This document shows, one piece after another, positions 1 through 64,000 of a DNA stretch of 64,000 bases. Made by a program: the position numbers and the translations under genes. The DNA lies in assembly GCF_006345805.1 (NCBI RefSeq), contig NC_043015.1:52452001-52516000 (forward strand), written 5' to 3'. The notes under the pieces are model-generated. The model searched no databases, was not told the DNA's origin, and worked only from the letters and a program-made list of their open reading frames with translations. Each line of letters starts with the position of its first letter. Position 1 is the first letter of the stretch. Origin of the DNA: Octopus sinensis. Lineage: Eukaryota.

Positions 1-190
1 TAAATATATATATATACATATGCATACGTATATAAATAATATAGATATACATACATGTATGCATGTATATGCATATATATATATGTGTGTGTATGTCTGT
101 GTATATATGCGAGAATATGCACGTATGCATGCAGTTTCATCCCCACGCACTACCGGCAATATTTTACGGGTTCCTAACGTGAATATTCCC

Positions 191-325
191 TTCTACTCTA
201 GACACAAGGCCCGAAATTTTTGCGGAAGAGACCAATCGATTATATCGAACCCAGTACGCAACTGGTACTTAATTTATCGATCCCAAAAGGATGAAAGGCA
301 AAGTCTACCTCGGCAGAATTTGTCC
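191..325 (-). mobile_element. SINE family A, 3' part
   Basis: CACAAGGCCCGAAATT...AAAGGATGAAAGGCAAAGTCTACCTCGGCAGAATTTG. Confidence 0.8.
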
Positions 326-2082
326 TGAAGGGAATAAATATTAACTGTATTATTCTCACCAGTTATATAGTGACTAGCAAATGTCTTTGGAATTGTTCCC
401 CAAATCTCTTACTATCTTATAAAGGAATTTCATAGATCAATACAGGAATTATGGGGAGGCACAGAGTTGATTTTCGTTATGCTTCCTGGAATCTAGCTCC
501 TACTTTGATAAAGAAGATACAAAGGTATATAAAATGAGCTCCCTAAACAACAATATAATGAGGTGTGTGTGTGTGAAATAAGTGAGTGAGTGAGAACAAA
601 GAGCTCTGTGATACAGAGGGGAATTAGAGAGGTACCATGATAAAGTAAGTAATGTGGATTAAGAATCAGTGACTGTGCTGAGAGTGACAGAAAAAAGATT
701 AAGTAATTATAAAATGATAAATAGACAGGAGAAAGATCCAGGAACTATGAAAGAGAGGTAGAGGGGCTAGTCAATAGGTGGCCAGCAGTTATGATATGCA
801 GTCAAGGAAAAGTAATTGACAGAAGGATAAACAGTGTAAGAGATGAGAGAGGGAAACAATACAGTGTTCATTCTATACTAAAGAATGAGAATTAGAGAGG
901 AGACTTGATAAAATAAAAGTGTAGAAAATGTGCAAATTATAAAGATAGAGGAAAGAAACTTGTGTATGATATTAAAGTGTGTGTGAATGTGTGTCTGTGC
1001 ATGTGTGTGTATGTTTGTCTACATATGTTGATAGGAGGATGCTAAAAAAAGACAAGAGGTGAGGTAGAGTTTGACAGAGAGGAAAAGTGGCAGGAAACTA
1101 AGAAACAATTGTAACGAATCATTAAAGATGTGTTAAAAATTTCCTTTGTCTCCTTCTTATCATTTCATGTATATGTATATATATATATATATACAGGGGG
1201 AAAGGAAGATAAGATATAAGGTTGTATAAGATTCAGAATAATGAGAGAGAGAGAGATAGTAAAGATGTAGAGTAGCCAAACAAATGAAGCCTTTCTCAGA
1301 CTGATCGATTTTCAAAATACAGAGAGGAGAAGAAGTAGTGAATTAGAGTCAATCTTCAAAGTCAATCCTAAAAGTAAATGCTTAAAATAAATCCTTAAAG
1401 TGAAGAGAAAGGCTACAAAACAACAACAACAACAACCAATGAAATAGAGGAAAGTCTTGAAATAATATATATATATGTGCATATACATATTAATGCATAT
1501 GTGACAGGCTCAGTAATTGCTGTGAAATTTTCTCTTTACATGAAAGCAATGGTAGCCTTGTTAATCCATAAATGAAGTATGCGTGTGTGTGCGTGTGTGT
1601 AGAATATATAATTAAATATATATATATATATGTATGTATAATGTTAATGCATTATATATATTCTATATATATATATATTATAGCATATACATAATATATA
1701 TACAATATTTAATTCATAATATACTGTATATAATGTAAACAACATATATAATGTACATAACAAATGCATATTATACACAAAGTATAAAATGTATATATAA
1801 TATACAGAGTACTTACATATACTAATATGTATATATAATGTACATAAAATATGCAATATATACAATATACATAATACATATTGATATATATAACATACAT
1901 ACATATACATACACACACAGACACACATATATATGATATCTATAATATACATATATTATGTATGTAACTTATGCAATATATATGATATATGTATACATAT
2001 ATATAATATACTAGTATATATATATATATAACATATATTATATATAATATTATATATATAATATATATATACATATGTATCA

Positions 2083-2133
<51 letters not shown>

Positions 2134-3079
2134 ACATATACATATGCATCAGTATATATATATAATATATATTATATTATATATAATATGCATATGTATC
2201 AGTATATATATATATATATATATGCATAGATACTACATATATATGAAGTGTATTATAATCATATTAATATTATATCTATATTATATTTTATTAATTTTCT
2301 ATGTAAAACAATGTCTCCATTAATTTACAGTAAGAGATAAATTAATACAAGATGACCTGAAACACAAGGCCACATCACATGGAGTGGAGCTCGGTCAGAC
2401 TTGATTCAAATCAACCTACACCACAACTTCACGGTTAAATTAGTTTATCTATCCTGGAATCAAGTATACACTAAATGTATTACCAGCTTATTTCTCAAAT
2501 GTCTCTTTTCTTTAGTTTTATAAAGTAACTTTCAGTCTTCTTATCTCTAAGTTTAATGCAGTCATGGACAAACTGCAGACCATCAGCCGTATGTGATCCA
2601 TGGGAATTTCTGAATGGAAGGCCTAACAAAAATTACCTTGAATTTTTTCTAGTAGTGTAGTCCACCTTATGCGGAGCCATGTCTCACATGGCTTGTTCCG
2701 ACTTCACAAAAAAAGGTTACAAGTGCCTAGTTAAGTATATCAGACTGAAAAATTTGATGTTCCTAATAATGATAAAAACAGTGAAAAAGAAAAAAAAGAA
2801 ACCTTTTCTATTAGAAATAATACAAAAAATAAAAAAATAAAATAATTCCATTCTGTCTGTTTAAAGACTGAATAATGAAACTATAAAATAAGTAATTAAA
2901 AAAATATTATATTCAATTTGGTTTGTCTGTAATTGGTTGTTTTCACCAAATCTATCATCATTTGATTTTTTTACTTTTTTCGAAAATCTTTTATACAGAA
3001 TTAATCAAGAAATTACACACACACATATAAAAGAAGATAGCAGTAATAATAATAATAATTAATTCGTTTATTTTAAATA

Positions 3080-3289
3080 AGGGCAGCTTAGGAGAGGTGG
3101 GATGAGTCGATTACATCAACCCCAGTGCATAACTGGTACTTATTTGATTGACCCTGAAAGGATGACAGGCAAAGTCGACCTCGGTGGGATTTGAACTCAG
3201 AACATAGCGATAAACAAAATACCACTAAGCATTTCACTAAGTGTGCTAACGATTCTGCTAGCTCGCCATCTTAAAGAATCATAGTAATG

Positions 3290-3333
<44 letters not shown>

Positions 3334-3548
3334 CCTTTTTATTATAGGCACAAGGCCAGAAATTTGGGGGAGGTGATGAGATGATTACATCGACACCAGT
3401 ACTCAACTGGTATTTAATTTATCAACCCCGAAAGGATGAAAGGTAAAGTCAACCTAGGCAGAATTTGAACTCAGAGCATAGTGATGGGCAAAATACCGCT
3501 AAGCATTTCACCTGGCATGCTAACAATTCTGCCAGGTCACCACCTTAT

Positions 3549-3603
<55 letters not shown>

Positions 3604-3951
3604 GTTATTTTATTGAGCCCCAAAAGGATGAAAGGCAAAGTCGACCTTGGAAATGAAGCTCAGAGCATAAAGGCAAATTTTGCATGGCACGCTAATAATT
3701 CCGCCAGCTCTCCACCTTAAAAATAATAATAATAATCTTTTCTATTATAGATACATAGTCTGAAATTTTGTGGGAAAGGGGTTAATTGATTACATCGACC
3801 CCAGCAGGAAAATGGTACTTAGTACATTGATCCTAAAAGGATGAAAGACAAAGTCCACCTCTGCGGCATTTGAACTCTGAAGATCAAGATGGAAGAAGTG
3901 TTGCTAAGCATACTCTCCAGTGCGCTAACGATTCTGAAAGCTTGCCGCCTT
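3080..3951 (-). mobile_element. Head-to-tail chain of four SINE family A copies separated by (ATT)n tails
   Basis: Copies at about 3080-3272, 3334-3546, 3609-3718 and 3737-3951 share AAAGGATGAAAGGCAAAGTCGACCT...TTTGAACTC. Confidence 0.85.
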
Positions 3952-4933
3952 AATAATATTAATATTAATATTAATGAGATAGGTTTAATAAACAAGAGAC
4001 AGGAAGAAAAGTAGACAGAGAAAAACAAATGTCAAAATAAAGTTGGAGAAAAAAAAAATGGAAGAAAAGCAGAAGATAAGGCAGACATATTGAAATTTTC
4101 TGGGTTTTTTTTTGTTTTTTTACAAAAAATATACACAAAGTAAAATTAAAGATGTAATTTATTCCTGATTTATTTAAATTTTGTTTGTTTTGTTTTCATT
4201 TTGTATTTTACTGATTCTTTTTTTTTTTGTTGTTAGCCATCATAGTAAAGACACAAGAATGGAGAAAGAGAGAGAGAGATAGAGAGAGGGAGAGAGAGAG
4301 AGAGTAACATGGAGTGTGACAAAGAGAGAAGACAGTGAAGATTTACATGTTTTATTTTTACATTAAAGAGAAAAATAGTTTGAGGGTATTTTGAATAAGT
4401 GATGTTCATGCATTTTCCTCACAATTGCCAGAAGTTGTTAAATATAGCTGAGAGATTAAGTTTAGAAAGGAAACAAAATGGTGAAACCATCAATGAAGAA
4501 CTGGAACCAATAATTACAGAAATTCAATTCCCAAAGGAATCTTACCTCTTGCTTAGCATTCCTCCCCAATGATGGCAGAAGACAGTAAAACAATAATATA
4601 TTCTAGGGGTATGAAATAAAGGAGGATTTCTGAGTGAGAGGAAAGAGCTGAATTAGAGAAAGGATAGAAGAAAACAAACACTATTAAAGGAATAGGAGGA
4701 ATATGTGTGCTACTGTTTCCTGAGGAGAACTTCCAGAAATATGGTGTGAGCATACATATACATATATAAATACAAACATACATACATATACGCATGTATC
4801 TGTATATTAATTGAAGTTTACAGTATAATATATCCATTATAGCTGATCTTATCAATTAGTTTCACACTAAGGGTTCAACAGTGTTAGATAACAGTCCGAT
4901 TATATAACCCTGTGCTCATCAGAGGTAGCCATA

Positions 4934-4986
<53 letters not shown>

Positions 4987-5566
4987 ATAAATTTATGTGT
5001 AAATACACACACACACATGTATATATGAATTTATGTAAAAATATATACATACATATATATATATACACACATGTATATATAAATTTATGTAAAAATATAT
5101 ACATACATATATATATATACACACATATATATATACACATATATACGTATATGTAAATATACATATATATAAATATATAGACACTTATATATAGACACAC
5201 ATATATATATATATACATATACATAAATATGTATATACATACACACATATATATACATAATTATATATATGTACTTTTACATACACACTATATAGATATA
5301 CATATCATCATCATCATCTATATATATATATGTATGTATACATATATATACATATACACACACGTGCACATATATATATGTATATATATATATATTATAT
5401 ATATATATATATATATAAACACACAATGTTATAGGAAGCTTATTACTCCACAGTATACACTTCTGTAAGGCTTTGTCAGTGGAAGAGCTCCACATGTATC
5501 TGTGTAAATTATTTGGCATGTGAATCTATACTATAAGTATTGTTAAATAAACATCATATATACATA

Positions 5567-5662
<96 letters not shown>

Positions 5663-6068
5663 GATAGATAGATAGATAGAAAGATAGACAGAGAGGAATT
5701 TATGTGGTGTTTATATAGAAATGTATATTGTGTGCATGTGTATTTATAACTGGGAGTTAATGTTTAATAAAACAGTAAAGGCTTTTAAGGATACATTTGG
5801 AGAACCCGTCATTGAGACTTAAAGAGTATGCTCTCTCGGGGTGATGTATTCTGATTCCATCTCTTCTCACCCTTTTTTCCACCTGACCATTCCATCTTTG
5901 AGTATCAGACACCATTTTTAGCAAACTTTTTTAAAGGCTTGAAAACGTGTCCTTACATATATATGTATATATATATATACATATATGTACGTATGTTTGT
6001 GTGTGTATATGTATATAGGTGTCTGTGTGCATATATATATAAGTGCGTGTGTGTGTATATATGAAAGC

Positions 6069-6100
<32 letters not shown>

Positions 6101-6211
6101 AAATATACACAAGTTCAGACACCCCACAACTATGTATATGTATGCATATGTATGTATATATAAGTTATATATGTATGTGTGTGCGTGTATATATATATAG
6201 ATATATACATA

Positions 6212-6329
6212 TCTTTTATCTTTTACTTGTTTCAGTCATTGGACTGTGGCCATGCTGGAGCACCACCTTGAATTTTTAGTCGAATGAATCACCCTCAGTA
6301 CTTATGTTTGAAGCCTGATACTTATTCTA
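6212..6329 (-). mobile_element. SINE 3' fragment (..GGTGCTCCAGCATGGCCACAGTC..ACTGAAACAAGTAAAAG)
   Basis: Recalled as a common octopus repeat tail; only one clear copy here. Confidence 0.5.
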
Positions 6330-6336
6330 AATATTA

Positions 6337-6398
<62 letters not shown>

Positions 6399-6443
6399 CA
6401 TATATATATTATATATATATGCACACATATGTACATAACTTAC

Positions 6444-6876
6444 ATAGGTTCCTTGCTATTTTGGTTCCATGGCACCACTTGGAGATGCTTTTTAAATCAT
6501 ATTTTATGACACTGTATCCTGCTCTAGAATGGAGTTGTTGTTGGCCAAAATATATCTTGGAGTTTGGTTGGCTTGTCTGGAATTTGTCTAGGTACCATTT
6601 AAATGTATGAAATATTTTCATTGATTTCTCGCAGGATAATTTTGAGTAAATTAGGACTGTTTGACATAAACGCACGTTGCAATATTATGTGCTGTAAGTT
6701 CAATTCTTAAAAGGGGTGTATGGTGCAAGGACCTAGTCTTGGGTGATTTGATAATTTGATGCCACCATCATTTGATCAATACTTCCAAATTGTAAAAATA
6801 GTATAATGCACCTGCTGGATTTGGAGAGAATAGAATTCAAGATCTTTGAAATCAGCCCAATAATCATCTGAGCTGA
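6444..6876 (-). mobile_element. CR1/L2-type LINE ORF2 C-terminal fossil
   Basis: DYWADFKDLEFYSLQIQQVHYTIFTIWK (cf. YWERLK.L.LYSLERRRERY.IIY.WK) and FKWYLDKF/IPDKPT (cf. FK.KLD.FL..IPDEP), split by a frameshift. Confidence 0.65.
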
Positions 6877-6880
6877 TTAA

Positions 6881-7093
6881 CTCTTTAACATTTGAACTGG
6901 CCATATTCAGCCGAAATATTCTACTTGATTTATGTTTAAACTGGCCACTCTGGCCTCGCACACCTACCTTATAAATGTCATTCTAAAAATAAACTATCAA
7001 TCATCAAAATCTTGAAGCCACAAGATAATGCATTATTAATTCAAAACAATATGAAGAAACAATGATTTGATTTGACAAAATAATCTGAATACT
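6881..7093. mobile_element. piggyBac-like MITE (right end truncated)
   Basis: Starts TTAA|CTCTTTAACATT and ends ..TAATCTGAATACT. Same family as 51137-51353. Confidence 0.55.
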
Positions 7094-7131
7094 GGTGGGG
7101 GATCAAGTTCTTGTAATGTCTTGTCTTGTAG

Positions 7132-7511
7132 ATGGAAACCACAGCAAATAGTAGTATTCAAGGTGAGACCAACACTGAAGGATGATGGCATCAGGATCTT
7201 TCTCTCTCTCTCTCTTGCTCTTTCTTTATATATGTATATATATATTTATGAAAATTTAGCAGAAGTTACAGAGTGAGTCAAGATCCAAGAGTTTTGTGCA
7301 TTGGCACTTAATAAAGTAGTCACAAACCTTCAGCCTGTGAGTTTATAGAGCTAAACTTAGAAGCCATCGACCTGTGGCTACTTTGATTAATGCCAACACA
7401 TGAAACTATCAGGCATTGAGTCAACTGATTACTTCTGCTGCTAAACTTTCATTAAAAAATACATATACTCATTTTTTGAATTCTATTTTTCCTGTTTCCA
7501 CCAACATACCT

Positions 7512-7581
<70 letters not shown>

Positions 7582-7928
7582 TAAACAGATATATAGGTTT
7601 GCCAGATAAAATGTGTTCGTCTTTTTCTCCATTTATTCTGATCCTTTCCAATATTATTTGAATTACCGGAAAAAAATATTTTAATATTTCAATTGTAGAG
7701 TTTTAAAGCATCTTTTTTCTTTCCTTTCGTAACACTGTTCTTCTGCAACAGCTACTGCTTATTTTTTTTAAAATTTAAATATAATTATACCATTTTCAGA
7801 CATTAGATGATTGAAAACAATTAAAAATATATAAAAAGAAATAAAAAGCGAACAAGTTTATCTGACAACATAATATATCAAACATACATACATATACATA
7901 CATACATATATATATGTGTATGAGTATG

Positions 7929-7974
<46 letters not shown>

Positions 7975-10134
7975 CACAAAGATATCTACACATATGCCAG
8001 TATGCCATTTGTATAAACACACACACACACACATGGTTTCTATATTTCTATAAGACTAATACTAATCAAATTTAGAGTACTCTACTAAATTGATGAAGAG
8101 ACTATATATATCTAAAGTTATAAAATACAGTGGAACTCACTACTCTGAGCTTTTGGATGGGAAAATTTATCAGAAAAATTTAAAATCTTTTTTTGTGTTT
8201 ACATACATATGCACACACACACACATATGTATATCTATCTATCTATCTATCTATATCTATCTACCTATCTATCTATCTATAGATAGGTGTATAGGTAGAT
8301 ATACCTCTAAAAGTTCAAGAGATATATGACTATTTTTAGTCATGCTAATACCACACAAAAGAACAATTTTGGTTGAATTTATACTATACTCAGATGATAT
8401 CCATCCAACAGTTAAATTTGACCCTGATGAAGCAGGACTGGTAATTAGCACCAAGATGCACAATTTGCAGTGTGCATCAGCTTGCAGCAGAAATGTGCAT
8501 GTGTTGTAACAAAGACAGACGTGACTAACTATATAAGAAAACTTGGTGAGTCAACAAGGCTACCACTGGTTTCATGCAGAGAGAAATTTCCCAGCAATGA
8601 CCAAGCCTTCCATCTTGAAGAAGAAGAATGCCTTCAAGATGCAGACAAGAATGAACATCCATGAGACAGGTTTGAGAATTGCTTAGAAATTTCTCTGCGT
8701 ATGAAACCAATGGTAGCCTTGTTAACCCACAAATATAATGTGTATATATATATGCATATGTGTGTGTGTGTATGTATGTATGTCATGTACAGTTGCCAGT
8801 CTATTTAGCCAAAACATCACAAGTGAATGTGATAACAGAACACACACAAGCCTATAAATGTATTTCTGTTATTTTCATTGCACGAAATAAGTCATTCTTT
8901 TCATTGCAACGAGGGAAGTAAAAGAGAAGAGTATCTGATAAGGAGACTCCTATAAGAATAAGACACAAGGAGAAGGGAGAGGAGAAAAGGATGTATGGAC
9001 GAAATTCCTTGCATAATAAAATAACTACATATAATACAAACACACACATATATATATACACACACACATATATACATACATATAAAATTAGTCAGTTGTC
9101 CTTAAGTGTGATAAAAAGAGCACTCTAAAGGGAAAATTTTAGCAGTTATATATCATGGGATATAGCCAGACAGAAAGTTACTATCAATTTCATGCCTATT
9201 ATTGCACTAGGTTATACAGGCAACATATAAGACCTCCTGACCAGAGGTACATAACTTCCTTACTAATGAAGGTAAATACTGACCAAGGCTGTATTTTTAC
9301 CTCTATTAGAAAGAAGTTTTGTGCCTCTTGGCCAGCAGCTTTGATGAGTTGTCTATATTGTAAGTGCGATAGTTGGTGTGAAAACATTTGTGACTGGCCA
9401 TAACCAAGGATGTACTATTCAACTACATAATATATATATATATATATTGGTGATGCCCTTTCAGTGTACCAATGTACAACTAGCCAGAACATGTCGAGGA
9501 TATCTCAGTATGTGTAGTAGGATATTTTTCTACCCCAAGCACCTGAAGTGACGGAGCCTGCATTGATTGATGTAATGCAATTAGATGCACAATATCCACT
9601 GGGACAGATTCAGGATGTATCAAAATACATTGTCGTGCGGAATAAAGATTCGTTCTAAATCCATCTTCTGCTTCTTTTTTCAACTATAAACTCAACAAAC
9701 ACTGAGGATTTCCTGATGTAGATCCATCGAAAATTATATCGTTATTGTAGATGACATTAGGTAGCCCAAATGGTGAATATGCTTTGATCGGCATATCAAT
9801 AGGCAAATACCCAAAGTCCAAGTAGTTACATACATACATACACACACACATATATATATATGCATCATCATCATCATTGTTTAACAGGAGTCAGCCAGGT
9901 AGAAGCCTGCATTTTGACAGGATTTTGACAACTGGATGCCTTTCCTAGCACCAACCATTGAACTGGTGAAGTCAGTTTTGGCAAGGTTTTTATCGCTGGA
10001 TGCCCTTCCAAATGTCACTTTACTGTGTGAACTGGATGCTTTTTAAGTAGCACCAGCACTGACAGGGTCACCAAGTACCTTGCAAGACAAAAAGATCTTT
10101 TGAGAGGGATATATACATATAGATATATATATAA

Positions 10135-10177
<43 letters not shown>

Positions 10178-11250
10178 ATACATGGCACTGTGTATACTTC
10201 TATTGAATGCTTACAAGTTAATGGAGGTGTTCTACCACATTATGGAATGAAAATATCGGAGATCCCTGTTGTTCAAGGTTGAAGATACAGTTGTTTGATC
10301 CACTGAATGACCCGCTCCTAAATTAAGTGGTTGAGTATTCTTCAGACGTGTCCCCTTAATGTAATTCTCAGGCACAATCAGTGTGACTCAGTGAGTTACA
10401 AGGCTATACAACCCACTTGACAGGATTCCTACAGTTTCTATCTCTGCAATTTCATTCACAATGTATATAGTTTGGTGTGAGTCAACAGAAAGTGGCATTT
10501 GCCCAAGATGTTATGAAGAGAATTCAAACCTAGGCCCTTGTGCCTGTAGAGCAAGAATCATAACCGTGCAGCCATATGCACATATAAGAATAAAAATAGA
10601 AAACCCTACTCAAAGATTCTTTTCACACACGCTCACATAGATTGAGGAAATAATTATAATCTTGGCTGTTGCTTCATTAGCACATCATACAGGATCCTCA
10701 TTAGCACAGCATTCCAGAATCAAAAGGAGATCTGTAAAATTTTGACTAATATTGCTGGGAGCACTATGTCACTCCAAGATAAGATCCAGAAGGCTTAATA
10801 TAAGCCCCGCAGAGTGAATAATAAAAGCAAAAATTCAAATTAGGAAAGGAGAAGTCAAACTGACATTACAAGTGTTTCCTTAAACAGACGACATCATTTA
10901 TTCCATATCTCATACAGTGTTATGTAGTTCATACAATGTTGTGTAACATGTACCAAAATATATGAAAATATGTAATAGTAATCCTATAGTCAGTCCATTT
11001 CCTCAGCTGTTGTAATTTTATTTTATTGGTCAATTGTGCCTTGAAATCATGACATCTGAGGAAGCGAATGGACAATAGGATTATTATTACATATTTCCAT
11101 ATATCATGGCATGTGTGTTTTAGTCTTCACAGCAACTGGCTATTGCCATACATGAATACTATCTTCAAAAAGTAACAATTTCATCATATATATATATATG
11201 TGTGCGTGTGTGTGTGTGTATGTGTGAGTGTATATATATATATATATATA

Positions 11251-11284
<34 letters not shown>

Positions 11285-11304
11285 CATGTATGATATTGTA
11301 GATA

Positions 11305-11361
<57 letters not shown>

Positions 11362-11878
11362 ACATATACATATATATAATGTATATATAATCATATATAT
11401 ATATATACATATAATACATATATATATATATAATACATATATATAATACATATATATATATACATACATATATAATACATATATATATACATATATAATA
11501 CATGTAAAAATACAAATATAATACATATATATATAATACATATATATATTATATACATATAATATATATATGTATTATGTATTGTATATATGTATTATGT
11601 ATTGTATATATGTATTATATATGTATATAATACATATACACATATATATATTATTTATATATTTATTATATATATAATATATTATGTTATATATATATAT
11701 ATATTATACATGTATATGTGATTACATTGATGAGCTTTTATATATTAGCCACATCACTCCCTTTTCTTTTAATTCTGTTTTAACTAGTTTTAAAACTGAG
11801 CAGTTAAGGGATGACGATGATGAGGAAGGGAAACGAAGAGCAATTAAGTCAACATCATTAATATCATTACATATGTGA
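7132..11878 (+). CDS. Candidate four-exon chain of an unidentified protein (7132-7162, 8394-8440, 11133-11170, 11788-11878)
   Basis: Plausible AG/GT sites and consistent phases give [68 protein letters not shown]. No family recognised; may be chance. Confidence 0.33.
8542..8733. mobile_element. Foldback/MITE with about 57-bp imperfect TIRs
   Basis: 8542-8598 is roughly 80% identical to the reverse complement of 8678-8733. A solo arm occurs at about 1501-1575. Confidence 0.6.
9150..9830 (-). mobile_element. RTE-type LINE fossil
   Basis: [21 protein letters not shown] resembles LPLL.TKGLSLRVKGRLYDACV. Heavily decayed. Confidence 0.45.
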
Positions 11879-12736
11879 CTTCGTATCAACACAGCAGCTG
11901 GCTGACTCTTCTTTCTAGCAAAGGAAGTCATTCTTTGTGTTCCTTGTGTGGCTAGTTGTTAGTTTGTTGTCTCATGGGGTGGGTCACACCTTCAATGATT
12001 TTCCCCTCATGATTTAATATTTTGTTTTATTAATTAATATTTGTGTAAACAACAAATATCAATTATATTTACAAGACACATTGATAGCTCATGGTTGACC
12101 CTAGAACCGTCGAGTAATAATTTATAGACTGATAGGCATTGGAAGGTGAGTGGTGAGGGCCATGTGGGACGAGGCAAAGAATGAGGACAGGATCAAGAAA
12201 AGTCAATATTGGTAAAATTTTAGTTTCTTTTAGATTTGCTTTTTTCTGTATGTTTATATTTGTTTCTCATTTTTTTTTATAGGGGGATTTTTTTTTCTTG
12301 GAGAAGGAAACAAGAAAAAAAATCGACAAAATTTTTTTAGATTTTTTTTTGTATAATTCTCCTAAAGAGTATTCAACCGAAGATGACAGACAATCATTTA
12401 TATAAAGTTGGGAATCAGTGGTGGGTGGGTAATTCAGGGTATATATAAGGTTATCACCATGGTAGTCGGAGTATTTGGAGACGGAGGGGGATGAAGTTGT
12501 TTTTGTTGCACCTTGTGGGGGTAAAAATGAAAAAGAGCAAAGGCATTTAAGGTGGAGGGGTGGGGGAAGATAAATATCAGAAAATGGGAGACAAATAATT
12601 TCATGTAGTGAGACTGTATATAAATAATATATCACCTGATATCATCATCATCATAATCATCATCGTCGTTGTTATCATTGTGGCAAAGATTATTAGATAT
12701 TTTTGTTTTGTATGATATGATTTTGTCATGTTTTTC

Positions 12737-12777
<41 letters not shown>

Positions 12778-13218
12778 TATATACATATTATATATATATA
12801 TACATATATATATATACATATTATATATATATATACATATTATTATATATACATATTATATATATATACATATTATATATACATATTATATATATATATA
12901 TATATATTTACTGTATTTTTAAATCTTGTCTTCACACACAAATTTATATCTGGAAGGCTTTTTGAGTTATGTGTGTGTGTTTGTGTGTGTGTTGCTGTTG
13001 TTGTGTAAGTGTGTTTGTATGTGTGTAGTGGTGTGAGTATTTGTGTATTGTGTGAGTATGCAAGTCAGGTTACTGAGATTAGATATATGTATAGTTAGTG
13101 TTCAAAATTTGGGGATGGAGGGCAGGTAACTTTTAAGCAACGATACAAATAGAAAAGAACCCTAACAACTCTTATTTGTTGCGTAAGGGTTGCGTTAAAT
13201 CAAATGATAGATAATATG

Positions 13219-13264
<46 letters not shown>

Positions 13265-13994
13265 CAGACAGAGAAGGAGAGAGAAGTATGGGAGTGAGAT
13301 AAGGAGAGAGATAGGGGAATGAGAGAGAGAGAGAGAGAAGAACAGAGGTAAAAGTTGAGAGAAATACATAAAAACAAGAAAGACATGCGAAAAGGGGATT
13401 TTAAGACGTAGTGTGCTGGTAGTTATTTGTTTGTTTGGATTTTATAAATAAAAATCTATATAGCTCTACCCCACCCCTCCAAATGATCATGATTAAAATA
13501 TGAACAAATAAATAAATGGTTAAGTCGAGGTATGTCAAAACGGAAAAAAAATTTTTTAATTGTTGAAAGATTCATTTTAATTAATATTATTATTAATATT
13601 ACTGATGATGATAATATTTATTATTATTGTTATTCTTATTTTTGTGTTCCACCATACTTCAAAGAGGAAAAAAAAAACACGGAAAGACAAAGACTAACAT
13701 ACAACAGGTTCTATTGATAAATATTTTTTCTCTTAGTCTTAAGAGGCCTTCTTTAAGATAAAAGTTTTTCTTTACAAGAAATTTGTGTTTTCCACACTTT
13801 TTTCGCTAGCAGTTTGTTGTTTTTTGTTAGTAGTTGTATTTAATTATTCATATTTTGTGGGTGTTGTTTGGTGTTGTAGGGAGGGGGTGGGTGGTGGTGG
13901 CATTTTCTTTAAAAAAATTTTTTTTGTCATTTTACGAAGAAAGGAAAGAAACATAGGGCTGACAATTAAATAAAAATGGTAGATTTAAAAGTAA

Positions 13995-14003
13995 TCAGTA
14001 ACT

Positions 14004-14059
<56 letters not shown>

Positions 14060-14116
14060 TAGATAGATAGATAGATAGACAGATATAGATAGATATATAG
14101 ATATAGATAGATATAG

Positions 14117-14180
<64 letters not shown>
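13995..14180. repeat. (GATA)n tetranucleotide microsatellite
   Basis: Visible tandem array. The window also has dozens of (TA)n, (CA)n, (GA)n, (AAT)n and (CAT)n tracts. Confidence 0.95.
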
Positions 14181-14182
<2 letters not shown>

Positions 14183-15096
14183 CTAGATGTGCAATTGAGA
14201 AAAAAAACAAAATTTATGAGAGCAAAGCTAGACTGATTTAGGGCAGATAAAAAAGGAGAGAGGAAGGGACACAGAGAGGTGGGGGAGGAATAAATAAGGA
14301 AAAGACACAAGAAATTCGAATTAAAACAAAAAAAAACTACCTAAAGAATTGCTTCACCACACGAGAAGAAGTGGTTGGATTTAATTAGGGAAAGACAGAA
14401 AATGAAGAGGATTAGTTTAAAGTTATTTTTTAAAAAGAAATTTTATATTGAGCAAAACAAAAAGAAAAAGAATGAATGTATTGGATACAAAAAAAATATT
14501 TTAAAAACATCAAATGAAATTATAATGTGGTGTCTCTGAGGTTCAAACTGTAAAAAATATCTGAAAAGAGCTAAATGCTATTCTAAACTGCATCTGGTGA
14601 AGTTACACAATAATATTAAATATATATATATATTGGTATATAGTAGGCGCTGTATACTACAGATATGTTATATACATATAGTATGTAGTATACTAAATAA
14701 TTATCATAAAAATAGGGATCAAAATATATATTATACATATATAATATGTACACAATATACAGAAATATGTACATAGGCATACATGTCAATGTATGCGCAT
14801 ATATATATCGACACACAAGAACACATTTATGAGTACACATATATTTACCTGTGTGACAAGTTTACATACATATATATATACACACATAAATATGTACAGA
14901 TACATATGTAGATAGACAGACAGACAGATAAAACAGATACAGTATATATATATATATATACATACATATATATATGTGTGTGTATATATATATATATATA
15001 TATGCATACATACACACAAGTTATATATATATTTCATGGACTGAGAAGTTCAAAATGAGCCATGGCGAATTATATATATATAATATATATATATAT

Positions 15097-15129
<33 letters not shown>

Positions 15130-15443
15130 CATGTGTATATGAATGTGTACATATACATCACATTCATATATATATATATTATATACATAGACACACACAC
15201 ATATATACAAACATACATAGTATATACATATACTTCTAAAATTGTATATATGTCATATATACTTATAACATTTTATACATGGTTGTGTAAGCCTATGTCA
15301 TAGATATATATATATATATATATATATATACGTGTGTGTGCAACATATATACACACACACACACACATATATATATTTCTTTTTTCAGAATAGATTTTAG
15401 ACATATTCAATATATACATATGCAACAAATAATCTATCTATCA

Positions 15444-15477
<34 letters not shown>

Positions 15478-15674
15478 TATACATTCATATATGTATACAT
15501 GGTGTATGCACAGGTATATGATTCAGTATGGATGCTCTTTACAATCTTTTACCAATACATTGAACAAACATCATAAATATCATGCACACACACACACATA
15601 CAACTTATATATTACATATGTATTATATCACACTACAGATGTTATTGGTTTGCATATTTTATTTGTTATACAAC

Positions 15675-15703
<29 letters not shown>

Positions 15704-15705
<2 letters not shown>

Positions 15706-16031
15706 GCACTCCATTGGCTACGACCACGAGGCTTCCAGTTGATCCGATCAACGGAACAGCCTGCTCGTGAAATTAACATGCAAATGGCTGAGCACTCCAC
15801 AGACTCGTGTACCTTTAATGTAGTTCTCAGGGAGATCCAGTGTGACAAAGCTGGCCCTTTGAAATACAGGTACAACAGGAACAGGGAGAAAGAGTACAGC
15901 AGGGTTCTCCACTCACCCACTGCCCCAGCTTTGTGGAGCTTTAAGTGTTTTCATTCAATAAATACTTACAATGTCCAGGCTGGGAATTGAAACTGCAAGT
16001 CTACTGCCCTAACCACTGGGCCATTGCACCT
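15704..16031 (-). mobile_element. tRNA-derived SINE, family B
   Basis: Reverse complement reads GGTGCAATGGCCCAGTGGTTAGGGCAG...GAGCAGGCTGTTCCGTTGATCGGATCAACTGGAA, matching 46809-47130. Confidence 0.85.
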
Positions 16032-16916
16032 AAACACACACACACGTGTTTCATTCAGGTTTACGTCTATTCTTCCATGCAATCATGGGTTTGATGAATA
16101 TATTTTTGAGCCATTGTTTTACAGTTGGGTATCTTTTTCGCCATTCGTCCTTACATGTATTTCCAGAAAGAAACATTTTATTTCACTAATCTTTGAGGTT
16201 GCAAACCTAGCTGAAAATCCAATGAGTGATGACAGTGTCTTCACCATTATTGATACCTCGAGTGATTTTTGAAGTACTAATTTAATCAATACGCACATAT
16301 TTATAGAATGAGCTTCGTTTAGTATTGTCTTCCAAATATATTTACAATGCTTCTGTTAGCCTGCAGCAATACTACAAGTCAGTTGCTTCAAGTACCATGC
16401 AGGACTGAAACTATATGATCTGAAAGCAAACTGCTTCTCCACACAGATTTAATGTTTTATCCAAGTATTTTCTCTTATTCCATAGCTCATCTGTATAGAA
16501 GAGGCTTTGAATTAGTGAAAGCATAGCTTCTTTGCGAAAAACATCAAATCTTTAAAATATAACAATTTTCTTTGTTTTTCTCTTTGACACAGAGAGATTC
16601 CTCTTTGAATTTCTGGTCTCCTTGATCTTTGAAATATGCAAACATATATATCATGTACATGTAGTGAAGAATTTCAGTTTGATTAGGTAACTTGCTGAGT
16701 GAGGAAGACACATGGATATGTTCGTTCTCTTTACAGCTTTTTGGAAAAACTTTATGGAATATTTAGCCTAGGGGATTGGAAGCTAACAGATGGTAATGAT
16801 ATAAATAAGACTAATCTTTTGTGTAACCATATTTCTATTCAAAATACACTGTCTTTGTTTCAATAAATTTTGAAAATGATAAAGAATTCCATAAAATAAC
16901 TTTGTCAATATTAACC

Positions 16917-17000
16917 GGCACTCTGTCAATGTTCCAGATGATCTGATCAACAGAACAGCCTACTCCTGAAATTAACAAGTGATTGAGCACTCCACAGGCA
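16917..17000 (-). mobile_element. SINE family B 3' fragment
   Basis: GATCAACAGAACAGCC...GAAATTAAC...GAGCACTCCACAG matches 15730-15800. Confidence 0.65.
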
Positions 17001-17049
17001 TTTTTGACAAGGTACTACATAAATTATATATGTATTTCATATACCTGTG

Positions 17050-17217
17050 ACAAGGTACTACTCATTACAGGCACTACTTATTTTTGACAGCTGAGTAGAC
17101 TGGAACAACATGAAATAAAGTATCTTGCTCAAGATCACAATGTACTTTGCATTTTGAACTTGTAACACCTTATTATCACGAGTCAAAATACCCTAACCAT
17201 TAAACTACATGCCTTCA
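17050..17217 (-). mobile_element. tRNA-derived SINE with CORE-like segment
   Basis: Head GCATGTAGTTTAATGGTTAGGGTA...AGTTCAAA on the minus strand. The segment ATGAAATAAAGTATCTTGCTCAAGATCACA resembles the CORE-SINE motif (recalled). Confidence 0.5.
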
Positions 17218-17688
17218 TTTATCTGTTATTAAGCTGGTGTTTGGAACATGAATTAACATTAGACTTTGATAGGTTTTAATTTAGATAATCTAAAACAGCA
17301 CCACAGAGCTAGAGACAGTCTGCCTTAGGTTGGTATCAAAAAGGTTATTCATCTCCTGGCTATGGTCAGTATTTGTAATAAATCTCTGGCGATTAATGTG
17401 TGTACAATAGACAAACTTTAGTTTTAGTGCAACTGCAATGTCATATGCAGATAGCTGCACACCTGTTATATTAGACTAGATGTAGAGTATTTACCTGGCT
17501 AGTAGTAACATTTAAAAATATAATAGATTAATCACTATTAATCTTAAAAGATACATTATTAAGCAAGGTTATAATGCAAACAAGATTAATTTAACAATTT
17601 CAATATAGACGAGATTTACTCAATGATATATTTAGGTTTGGAGTTATTTCAAACTAAGTAGAAAATTGATTGGATAATAAACTATTGT

Positions 17689-17903
17689 TTTCTACTCTAG
17701 GCACAAGGCCTGAAATTTTGGGGAAGGGGAGTGCAGGCGATTAAATTGACCCCAGTATGCAACTGGAACTTAATTTACTAACTCTGAAAGGATGAAAGGC
17801 AAAGTCGACCTTGGCGGAATTTGAACTCAGACTGTATAAAGACAGATGAAACACCACTTAGCATTTCATTTGTCGTGCTAATGTTTCTACCTGCTCGCTG
17901 CCT
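17689..17903 (-). mobile_element. SINE family A, near full length
   Basis: GGCACAAGGCCTGAAATT...GAAAGGATGAAAGGCAAAGTCGACCTTGGCGGAATTTGAACTCAG...CTCGCTGCCTT. Confidence 0.85.
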
Positions 17904-18419
17904 TTATTGATAACAAACTATTGTTAATATTTGGTGCATGCTCAGCTTAACGAAGCTAATTAAAGAATGTAGATTTGTATTTTCTCTCTATTTCACTTCC
18001 AATGACCTTTCCCATTTTGGTGCTGTACTTCCCTTTGTGAGTTCAGGTTTGAAGAACAGTTCTTTTCATATGAAAGTTTGAAGGTACCTATGAATGGTTG
18101 AAAAATTAACTCATGATGATCCTTTCCATTTAACCCCTTATTTTAAAGCACAAGTGGCTTGTCCTCGTGAATGAACATAAATTTATAATGTTTTATTTAT
18201 CATTAACATTTTGATGTCCACTTTTCTATTCTTGCTTGGGTTGGATGGAGTTTCAGACAGATTTTCTGCATTTGGATACCGTTCCTGTCAAATCTCATCA
18301 GTTTCTTAACAAGGTTTTCTCCACTGCCATTTATGAAGAATATCAGAAATGCTGGACGTTGCTCATATGACTACCATATGATACAAACATACACGTGTAT
18401 TACATATATGATGGCCATC

Positions 18420-18559
18420 TTTCAAATCTACTCACAAGGCTTTAATCAGCTTGGGATATAGTAGATGACACTTGCCCAAGGTGCCATGTCGTAGGACTGA
18501 ACCCAGAACCATGTGACTGGGAAGCAAACATCTTAAACCACACAGCCAAATCTGCATCC
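18420..18559 (-). mobile_element. tRNA-derived SINE, family C
   Basis: Minus strand reads GGCTGTGTGGTTTAAG...GGTTCTGGGTTCAGTCC...CACCTTGGGCAAGTGTC, shared with other copies in the window. Confidence 0.7.
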
Positions 18560-19767
18560 TTACCTTGTCTTAAGCTATTCATATTATTTGTACAAGTTTA
18601 TACAGGTTAATTGTAGGTTTTAGTTTCTCATAGTATGTTTTATTTATGGTTGCTATCTAATTTGTGAACATTTTAACATCTGATGCGTAACACACCATGT
18701 TCTCGTACAAGCAATGTCAGTTTGATAGAGAGACTCTGCTAATGTACAACACAAATATTCGATCTCTATAAACAAAGAATCTGTACAGGTTTTCCAGCAA
18801 GGAAAAGCAGAATTGTCTTTCTCAAACCCAAGAAACAACCCAGAAGATCTGAGTTCTAAAGTCGATACAGAAATAATTACTATCAATTTTATTTTCTATT
18901 GTATGTAATGTTTTAAGATTTTAAGCTGTTACGATTTATAGTTCAAGTACAAACATTTTTGCTAGGAAATTTTCAAATGGCATCAAATTATACTTTTTAA
19001 GGCAGTTTGTAACCATGGAAAGCAATGAACTTGCTTCAGGGTGTCCAAATCATGTTCACATTGAACTACGCAACTCATATGGGAAGCTCTCTGGTTGGTT
19101 GTCATAAATATGTCTGCACTGAAACATTAAGACTTCTACGCATTTTTAGACTTCAGTAGAGTTTTTGTTCTTATTTACCTGGAATACTATAGGTTCTTGA
19201 CTTATTTGGTTCCTTGGAAACGTATAGTGAAAGGGATAAAAATGTTTTTTTAACAGAAATATAGTGTTTTGTAAGTAGTTATACATAAGATTGGAAAGCC
19301 ATTATATGGCAGATATACAGCACATACATACACATTATATATTACAAACATATTATTTATAACATATATACATTATATATAGCATATGTATATAAGCTAT
19401 AATATGTATATAATGTATATTATTTAATATAAATAATCATATTTTAAGAGTATACTGTATATAACTATATATGAAATTTTATATAATTATTCTGCTCCAG
19501 TTTTGGCTTGGTTTCTACAGCTGGATGCCTTTCCAGTCACTTTACTGAGTGTACTGGGTGCTTTTCCCATGAACATTGTATGTATATAATATGCTCAATA
19601 ATATATTATGTTCTATATATGTAACACATATACATATGTATGCACATATATGCATGTGTACATATTTTTATATATGACATTCTATATACTGTAATACAAA
19701 CAACGGATAAACGTGTGTGTATTTATCATGTTTTAAAAACAAATGAATATTTCAAAATATACATGCA

Positions 19768-19990
19768 AAGCTGGCTGTATGGACAAGAAGTTTTTCCCAA
19801 TCAGACTGTTTTGGGTTCAGTCCCACTTAGCGACACTATGGAGCAAGTGTCATTTTCCATAGCCTTTACAATGGTTTTGGTAATCAACAAAGACTCATTT
19901 CTAAGTGTGAGTATGTATTCATGTCTCCTCCTTAACATCACAATAAGCCAAACTGTCATACAAGTTGTGACTCATTTGCAATCATGTCTA
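19768..19990 (+). mobile_element. Degenerate SINE, family C
   Basis: GGCTGTATGG...GGGTTCAGTCCCACT...GGAGCAAGTGTC. Confidence 0.55.
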
Positions 19991-20759
19991 ACCACTGTGC
20001 TGTTCATGCTCAAAGACTACAGGAAATATAAAATTAGAAACTGGTGACGTTTGGCAACAAGGCGGGCATTGTTGTAGAAAACCTGCTCATTGTATTGTCT
20101 GTCCCACGCAAGCATGGAAAAGTAGCCATTGAAATATGGAAAGTATTGTATAAGATTTATAATACATTTCATATTCGTTTTTCACTGTTTGTATCAGTTG
20201 GGTGAATATGCAGAGGTTTAGTTTTACAGCTGCAGGCCCTTACAGGTGCTAACTGTTATCTGTTTTTCAAGTAAAGGATCTCTTACTTTACTCAGCTTCG
20301 ATGAAACTGTGACTGGATGATGTGTTGACATTAGACACCGACTTCATCACCACTTTTGAAGAAACTATCACAGATGCAAACAAACCTGCATTTATCATCA
20401 CCACATGTCCATTCTACTTTTCTATTCATTCTTGATTAGATCAGAAGGTATGTTGGGGCAGTGTTTACTAAGTAAGTTACTGCTCCAGATGCCAAACCTT
20501 ACCCATTTCCAAACAATGCAATAATCTCATAGTTGGACGAATAACAAACAACCTGGAAATGGTTATACAGAGAATTGGAAACAAGACACCACAGGAATGA
20601 GTTTTTTTTGTTTACAAAGATTGTACAATATGTCAAGATGAGTCAGAAAACCTAGATGTGGTTCTCTGGTTGACTACAAATTACATTGTCTAACACTATC
20701 AGCAAGGGTAATGCTAACAACCAGAGAATACATTTCACCGTGAGAGGTAATATGATAGG

Positions 20760-20865
20760 TTTCTTTCAGTTTCCATCTAGCAAATTCACTTGCAAGGCTC
20801 GAGTCAACTTAATGCTAAAGACACTTGCTCAAGGTGCCATGTAATGAAACTTAACCTGAAACATA
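20760..20865 (-). mobile_element. SINE family C fragment
   Basis: TTCTTTCAGTTTCC...GACACTTGCTCAAGGTGCC, shared with 18420 and 44406. Confidence 0.55.
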
Positions 20866-20882
20866 TGTATGAATATATGTAT

Positions 20883-20939
<57 letters not shown>

Positions 20940-21360
20940 GTGTGTGAGTGTATATGTATGTGTCTACATACACCTGAGTGTGATTCTACAGCTGCATGCT
21001 TTTCCTGTTGCCAAATTTCACTTCATACAAAGCTAAATAATTTCTTTGTGACAGAACCGGCTTCCATGAACGACTGGAAATGTAACAACAACTGTGTACT
21101 GGAGTCATTTGTTTAAATCTACCACACAATGTCATGAGAAAGAGGCATAGACACACAAATACACTATATATATATACTGTTTCCCATGCTGGCATAGGTC
21201 AGATGATTAGACAGGACCTGGCAAACCACAGGGCTGCATCGAGCCCCAATGCCAGCTATGGCTTCTTTTGACTGGATGTCCTTCCTAATACCAATCATTT
21301 TACAGTGTATGTGTGTGTGTATATATATATGTATATATATATATATATATATATGAGTCA

Positions 21361-21617
21361 AAATCAAAATCAAATCGATCAACATCAATGGAAATTGTAA
21401 CCAGTGCCGATGGCATGTAAGAGAACCATCCGAACATGGCCATTGCCAGCGCCGCCCCGACTGGCATCCGTGCCGGTGGCACGTAAAATGCACTATCCGA
21501 TTGTGGCCGTTGCCAGCCTCGTGTGGCCCTGTGCCAGTGGCGCAGCCTTCTGGCTTCCCAGACCCCAGTTGAACCGTCCAACCCATGCTAGCATGGAAAA
21601 TGGACGTTAAACGATGA
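21361..21617 (+). mobile_element. GC-rich SINE/RTE-tail repeat (family D)
   Basis: Internal GTGCCGGTGGCAC repeats and 3' end CCAACCCATGCTAGCATGGAAAATGGACGTTAAACGATGAT. Related fragments at 9880-10090, 20030-20130, 45230-45430 and 53545-53685. Confidence 0.65.
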
Positions 21618-21636
21618 TATATATATGTCTGTGTAG

Positions 21637-21687
<51 letters not shown>

Positions 21688-21796
21688 GCTTCTTTCAGTT
21701 TCTGTCAACAAAATTCACGCACGACTAGTTGGCTGCCCAAGTTATACCATATTTGTGTCATAGATCTCAAAACCACTTAGAAAACAAACTCCTAAA

Positions 21797-21840
<44 letters not shown>

Positions 21841-22462
21841 GAAGGCCTTAGTCTTTTAACTCTTTTCATTTTGTTATTTTTCATCCTGAAACCTATGATG
21901 ACACCAAATTTTGAAGGAGATGAAAAACAAAGACAAAAACAAAAGGAAAAAGAAAATGAGAAAAGTAAAATAAGAAATTTTATGACTGAGCCAGGAAAAA
22001 AAAAAGAAACGGGTTTGTAGGAATAATTTAGTAAATATTAAAATGAATATAGATACATAATAAAACACATACACTATGCAAACATATATATATACACATA
22101 TGTATACATTTATGCGTATATGGCATATATACACACACATAAATGTATGCATATACATATATGTATATAGACACATGAGCATTATTCATACATATATACA
22201 TATACGTACAAATATATATATATATACATATATACACACGAATGAATGTATACATACATATATGTGTAAATAAACCCAGAAAGATATGTAATCAAAGAAA
22301 AAAACATTTGATTTCTATCTTCTCTTCATCATAAAATATGGTGTAGTCAGATTGGTAGGGGTAGGAAGGTGGGGAAGGCTTACGTGTGCTACATGTGTAT
22401 ACACGTCATATATATGTCATATATATATATACATATATATCTCACACGTCATATATATATCA

Positions 22463-22502
<40 letters not shown>

Positions 22503-25397
22503 AGCAAGAGAAATGAGAGAGAGAGAGAGCAAGAAGGTATGAATGATGTGGTAAATAATCAGCGATATGATTAGGTATACTTATGTTCCCTATGGGTTTC
22601 ATTTTCTTTTGTCCTTAAAACTGAACGGAAATGAAGGATTAGTTTCATGTATTAAACCAGTATTCTATTTACAAATTAATAACAAAACTTGTCTCAGATA
22701 CTTTTTTCTGCTTTTTTTTTGTTTTTTTTTTTTTTGTTTCTCTGTTCAAATATAGTGCTTCGAACAAAAATATTTTTAAAAATATAATATATATATATAT
22801 TTTGATATATATTATATGTATATATGTGTGTGTATATATATACATATAGATATGTATATATATATCACAAAAGACCATGTGTTTATTTTTTTTTTTTAAT
22901 TTTCATCTGTTTGCAAATATTTTTTTTTCCTTAAATTCTAATGTCCATTGTCATTATTTTGTTTGTTTGTTTTGTTTGCTTCTTTGCTTCCACTGTAATA
23001 ATAATAATAATAATTACCAAAAAGAAAAAAAAAATGATAATGATTAACTTTTTCTTTTGTTTTTCAAAAAAATAGTCCCACAAAAACAAATCATTATCCT
23101 CCAGCTTGTACAATTGGAATGAGGCCAATTAAAATCGTTTCGACAATGAACCAAAATGGCCACCATGTAATATCAGCGTTACGTGAGAAAGGGAGACAAT
23201 TTAAATCTTAAAACACAATCTTTTGGTTATGGTATGTATCCATTTTTATTTATTTATTTCTGAATGTATGTAAAAATAAATAATATTAACTGAAAAGGTT
23301 AGTGATGTAGGGAGGGGACATGTGTACAAAACAAACAAAAACGACTTAACCATCATCACCGGACTAATCAATACGAAGGCTGATTCAAAATATTTGTTGG
23401 GTTTCATTTTGGTTTTTGAAAGTTGTTGGTTTTTTTTTTTGTTTTTCTTGGTTAACGCTTGATACGGCTGGTTGGTATTTTGGTGAATTGTTATGTTTTG
23501 AGTATTTTTGTTTTGCTTTTGGAACAAATTTATCTCCAGATCAAGAAGAAGGTGAAAGAAAGAGAAATTGATAACACAATGGAGGGAAGAAGGGAGGGAA
23601 TGGGAACTTGATACAAAAAAAAAATTTGAAACGAAAAAGACGGAGATGGGTGCGGGGCAGGAGAAATTGATAAATGAAAATATAAAAATAAATAAATTAT
23701 AAATAAAAAAAGATAAGTAAAAAAAAATATTTCGTGCAGAAACTGGTGTAGGCAAATTCTTAAGGGGATAAACTAAAAAAAAAAACAATATATATATATA
23801 TAGAGAGAGAGAGAAAGAGAGGGCATAAAGCGTCGCAAGCGGCGAATCAAAGAATTGTAGCTGACTGTTAGCATTAAAGGAGCGTTCTTCAAATGTTCTG
23901 ATTAAAGACTACACCCTTTATGTATCGGTAGGTATTGAACTGTTTCTTTTTGTTTGATGCCAAAATGACATTGGGTTGGAAGAAAATTGTTGACTTTGAA
24001 ATTATTTAGGTCTTTTTATTCTAACATCAATTATTAGTAGTTAATAGTACTATCATTATTATTACTATAGGCCTTTGTAAATACATTAACCAAACCACAA
24101 GACTCACAAATTGACTATCATAACTGATGATGATAATAATAAGTACATAATGTGTTTTTGAATCGGTGGGAATTTTTTTTCTTTCTTTTGTAAGTTTTTG
24201 ATGTAGTTTCAAATTCAGTATACGAGGCTGACAGTTGGGTGAATATACAATAAATATTACAGATGGTCAGAGAAATAAAATGGTTGTTTGATGCTAGTAT
24301 AATTTTTGGAAATTATCTGAACTTACTTTTAGTTTCATGTCTTATTTACCGAATATCAATCTTTATTTTTTTGAATGGTTTCAGCAACAACCAAAATCAG
24401 GCCTCAGTACTACCTTCAAGGATTTGAGTCAGTTATATTGATCATCTGCTTCCAATATACATATATATATATTTCAGTCTAGTACCTATTTTTTTTATCA
24501 ATCTCTACTTGCTGAACTGCTGCTACATAGTGATTTGCAGATATTTTAAGAGATGTTACATACAGCAGAAGGAAGGAAGATGATTTTGAAGGAATTAGTT
24601 AAAAACTGTGAAACCACTTTTTATATAGTTAGATGTATTAACTACACAACATTTTGGATTTAGTTGAATTGGATTTATAAAGTTTCAAATTCAGAAGGAC
24701 ACAATACATGCAACGAATGAAATTTTTTTAAATTTCTTAAAATGTTTGTTTACCATTTTTTCTTTCTTTTTTTTTTATATCCTTTTGTAATTTCATATTA
24801 TCTTATATATCATTTACATACGAATACAGAAACTATTCTCAAAGTTTTATTCATGTTTTTAAAATCAACAGGTCTTTACGCCATTCAGTTTGAATTGAGC
24901 ATGTTAAATAAGAGAGGTAGAGAGAAAGTTAAAGGGGAGAATATCAAGACATTTATTAGTGTTACTTTAGATAATGAATAGGTGGGTATTTTGAATTATT
25001 TAGTGCGGTAGGATACCTTTTTATTAAACAGTAGCAATGTATGGATTGTTTTAATTTTACTATTGTAAATTCACATCAGACCATGATAACTAATGTGTTT
25101 TTCTTTTCTCTCTCGTTTTTCCTTCTTTACTTCTAAGCTTGGTATGTTTATTTGGCATCTTTAAAGTAGATAAACCAAAATACTCAACAATCAGAATTTG
25201 TTAATTAGCGTTCATAATATCATTTCCAACTTTGGATTTATACAATAAGTCAGATCTAGTTTGACAGGGACAAGGGTGGGTGGGGGGAGTGATATTGATT
25301 GCATTTAACTGGGCAAAAGGACTGTTTTGTTTTACATTTAGTTTTCAAATTTATCATAATTTGTTTTTTTTTTTTGTTTTTATTTTTTAAAGAGAAA

Positions 25398-25495
25398 CCA
25401 GTATATCACTGGGGCTAATTTTTATTTTATTGACCCCGTAGGAGTGAAACGTAAAAGTCAACCTCTGCCAGATTTGAGCTAAGAATATCGGAGAG
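25398..25495 (-). mobile_element. SINE family A fragment
   Basis: TTATTGACCCC...AAAGTCAACCTCTGCCAGATTTGAGCT. Confidence 0.5.
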
Positions 25496-26466
25496 TTTTA
25501 GTGATAGGATGCTGTAAGGTGGAGGAGTAATATTGGCATCTTCCTGCAAAGAAAGTCATTTCAGTGCCTCAACCATCATCCCGTTCAAAGCAGATAGCAA
25601 CCGACAAAATGATGAGAAACCCCAGTAAACTGGGGAAAGGTGAGAGCAAGAAAAGGCAGGTGGAGGGAAATATAAGTGGTTTGTAATGACAAAAATATTA
25701 ACAAATAGAAACATGCAAATGGAATAAGCATAATGCTGTGAGACAGGTTTCTTTTCTTTCTTTTAAATTTAATTAAAAAAAAAATTTTTTAGTGTTTTAG
25801 TATTATTATTGTTATTATTATTCTTAGGCTGTTTAAAATTCAACATCCTGGTCACACAGGCTTAGCTGGCAGAAAATACATACACGCACACACAATTTTA
25901 TACACATATGCTTACACGCCCACAGAATTAGATAGAGAGTGAGTGAGAGCAATACAAGCTCACATGTTTCAACAGAAAAAAAAAAGAACAATAAAAGTCA
26001 CAATAAACATTTAAAGCAAAAGCAGAAGCAGATAAGCAGCGGCAGCAATAGCGGCGGAATGCATAAAAACAACAAATGATAGCATTAAAACATTGATGGC
26101 ATCATCTGGACGACACATCCTTAACAACCAATAAGAAACTTGGTCTACCAGTTTATTTATTTATTTATTTATTTCTTATTTTTTTTAAATATATATTTTT
26201 CTTTTACTTGTATATATATATTTTTTTTGGATTTTTCATATTTTTTTCATTTTACTTCTAAGATATAACTAAGACATGCAAAATTACAAGCAATGTTAAA
26301 AAAAAAAAAATAAAAGACTGTCTGGTTATCCAGCTTTTTTTTTGCTTTTTTTTTTAGACTGTAACAAAATCACCAAGGGTGACAGGACTTCAACCAGCAC
26401 AATGAAATGATATATCAGCAAAAAGATTCACTAAACTTCAATATATATATATATATATATGTATAC

Positions 26467-26501
<35 letters not shown>

Positions 26502-29071
26502 CATATATATGTATATATATATATTTATATATATGTATATATATATATGTATATACATATATATATATATACATATATATATATACACACACACATACAT
26601 ATATATATACACACATATGATATATAAAGTAATATATATTGGATATAGCATTATATAATGCAATACATATTATCTAATATACCATACAACTTATATATAT
26701 ACATACATATACATATATATATATTATAACATACAACTAACTTATATATAAATTATACATACATTATTATATAACTTATATATAAATTATACATACATAT
26801 TATATATATTATATATATATAAATACATACATTATATATATATGGATGGATGGATGGATGGGTGTGTGTTTTATATTTGATATACTCCATACCCAACAAC
26901 TTAAAAAAAAATACCTTTTTTTTTTTAACCTTTGTATTTTTTACTTTCCCCAATGTAATCCAATGTTAGCTTTCACCAAATCAGGCTGACTTGTCAAAAG
27001 AAAAAAAATAGGAGGGGAGGGCAAGGGGAATCAGTTAAATCTAAAGAGCCAATTAATTTGTTTTTAATTTCAAATTAGTTTCGTCAGGTTTTTTCTTATT
27101 TTTTCTTTCTTTTTTTTTTTTTTCTTTTTACAACACAACAACTCTTAATACCATAGAAGTCTCATTTTTCGGACAGATAGAAAAATCTGTGAGGGACAAT
27201 ACCTGGATCTTTTTTTTTTCCATTTCTCATTATAGGTACTTTTCTAAAAAAAAAAAAAGGGATTTTTATGGGATGGTGAGGGGTTGGGAGTTGAAAGGAA
27301 GATAAACGTTAAGAAAAACAATCTTTTAACAAATAGACTACCTGACTTCAAATAAGAAGAAATTGTTAATATTTTTTTTAATTTAAAAAAAAATTTTTTT
27401 TTCCATATTTTTTGTGTGAGTGGCACGTCAATGATTGGATCTCGCAATAGGAAAATTAATATTAATATTAATATTAATAATAATAATAACCATAACAATT
27501 ATAATGACAAAAGAAACTACAGAAATCAACTAGATGAAATAAACTAGACAAATGTGTCCGTATAATATACATGTGTGTGTGTATACACACACAAACATGT
27601 ATATATACATGTATATGTATATAAATTACTAACAACAGCTACAACTGAAGTAAAGTAAATGAACAAACATTAAAAATAAACAATTGAAAGAAAATAAGAT
27701 GGACCTTAACCTTACTGTAATTCCCAATGTAATTTTACACATGAATATACAAGGAAAAATACACATTTACATGCTAGCACAAAACATACATGTATATTGT
27801 GTTTTTTTATGCGAGAATGTGCATATAAAGATATATACACACACATATAAATATATACATGAACTGATGTCATCGACCCTGATGATCAATTGATATACAT
27901 ATATATATATATATACACACATATATATGACAGCACATGTAGTAGTCAAATTAAATGCTTCACTAGAATTTATGCATTACATAATTTTAAGTGCAACAGA
28001 AATGAATGTTGATGACCAACTTGCAAAGTAGTTTCTTTAATCAATCACGACCAAAATTAATTTACTATGCCTGGTCTTCTACTAATTCAAGAATGGACCA
28101 ATGAGAGAGCATCTACATGATTGCTTGACTGACAGAAATTGCAGCCAAATCTCCCTCAAATCAAACCCTGCCATCTTCAACAAGGACACATTAGATGCAG
28201 TCTTAGATGCCTCTAGATTGATAGGATGGTCATAGCTGGAATGTCCTTGAACATAGTATTTACTTAATCAAGGTTGATTTGGGGTGATTTAAGACTAACA
28301 GAATAAAGAACTACTCCCTCAAAGAAAAAAAAAATGAAAAGAAGAAATGGTCAAAGAGGTGTTGGAATATCTCTAATCCCTCTGAACCCTTTTAACACCA
28401 TGATAAATGGAATATAAACCAAAAATCTCCAACAGGAACTTATAAACCTACTCTGAGAAATGCTGAACAAATCTGAAGACTTAAAAAAAACTTTCTCTCA
28501 TTTTAGACAAAAAATATAAATAAACAAACGAAGGATGATACCTTATTAATATTTAAACTAAGAGGGTTTCCTCTAGAGAAAATAGTTAAAAATAATTTGA
28601 GCACTTAAATCCAACCCTTAAATCCCTAAAAAATTATGCAAATTAATAACAAGATGAAGGCTGGTTAAACAAGTTTGGGTTGTTGTGTATTGTGATTTTT
28701 TTGTTGTTTTGTTGTCACTTTTCTTTTTAAAGTATATATTTAGATTGATGAAAACTACATTTTAAGGGCTTAAAATAAGCAGTTGCACAAAGCTGACATT
28801 ATTTGGAAAAAAGGGGATTGAGACATAAAAAAAAAGTCATTTCACAATGCAGGCAGAAAAAAAGCAAGAAGAGGTTAAAAAAGACAAAAAAAAAAATGAT
28901 TAAAAAAATAAAACACAGGTTGAAGTTCCTGGGGCTTGCTTGTTTTATAGGAAGGAGCTGCTGCTGATGCTGCTGGAAAAGGGTTGCTTTTTTTTTTTTG
29001 GTGTGGCCAGTTGAGTTTGAATGCCCAACACACAAGCGAAGCAAATGTTATGCAGGCTTTTTGCTAAGATG

Positions 29072-29103
<32 letters not shown>

Positions 29104-29200
29104 GTAAAATTAATAAATAAATGAAAAAAAAGTAAAAATACCAACCAAAAACAGTGAAAAGTATCTTTTTTCTGTTGTGAAATTTTTCAATAAAAAAGTA

Positions 29201-29241
<41 letters not shown>

Positions 29242-30956
29242 TTTATAAAAACAAAAGAAGTAAAAAAAGACCATCGGATTGAAATTCTTTCGATGACAGG
29301 GTTTCACCCCAAACTAAAACAGTGTTTTCATTTTTTGTTTTTTTTCTTTGATAACAATGTATATATAATACAAGAAATAAACAAAAAAACAATTTAAAAA
29401 AAAAAGAAATTTCTGTTGTTTCTTAATATTTATGGATTATTATTATTATTTCTTTCGTTTTTTTTTTAATCTTTCTTTCTGTACCACATGGTTTCTTCTT
29501 CCGACCAGCAAAAAATGAGGGGAGGGGGTTCGCCCCACGCCAAAAAAGAAAAAGATTTAAACAACAGGACATAACAAAAAAAAAAATTAAAATGTAATAA
29601 AACATAAAAAATATGAAAACAAAAATGTTTCAAAATATTTTTGAGAAAAAAATGACGACGTTTACACTAATTAACTAGAGACTGACTCTGGCGTTATCTC
29701 TGCCCAAAATGTTGGTGAATTTAGAATTTAGTGTGAAATGAGGGATGGAAAAAAAAATAACCCTCAATAATAAAATCAGCATTAGAATTATTGGTTTCTT
29801 TTGGTTAAGGGCAAGGCCCGTATATAATATTTCCTTTTCTTTTAAGTAGAGGGGAAAATCAGACGTTAAGACGTCCATAACCTTTCCATTGGGAGGATGG
29901 TAACATTAGCGGTGTAAGCAAAGTGAAATAAATGACTTCAACCGAGAATCAAAACCGGGTCGCAGTTTCGGTTCTCTGGGAGGGTACCACTTGTTCTGCA
30001 TTATGGCACTCGCCACAATTAGCATGACAATTATTTTGTAGGTCGTCTGGACAATAGGTAAAATAAATTTTCAAAAATAGAAAATAGATAAAAAGAGGGT
30101 GAGCAAGCACCAGACTCTTTTATTTTTGTTCTGTTTTTTTTTTTTTTCCATTTTAATTAAGAAGGAATGATGTTAACTTGTAGTGATTTGGAGTAGGATA
30201 ATGGTATAAGAAAAGACAGGAAGAAGTTTTCATGAATCGTTTTGGAACAAGACTGAAGATCATAAACAGTGGAACAAGAAAGAATGGAAGATAAAAGCAA
30301 ATACTGAGAAAGAGATGAAGAAAAGAAACAGAAGACAGAAGATAAAAGAGAGCTGAAACAGATTCACCTCTCTCCAAAATAATGCTTCCTTCAATGGGCA
30401 TGATGCCTGTAGACTTCATAGGGGCAACTGAATAGAGATGTTCTTGTAGTGCCTGTGTCCGTCTCATTGGCATTAGAAATGTGGATAGTACATACAAAGT
30501 CATCCACAAGAAAAAAGAGAAAATGGTGATTAGAGACCATCAGAGAGAGAGAGACAGAGAATAGAGAATCTTTACAGAAATTTGAAAGTACTGAGATAGC
30601 AATCAAAACATTGAAACGCAGATAATTATTTGAAAAATGAGGAATAAACAACGAACACAGTTCACAGCCAAGAGTGAAGGTTTTCTGGCAAGTGTGTTAA
30701 TTTAGGAAGTCATTGCAAGATGAAAATGAAGAACAGTTTCAAAACCAGACTAGAGGATGTATGGCCCATCTCTCTCTCCTTCTATCTATTATTCCAGTTA
30801 ACTTACATTGTTAAGCATGAGAATTAAGGAAAGGACAGAATAACTGTTTGGAATCATAAATCAAGTTATGTATATATACGAGTATACATACACACATATA
30901 TACATATGCACAAATTCATATTTATACAAAAAGAAAATAGAATAACACAAACTGAC

Positions 30957-30989
<33 letters not shown>

Positions 30990-31676
30990 GAGAAAGAAAA
31001 AAGGAAAATGAAGAGGTGGGTAAGTGGATATATTTTTCTTACCACAAACCCGACAATAAGATTAAGATTTGGACGATTCATCTGGGCAAGACGGAGAATT
31101 TGTTGGTTTTATGTATTGCAAACCAACATAATGTAAGTCTTGATAACAAAAATCCCATTGGAGATAAGGGCTGTGAAGTTTATCAACACATGAAAACAAT
31201 ACTACTATACATTACTATTACTACTGTTACTATGGACATTGCTTGTTGTTGTTGTTGTTGTAACCACCTTCGTTATGTAGCGGAGGGCAGGAAATTATTA
31301 GGATGTAAGAGCATCCAGTTGCTATTTTGAATAAGTAATGTTCTAAATGTATTGTTAGTGTGGCTTTTGTTCTGTGACAATGAAACAAAGCCATAGGAGT
31401 CCATTCAGGTATGCAGAGGGGTTTAGCATGTATGAACGAGGGCACACGTCTGAGTGCATACGCATGCGGATACAATGCACCACTTTAATAATTGGCTGGT
31501 GTGAAGTGTACTTTAGAATGGAAGTAGATATCTTCCATATTACATCCTACAAGTCTGGTTACTGTTTCAGTGAGCTCTGACTGAGCATACCTAAGATCAA
31601 AGGCATCTCAGCCATGACCATCTTTTCATTTCCAGACATTGTGTGTGTATATGTATATATATGTATATATATATAT

Positions 31677-31785
31677 TGGCCTGCTCGCTTAGCCAGTGGG
31701 GTGGCGTCATTCGAAGGCTAAAACAATGCGAACGCATTGTGACCAGCGATGTGTAACTACATCTGATGGACTGGTCGGTCACGTG

Positions 31786-31787
<2 letters not shown>
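31677..31787. repeat. Short GC-rich interspersed element with two hairpins, embedded in (TA)n
   Basis: ACAATGCG-AA-CGCATTGT (31723-31740), then GTGACCAG..GATGT..ACATC..CTGGTCGGTCAC. Confidence 0.6.
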
Positions 31788-31871
<84 letters not shown>

Positions 31872-33780
31872 TATATATATATGTATGTATTTATGTATGT
31901 ATAGGAATACATTAGCCAATACAACCCACCATTTTCGTCTTTTTCGCAAGAGTGTACAGTATAATTTGAGAGATTTGCTGCAATCACTAGCAGGTCAAGC
32001 AACCACATATAGGTCGCTTTCATTGGCTTGTCCCATTAGTTTGATTATGGGGACAAGTGGTAACATACTCTCTTTTTTCATTTCAATAGGGGATGGGGAC
32101 CATGAAAAAAAAAAAAGAAAAAGAAAAAAAAGGTGAAGATTGGCTGTTTTAGGGATGCAATCGAAATATATACAATTTTTTTCCCAGAAATATTTCTTTT
32201 GCAAGGCATTGCAAGGAACATCACCAAACAAGAGAGGTGAGCCAATCTGATTCTAGCCCCACCAAGAAAATAGTTGCAGACTTCTTAAGAAAGACTGACA
32301 TACATAGAAACATACATACATACATATATATATATATATAAAATGACATACATTATATATACATATGTCCATACATTATATATGCACATAAATTACATAT
32401 ATATATATATAAATATATGAACATACATTATATATATATATATATACGTACATACATTACATACACATATATATAGATGTATATATCAGGTCGTATATTT
32501 CCTCCTTCCTGATTTATTCATTTAGTCTTGGTGCAAGTGTGAAGTTCGCTATAATTCATCATAAATAAATTTTGGGCGGAAAACTATTCACAATCATACA
32601 ATGAATTTATTACTTATTATCATTATTACAGATATTCAAAAATGTCTCCTTTAAAGTAAAATATTTTCACGTTCAAAAATTTAAACCAATTCTTACTCAT
32701 AACGAAGAATTCATATACAATGTGATGTTGACAACAACACTGCAGTATCTTTTATATATATATATATATTATATATATACATATAATTATATATGTGCTA
32801 TATATACACAGACTGAAAGAGAGTAAAGTGTGACTAAATATAAAGATTACATACAATAAAACTTCACTTATTTTACTCATTATAAACTTAAGACTTCCCA
32901 CACAAACATGCACAAAAAGTTTTTCTTACTCTCAAAACTAAGACATCAACAACAAAACTACTACAATATTTTTCGTTTCTTTTTTTCCATGCTTTTTGCG
33001 TTTTTTTGTTTGTATTTCTTTTTTTACAAAAATGATGTCTGCGAGCAAAAAGAAAAATGCCTCACTCCTATTTTTCACGGCAGTCCTTGGGCTTGATGTG
33101 GGGCCTTATTCAAAACAGAACAGGACGGCAGCGCAAACAGCAAGGGCGGTTGAAATATGACAACCCGAATGTTAAGGACACAAATTAATGATGCTGAACT
33201 ACCCCCTCCCCACCACCATTGGAAACAACTGGACATAAAAATATGGTTCGAAATAGTTCTAGAACCATCGGTACATGGCAGTCCACAGCAGTAAACCTTG
33301 AGTTATGTGAGCGAGTTTCTTGTGTGTTGGGTATATATACATATACACACATAACATTGTTTTTGAATTCAAAAATGTGCTTGTGGTAGAAGTATGTTAT
33401 ATGATTGTGTGTGTGTGTGTATGTGTGTGTGAGAGAGAGAGAGAGAGAGTCTGTATGCAGTAACCTAAGAAACATTGGGGGTTATACATCTCAGACTAGA
33501 TGTATAAACATTCTTAGCCATGTATATTGTATGAATTTGCAACACTTGTACCAAAGTGTTCACCCAGATAGATGTGTGTGTGTATGTGTGTGAGAGAGAG
33601 AGGGAGAGAGAGAATTTGTGTAAGTAATTGTGATGAAAAAAAAATGGATTAGGATAGAAAGAATGAACTAGAATCAGTCAAACAAGAATAACTTCATACC
33701 AGTTTTGGGAATAGGGCATTGTTTTTTTTTAAAGTCTTTATCACAACTAGGCACAGGGGATCTTACTACAAATATGTCTC

Positions 33781-33813
<33 letters not shown>

Positions 33814-34399
33814 TCAGACAGAAGAGAGGAGTGAAATGAAGGAGAGTGACAGTGAGAAATATTTCATTCAATTAAATTAATGGTTTTACACTTAACCATT
33901 ATGTATTAGAACAAAAGACAAAAACTTGAAAGAGATTAAATTTGATTTTAAAGACAAAGTAGAGAGAAAGGTAGAAAGACAAAAAATAGGAAGTAAAAAA
34001 TCGCAGGGGAAGTAGAGACAGAAAGAAAACATTAATCCTTACAATACAGGCTGTTTTTATAAACTGAGGTGGGGTGGGGTGGATTCTCACAAGGTTTTAT
34101 TCTCTTTTATTGAGCTTTGTGGCGACAATAAATGAAATTTCAAATCGGAATCAAACCTCAGCACTACTCACACACAGCACATATTAAAGAAGAAAGCTGG
34201 GAATGTCAACCCCACCTGTAATGACCAAAATATGTTGAATAGTTTTAAATGACATGGTGAGAGAGAGAGAGAGAGAGGGAGGGAGGAGATGGAGGGAGAC
34301 ATTGTGTAACTGTCAGAGACAGAAGAGATACACACAAAAAATAGAAAAAAAAATGGGGTTGGAAAGGTGCAGAGATAACGCCCGGCCACAACGTATATA

Positions 34400-34439
<40 letters not shown>

Positions 34440-35479
34440 TATATATATACACATATATATATATATTCTACTGTCTACGATAACTACTACAGTTTGGATG
34501 TTGAGTAAAAATATCACAAATGCTATCATATGGTGAAGTTATTATCTAATACAAGATTAACACCACAGACGATGCCATCATGTTTTTTTTTTATAATGGC
34601 TCGTTTAAAATTTTATTAATATCATATTTTTTTGTTTGTTTTCAAATTTTTTTTTCAAAGATTTTAGGTTAAATTTTATAATTATTTGAAATTTTTTTTT
34701 TTTTGAAATTATTTTTTTCCTTTCACTTTTTGAAATTGGAAGGTTTGTCCTTTGTCAAATTCAAAAAAATATTAAATATCATCATTGTCTGAAATTTCCA
34801 ATAGTTTCCAACCATGATTTTGAATTCCCCCATAATTTCTAAAATGAAAAAAAAAAGACAAAAAATAGTCTTAAAAATTATTTAGAAAAAAAAAACACTT
34901 TTTTTTCAAAAAATCAAATACACTTTTCAATTTCTTTTATGCATAATTATACATTCATATAAATATGTATGTTTATGTGTGTGTGTTTATGAATGCATGT
35001 GTGTTTATATATACATATATATACATATACGTACATACAGCAACATGCATGCAAACACATTAACCATACATGCATATATATATACAAATACATTTGTATA
35101 TGTTGTATGCACACATGCATATGTATATATGCATGCAGGCACATACACACACATAGATGCATACAAACATTTAAATTTACATTTATGTACACACAAAAAG
35201 TACATGTGCATTTATATATACACAAACACACACATGTATGTACAAGATTATATATATATATATATATATAAATACATACACACATATACATATATACATA
35301 CACACATATATAAAATATACATATGTATGTATTAGGAAGATGAAGTATAGAAAGAAGGGAAAATGCTTCTTACACACCTTTGACCTATTAAAGGTTTATG
35401 CAGTTTTAAAAAAATGAAACAACAAAAAAATATACTGCCCCCCCACCCACCAAAACAAACTATAATAAGAATAATAATT

Positions 35480-35707
35480 TCTAATACAGGCACAAAGGCC
35501 GAGCCTTGTGAGTGGGGGCAGAAGAGTTTAGTTGATTAAATCAACCCCAGTACTTGACTGGTACTTTATTTCATTGACCCTCACCGGAGAGTTGAAAGGC
35601 AAAGTTGGCCTTGCCGGGATTTGAACAGAGAACCTAAAGAGTTGAAACTGAATACCGAAAAGTATTTTGTTTCGGCATTCTAATAAGTCTGCCAATCCAC
35701 CATCTTT
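35480..35707 (-). mobile_element. SINE family A
   Basis: AACCCCAGTACTTGACTGGTACT...GAAAGGCAAAGTTGGCCTTGCCGGGATTTGAAC. Confidence 0.7.
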
Positions 35708-36379
35708 AATAATAATAATAATAATAATAAAAAATCATAATAAATCATAACATCACTCCAATATCAAGGTGGGCTTCTTTCTTGTGTATGTGTGTGCATG
35801 TGTATTTTAATTCTTTTTATCAAGTTTCTGTGAAGAATTTGGATGGTTTCTGAACCAAGATGAATGAATAGATTTTTTAAACACCAAACAATTGTTTTAG
35901 TACAACTGAAATAAAGACCACCAGGAGAATATTTATATATTTATACACCCATGCATTTATACAGACACACATATGTGTATATGTATATAGAAATATATAT
36001 ATATATGCACACACATAAAACACACACACAGATTTTTGTGATTTGTTTTCTTCTTTGTTTCATTGTCTCTCTTTTTTTTCATTTTTTTTGTTTGCTTTTG
36101 TTGTTGTGGTTGTTGTTATTGTCTTTTCAAGCTCAATTTGCTGGCAATAATGAAGGAATTAACGACATACAAAAACAAAAGTATAAAATATTTAAAAAAA
36201 ACAATACTTCTTAAAATGCCCCACACCAAAAAATTAAAGAGAATATACATACATATATTATATATATATATAATATATATTCTATATATATATATATATA
36301 TATATTACACACACAAACATACACACACACACACACACACACAAATCTCCAGCTTATAATAATAATGATAACAATAATT

Positions 36380-36600
36380 CTTACATAGGTGAAAGGCCAG
36401 AAATTTTGTGAGTGGGGTAGAAATCAGGAAAGTTAGCTGATTAAATTAATCCTTAGTATTTGACTGGTATCAAATTTTATGTACCATAGTAGAATGAAAG
36501 GCAAAGTTATCTTTGGTGGGATTTGATGAGTGATCGTAAGTAAACACCACAAGGCATTTCCTTTTGACTGAGACTATTTGTTGAATCTTCCACTCTACCA
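36380..36600 (-). mobile_element. SINE family A, degenerate
   Basis: GGCCAGAAATTTT...GACTGGTA...GAATGAAAGGCAAAGTT...GGGATTTGA. Confidence 0.6.
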
Positions 36601-37387
36601 TAATAATAATAATAATAATAATGATAATTGTTTGTTTTTTTTTTAAAAAAGGTAGGTGTGTAATTTTCAGAATTGATTATTACTGAAATAAAAGTACATA
36701 GAGGAAAAGAAGATGTGGAGGCGTTCATGTGTCTTTTTTGTAAGTAAGTTGAGTAAATACCCTCCCAACCACCCAAGGGTGGGCATTAGCAATGAACAAT
36801 GGAGAGGGAAGTGATTCTTTTCTTCTCAATCAGCCAAGTGTTGAAACAAGGAGGGAGAACAAAGCTGGATACCTTGATGGCCAATATGAGAAACCCTTAG
36901 CGAGTGTGAGGCATGCAAAGGGATGCCCTTGTTAGCCAACACCCCTATCATTTCACTAGCCCTTCACACAGACATATACCATTTGCTATGATCCTTATGA
37001 TGATATTGTCGATGATGATGATGATGATAATTATATTTATTACCTCTCAATAGAGCTACAAATTTAAGGTGACATGGTGGTGGAGGCTAGTTGAATAAGA
37101 ATCTGTGGCATTAATGCCTTCATCATGATTACTATAGGATTAATTTGGTTCAAAAACGTATTCATGAGGATAATAATAATGATGATGATGATGTTTGCAA
37201 CATATATGGCATATGGCCAACTATTTTAAAATGGGGAGCAGGAGCAGAGTCCAGCCCCAGTATATGACAGCTACTTATTATAACAGTTTCTAGAAGGATG
37301 ACCAGCTAAGTCAGACCCAGCTGGAAGAAACTCACTGCTGCAATAATGGTTTTCTAACACACACACACACATATAAATATATGAGAG

Positions 37388-37427
<40 letters not shown>

Positions 37428-37752
37428 ATATATACACCACCCACACACAAAGAGAAACACACATACATATATGTATACATATACATGTATACACACACAT
37501 ATATATATAAACACATACAACAGTAAGCTAAAAGAACAATGTCATTAGGGTAGTGGGATGGAGATTGGGACTAAAGACCCAAAGGTTGAGCAGTAAAGAA
37601 GAAAAAATATATATTTAGCTTGATTCAAGGTAATCTAAACATTGATAAATTGGTTTTAGAAGTGTACACTTTCATATGAATAGAAGGAAAATACACGTGT
37701 GTGTATGCATGTATATATATATATGTATGTACATATATATGAATATGTATGT

Positions 37753-37786
<34 letters not shown>

Positions 37787-38187
37787 TGCATACATACATG
37801 CATGCATGCATGCACAATCATGCATGCGTGTATTTTAGAATGGATGTCAAGTGTGTGCCACATTGATGGACGGAGGAATATATATGGATGTCTGTGTAAT
37901 TCCTGTAAATATCTGAAAGAAATGGTCTTAAGGTAATAATAACAATAATAATAATTATCAGCATTATTATTATCACCATCATCATCATTATTAATATTAT
38001 TATCATCATTATATAGTTAGCAGTTTGAATATAAGGGTTTTATCATTATTATAAATGAAGATATCATTATTTGTGATATAATTCCAAGTTATGCATGAGT
38101 TTAGAGTTTAGTAAAAATGGGGATTTTTTCCATATGTGCCTCACATGACAAACATTTCAAAGCTAGAGAGAAAACAGAACATAGATA

Positions 38188-38269
<82 letters not shown>

Positions 38270-38941
38270 GGGGGAGAGAGAGTAGGAAGAATAAAGGTAA
38301 GGAGGAAAAGAGAGAATAAAAGGGGTGAGAAGGGATAGAATGGTATAAAGAAAAAATGTATTAAGGAAACAAAAAAAGGAATACTTTTCATTTACTTTCT
38401 TTTTTAATTAGGTTTTTTTTGTCTTTTATTATTTAAAAAAAACAATATATTTCCATGGATAAAGGAGGGAAAGAAACTGGTAGGTTTGCAAAATCTGTAC
38501 AGTTTTAGTGCACAGCTGTCACCCAGTGTATGTGTGTGTGTATGTGTGTGTGTGTGTGTGAGTGCATGCACATACATGCATATATATATATATATATATG
38601 TAATTTGAGGATTTTAATTATCCATCAGATATAATAAATTTATATGTCCAATAAAAAACAAAATTTTAAATAATTAAAAATAAAGTTTTTTGAGATGAAA
38701 GTGGGGTGGGGAAGATTAATTTAGGCCTGGGATAGGAAGAGATTAGAGTTGTGTCTGTGTTTTCCCTACAGCCTTTTACAACAGTTATTCATTATTATTA
38801 TTACTATTATCATTATTATTATTATAATTACTGTTTTTGATTTTTTAATTTTTCAAATTTATTTTTTTTTTACAAACAAGAGACTGGAGAGTGATAAAGG
38901 TATTGCCATCACATTTCACCTGCTGGCAACTCCCAAGTACC

Positions 38942-38978
<37 letters not shown>

Positions 38979-40269
38979 GTGTATATATGTATATATACAT
39001 ATGTCTATTTATTTATGGATGGCTAAAATAGTAACTTTACAGAATACACAAGATAAAGAACAAGAGCCAGAACAATAACAACAATGACAACAACAACAAC
39101 AACAACAAAAAGATTGTAAAACAAAAGAAGAAAAACAGCAACTAAATTGTTTTTTTCTTTCAAGTTTTCAAAGAGTGAGTACATTTTCTCATTTAAAAGT
39201 ACATCTTATGTTTCCATTGCTCACAATGGCTCAAGTCCACAGGTTTGAAACTGATTCAGTTGGTTAGAGGCAACCCAGTGAGTAACTTGGTACAGTTTTT
39301 TAAAATCAACCACTGAACATATATGTAAAGCAAATTTATTCCAACCATGATTTGAACTCATGCAGAATGCCACCAGAGAAGAGAGACGAAAAAATAAAAT
39401 ACATTAAGGCATTTTATTAAGTCCTTCAGTCCACTGGCTCTGCTAGTCCATCATTTTACTTTCATCACATATGATGATGATGATGATGATGATGAGGCTG
39501 AAGTGAGGGATGGGTGGGAAATTAAAGGATTTATGGAGAAAAGAACGTTAGTCTAATGGAGACTATTGTGATGATGGTGGTGGTAGGTGTAGTGGTAAAA
39601 ATACTTCTTTGAGCTCTCAAGATCAAGTTTTTATTGAGAGCCAACAACTTCAACGGTGGGGACTGTGGAGTCATGACCTGAAAATCAAATTAACCAGCTT
39701 CTCCAGACAAATATTTTAATTTAAAACAGATTTTTTTTTCTGAACCAATGTTAGTGGTTGGTTGTATCAATCAAGAGCATGTGTAACTTTATGGATACAT
39801 ACTCTTATGTCCACACACATATATGTGTGTTTTCTATGGAGATTTAAGTTCTTTGCAGAATTGAAGCTGGTTAGTGTCAAAGTGTTTAAGTCAAGACAAC
39901 TTAGGGAATTGGTGAATATGTGTGTCAGTGTCTCCATATACATATGTATCAATATACTCACAGTTGTGTAACGAATGCATGTTCATTTTAGTATACTCGT
40001 GTGTATTTTGATTCCTCTTTATGTAAAGTGCTTTTGTATGTCATATGTACATGTGATTGTGAGCATATGTTCATTCTGAGAAACTCAATTGAAGAATTTC
40101 TAGAATGTTTTAGAATTCTTCACTGTATCATGAAATCAATTGGGTTTGGAGGATGTACATACATTATGCATGTATGTAGTTTTGTATATGTGTAGACATA
40201 CATACTTAAGAGCTACCAATACATGACTTGATAAATAAGATGATAGGGCTATCATCTTTAAACATCACT

Positions 40270-40530
40270 GGTTTGCACCTTGGTCATGTCACCATGCCAA
40301 TGGGCAAGGTATATAACACTGCATGAACTGTCACACAGACCAAACTTGTCAGAAAATAGTTACCACAGAGTAAGGTAGAAACAGACAGCTTTAAGTAGTG
40401 GTAGCATTGTGTAACAGAGGAGTGTTTCACATATTTGTAAAGTTGACTTAAAAAACTCATTCCTAGGGGTAGAGTGCAGCTTGGACAGTGAAGCAACTCT
40501 GGTAAATTCACTAGCCCTAGATACATACAA
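40270..40530 (-). mobile_element. RTE-type LINE fossil
   Basis: Weak similarity to the RELLPLL...LYDACV...HG region of RTE ORF2. Confidence 0.35.
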
Positions 40531-41522
40531 AAACATGACAAAAAGAAGTCTTCAGCAGTGTTCCAATGATATATAACTCACTATATGTAATTAACAGGGA
40601 CGAGTTAAATATGGATAATGAAAGACATCTGCTACAACTGGTGGTCAGGTTAATCTACAATTTATAGGGTTCCTTCATTGGCTCTAGTTATCCCCATTAT
40701 TGGGGTATTTTTCTTTGTGGCATTTTGTTTTTGTTTTGTTATTTCCCATTTACACCATTTAGTTTTACAAGTTCTAATGTAAACCCTCAGTGTTGTGCCC
40801 TTTCCTTCATATTGTCCTGTCTTCGATCCTTTATGGGTAATGAGCTATTGTTATAACAGTCAGAATGAATTGCCTATATTCTCCCCTAAAAGTATGTAAG
40901 TCTGTGCCTAAGTTAGAAATCATTAGACCTACTGTCACTAACCAAATAATCATGTGTGAAAATTGCACACACACACACACACAGAGCAGAATTCTGAATT
41001 GAGAAGAATGCATCTCAAATATACAAACCACAAACTCACACAATCATAGTGACATCATTGTAATTGTTCATTTATAACCTACATCCCTCTATGTAACAAA
41101 AAAAAAAACCATCCACAGAGACACACACTTGTGGACACTCATATATATATACACATATGATTGCAATCAGTTACAACTGGTGTTTAAACAATGAATGAAA
41201 TAACATAAATATCATAATTTAAGAAATGAAAACCTGGATAGTTTTAAAGAAAATGTACTTTATAACAAATATACACAATCAACCCAAGAAAATATATACT
41301 TAGGTTCATATATAAATATGTGTGTGTAGAGAGAGAAAGAGAGAAAGGAGAGAGATTTTTCTATTAAAGAATTTTTGTATGTGAAATTTGATAAATTAAA
41401 AACAAAAATTATTTATTTCTGTTTTCTTTTGCTTAATTTGCTGTTGTGTGAAACACATGTTTTACAGTTATTGAACATAAAAAAAATGGACTCTTCAATA
41501 ATTTAGCATGCATTACATGTGA

Positions 41523-41555
<33 letters not shown>

Positions 41556-43043
41556 TATGTTTGCAAACAACTGTGTAAATGTATGGCTGTCTTAGAACTT
41601 GGACAAGGAATCTTTTTTTTTGTGTGTGTGTAGTGAGAAGAAATTAAGATAGAGTTTGTATTCTGGAAAAGAAGTTGGAAGGAGCAGCAAAGGGTCAGAG
41701 GTATGAGAACAAAATCCTGGAGATGAATAAACAAAAGATCATAATTATTTTCTTATATAGGCACAGGACCATAATCTGAAGAAGTGGAGGCCCAGTACTT
41801 GACTTACATTTAAGTGATCTTGAGGAGGATCACATGGCCAAGTTGACATCGGCAGCATTTTAAGTAAGAATTTAAGAAGCCAGAAACAAATAGCACTGCT
41901 TTAATGATTCTGGCAATCCACGAATGCGGAAAGCCTCAAATTTTGGGGGGCTTATGGACAAACCTTCTTAACTTCATCATGACAATGTACTCTATTTTAC
42001 CAAATCCAAAAGGAAGAAAGGCTAAAATCGACCACAGTAGCAGGATCTGAACTCAGAATGAGGAGGAGAAACAACAACTAACTACTTATACTAAGAATAA
42101 TAATAATAGTGAAAACAACCTAAATTTGAACAAAATTTAATCTTTTATTTAAAAAAAAAATGTACTCAAACTTATAACTATTTAAGTTCAAGAAGTTTAC
42201 AGATATCAGATGTTAAGATTAAGTTTCACTAAATTCACATTTTCTCTTAATAAACAAACCTAATTTTAACTATGCATATACACATATATGAGTGTGAGTG
42301 TGTGTGTGTGTATATACATACATACACAATATATATATATTGAGTGGGTAGCTTTCAATTCTACGAAGCTCTGATGCAATTCCATTCATTTCACTAAGTC
42401 ACTGAAACCTACTGCCCCCACCCCATCTACTGACTATGATCCAGTCAACTATCCAATAACTCACTGCCATTGACCAGCTACAATGTTTTTCATTTTTAAC
42501 TGCTCCAATGCACCAACTAAACCCCAAACATCAACAACAACAACCTTCGTAGACGGAAATAGATATTGTGTGTGTGTGGATATATGCATGTGCCCATGCC
42601 TATGTGTAAGTGTGGGTATGTATGATGAACATGTGTATATAAATATATATTTATACACGCATACATATATTTAGATATATATGTACATTGCACACACAAA
42701 TACGCAACCAAACATAAAAATCTTTACAAGTCTGTGTGCATGTGCATAACCGGGCGCACTTTTGTATATCTTATTTCTGTGCAAATGTACATGTGTGTGT
42801 GTGTGTGTGTGTGTGAGGGAGGGAGAGAGAGTAATTGAACTTGACAGGCAGGGGTATGCATGTATGTGTTTGTGTGTATAAATTCAAATAGCATAAGAAA
42901 TAAGTACAACCCACCAGCACTACCATCATCATCATCAATATCACCAACACCTCCTTCATCATAATCATCATCATCATCACTACCACCATCATCATCATCA
43001 TCATGGTGGATTGAATGAGAAAAAAAATGTCAGGGCTTTAATA

Positions 43044-43117
43044 TTTATTTTTTCTCCTAATTTTTTTTTTCAAGTTTTGTTTGGGGTGTTGGAGTTCATA
43101 TATATATATATATATAT

Positions 43118-43159
<42 letters not shown>

Positions 43160-43911
43160 TCACACACACATACACACATATTTTGTTCAGTTTTTTTTTT
43201 CTTTCTTTTTTACTTCATCTTCTTTTTTCATCATCTTCTATCAGTTCCTTTAAATGATTGGCCGGATAAAAAGATATCATTATCATCATCATTAATACGA
43301 ATTGTTGCCGTTGTTGTTCTTGTAGTAGTAGTAGTAGTAGTAGTAATAGTAGTTGCTGTAGTAGCAGTAGTAGTAGTAGTAGTAGGCTATGTTGTAGTAC
43401 TCATCCCACCCGCCCCACCCTGTCAGTCATGTAAGACTATTATTAGTACTACTATTACTACTACTACTACTACTACTAACTTCTATTACTGCTACTACTG
43501 CAACTATTAGTACTGCTACATTGATTGAGCCTATTTCTTTTTTTCTTTTTTTTTTTCTTAATCCCCATTTCACATAGACAGACATGTAGATAGATAAATT
43601 GATAGATACTTAGATAGATAGACAGATAGAAAGATAGAGAATGAGAAAGTAAGAGAGTCTAGAATGATCAGTGTAGGCTCCCCACTAAAAATTATAATAA
43701 TAATAGTAATAATAATAATAATAATAATCTTGTAGTGATGCAATAAAACAAAGACGACAATAACAACAACACTGTCCACCGAAGTAATAACAGTAAGAGT
43801 AGTAGTAGTAGTAGTTGTAGTTGTAATAGTGGTTGTAGATGTAGTTGTAATAGAAGTAGTAGAAAGTTGCTGTAGTAGTAGTAGTAGTAGGTCGGCTGCT
43901 GCTGCTGCTTC
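43044..43911 (-). other. mbl: Probable proximal 3' UTR of mbl
   Basis: Follows the stop codon. The first canonical AATAAA on the minus strand that I could find is at 43049-43044. The true 3' end is unknown and could be much further. Confidence 0.45.
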
Positions 43912-44048
43912 TCAAGTGGTCAAGTTGGGAGCAGCAAGGGCTGATAATATAACAGGGATGTGATAGTATTTGCACAGGTGTCTTCGGCACTTCCCCTTAA
44001 CTGAATCACGGCACACAGTCACCTTGCCCTCCGTCACTTCAACATAAT
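43912..44048 (-). CDS. mbl: Muscleblind terminal coding exon: (D)YVEVTEGKVTVCRDSVKGKCRRHLCKYYHIPVILSALAAPNLTT*
   Basis: Long U-rich tract ending ccactttcAG (AG at 44050-44049), phase-matched to the upstream exon. Contains VTVCRD..KG.C.R..CKY.H, typical of MBNL even-numbered fingers. TGA at 43914-43912. Confidence 0.93.
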
Positions 44049-44405
44049 CTGAAAGTGGAAAAAAAAAAAACGAAAAATAGAAAAAGAAGATAAAAATAAA
44101 AATTAATGAAAATAAAGGTAATAAAAACAATGAAGAATTATCATCATTGTCATTTTAATGTCTGCTTTTCCATGCTCACCTAGTTTGGATGGAATTTGCT
44201 GCGGCGAATTTTCCACAACCAGATGACCTTCCTGTTGCCAACCCTCACCTTGTTTCCAAGTAAGGTAATATTTCCTCATGACCAGATATGTCGTGGTGTG
44301 CAGGAAACAAAGAACACTATTTGTGTGATCTTCTGGCTTACAAATGTCATACATTGTCAAAGCAAAGAGACAAGCATGCATGCATGCACACATGTATGTA
44401 CGCAT

Positions 44406-44902
44406 GACAGGCTTCTTTCAGTTTACACAAGTGGTTCCCACTTGGGGCCCAGATAAGAATTGTGGGGTCCATGCAATAAAATAGTAAATTGGGGATCCAC
44501 ATTAATATTTTAAGAACCCCTAAAAAATTTTCCTTTAGATATATGTATTGGTCTGTATTGCAAGAAACAGCTGGGTTTCTTTCTCTAACATTTTACATAG
44601 TTCAACCTACACAAGTTAATGTGTGAAATACAAAATACAAATTTTGAAAGAATTTTCTATAAAACTAGTTTTTAAACATTGAATGACTATGGGGGTTCCA
44701 CCAGAATAAAATAGTAATCAAAGGGGTCCATAGGTAAAAAATACTTGAGAGCCCTTTGGTTTATACCTACCAAACCTACTCACAAAGCTTTGATTAGCCC
44801 AGGGCTATAACAGAAGACAATTGGCCGAAGTAACACATGGTGGGACTGAACCCTGAACCATGTGCTTAGGGAATAAACTTCTAACCACACAGCTACACTT
44901 GC
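44406..44902 (-). mobile_element. tRNA-derived SINE (family C, head ..GGCTGTGTGGTTAG..GGTTCAGTCCCAC) split by MITE
   Basis: Same family as 18420-18559 and 19768-19990. B-box-like GGTTCAGTCCC on the minus strand. Confidence 0.7.
44429..44758. mobile_element. hAT-type MITE inserted into a SINE
   Basis: Degenerate TIRs AAGTGGTTCCCA...TTGAGAGCCCTTTG and 8-bp TSD GTTTACAC/GTTTATAC. The flanks rejoin into a contiguous SINE. Confidence 0.7.
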
Positions 44903-45903
44903 TAACAATCTATAATGCACCTGAGCATGTTGTGATTTTTAATAATGATTGTTATTTGCACATATAAAAAAAAAAAAAGTAAAAAAAAGCTGGGAGTTAA
45001 TTTGGCATGATTGGGTGGGAAAGAAATTTGAAATTTCATATATTAGTCCTTCTTTGAAAGAGATATCTGTGTGTAAATGCACAGGCCAGAGCTCATAGGT
45101 GCAGGCAATTTGGGACAGTTTTGGCTTCAATACAATTGTGTGGCACCTTGGGTTGACCAGCGTCTTATGAATAAAATTTGCTGTGTGAAAGCATATCATG
45201 TATATGTCTTTGTGTAGCTTCACATCGAACTGATACTACTTGGGCAGCAGTGGTGATGCTAGTGTCTCCAGTAAACAAAATCCAGACAGCTTGGCAAGTG
45301 GAAAGCACTGGGATAAAATACTCTGCTTGAAAACAAGAAGGGTGTCTAGCTGTAGAATAATACTGCTGCAACAAATCTCGTCCAACTCATGCCAGCATGG
45401 AAAAGCAGACATGAAAACAATGATGATGATCTTAATATGCTGGATGTTGCTAAAAAGTATTTGAAGATGGACAAATGCCAGAAAAGTTAGATTTTTTTAC
45501 TTTTACAAAAAATAATTCATTGTATTTTATTTTTTATCTACAAACTTTTTTAAGTATAAATAACCATTGATTAAGCTTAACCATAAATAATTATTGAGGT
45601 ATGTGTGTCTGTGGCCAAGGAAATATGTATGTTATTACAGTTAATTTAGAAATACAAGTGTATAGTTCAAATCCTGTCAGGCATCTTGTGTACTTCTAGA
45701 AACAAGAGAGCTGACATCACAACAGGATATCAGAGAAACATACTATGAAGATGTAAATATTTAAAAAGATCTTTTAACTGTAAAGGTTTGCTTAGATGTC
45801 AAAAATATTAGTGTCATTAACAAAAAGTCTGATATGCACACACAATGTGTGAGCATGTGTATACACACACACACACATATATTTCCAAATAAGTATATAT
45901 ATA

Positions 45904-45982
<79 letters not shown>

Positions 45983-45998
45983 GTATATATATTATATG

Positions 45999-46030
<32 letters not shown>

Positions 46031-46109
46031 GCGACACCAGTGCCTGAATAGACACTGAGATTTATATATATCATTGACAGGAGATTTGACTTATCATGCT
46101 GCTGGACAT

Positions 46110-46480
46110 CTGTCACTGAGAACTATGTGTGCTATTATAGACTGAGCAATACGGATCATATGTTTGCATGGAGTCTAAATCCATACAGCACCAGAGAGAA
46201 TTGCTCGATGGTTGAACAAGCTGGAGAAAAAAAAAGCAGTCAAATCTATCCCAAAAACATATTCTGTCATCCTAAAAGAAGATATTATAGTTCCAGAAAC
46301 ACAAAGACTGGATGGTTATGGCTGGAACACTTTCGATTAATAATAGGTCTGCACAGAGTCCGAAATGACACAATGGAGACAACAATGGGCATCAACAAGG
46401 TCAGTGACAAAATAAGATGCAGAGGCGGGAACGCAGACAAGATTGAGAAAGTGACTGTCTGGTGGCACTAAAATGTAAGC
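46110..46480 (+). mobile_element. RTE-type LINE fossil
   Basis: HRVRNDTMETTMGINKVSDKIR resembles DRIRNE.IR...GV..I..K.R. Confidence 0.45.
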
Positions 46481-46564
46481 CTCAGGGGGAAATAGCAGCA
46501 GGGTGCCTTAAAACCACATGGTAAAGGATCATTGACAAGGAGGTCAGAACAGCAGCAGAAACAG

Positions 46565-46640
46565 AGGTGGCAGAAACGTTAGCATGCCAGGCAAAATGCT
46601 TAGTGGTATTTCATCTGTCTTTATGTTCTAAGTTCAACAG
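46565..46640 (+). mobile_element. SINE family A 5' fragment
   Basis: GGCAGAAACGTTAGCATGCCAGGCAAAATGCTTAGTGGTATTTC. Confidence 0.65.
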
Positions 46641-46808
46641 AAACATCTCCGTATTCAAGTTAAATTTTGCATTTGCTTATGATGAGGAATTTACAGAAGT
46701 GCAGTGGACAAAATGCGTTGCAGTATTTGTATTTATTCTTACATTCTGAGTTCAGATCCCATTGAAGGTTCCCTGTCCCATACATTTCTGGTCTTGTGCA
46801 ATTATAGT

Positions 46809-47130
46809 GGAGATGCAATGGCCCAGTGGTTAGGGCAGCAGACTTGCAGTCATAGGATCACAGTTTCGATTCCCAGACCGGGCGTTGTGAGTGCTTATTG
46901 AGTGAAAACACAAAGCTCTATGAGGCTCTGGCAAGGGGTGGTGGCGAACCCTGCTGTACTCTTTCACCACAACTTTCTCTTACTCTTTCTTCCTGTTTCT
47001 GTTGTACCTGTATTTCAAAGGGATAGCTGAATCTCCCCACGAATTACGTTAAGGGTACATGTGTGTCTGTGGAGTGCTAAGCACCTTGCACATTAATTTC
47101 ATGAGCAGGCTGTTCCGTTGATCAGATCAA
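46809..47130 (+). mobile_element. tRNA-derived SINE, family B
   Basis: A-box TGGCCCAGTGG and B-box GTTTCGATTCC, followed by a body ending GAGCAGGCTGTTCCGTTGATC. Inverted relative to the copy at 15704-16031. Confidence 0.85.
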
Positions 47131-47375
47131 CAAAGTGCTGTAGTGTGCAATCATAATTGTCATCAAAAATAATTAACTATAAATTGTCATCTAAAATAAT
47201 TAACAACAAACAAGATGAGGATAGATATTTGTCAAATGTAAATAATGTACATAACTCATCTCTTAAATATAGAACTGTATATCAAAAATAATGTAGAGAG
47301 AAAGATGAATAGAGTTGTAGATAGATAAATAGAAAGTGATGAGTGAAGGCAAATACAAGTGAAAGAAAAACTTAC

Positions 47376-47460
47376 CCTCCATTAGATGCACAAACTTACA
47401 TTGTGGCCTGTTACACTGGCTAGACTTAAAATCGCGGCACAGTGGGAGGGTGTCCAGCAA
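47376..47460 (-). CDS. mbl: Muscleblind coding exon (85 nt, phase 0 to 1), CCCH finger LLDTLPLCRDFKSSQCNRPQCKFVHLME
   Basis: Acceptor tctcttccAG and donor GAGG|GTAAGT. C-x7-C-x4-C-x3-H finger preceded by the MBNL-type D.L.VCR.F motif. The final G joins AT of the next exon to give Asp. Confidence 0.93.
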
Positions 47461-47991
47461 CTGGAAGAGAAAGGATAAACATAAGAAATGTATTCTTTGA
47501 GTCGGAACATTATTTCATTTGAGAGAGAGCAAAAAGAGAGACAAGTGAGAGAAAGACAAAAAGATTGATTAAGAGAGGAAAAGAAAAGGTGGAGTAAGAA
47601 AGTGACAGTTGTAGAGAAAGAGAGAGGGGGAGAGAGAAAGAATAAACAGGTTTGAAAGAGGGAGACAGAGAGAGATACACATATGTAATAGAGAGCAAGA
47701 GATGGATGAGGACAAGTATATAAGAAATTCCTATATTAAGGAATCTTGTTAATTTTGCTAATTACAAAATGAACTAAACAAGAATATGTTAATACACACA
47801 GCATCCCATACATACACATAAAAGATACATGCATACCCATTTAATTTGGTGTGGTGTGTGTATAAAACAAAAAGAAAATTCATTTTAAAAAATTGCAAAC
47901 ATATACAACCTCACCAAAATATTTATAAACAAACAAAAATACAATCAATCTATCAAATAAATATATACAGCAACTGCAACAGCAATATGTG

Positions 47992-48787
47992 GTTGCTAGT
48001 GAAGTAGCATGATCAAAATGAAGTAGCCACATGTTAACATCAAAGAAAATGTTTGGAGAAGAATTTAAAAAAAAGATAAATATGCTACATGAAGTATCTA
48101 TGACAACAGAATTGTAACAACCAAATGCCTTCACATTCATCAGCCACCCCCACCATTATCCCCAAATGTTGCTAATTAAATAAAAACCCATTAGCAACAA
48201 AGCAGCCAATTTGGTAATAAAGTATAGACCAGACAAGATATGTTCTATGTAATGTTGCTGATAGAACCTAGACAACTGAGTGCCCTCTCCGTGTAGATGT
48301 TGCTAATTAAAGAGGAACTTGTTAGTAATGAAGAGGCAAACTCAATTAAAATGTAATTAACTTGACTATGTTATTACATGAAGACTGATTGATCTGTAGA
48401 GTTGGTAGCAATGAGGTTTTAACCAAATTAGTTAAACATGTTAACTAAGAAGATGGAGGTAACTAAATATTAAGATTTGAATAACAGATAAGCATACAGC
48501 AAAAACAGTAGGCTCAGCATTAGTAATGTGTTGCTAACAGGTTAATAGATGTGTGTCAAGTGGACAGAAACCAAAGGTGTTGACAATTAAATAGCAACAC
48601 ACAACAGAATGATACAAAGTAATGTTGAACAATGAAATCAACTAAATGGCAACATGTCAGCAATGATTTAGCAACGACTTCATTGCAAAAAAAAAAAAAA
48701 TCCAATGCATTAAAAAATAGATAGCAACACATTGCTATGCCACTGGTAGATATACAAATAGTGATGTGTTAATGATGGGATAGCAAC
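47992..48787. promoter_or_regulatory. Homotypic cluster of GTTGCTA/TAGCAAC (RFX half-site-like) in mbl intron
   Basis: Nine exact heptamers at 47992, 48168, 48192, 48299, 48530, 48592, 48669, 48722 and 48781, plus four 1-mismatch variants. The enhancer function is inference. Confidence 0.4.
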
Positions 48788-49326
48788 ATTTTGGGAAAAA
48801 TGGATAGATATATCAAAAGGAAAAAACACATACACACAAATACGGAATATGGAACCGCAAACAAGAATATAAATAGTGTGTATGTATGTGTAGGAGTCTG
48901 AAGGTATTAGTATGTTATGTGGATGCCACTGGAGGTTTTATTGTGCTAATGTGTGCATGCTACCACACATGATGCACATATGCACAATGGTAACAGTTGT
49001 TTTCAAGAATGACAATAAAAGACAAAACCATAAAAAGAAAAAGAACATTGAGTGATAAAAGTAAAACCTAGACGAAATATTTAGTCCCCACGCCACCCCA
49101 TCAACCTAACAACTGAACAAACTGTGCATGTTCATAACCTCAGGAATATTAGTGCATATACCAACATAGATGCATGAATACATCACATTTTGTAAGAATA
49201 AATACTTAAGCCATACATACATACACATATATATGTATATATATGCATATATAGGGTAGCGAATATTCGTTATAAATATCACCACCAATGGTCTTACATG
49301 TATAAATAGTCAATAGACAACATATT

Positions 49327-49552
49327 CATATTTTAAAATAGTGTACATTTAAACACAAAAGAAAATTACCCATTAACAGGTAATTTTCACATGCTAGAAA
49401 TAACAGCCAACATGGCCAAAACCACGATTTAATAGCAGAAGACTGCTATTAAATTGTGGTTTTGGCCATGTTGGCTGTTATTTCTAGCATGTAAAAATTA
49501 CCTGTTAAAGGGTAATTTTCTTTTGTGTTTAAATGTACACTATTTTAAAATA

Positions 49553-49554
<2 letters not shown>
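49327..49554. repeat. Near-perfect palindrome (112-bp arms, 4-nt loop AAGA, 3 mismatches); possible foldback MITE
   Basis: The arm at 49327-49438 is the reverse complement of 49443-49554 except at three positions. Confidence 0.95.
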
Positions 49555-49586
<32 letters not shown>

Positions 49587-49933
49587 CTAAATAACTTTAC
49601 ACATACATACGCTTACATTATCTGACAAGCTTCTTTCAGTTTCTATTCACTTATCTATACACAACCACACACACATGCGTGCCTGGGTGCAGGAGATCCT
49701 GAGTCCTTCTTATCAAACTTATGTGTCATCATAGGATCCAATACCTTATAGTATATTTCTTTCTCGTTTTCTCCACATTTTTCTTTTCTCTCTCTCCCTC
49801 TCTCAGTATTAGTCATTTATTAATTTCCTAAATCTTCTGAAAGACACCTTACACAAGTGACATTTGTTATTGGTGTCAAAGTCTGAAACAAGGCCAGCTA
49901 CATTTGTAATTAATTAATATTAAAAACATCGAT

Positions 49934-50153
49934 AAGGCGGTGAGAGCAGGCAGAACCATTACCATGCTGGGCAAAATGTTTAGTGGCATCTCGTCCATCA
50001 TTACATTCTGCAATCAAGTTCTGCCATGGTAGACTTTGCCTTCCATCCTATCAGAATTGATAAAATAAGTAGCCGTTGAACACTGGGTCGATGTAATCAG
50101 CTTACACTCACCCTCGGAATCGCTGGCCTTGTGCCAAAATTTGAAACCAGTAT
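49934..50153 (+). mobile_element. SINE family A
   Basis: AAGGCGGTGAG..GGCAGAA...GACTTTGCCTTCCATCC...CTGGGTCGATGTAATC...GGCCTTGTGCC. Confidence 0.8.
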
Positions 50154-50159
50154 TAAAAC

Positions 50160-50388
50160 CAGGGCTGTGGAGTTGAAACAAAAAACTTCAACTCCGACTC
50201 CTCTACTATTGGCACCTCCGACTCCAATATGTAATCAAGTGATTGTGGTCTGTATACCCCATAAAGCATATGCATACACTTTGCATGTACTTTGAGTAGG
50301 CCTATATGTTATAACTGGTTAATATTAAAGAATAAAGACATTGTGAGTTGGAGTCAGTATAGTTTTACTGACTGACTCCACAGCCCTG
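50160..50388. mobile_element. hAT-type MITE (229 bp)
   Basis: Perfect 14-bp TIR CAGGGCTGTGGAGT/ACTCCACAGCCCTG and 8-bp TSD ATTAAAAC/ATTCAAAC (7/8). Subterminal ACTCCG/GACTCC repeats. Confidence 0.85.
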
Positions 50389-51136
50389 ATTCAAACCATC
50401 ATTTGCAATTTCTGAGTATTGATCTCTAATGGGTGTATCCATATTTTGCTGCATCAGTTTTCTGTTTTGTCTAATATTAATATTTTATATCCTGGTTGTG
50501 TGGGTCATGTTTCATGAGTGGTTGCATAACACTCACTAAATGTTATGACATTTTCTATTGAGAAATTTTTTATATTATGGTAAATGTTATACCTTTTGAC
50601 AATAACAGAAAAAACTACCTACTTAGTTATGCATGTTTCTGCCTATTCACACACACACATGTGTGTGTGTGTGTGTGTGTGAGTTACTTTCCAACCACAT
50701 CATTTCATGTTCCATCCCACGACATGGTACTTTATTGCTGGGCCACAAGCAGTGGCATTATTGTCATTTCTCCCGGCTTTGTAATTTCAAGGATGTGTGG
50801 AATAAGATACCCCTTACTTTAAAAACAGCTAAGAGTTAACAATGGGAAGGGTATCTAGCGGTAAAAAAAGAATATCCCAATAACATCTTCATGCAATCCA
50901 TGCTGGATTGAAAGATCTAGTGCAAGAACAAGGGATATATTTGCATACACAAAATGTTCCCCCACACATTCCATTTACCAAATTCCACTCATAATGGTCA
51001 ACCCAAGGGTATAGTAAAAGACAATTAGCCTAAGTTCCGTGCAGTAGGATTAAGCCATGTTGTTGCCAGAAAAACTCAAAATTTCTCCTTCTCATCCTTC
51101 TACCTAAATATTGAATTTTTCTTCATATACTACAGG

Positions 51137-51353
51137 CCTTTAGTGTTTAAAATGGCTATAGCTGGTCCAAATAGTCTATCTGGTTTATGTTCATACCAGC
51201 CAGATCCAACCTTTTACACCTATCATACAATATCATTTTAAAAATAAGCAATCACATCATAAAAATCTCAAGTTACAAAGTTGTGTATGGTTAATTTTTT
51301 TTTAATGCAAATAATTAAACATTACATTTAACAGTAATCTGAATGCTTAAGGC
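51137..51353. mobile_element. piggyBac-like MITE
   Basis: CCTTTAGTGTTT...AATCTGAATGCTTAAGGC|TTAA; aligns with 6881-7093. Confidence 0.55.
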
Positions 51354-52416
51354 TTAATATCAATGACTATTTTCACACACACACACACATGCACATCTGA
51401 GTATAAACACATAGATATAAGTGTAGCTAGTCACAATTATCTTTTCAAGAAAGAGCAGACTTCTTTAACTTGAATCTGAAGAAGATGGCATATACCAACT
51501 CAAACAATTCTCCAGACTTTACCAAACTAACACAGCACTGAAAGAATGGCATTGTGATGGCATCGTATAAGAAGTAGAATGTTGAACAGAATTAGAGATA
51601 GAAGAAAAATTCAAGTAGTAATTTTTGACAAATGAAATTGGCAGAGCCTCTTTGGTATAATCGGTAGCACAATTGCCCACTGAACAATAAATGCATGGTT
51701 GAGCATAAACACAAAGTGAAGGAGGAAACGTTTCCTATACATAGAATGAAAAACAGATTTTTAATACAAAGAAAAAATAATGTACAAATACGAAAACTAA
51801 TGCCAGATTTAAATAATTTTCCCCTCCTTTCTTAGAGGATAGCAATAGCAAAGTGTGTGGGCTAGTGGGTGCGGATATTGGAAGTGGGGGACGGGCAATG
51901 TAAAAAGAAATAGAACCATTGTGAAATAACATAGGATATGACTAGAGAAAGAGTTATTTTGCTGTTTCTTTCTTTATTTTATCCACATTCTCAAGTTCTA
52001 TTTTTTATAAAATTGTTTGTTATATGAAGTTTTGTTTGCTTTTAATGGGTTAAGTGTGATTGATAATTAAAAATATGCGGAGAACTTTTTCAAGAAGAAA
52101 TGCTGAAAGCTTGAACTTTTTGCAACGTGCACAAGCCTGACTGTGTGGTATAGATGTAGGTTCAATCTGACAGTGAAGTAAGTATCTTCTTCCATAAATG
52201 TGGGTTGATAAATATTTTAGTACTTAAAACTTGCTAAACAGAAACCTTGTAGTAGCTTGTCACATGTGTGTGTGTGTGTGTTTGCATGTATGAAAAATTA
52301 ATGCTGTGAAAACTAGATGTAAATTAATTTGTGCTATACATGGTGTGATGAATAAATTGATGCCATTTTATATCTTTAATTTTGTGCATGTGCATTATTT
52401 CTGATTTTGTTGACTA

Positions 52417-53162
52417 CAGAGTATAGTAGGGGCAGCTGGGCATTGCCTGTGAGAAAAACAGTATCATGATGCAATTCACTTTGCTAGAAATTTGGAGACG
52501 ACATGCTCTATTGCTTGGCATTCGCACCAAAAGCACCAATACAAACATTTCAGAGAGTTTGGGTGTCAATCTGAGGACATGTCCTGAGAGTGATAAAAAT
52601 CAAACATCCAGCCAACATCATGGGGTTTGGAGTGATCACTAGTGATGGCGATGTTATGCCTCCATTCATCTTCCCACATGGCCTCAGATTCAACACGGAG
52701 GCCTACATCAAGAGCATGGAGGAGGTAGTGCTGCTGGAAGACCCTATGTTTGGCAACAGGACTCTGCACTATGCTACACAAGCAGGAGAACCCAGTCATA
52801 ACTGTCAGACAATTTCTGCAACTACATCACCCCTAACATCTAGCCATCTAATTCCCCTGACTGCAACCCCCTTGATTATTGTGTGGGGTGCAGTTGAGCA
52901 AGACACCAACAAAATTCCTTGTAACACCAAAAGATGAACTGAAGGCAGCATTCACAAACTTAAACAAAGAGACCGTCCATAGAAATTCAGAAGTTGTCTG
53001 GTGATTATAGTTGAAGCCAATGACGATTTTACCGAATAAATTTACTCTTTAGTATTTCAAGATACTTTTATGTAATTTTGGTAAATATATATGTTAAAAT
53101 GAGGTGTGAGTGTTATTTTTATTGTTGCGTAATTTGGATGATAGTTTATTCACTGCACCCTG
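52417..53162 (+). mobile_element. Internally deleted Tc1/mariner DD37D (maT-type) transposon fossil
   Basis: Translates to KHPANIMGFGVITSDGDVMPPFIFP...WQQDSA...NSPDCNPLDY, with exactly 37 residues between the second and third catalytic D and two in-frame stops in that span. Degenerate TIRs: TA|CAGAGTATAGT at left and ACTGCACCCTG at right. Confidence 0.85.
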
Positions 53163-53179
53163 TGTGTATATATATATAA

Positions 53180-53520
53180 TAATCAGCCGAAATTACTACG
53201 ATGATCCGATTCTTGACTGAAGACTGAGGGGTTCGAATGTCCTGTCCATGTTTATTGTATCGTCTTCTATGAGTTATACGTTCTTGTCCATGTTGTATTT
53301 TTCTACATACCTTAATATATATATATATACATATATATACATACACACACACAAACACATATATATTCTCTCTCCGTTTATTTTGTGTTCTTTTCTGTTG
53401 AAGAGCGTAGTAGACATGAAATGTAAAAGACTTTCACACCTTCCCATGCGTTAAACTAATAAACTAATACGCCTGTTTGTTGTTTATACACCTGTCTTTG
53501 TCTTTCTGTAAATTTCAACT
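53180..53520. mobile_element. Interspersed repeat, possibly Penelope-like terminal repeat
   Basis: Contains TTGAAGAGCGTAG..GAAATGTAAAAGACTTTC, which I recall from an abundant octopus repeat; the PLE assignment is inference. Confidence 0.35.
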
Positions 53521-54229
53521 ATATATATATATATATATATATATAGCAACATCACTAGTGCTAGTGGCACAAAAAGGTACCTAGTACACTCTATAAAGTG
53601 GTTGGTGTTAGGAAGAGTACGCTCTGCAGCTTGTCAAACTGCCCAACCCATGCCAGCATGGAAAGCAGATTTAAATGATGATGCTGCTGATATGTGCGTG
53701 TATGTGCTTCAGTCAAACAAAGCAAAGTCATGATCTTTTTCAGGCCTCCAAGACAAAAGATAAAAAGTCATTCTCAGCTGAGAGACCTGATCTGAATATT
53801 TTCTACAAAATGTAATTCTGAAAAGGCGCCCAAGGGCCAAGTGGTGATGTTCAACTGGACAATTGATTAATCCTTAAAAGAAAAAGAAATGCTTATTTAT
53901 TTTTAAATGGGACGGGGGTAGGGGTAGGGGTTGGGTTGGACTAACTGAAGGTGAACTTAGCCACTTCAATAAGCAGAGATCAATGAAACAAGCAGCAGAC
54001 TAAGGACCAGACCAGACTGCCAGAACCAGTGTCAAATAATTGATAAAACCCCTTGAAAATTGTAGTCCAGCAAGACCACAAGAATATAAAGGCTGCAACC
54101 AAAACTGAGTCATTAGTTACATAGATCTCCTTTGTCACAAACAACTGTGCATCCAGACATTTATTTATCTGTCTATTCAACCATCTTTTCCAATTGTCTG
54201 CCTACCAGTGCATCTCTTTTCCTCAATCG

Positions 54230-54282
<53 letters not shown>

Positions 54283-55532
54283 TATATACACACACATAAA
54301 TATATAAATATCTATCACTTCCTCTCCATCTATCTATCTCTCCCTCTCTATCTATTTAACCATCTATCTGTCAGGCTTGAATAAATGGAGAGCTGCCCCC
54401 TAGAAGGAAAAATGCCCCTACCCATCCCTGTAAATACTCCTCATCAATTTTTTTTTTTTTACTTTTGCATCTTACACTCCACCCTAGTAACCCCCTCTCT
54501 CCCATGGAAGGTCCTCATCCAGCTGTCTCTTGTCTAATCAATCCATCTTCTCTCTGTCTAGTAAATTGATAAAGGAGACAACCCAGCACAAGTCACTGAT
54601 CTGAGACACTATAAAATGCCACCTACCCCCTATTGCGCACCAGAGAAAAATAAACAAATAAATCAACCACCCTGTTCACTCATTGCTCATATGTAACCCA
54701 AGACCAGATGGCTCCTCCACCCACCTGGCCACCTCTTCTATGTCACATCCCATCGCACCTCACACTTCTGCTCTAAGCACATTACTTTCTCTGCTTCCCA
54801 CTTCTTTGCTACCATTCCTAATTAATAGATTTTGCTGTCACTATCACCACCAGACACTACACACACACACACACCACACACACAAGGTTCTTCTCTGCCA
54901 TACACTCATCTGCTTAGCCACCATATTCCCACACCACATCTCCTCAGCTTCACCATCCATCATATCTCTCTCTCTCTCTACCTGCCTCCTACCCCTCTCT
55001 CAAATGCAGTCTAATAACAATAGAAGGAATAAGAGAAGCCACTGCAGTTAGAGTGGCGATGGGGTAGGATACATCAGAGAAGCCAAGTAAAAAATATGTG
55101 AGAGAAAAAAAAACATGTCAGACATTTTGTTGGCAGAAAGGACTCTTGGGTGGTTGAACGGGTGGAATATATCAATCAGGGTGGAAGAGCACAAGTAAAA
55201 AAAAAAAGAGTTAAATTCTCTCTCTCTCCACACACACACACACACATGTATATGGCTTGATAAGTGTATTGTGTAATTATTACATGAGACAACACAGTCT
55301 GTCACCAATGACAATTGTATTCTAACAGATTATTGTATTACATAAATTTGTGTACATATGTACGTGTGTATAAATATATAATGTCTGTATCTACAGACAT
55401 ACACACACACACGTGTGTGTATGTGTATGTAGGATTGTAAAATAAGTGTTTATATATATATATATATATATAATATATATATGTGTGTATATATATATAA
55501 AATCCTGCTAATCCACCACCCATAATGATTTT

Positions 55533-55738
55533 TTTCTCCTATAGACACAAAGTCTGAAACTTTTGGCATGAGACGGGTGGGGGCTACTTGATTACATCGA
55601 CCCAATACTTAACTGGTACGTGGCTTCATCAACCCTGAAAGGATGGGAGGCAAAGTCGACCATGGTGGAATTTGAACCGAGAACAAAGTCAGATAAAATG
55701 CTAAGCATGCTAACAATTTTGCTAGGTTGCTACCTTAA
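55533..55738 (-). mobile_element. SINE family A
   Basis: GATTACATCGACCC...CCCTGAAAGGATGGGAGGCAAAGTCGACCATGGTGGAATTTGAAC. Confidence 0.8.
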
Positions 55739-57859
55739 CCATTCTTAATAATGATAATTGCTTCTAGTATCCTAATAATAACCACCACCATATTTAGAGG
55801 TTCACATCCCCAGTAATTTTTCTTAACACTATGTATTTGAATACTTATAGTACTTACAACTATATTCCATGTATAAATTTAGTAAACATTTAACTAAATA
55901 ATAATAACGTTATTAGGTTTACACCTCAAAATTGGCAAGTTACAGACTGACAATGGGATTTACACTTTGGTTTACTCTTTGGGAACATTTCTCCTGAACA
56001 AAACTTCCATCACAAGAAAAAATCAAGACCAACAATTTGCATTTCATTCCATACAGTTGTGGCAAGAAATATGAAGGTGGGGTCAGCTGCCCATGAAAAA
56101 GAAGGCAACAGAAACATTATAAAGCTGAAAATCCATGAGAAGATTAAGAAAATAAGGCATAGCTCAACCTTTGAGGAAGGAAAAACAAAGTCAGCAACTC
56201 ATGTCAAGACAACAGAGAACAATACTGAAAGATAAAAGAATTTGTACATAAATTGAAAGAATTGGTATGTAAGTTTGTGATAACTTCCTCAGTAGATCCA
56301 GCAGAAAGATGAACACTAGATAAGAGCCTGTATTTAACAAAGAACATAAAGCCTAAGATCATAAACAAATAAGTTTAAAGCTCCTAAATTAATTGACCTA
56401 TGGTACAATAGCACAGTGAATATAAGAGTTGATTAAACACCAAGTAATAAGGGCATTAATTTACTTAGTGGCTATAAGTTCAATCCCTAGATCAGTGGAT
56501 CTGTACATATTCTGGTTGTAGTGTAGTGAACTAGAGGCAACACAAATTTAAGTAAAACTAATATAAAAATATCTCTAACACTGACAATGGAAGGAGATCA
56601 GTTTACCACAGTTGTTTGAATTAAAGATTTGACTTGAAACTCCATGTACGTTACCAAATATGACAGACATTTGAAGAAGGTTGGAGGATACAACTGCTGA
56701 AATGTTGCGATTTACAACCAAAAGAGGAACAACAATCTTGATATATCAGTATACTCATAGTTTCTCTCAGTGACTGACCTGTTGGAAACCTGTAACCAAC
56801 AATGCTCTCACTCACTAATTACAGTATGGCTTTTTTAAAAATGAAATGGAAAACAAAAATCCGCTTACAAGGAGTGGAACTCAGCACCATAAGCTAACAA
56901 AACATTTTGTCAATGTAACAGTGCATTTGATGCTTAGAGTAGAAACTTGTTCGACACTGCAATACTTATTTAGAGGTAGTGGGGAAGTTAAAACTTAATT
57001 GCAGGTAGACTGCAGATCCAGCACGGTACACGAGAGCTTCTTGCTTGGTGTGTCTGCTACTGGATCAACATGGTTATTTATAAGGTGATGGTCACCAGGT
57101 CAGTTATACATTTTGATTACCCAAAGACCCACTTCCAGAATATAATAATCCTTATCACCAGTAGAGTGAACAAGGAAAAAAACCCAGAAAAATGAGCTGA
57201 AATATGGAACTGTTTCATAAAGCAGAGAGACAAACTCCATTTAACACATTCATACACACAAACTGATATCACATGCAAAAAGACAGCCACTACCACACGG
57301 ACCAAAATAAACATTGGTACTTAAAACCAAATTACAAACATGCAAGAATATATAACAGATAGGTGTTTGACATATATAAGAGACAAGCGCACTCAATACT
57401 GGGTGGGAAAGTTTAATATATACCTGAGTATAGCATAATACAATCAACTAATGTGGCTTTGAGCCATTTCGTGAAATTATGTCGTAATTACTTAATGATA
57501 CTTGTCAGGTGTTATAAACATCCCAACAGAGTTTGTACAAGATGAATTAACAAAGAGAACAAAAGTGATTGTATTATATATTAGCCAAAAGAGGAACTTA
57601 AACAAAAAAAAAAAAAAAAAGCAAGAAAAACGAAAGGGATTCAAACTAGAGATAAATGATGTTTATTTTCATTTTGTGAAACTGACGAGTTTGAGGACTG
57701 GCAAAATTGAGACAAAACTGCTAATTATATGACTAGATTCTATTGCAAAACAGGAGCTCCAAGTGACAGAAAAAAAAAAACAGAACAAAACAAAAACGAC
57801 AAAACAAGACAGAACATCTAAACTGCATCAAACTTAAGTTGAAGCAAATTCAAATAATA

Positions 57860-58175
57860 TATATATACATGTGTATATATATACATGTATATATACATGT
57901 GTATATATATATGTATATATATACATACATGTATATATACATGTGTATATACATGTATATATATGTATATATATATACATGTATATATGTGTATATACAT
58001 GTATATATGTGTATATATATGTATATATACATGTGTATATATATATGTATATATACATGTGTATATATATATGTATATATACATGTGTATATATATATGT
58101 ATATATACATGTGTATATATACATGTATATATACATGTGTATATACATGTGTATATATACATGTATATATATGTA

Positions 58176-58225
<50 letters not shown>

Positions 58226-58250
58226 CACACACACATACATACATACATAC
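57860..58250. repeat. Minisatellite built from ATATACATGT(GT) units
   Basis: Direct tandem repetition of 10-16-nt variants; source of the 130-160 aa Y/I/C ORFs in the track. Confidence 0.9.
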
Positions 58251-58489
58251 ATACACAAATGTGAGAAATTTCTGAATACATAATGCAGAATGTATAACAA
58301 TTAAAAAACTGAGATTTTTAGACCATTGTTAGTTTTGTGTTTTGCAATGCAGCTTTATGCCACAACTAAATATTATTGAGAAAAAAACTTTAGTTGAGAA
58401 AAAAAAAAGTGGTAAGGCAAAAGCTAAAATAACAACGGTTTAAAATTTCAGCTTTTCATTGTTTATGTATGCATGTATATATGTATGAA

Positions 58490-58522
<33 letters not shown>

Positions 58523-58907
58523 GTATATAGGTATGCATGTGTGTAAGTGTATGTATGTGTATATACATATATATATATGCACGCATAAGTGAACTCATAA
58601 CTATGTATGTTGATATGTATATGGTTAAAAGAAGTTCGATATATGACAAAAGAAAAAAATGTGATACAGATATCTTCTTGGCCATGTATAAAAAATAAAA
58701 GACAAATCATATTTGTCTTAAGATTAAGAAAAGTTCAAGACACGAATGAAACAAAACCAAAAGATACTTAAACAGTAAGATAAGCAGAAATGAAGAAAGC
58801 AAACACGCAATACAATAATAATAATAAAACACTAGTAAAACAAAGAGCAGTAGTAGAAGCAGGTGTAGCACTAAGGATGATGAAGAAGAGTTTTAGAGCA
58901 CTACTAC

Positions 58908-59020
58908 CTGGTTGTTCTCATCAAAGTAATTTACACTAGCAGCATTAGTAGGAAGTGAGGTGGTGCTAGTAGCAGCACTTGCCATCGATGCAGGCTGGTT
59001 AGTGTTGGCAATCATCGGCA
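58908..59020 (-). CDS. mbl: Muscleblind internal coding exon (113 nt, phase 1 to 0): xPMIANTNQPASMASAATSTTSLPTNAASVNYFDENNQ
   Basis: Acceptor ccacccacAG (AG at 59022-59021) and donor CAG|GTAGTA (GT at 58907-58906). The frame is open and ends in phase 0, matching the next exon. YFDENNQ|LLDTLPLC matches the YMDSNGQ|LLETLPVC-type motif I recall from long insect Mbl isoforms. VPM..SAATS.TS.P..NQ resembles the human MBNL1 segment [32 protein letters not shown] (recalled, not searched). Confidence 0.82.
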
Positions 59021-59022
59021 CT

Positions 59023-59343
59023 GTGGGTGGTTGTCATTTGGAAAGTTTTTTTTTTTTTTCAGAAGACAAGAAGGGTCAACAACAGAGGTGGTGGTGGTGT
59101 GGTGGTGTTGGCGGCAGCAGCGGTAGCAGCAGCAGCAGCAGTAGTAGTAGATGACAGCAGCAGGAGCAGCAGTGGTAGCAGCAGCAGCCGATAGCAGCAG
59201 CGGCAGCAGGAGTGGTTATAAAAGTGCAGACGAAGCACAGGTGACATGCAGAGTAGTGGTACAAGTGCACAGGAGAGGGTCAAGGTATGAAAGAGAGGAA
59301 TAGCAAAAAAAAAAAGTAAAAAAAAAGAAAAGAAATAGTAGAC
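59023..59343 (-). promoter_or_regulatory. AG-exclusion zone with YGCY cluster upstream of the mbl 113-nt exon (candidate Muscleblind response element / distant branch point)
   Basis: No CT dinucleotide on the plus strand (no AG on minus) from 59023 to 59343. About 23 YGCY motifs, 21 of them within about 59110-59210. U/C-rich tract at 59340-59270. Confidence 0.55.
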
Positions 59344-60789
59344 CTTATTTTCCTTTTTTTTCTGTGATTTATTTACTATTGTTATTATTATTGTTATTAT
59401 TGATTTTTTTTTTCGCCAAAACATTAAAGGAAGCGAAAATCCTGGTCTTGGATTCTTCAAGCTTGTCCTGTGCCTGCCATAGGGTAAGGACCAAGAAAAA
59501 GCATGCAAGAACACTTCTTACAAGTTTCTAGCTCCAAAATCATTTGAGAGTTTCTTTTTGATTACAGCAAAATCTTAGCTGTTCTTCACAGGTTTGACCA
59601 ATGGGAAATGGTGCAAATTATCAATAAAAAGGGCAATTATTATTATAATTATTATCATTATCATCGATATCAAGAAGTGTAATTGAAGAGCTAGTGAGAG
59701 AAGTGCAAAAAAAATCTCTTGGAAAGGACAAGAGTTAGAGATGAAAGGCATGAGAAGTATAGAATAGAATAATATGGAAGTCTTAGAGTCATGAAAATGA
59801 AAGAATTCCAAGTTGTAAGATGGTGCTTAGTGTGAACAGAGTGCATATGCATGTGTTAGTGCCCAGCCTCAAGTCAACCTTAATTAAAAGAAACAAAGAA
59901 AACCCAAGATCAAAAGATTCAACCCTGATTAACAAGCCCTTTATTCCAATACACTGTATTTAGGATTGCATAATTTAATGTCTCATGCCATTTTTAAAGC
60001 CTGACAAGAGTAATCAGAGTGAAGTCTGGTTGTTATTTGTTGCAGGTTGTTTGACCACACACAAAAGACATGGGCAATGCTTTGATGACAAGAGGGCTGC
60101 ATGGGATATGGCTCATCATTAGACAGGCCACACTACTAGTAATTTTTCATTAGGCATTAGGCTATTCAGAAAAGTCCATAGGCTACAGCTTACGCATGAC
60201 TGATATAGAAATTCCCTTGTTTACTCTATGTGATTGCTGCTTTTATTGTAAAATGGTAGCAATTGGTTTTAGTCAAGCACTGAGGGCTGAAACCAAATGA
60301 TGGTTAAGGAACAAGCCGCAAGTCAAACACATCAAGTATGGACTGATAATAACAGCTGACTAGAACACACAAAGTATATTCTGTATCTAAGGGTGTTAGG
60401 ATTTTGAGAATGTAATATGCATATCTGCTTGGCTGCCTGTCATTTCTAGACAGAATTTGGAATGTAATTTGTAAACCAAGAGGCTTAAAGTTTATGCTAG
60501 TGTAACAGAATGGCAGAGATTCAAAAAGTTAAACTATTCAAAGAGTAAGTTTTGATGGGATTAAAAAGAATAAAAGAGAAATTTCTGGTGAACTAATAGT
60601 CTTTCAAGAGAGAACTGCCTTAGGATTAATACAAAAGAAATGTCTTAAGGTTAATAATTTATTCTCATTTGAAGTCTTTAACCATTTGGTGCGATCTCGC
60701 TACAGACTACTATTGGTTTTATAATATAAAGTTTCCACTTTTAAAATGGCTGAGTAGTTAGAGTCTTGACTAGAATGCTTGTCCTAGGT

Positions 60790-60880
60790 CTTTGATCTCT
60801 TGAGTTCAAATCCTGCAGTGGTCAACTTTTCCTTTTATCCTTTCAGGGATTGTAAATTAAGCACCAGTCCATGGTGAGGG
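60790..60880 (+). mobile_element. SINE family A fragment
   Basis: GAGTTCAAATCC...GGTCAACTTTTCCTTTTATCCTTTCAGGG. Confidence 0.6.
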
Positions 60881-62549
60881 ATTAGAAGGATTGTAACACT
60901 GTCAGGACAAGATGCTGTGTTGTGTATGATCCAGCTTTTGCATCCTGGTCTTTGATGGCTAAGCAGAACTTGAATTCTGCTGAGTCATCAGTGAACAGAG
61001 CTTAATTACCCAAACATTGGCACGACACATTTAACCTGCAATTGGACAAGCAAGCATACAACCAGCATAGATAAGCTGCTAACAGGATGCTGAAGTTGCA
61101 TCTAGTAATGAAAATAGCTAAATAGAATTTAGATTAAAACCTTCCCTTATAATTTTTTGTAAAAGTCTCTTCTCAAATTACGTTTCAAACACTAACTTAA
61201 GAATAAAAAAATGTTCCAGTCTTGACCACCCCTTTCATGTTTTCTCATGTTTTTTTTCTTTTTTCACAAGATAAGTTTACCTAGGACTACATTATCCAAA
61301 GAAGACTATGATTTGTTGTTGGTGAGAATAAGGTCAAAAAGTCCACAAAAGCACAACTATAATCAGAGTATGTAGGATTACTTTATCTAATCTACCCTTT
61401 CTCTAGTAAGATATGATTTAAGAAAGATGGGTGCTATTTCTAGCATATTAAGAAGCCATGTAGAGGCCCTCTCTCATTGCCAAGTTAGAAATTAATGTTG
61501 TTTATTAGTGTGGTTAAAAACTAGAATTTTTCTTTCCTATCCACACCAGACAATTGCTGAGAAACAAATATTATCTAGCAGAGCTTCACAGATAGATTAA
61601 TTCAGTAGCATGCAATAAGCCAATGAGCAGACAAAGAGCTTTTATTGACAGCAGTAGGTATTTGATCTTGACAACAGGTTACTGGGAGAAAATACAGTAA
61701 TGAAATAGGGAGAGAAAGGGAAGGAGAGAGATGGGAGATTAAGATTTTTATCCTCAATGAAAAATACACCTTTCATACCAGCAGCATGAAGATTTACTTA
61801 AGTTCTGTTGCAAAAAGCACATGTGGCTAATCTTTAGGATTAAGCATAAAGAAGAAAAATATGAAAAAAGAGGAGTTTAACACAAAAGAATTTTGTTTTT
61901 AAACTTTATTTTGTTTTTGGTTTTTGAATCTTGTCTTTTTAACAGAAAAGGAAGAGTTAATGAAATAGAAATCATGCACAAATCCCCTTCAACATTGTCT
62001 GTTAAATAAGATAATAGCTAAGCTAGGTGTGGTGTTGTTATCCAGAATGGGCCGCATTGTTTAAACTGGTTGATTTATGTATGAAATTTAGCAGCTGGAA
62101 GTTAAAGAAAGGAAAGAAAAAAAAAAGGAAAAAACAAAGAAAGAAAAAAATGTGGTTTGAATAGTTAAAACAAATCTCATCTAGAAGCAGATTTTTAATG
62201 TATGCAGGGTAAGAATAAAAAGAAAAAAGAAAAAACAGGAAAGAAGACAGATGGCAGTACAAGAAGTGCCTACTTTTGCAATAAGCAGGAGGGATTTGTT
62301 AGCAATGAGATAGAAGAACATGAAAGGTTAACAAAGAATACAAGGTTGGAAGATAGGCAGTGATATGTAAGTAAAAGTGTATCTTGTTTTGCAAGTTTAT
62401 GGCAGGTCAACCTATTAAATCTAGACCAGGATTTCCAAAAGCAGAATAGTTAACATTTAATATGCAAACTTAAGACAACAAATATTATTGAATGCATCTG
62501 GCCATAATATACATACATATACACATACGTTCATATATATAATGCACGT

Positions 62550-64000
62550 AAATAGAGTGGTATCGATTAAGTGACAAAAGCAAATTGATGATTAAGCAAT
62601 TATTATTATTTATTCAAACTACAAACAAGTAACTATTAAATAAGCTTAATGCATTTATTGACAATATCAATAATACCACAAAAATTTATGTCACTTTTTA
62701 ATCATTTTTTTCCCCCAGCAAAATGTAACGTTTGCATCTGGTACACTAATGTTAAACCAGGTACCTGAAATATCTAAAAATTGAATCGCATTTGTAAGGC
62801 ATTGAATATATGTTTGAACATATGCTCTGGAGTTTCTGCCTGTTATTTCTTTTTTTTTTTCTAGCTATATATTCCATATGATGCAAGTTCCTAAATTTTT
62901 TTCATTAAAATGCTCATGATGACCCATTTTTACAAGTTTTCTATTAACTTAAATCTAAGGATGGTGAGGGCCACTGCAGTATAGACATTTTCTTGCTTTT
63001 ACATAAGAACTTTTAATTATTTATGCACTATTTTTCAGATCATCATTGTCATGCTGACAAATCCATTGACAATCAGCCCAACTAGCTCCTTGCAAATGGA
63101 AAGCATAACCTTCTCCAAGCCAGGTTCTTCAGATAATATGTTTTGTCCATTATGTTTTGACTGACTTCTTTTCCACAAATACAACGCCAAATCCAGGACA
63201 TTGTCAGCACCATACATTCTTGTTGTAATTCTTCTCTTGTATGACATCAGATGTATATTTGGCTGTCAAATCAAAGCAAATTAAATTTTGATTGATCCAA
63301 CAACTACATCTTGGACCAGTCTGGTAATGCCCAATTCTTAAGCTCCTGAACAAATGAATGAAGAAGCATCAGGTTTTCAGAGAAATGTACATCATTTTAT
63401 TAAACAAAATGCCCCCCCACCACAAGCCCAGACAGCATTAATTCATTTCATTTTAATATGATACCCATCTGCAAGTGATATTTCAGCCAAATGCCATTTA
63501 AAATGTCAACAGCATTCATATTTTAGTTCCTCATAGATAACCAATGAATGTATTGGTCCATCCTTCAGCAGACATTAGTGATGGTCCTAATAAAAAATGA
63601 GCAGAATAGTCACTAGTTTTGTTGAAGGTATCCACAGAATGGCAAATAAGAATTGCTGAACAACTAATTTCAGAAGCGATGTCTCAAAAATTCCTTTACA
63701 GCTTATGTAGTAAGACAATTATTTATCATGTCCTTGATAAGCATTTTCTTTCATCAATTACAAAAGATCACAATATGATATAATCCAATATTTTTTAGAA
63801 CTAATTTACATCATCTCAAATACAAATATTAAAATATTTTGCTTAAAATATACTTAAATCAAGTGACATTTACTTGTGTGGCTTTATTAATGTTTTCAAT
63901 AACAATATTAGGTTAATTAAAATTTAGATTTTTAAACTTACATCATGTAAAGGAGTAGAACAGACTTTTTATTTATTCATGGATACTTTCGGTCGAGATT
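62550..64000 (-). mobile_element. Decayed Tc1-like transposon
   Basis: Minus-strand remnants DWSKM*LLDQSKFNLL*FDS (cf. W.KVL.SDESKFNLFGSD) at about 63320-63270 and QHDNDDLKNSA (cf. QQDNDPKHTA) at about 63060-63025. Boundaries are approximate. Confidence 0.65.

What the first reader, a model, noticed from the sequence alone, without database searches (positions are those of the whole stretch)
59023..59343. 321-nt AG-exclusion zone loaded with Muscleblind-binding motifs in muscleblind's own intron
Seen: on the transcribed (minus) strand there is no AG for 321 nt upstream of the acceptor of the 113-nt exon. The zone holds a distal U/C tract (59340-59270), then about 23 YGCY motifs (21 in about 100 nt), while the acceptor itself has a poor pyrimidine tract (CAACCACCCACAG). 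Candidate branch points: TTGAC at 59076 (55 nt out), TTGAC near 59280 and TTTAC near 59317. Established: MBNL proteins bind YGCY clusters, and binding upstream of an exon usually represses it. Human MBNL1 autoregulates exon 5 through a YGCY element lying between a distant branch point and the AG inside an AG-exclusion zone. Inference: the cephalopod gene uses the same design on a different exon, a candidate negative-feedback switch I am not aware has been described in molluscs.
Basis: partly seen in the sequence, partly recalled or inferred. Interest (0 to 1): 0.82.

Follow-up and report, generated by a model that had tools for sequence, protein, structure and literature searches.

The report
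Long AG-free acceptor of octopus muscleblind exon
The 321-base AG-free stretch is the oversized acceptor region of an old, usually skipped muscleblind exon; mammals have the same layout at the matching MBNL1 exon, and octopus has added a long CUG repeat, the sequence Muscleblind binds best.

Summary
In detail: 59343-59023 (minus strand) has no AG, holds 23 YGCY motifs (21 within 100 nt) and ends at a pyrimidine-poor acceptor.

- **Gene and exon.** The window is the 3' part of octopus muscleblind. The 113-nt exon is a conserved coding exon that sets the reading frame. If included, the downstream C-terminal zinc-finger pair is in frame. If skipped, the protein ends FAGHPPTVPRF*. Skipping is the only form in cephalopod proteins and transcripts on record.
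- **Long AG-free zone is conserved.** The orthologous exon has zones of 157-517 nt in Littorina, Pinctada and two unidentified invertebrates, and 222 nt in a mammal. Where other exons of the gene could be compared, it has the longest zone in all three loci.
- **Human counterpart.** The exon matches the 95-nt human MBNL1 exon (VPMVHG...), not exon 5. Corvelo et al. 2010 reported its 224-nt AG-free zone and mapped its branch point at -229.
- **Conserved motif.** The only 6-mer shared by all seven introns is UGCAUG, the Rbfox site. YGCY enrichment is strong in Octopus and Littorina and weaker elsewhere. The CUG repeat itself is not seen outside Octopus.

Best reading: a distant branch point, with a repressor platform (Rbfox plus Muscleblind) before a weak acceptor. 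Feedback by Muscleblind is plausible but untested. It is a new member of a known kind.

The parts
59344..59345 (-). Last AG upstream of the zone; the 5' boundary of the AG-exclusion zone.
59023..59343 (-). AG-exclusion zone, 321 nt, intronic.
   Evidence: An in-frame TGA at 59036-59034 stops the exon's frame from extending upstream. The zone contains no acceptor.
59288..59340 (-). Distal U/C-rich tract. It contains the yUnAy adenosine at 59317 (UUUAC, -297); further candidates lie at 59288 and 59280.
   Evidence: the next 30 nt after A59317 are 87% pyrimidine, the best in the zone. In the mammalian ortholog the mapped main branch point (-229) sits just upstream of the equivalent tract.
59241..59250 (-). 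UGCAUGUCAC: Rbfox-type site (UGCAUG) inside the zone, 230 nt upstream of the exon.
   Evidence: TGCATG is the only 6-mer present in the 300 nt upstream of the orthologous exon in all 7 species. The same 10-mer occurs in the mammalian MBNL1 intron at -146.
59110..59209 (-). Imperfect (CUG)n microsatellite with 21 YGCY motifs in 100 nt; candidate Muscleblind-binding platform.
   Evidence: It folds into CUG-type hairpins with periodic U.U mismatches; the fold of the whole zone has z = -3.0.
59085..59113 (-). CCA/CAC-rich tract (gccgccaacaccaccacaccaccaccacc).
   Evidence: A similar caccaccaccacc run follows the TTGAC motifs in the Littorina ortholog.
59061..59080 (-). Proximal branch-point candidate (GUUGAC, A at 59076, -56) with a short 15-nt pyrimidine tract.
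59046..59059 (-). A14 run between the short pyrimidine tract and the acceptor.
59021..59045 (-). Pyrimidine-poor acceptor region (cuuuccaaAUGACAACcacccacAG). The AUGRCAAC motif is shared with three other invertebrate orthologs.
58908..59020 (-). 113-nt cassette exon (phase 1 to 0; length 2 mod 3) encoding (V)PMIANTNQPASMASAATSTTSLPTNAASVNYFDENNQ.
   Evidence: The peptide is conserved in Mbl isoforms of Pinctada and Patella and in the Littorina genomic locus (unannotated there), and is contiguous with the next exon. It is skipped in all cephalopod proteins on record.
58786..58907 (-). Donor (CAG|GUAGUA) and the first 122 nt of the downstream intron, with 6 YGCY motifs.
47376..47460 (-). First C-terminal zinc-finger exon, read in two frames: LLDTLPLCRDFKSSQCNRPQCKFVHLME when exon 113 is included, FAGHPPTVPRF* (stop at 47428-47426) when it is skipped.
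   Evidence: The C-terminus of O. vulgaris isoform X1 maps at 100% to 47458-47429.
43912..44048 (-). Second C-terminal zinc-finger exon: the coding part of the terminal exon, with stop TGA at 43914-43912.
   Evidence: In the zinc-finger frame pN/pS is 0.135, against 5.2 and 2.2 in the other frames.

Best explanation
The AG-free tract is the extended 3' splice-site region of an ancient cassette exon of muscleblind that sets the reading frame. The exon is 113 nt in octopus and is the counterpart of the 95-nt VPMVHG... exon of human MBNL1.

Proposed mechanism:
1. The branch point most likely lies far upstream, at or next to the U-rich tract 59340-59288.
2. The acceptor AG is therefore reached only across roughly 260-300 nt that must stay free of AG, and it is itself pyrimidine-poor.
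3. The spacer serves as a platform for splicing repressors. One is a UGCAUGU Rbfox site (59250-59244). The others are YGCY sites for Muscleblind, which in octopus have been amplified into an imperfect (CUG)~30 microsatellite (59209-59110) able to form CUG-type hairpins.
4. Occupancy of the spacer blocks use of the acceptor and the exon is skipped. The next exon is then read in the +1 frame and the protein ends FAGHPPTVPRF*.
5. When repressors are scarce the exon is included and the C-terminal tandem zinc finger is in frame.

Shown here: the anatomy, the gene and exon identity, skipping in cephalopods, purifying selection on the zinc-finger frame, and conservation of the long AG-free zone and of UGCAUG.

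Inferred: the branch-point position, who binds, the direction of the effect, and any feedback.
For: Gene and exon:
- The two zinc-finger exons match O. bimaculoides A0A0L8GUY8 at 100%.
- A cephalopod transcript, L001, joins canonical Mbl to these exons.
- The C-terminus of O. vulgaris isoform X1, AGHPPTVPRF, is encoded at 47458-47429.
- The exon-113 peptide ...NAASVNYFDENNQ|LLDTLP is contiguous in Mbl isoforms of Pinctada and Patella, and of fly-, spider- and tick-like sequences.

Skipping and frame logic:
- All 10 cephalopod proteins lack the exon. Those that reach the zinc-finger exon enter it in the +1 frame.
- The orthologous exons are 113, 107, 167 and 95 nt, all 2 mod 3.
- pN/pS is 0.135 in the zinc-finger frame, against 5.2 and 2.2 in the other frames. 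The included isoform must therefore exist.

Conserved architecture:
- The AG-free zone is 321 nt in Octopus, 243 in Littorina, 157 in Pinctada, 182 in L118, 517 in L014 and 222 in the mammal.
- It is the longest among all exons compared in each of the three multi-exon loci (ranks 1/3, 1/8, 1/8).

Motifs:
- TGCATG is the only 6-mer present in all 7 upstream-300 sequences. The empirical joint probability is 9e-6, and the family-wise probability for any 6-mer is about 0.013-0.016.
- YGCY enrichment against each locus's own background: Octopus 7e-15, Littorina 5e-7, L118 3e-3, mammal 4e-3.

Human precedent:
- The AG-free zone before the orthologous human exon is 224 nt, with the predominant branch point at -229 (PMC2991248).
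- MBNL1 binds within an AG-free zone downstream of a distant branch point to repress its own exon 5 (PMC4176163 citing Gates 2011).
- rbFOX1 represses an MBNL1 cassette exon (PMC5964235).

Structure: MFE -54 kcal/mol, z = -3.0, with CUG-type hairpins.
Against: - No octopus transcript containing exon 113 was found, so inclusion is inferred from selection and from orthologs.
- There is no binding, lariat or expression data.
- A proximal yUnAy (A59076, -56) followed by a 15-nt pyrimidine tract could be the working branch point. The CUG tract would then lie upstream of it.
- The CUG tract is an ordinary-looking microsatellite in a window full of them, and it is not present as such in any other species examined.
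- YGCY enrichment is marginal in Pinctada and L014 and absent from the proximal zone of L006. Pyrimidine-rich AG-free sequence inflates YGCY counts by itself.
- A simulated decay of a pure CUG tract stays AG-free in 3-33% of trials. AG avoidance inside the repeat is therefore not significant on its own.
- Four of the seven comparison loci are unidentified organisms from metagenome or Logan contigs.
Confidence: 0.55

Rival explanations
1. Constrained spacer, neutral repeat. The AG-free zone and the Rbfox site are functional, but the CUG tract is a neutral microsatellite that expanded in a spacer whose only constraint is 'no AG'. Muscleblind plays no regulatory role here.
For: - The window holds about 140 tandem-repeat rows, including many triplet arrays.
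- The CUG array is absent from the other six orthologous introns.
- Only UGCAUG is universally conserved.
- AG avoidance within the repeat is not significant.
Against: - YGCY is also strongly enriched in the non-repetitive Littorina zone (16 in 243 nt, P = 5e-7).
- It is moderately enriched in the mammal and in L118.
- L006 has a CUGCUGCC cluster further upstream.
- This is the only CUG-class array in 64 kb, and it sits in the sense orientation within 200 nt of the one regulated acceptor in Muscleblind's own gene.
Confidence: 0.3
2. Proximal branch point. Splicing uses A59076 (-56) with the short pyrimidine tract 59075-59061. The AG-free stretch further upstream is then a by-product of low-complexity sequence, and anything bound to the CUG tract acts from upstream of the branch point rather than between branch point and AG.
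For: - UUGAC at 59076 is a perfect yUnAy followed by 15 pyrimidine-rich bases.
- Another human MBNL1 exon with a 134-nt AG-free zone uses branch points at -51 and -64, and the orthologous human exon has minor branch points at -31 and -41.
Against: - Long AG-free zones recur at this exon in six of seven species, with very different sequence. That is hard to explain if only the last 56 nt matter.
- The predominant mapped branch point of the orthologous human exon is at -229, next to the long pyrimidine tract.
- The octopus distal tract is far stronger: 87% pyrimidine, against 47% over the 30 nt after A59076.
Confidence: 0.3
3. The tract is exonic or coding, for example a poly-Ala or poly-Leu stretch of Muscleblind, or a gene on the other strand.
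For: - A 151-aa open frame spans the zone on the minus strand, and 50-64 aa frames lie on the plus strand.
- Mbl proteins contain Ala-rich stretches.
Against: - No acceptor can exist inside an AG-free zone.
- The exon's own frame is closed by TGA at 59036-59034.
- No protein in the databases contains these frames.
- In orthologs the exon starts at the same UGCC.. position directly after the AG.
- No Rfam family comes near threshold.
Confidence: 0.02

Closest known systems
Human MBNL1 95-nt exon (VPMVHG...ATANQ; 'exon 9' in Corvelo et al. 2010, 'exon 8' in other numbering): 224-nt AG-exclusion zone, branch point mapped at -229
   Same: - Orthologous exon: it starts VPM, its length is 2 mod 3, and it lies in the same C-terminal region, downstream of the YQQAL..QLQQ exon.
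- Long AG-free zone (222 nt in the mammalian contig L124).
- Long pyrimidine tract at the distal end.
- UGCAUGUCAC inside the zone.
- YGCY enrichment.
- Suboptimal acceptor.

   Different: - Octopus carries a 100-nt CUG microsatellite with 21 YGCY motifs, against 8 dispersed YGCY in the mammal.
- In molluscs the exon puts a further tandem zinc finger in frame, whereas in mammals it leads to a short tail.
- Nothing has been mapped experimentally in octopus.
Human MBNL1 exon 5 (54 nt) autoregulation (Gates, Coonrod and Berglund 2011)
   Same: YGCY sites inside an AG-free zone downstream of a distant branch point and pyrimidine tract. MBNL1 represses an exon of its own gene.
   Different: It is a different, non-orthologous exon with a different protein consequence (a nuclear localisation signal). 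The octopus case lacks any binding or dosage data.
RBFOX repression of an MBNL1 cassette exon through upstream (U)GCAUG
   Same: A UGCAUG upstream of an alternative exon in the C-terminal part of an MBNL gene. rbFOX1 overexpression inhibits the 36-nt MBNL1 exon 7.
   Different: The published exon is the neighbouring 36-nt exon. Rbfox control of the 95-nt/113-nt exon is my inference from motif conservation.
Expanded CUG repeats of DMPK (myotonic dystrophy type 1) that sequester MBNL
   Same: CUG repeats that fold into hairpins with U.U mismatches, the classic high-affinity MBNL substrate.
   Different: The octopus tract has about 30 imperfect units, is intronic and lies in the mbl gene itself. 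It is not known to sequester anything.
Autoregulation of C. elegans mbl-1 exon 7
   Same: Invertebrate Muscleblind controlling splicing of its own transcript (mbl-1).
   Different: A different exon, and no AG-exclusion-zone design is described there.

Membership tests
Alternative exon with a long AG-exclusion zone and a distant branch point | AG-free stretch of about 100 nt or more directly upstream of the acceptor | tested here: met
   321 nt. It is the longest among the exons of the locus.
Alternative exon with a long AG-exclusion zone and a distant branch point | Branch point used far upstream (more than about 50 nt) with an adjacent downstream pyrimidine tract | not testable with these tools
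   Sequence only: yUnAy adenosines at -297, -268 and -260 next to an 87%-pyrimidine tract, and a rival at -56. The human ortholog maps at -229.
Alternative exon with a long AG-exclusion zone and a distant branch point | The exon is alternatively spliced | tested here: inconclusive
   Skipping is seen in every cephalopod protein and transcript on record. Inclusion is inferred from pN/pS of 0.135 in the downstream frame and from orthologous isoforms. No octopus read was seen.
Alternative exon with a long AG-exclusion zone and a distant branch point | The arrangement is conserved at the orthologous exon | tested here: met
   157-517 nt in five other species. L006 has a NAGNAG acceptor, then 103 nt and 416 nt AG-free separated by a single AG.
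MBNL/Mbl autoregulatory intronic element | Cluster of YGCY motifs close to a regulated exon of an MBNL/mbl gene | tested here: met
   23 YGCY motifs, 21 in 100 nt, Poisson P = 7e-15 against the window background. Gene identity.
MBNL/Mbl autoregulatory intronic element | YGCY enrichment conserved in orthologs | tested here: inconclusive
   Strong in Littorina, moderate in L118 and the mammal, marginal in Pinctada and L014, none in the proximal zone of L006. No cephalopod ortholog was available.
MBNL/Mbl autoregulatory intronic element | Direct Mbl binding, and exon inclusion that responds to Mbl dosage | not testable with these tools
   Needs CLIP or gel shift, and a minigene or knock-down.
Rbfox-regulated exon | (U)GCAUG within about 300 nt of the exon, conserved across species | tested here: met
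   TGCATG is present in all 7 species and TGCATGT in 6 of 7. Joint probability 9e-6; family-wise about 0.015.
Rbfox-regulated exon | Exon inclusion responds to Rbfox | not testable with these tools
   The only precedent is for the neighbouring exon of mammalian MBNL1.

The most novel reading that the evidence does not exclude
Cephalopods have co-opted a natural CUG-repeat tract, the same RNA that poisons MBNL in myotonic dystrophy. It sits inside muscleblind's own pre-mRNA and works as a dosage sensor. Free Mbl loads onto the intronic (CUG)~30 platform in the AG-free zone and shuts off the exon that adds a further zinc-finger pair. Repeat length would then tune the ratio between Mbl isoforms with and without the C-terminal zinc-finger pair. 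This was built on a branch-point / Rbfox-site / weak-acceptor module inherited from the bilaterian ancestor.
Probability: 0.3. Interest if true: 0.75.

Novelty: new member of a known kind. Interest (0 to 1): 0.55.

Why it matters
- **Deep conservation.** One specific splice-regulatory layout of MBNL genes appears shared between mammals and molluscs. It consists of a long AG-free zone, a distal pyrimidine tract, a UGCAUG and a weak acceptor before a frame-setting exon. That makes it a good system for asking how distant-branch-point regulation works and why it persists.
- **Annotation gap.** No cephalopod muscleblind model on record contains the 113-nt exon or reads the C-terminal zinc-finger pair in frame, yet that frame is under clear purifying selection.
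- **A natural CUG repeat.** The octopus tract offers a non-pathogenic CUG-repeat/Muscleblind pairing that can be tested directly for feedback control.

Tried and rejected
**Searches that gave nothing usable**
- Exact look-ups of the 42-aa exon ORF and the 151-aa ORF spanning the zone found nothing. A0A0L8GUY8 is also not on record.
- Cephalopod genomic orthologs were out of reach. The O. vulgaris gene spans 178 kb and the Argonauta gene 141 kb, so no DNA was returned.
- Isoform look-ups for Magallana and Patella failed because only the longest product of a gene is indexed.
- The protein-pattern scan of metagenome contigs was saturated by chance matches. The DNA-pattern scan was also mostly chance, but a BLAST screen pulled out several invertebrate mbl contigs, of which four (L006, L014, L043, L118) had an NYFD-type exon with upstream intron; L043 was left out of the comparison because its acceptor was unclear.
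- Tran et al. 2011, wanted for the human exon sequences, is not held. Exon limits were taken from vertebrate proteins and a mammalian contig instead.

**Explanations rejected**
- Coding or exonic tract: rejected on the grounds listed under the third rival.
- Known RNA family: nothing came near threshold.
- Transposon copy: the core of the zone has no second copy in the window.

**Tests that were inconclusive or set aside**
- Selection against AG inside the CUG tract: the simulation gave P = 0.03-0.33.
- The zone's length as evidence on its own: set aside, because three longer AG-free gaps exist on the same strand.

Full report
**1. The observation**

On the minus strand the last AG before the exon is at 59345-59344. 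The next is the acceptor at 59022-59021, so 59343-59023 (321 nt) is AG-free. The exon is 59020-58908 (113 nt) with donor CAG|GUAGUA.

The zone holds 23 YGCY motifs, 21 of them in 59209-59110. Tandem Repeats Finder calls that stretch an imperfect period-3 array with 73% matches. The acceptor-proximal 20 nt are 55% pyrimidine, against 85% and 95% for the other two exons in the window.

On chance:
- Three longer AG-free gaps exist on this strand, lying largely in AT-rich simple repeats. Length alone is not special here.
- Shuffled versions of the zone are AG-free in at most 0.1% of trials.
- The YGCY cluster is the densest in the window on either strand.

**2. Which gene, which exon**

Two CCCH zinc-finger exons lie downstream on the same strand, at 47460-47376 and 44048-43912. 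They match O. bimaculoides A0A0L8GUY8 at 100%.

A Logan transcript from another cephalopod (L001) joins a canonical Muscleblind N-terminus to these two exons. The C-terminus of O. vulgaris 'muscleblind 1 isoform X1' (AGHPPTVPRF) is encoded at 47458-47429. The window is therefore the 3' part of muscleblind.

The peptide of the 113-nt exon...SLPTNAASVNYFDENNQ, runs directly into LLDTLP.CRDF in annotated Mbl isoforms of Pinctada and Patella, and in fly-, spider- and tick-like sequences. The Littorina RefSeq model lacks the exon, but I found it in the Littorina genomic locus. It is a real, old coding exon.

**3. Splicing status and what the exon does**

Every cephalopod protein in the databases lacks the exon. 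These are O. vulgaris, two O. sinensis isoforms, Argonauta, and six Logan or JGI transcript ORFs. Those that continue into the zinc-finger exon do so in the +1 frame and stop there, ending FAGHPP[T/S]VPRF*.

The exon is 113 nt, which is 2 mod 3. Its orthologs are 107, 167 and 95 nt, all 2 mod 3. Inclusion is what puts the C-terminal tandem zinc finger in frame.

Between octopus and the L001 species, pN/pS is 0.135 in the zinc-finger frame, against 5.2 and 2.2 in the other two frames. The in-frame (included) isoform must therefore be made, although I found no octopus transcript that shows it. The stop codon of the skipped form lies 50 nt from the last junction, which is borderline for nonsense-mediated decay (my inference from the coordinates).

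**4. The long AG-free zone is conserved at this exon**

I obtained the orthologous intron from six other sources:
- Pinctada imbricata (L002).
- Littorina saxatilis (L003). The exon is unannotated there; I found it at 28181-28347.
- Three unidentified invertebrate contigs that a metagenome scan fetched by luck (L118, L006, L014).
- One mammalian MBNL1 contig (L124).

| Source | AG-free zone (nt) |
|---|---|
| Octopus (window) | 321 |
| Littorina | 243 |
| Pinctada | 157 |
| L118 | 182 |
| L014 | 517 |
| Mammal (L124) | 222 |
| L006 | NAGNAG acceptor, then 103 and 416 separated by one AG |

In each of the three loci with several exons, this exon has the longest zone: 321 against 32 and 111; 157 against 21-73; 243 against 27-101. 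It also has among the weakest proximal pyrimidine tracts. That argues against a chance by-product of a microsatellite.

**5. What is conserved inside the zone**

An unbiased k-mer count over the 300 nt upstream of the exon finds exactly one 6-mer present in all species: TGCATG, the Rbfox consensus UGCAUG. TGCATGT is present in 6 of 7.
- Random 300-nt windows of the same loci would all carry TGCATG with probability 9e-6.
- The family-wise chance that any 6-mer is shared by all seven is about 0.013-0.016.
- In octopus the site is UGCAUGUCAC at 59250-59241. The same 10-mer occurs in the mammal at -146. It is preceded in both by a second shared 10-mer, UCUCUUUCAU, at the end of the distal pyrimidine tract.

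YGCY enrichment against each locus's own background:

| Source | Poisson P |
|---|---|
| Octopus | 7e-15 |
| Littorina | 5e-7 |
| L118 | 3e-3 |
| Mammal | 4e-3 |
| Pinctada | about 0.04 |
| L014 | about 0.04 |
| L006, proximal zone | no enrichment (0 motifs) |

L006 does have a CUGCUGCC cluster further upstream. The CUG microsatellite as such is seen only in octopus.

**6. Relation to the human gene**

Vertebrate proteins and the mammalian contig show that the 36-nt MBNL1 exon encodes GSILCMTPATSV. The next exon, of 95 nt, encodes [32 protein letters not shown].

The octopus exon shares several features with this 95-nt exon: the VPM start, the SAAT[ST][ST]..S[VL]P core, the final Q, the phase, and its place in the C-terminal region downstream of the YQQAL..QLQQ exon.

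Corvelo et al. 2010 call it 'exon 9'; their cloning primer matches the end of this intron. They report a 224-nt AG-free zone, a suboptimal acceptor and a predominant branch point at -229 mapped in vitro, with minor ones at -31 and -41.

rbFOX1 is reported to repress the neighbouring 36-nt exon.

**7. Mechanism proposed**

- A distant branch point lies at or beside the U-rich tract 59340-59288. A59317 is followed by 87% pyrimidines.
- A spacer of about 260-300 nt must remain AG-free.
- Repressors load on that spacer: Rbfox at 59250, and Mbl on the CUG tract. The tract is predicted to form CUG-type hairpins (MFE -54 kcal/mol, z = -3.0).
- The acceptor is weak. The default outcome is skipping, and relief of repression yields the isoform with the extra zinc-finger pair.
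- Six more YGCY motifs lie in the first 122 nt of the downstream intron, so binding on both sides of the exon is possible.

**8. Limits and rivals**

- The proximal UUGAC at -56 could be the working branch point.
- The CUG tract could be a neutral expansion in a spacer constrained only against AG. A decay simulation keeps a CUG tract AG-free in 3-33% of trials.
- No cephalopod genomic ortholog, read data or binding data were available.
- Coding, known-RNA and transposon explanations were rejected.

**9. Verdict**

The AG-free zone is a conserved, functional-looking feature, and its human ortholog is already described. The octopus-specific novelty is the CUG-repeat load, whose role is untested. 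I class it as a new member of a known kind, of moderate interest.

Noticed in passing
window 59241-59250 (minus); L124 about 3090-3099: UGCAUGUCAC is identical in the octopus and mammalian introns upstream of the orthologous exon. A second shared 10-mer, UCUCUUUCAU, lies upstream of it in the same order in both.
   Followed up: partly
window 59030-59037 (minus); L002 about 37253-37260; L118 about 2113-2120; L006 about 1913-1920: An AUGRCAAC motif sits 8-20 nt upstream of the acceptor in octopus and three other invertebrates. In L118 and L014 the junction reads GGCAACAG|UGCCGAUGAU, and in octopus CCCACAG|UGCCGAUGAU. Its function is unknown.
   Followed up: partly
window 47376-47460 (minus): This exon is read in two frames. 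It encodes zinc finger LLDTLPLCRDF... when the 113-nt exon is included, and the 11-residue tail FAGHPPTVPRF* when it is skipped. That tail is the annotated C-terminus of O. vulgaris isoform X1.
   Followed up: yes
proteins P0161-P0166, P0173, P0185, P0194 (exons lie outside the window, beyond 64000): Cephalopod Mbl carries a tandem duplicated 14-residue unit, YSSTKLNEIQPYFT, twice (2 x 42 nt in L001) just upstream of the skipped exon. No counterpart was seen in the other mollusc proteins I read.
   Followed up: no
window 43800-43912 (minus) and L001 1150-1231: Triplet repeats (GCA)n and (CUA)n follow the stop codon of the terminal zinc-finger exon. They are also present in the other cephalopod's transcript, so 3' UTR repeats are shared between the two species.
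   Followed up: no
L003 28181-28347 and 26274-26324: The Littorina saxatilis RefSeq model ('LOW QUALITY PROTEIN') omits the conserved NYFD-type exon and uses another small exon instead. Cephalopod annotations likewise lack the isoform with the C-terminal zinc-finger pair.
   Followed up: partly
L006 1920-1930: The orthologous acceptor in this unidentified invertebrate is a tandem NAGNAG (acagcag). A single AG interrupts an otherwise AG-free stretch of about 520 nt.
   Followed up: partly
window 11164-11736, 57834-58273, 34935-35367: The three AG-free gaps longer than the finding lie largely in AT-rich simple repeats. One of them is only about 640 nt downstream of the 113-nt exon.
   Followed up: partly
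window 59046-59059 (minus): An uninterrupted A14 run separates the short proximal pyrimidine tract from the acceptor. This is unusual for a 3' splice-site region and has no counterpart in the other species.
   Followed up: no
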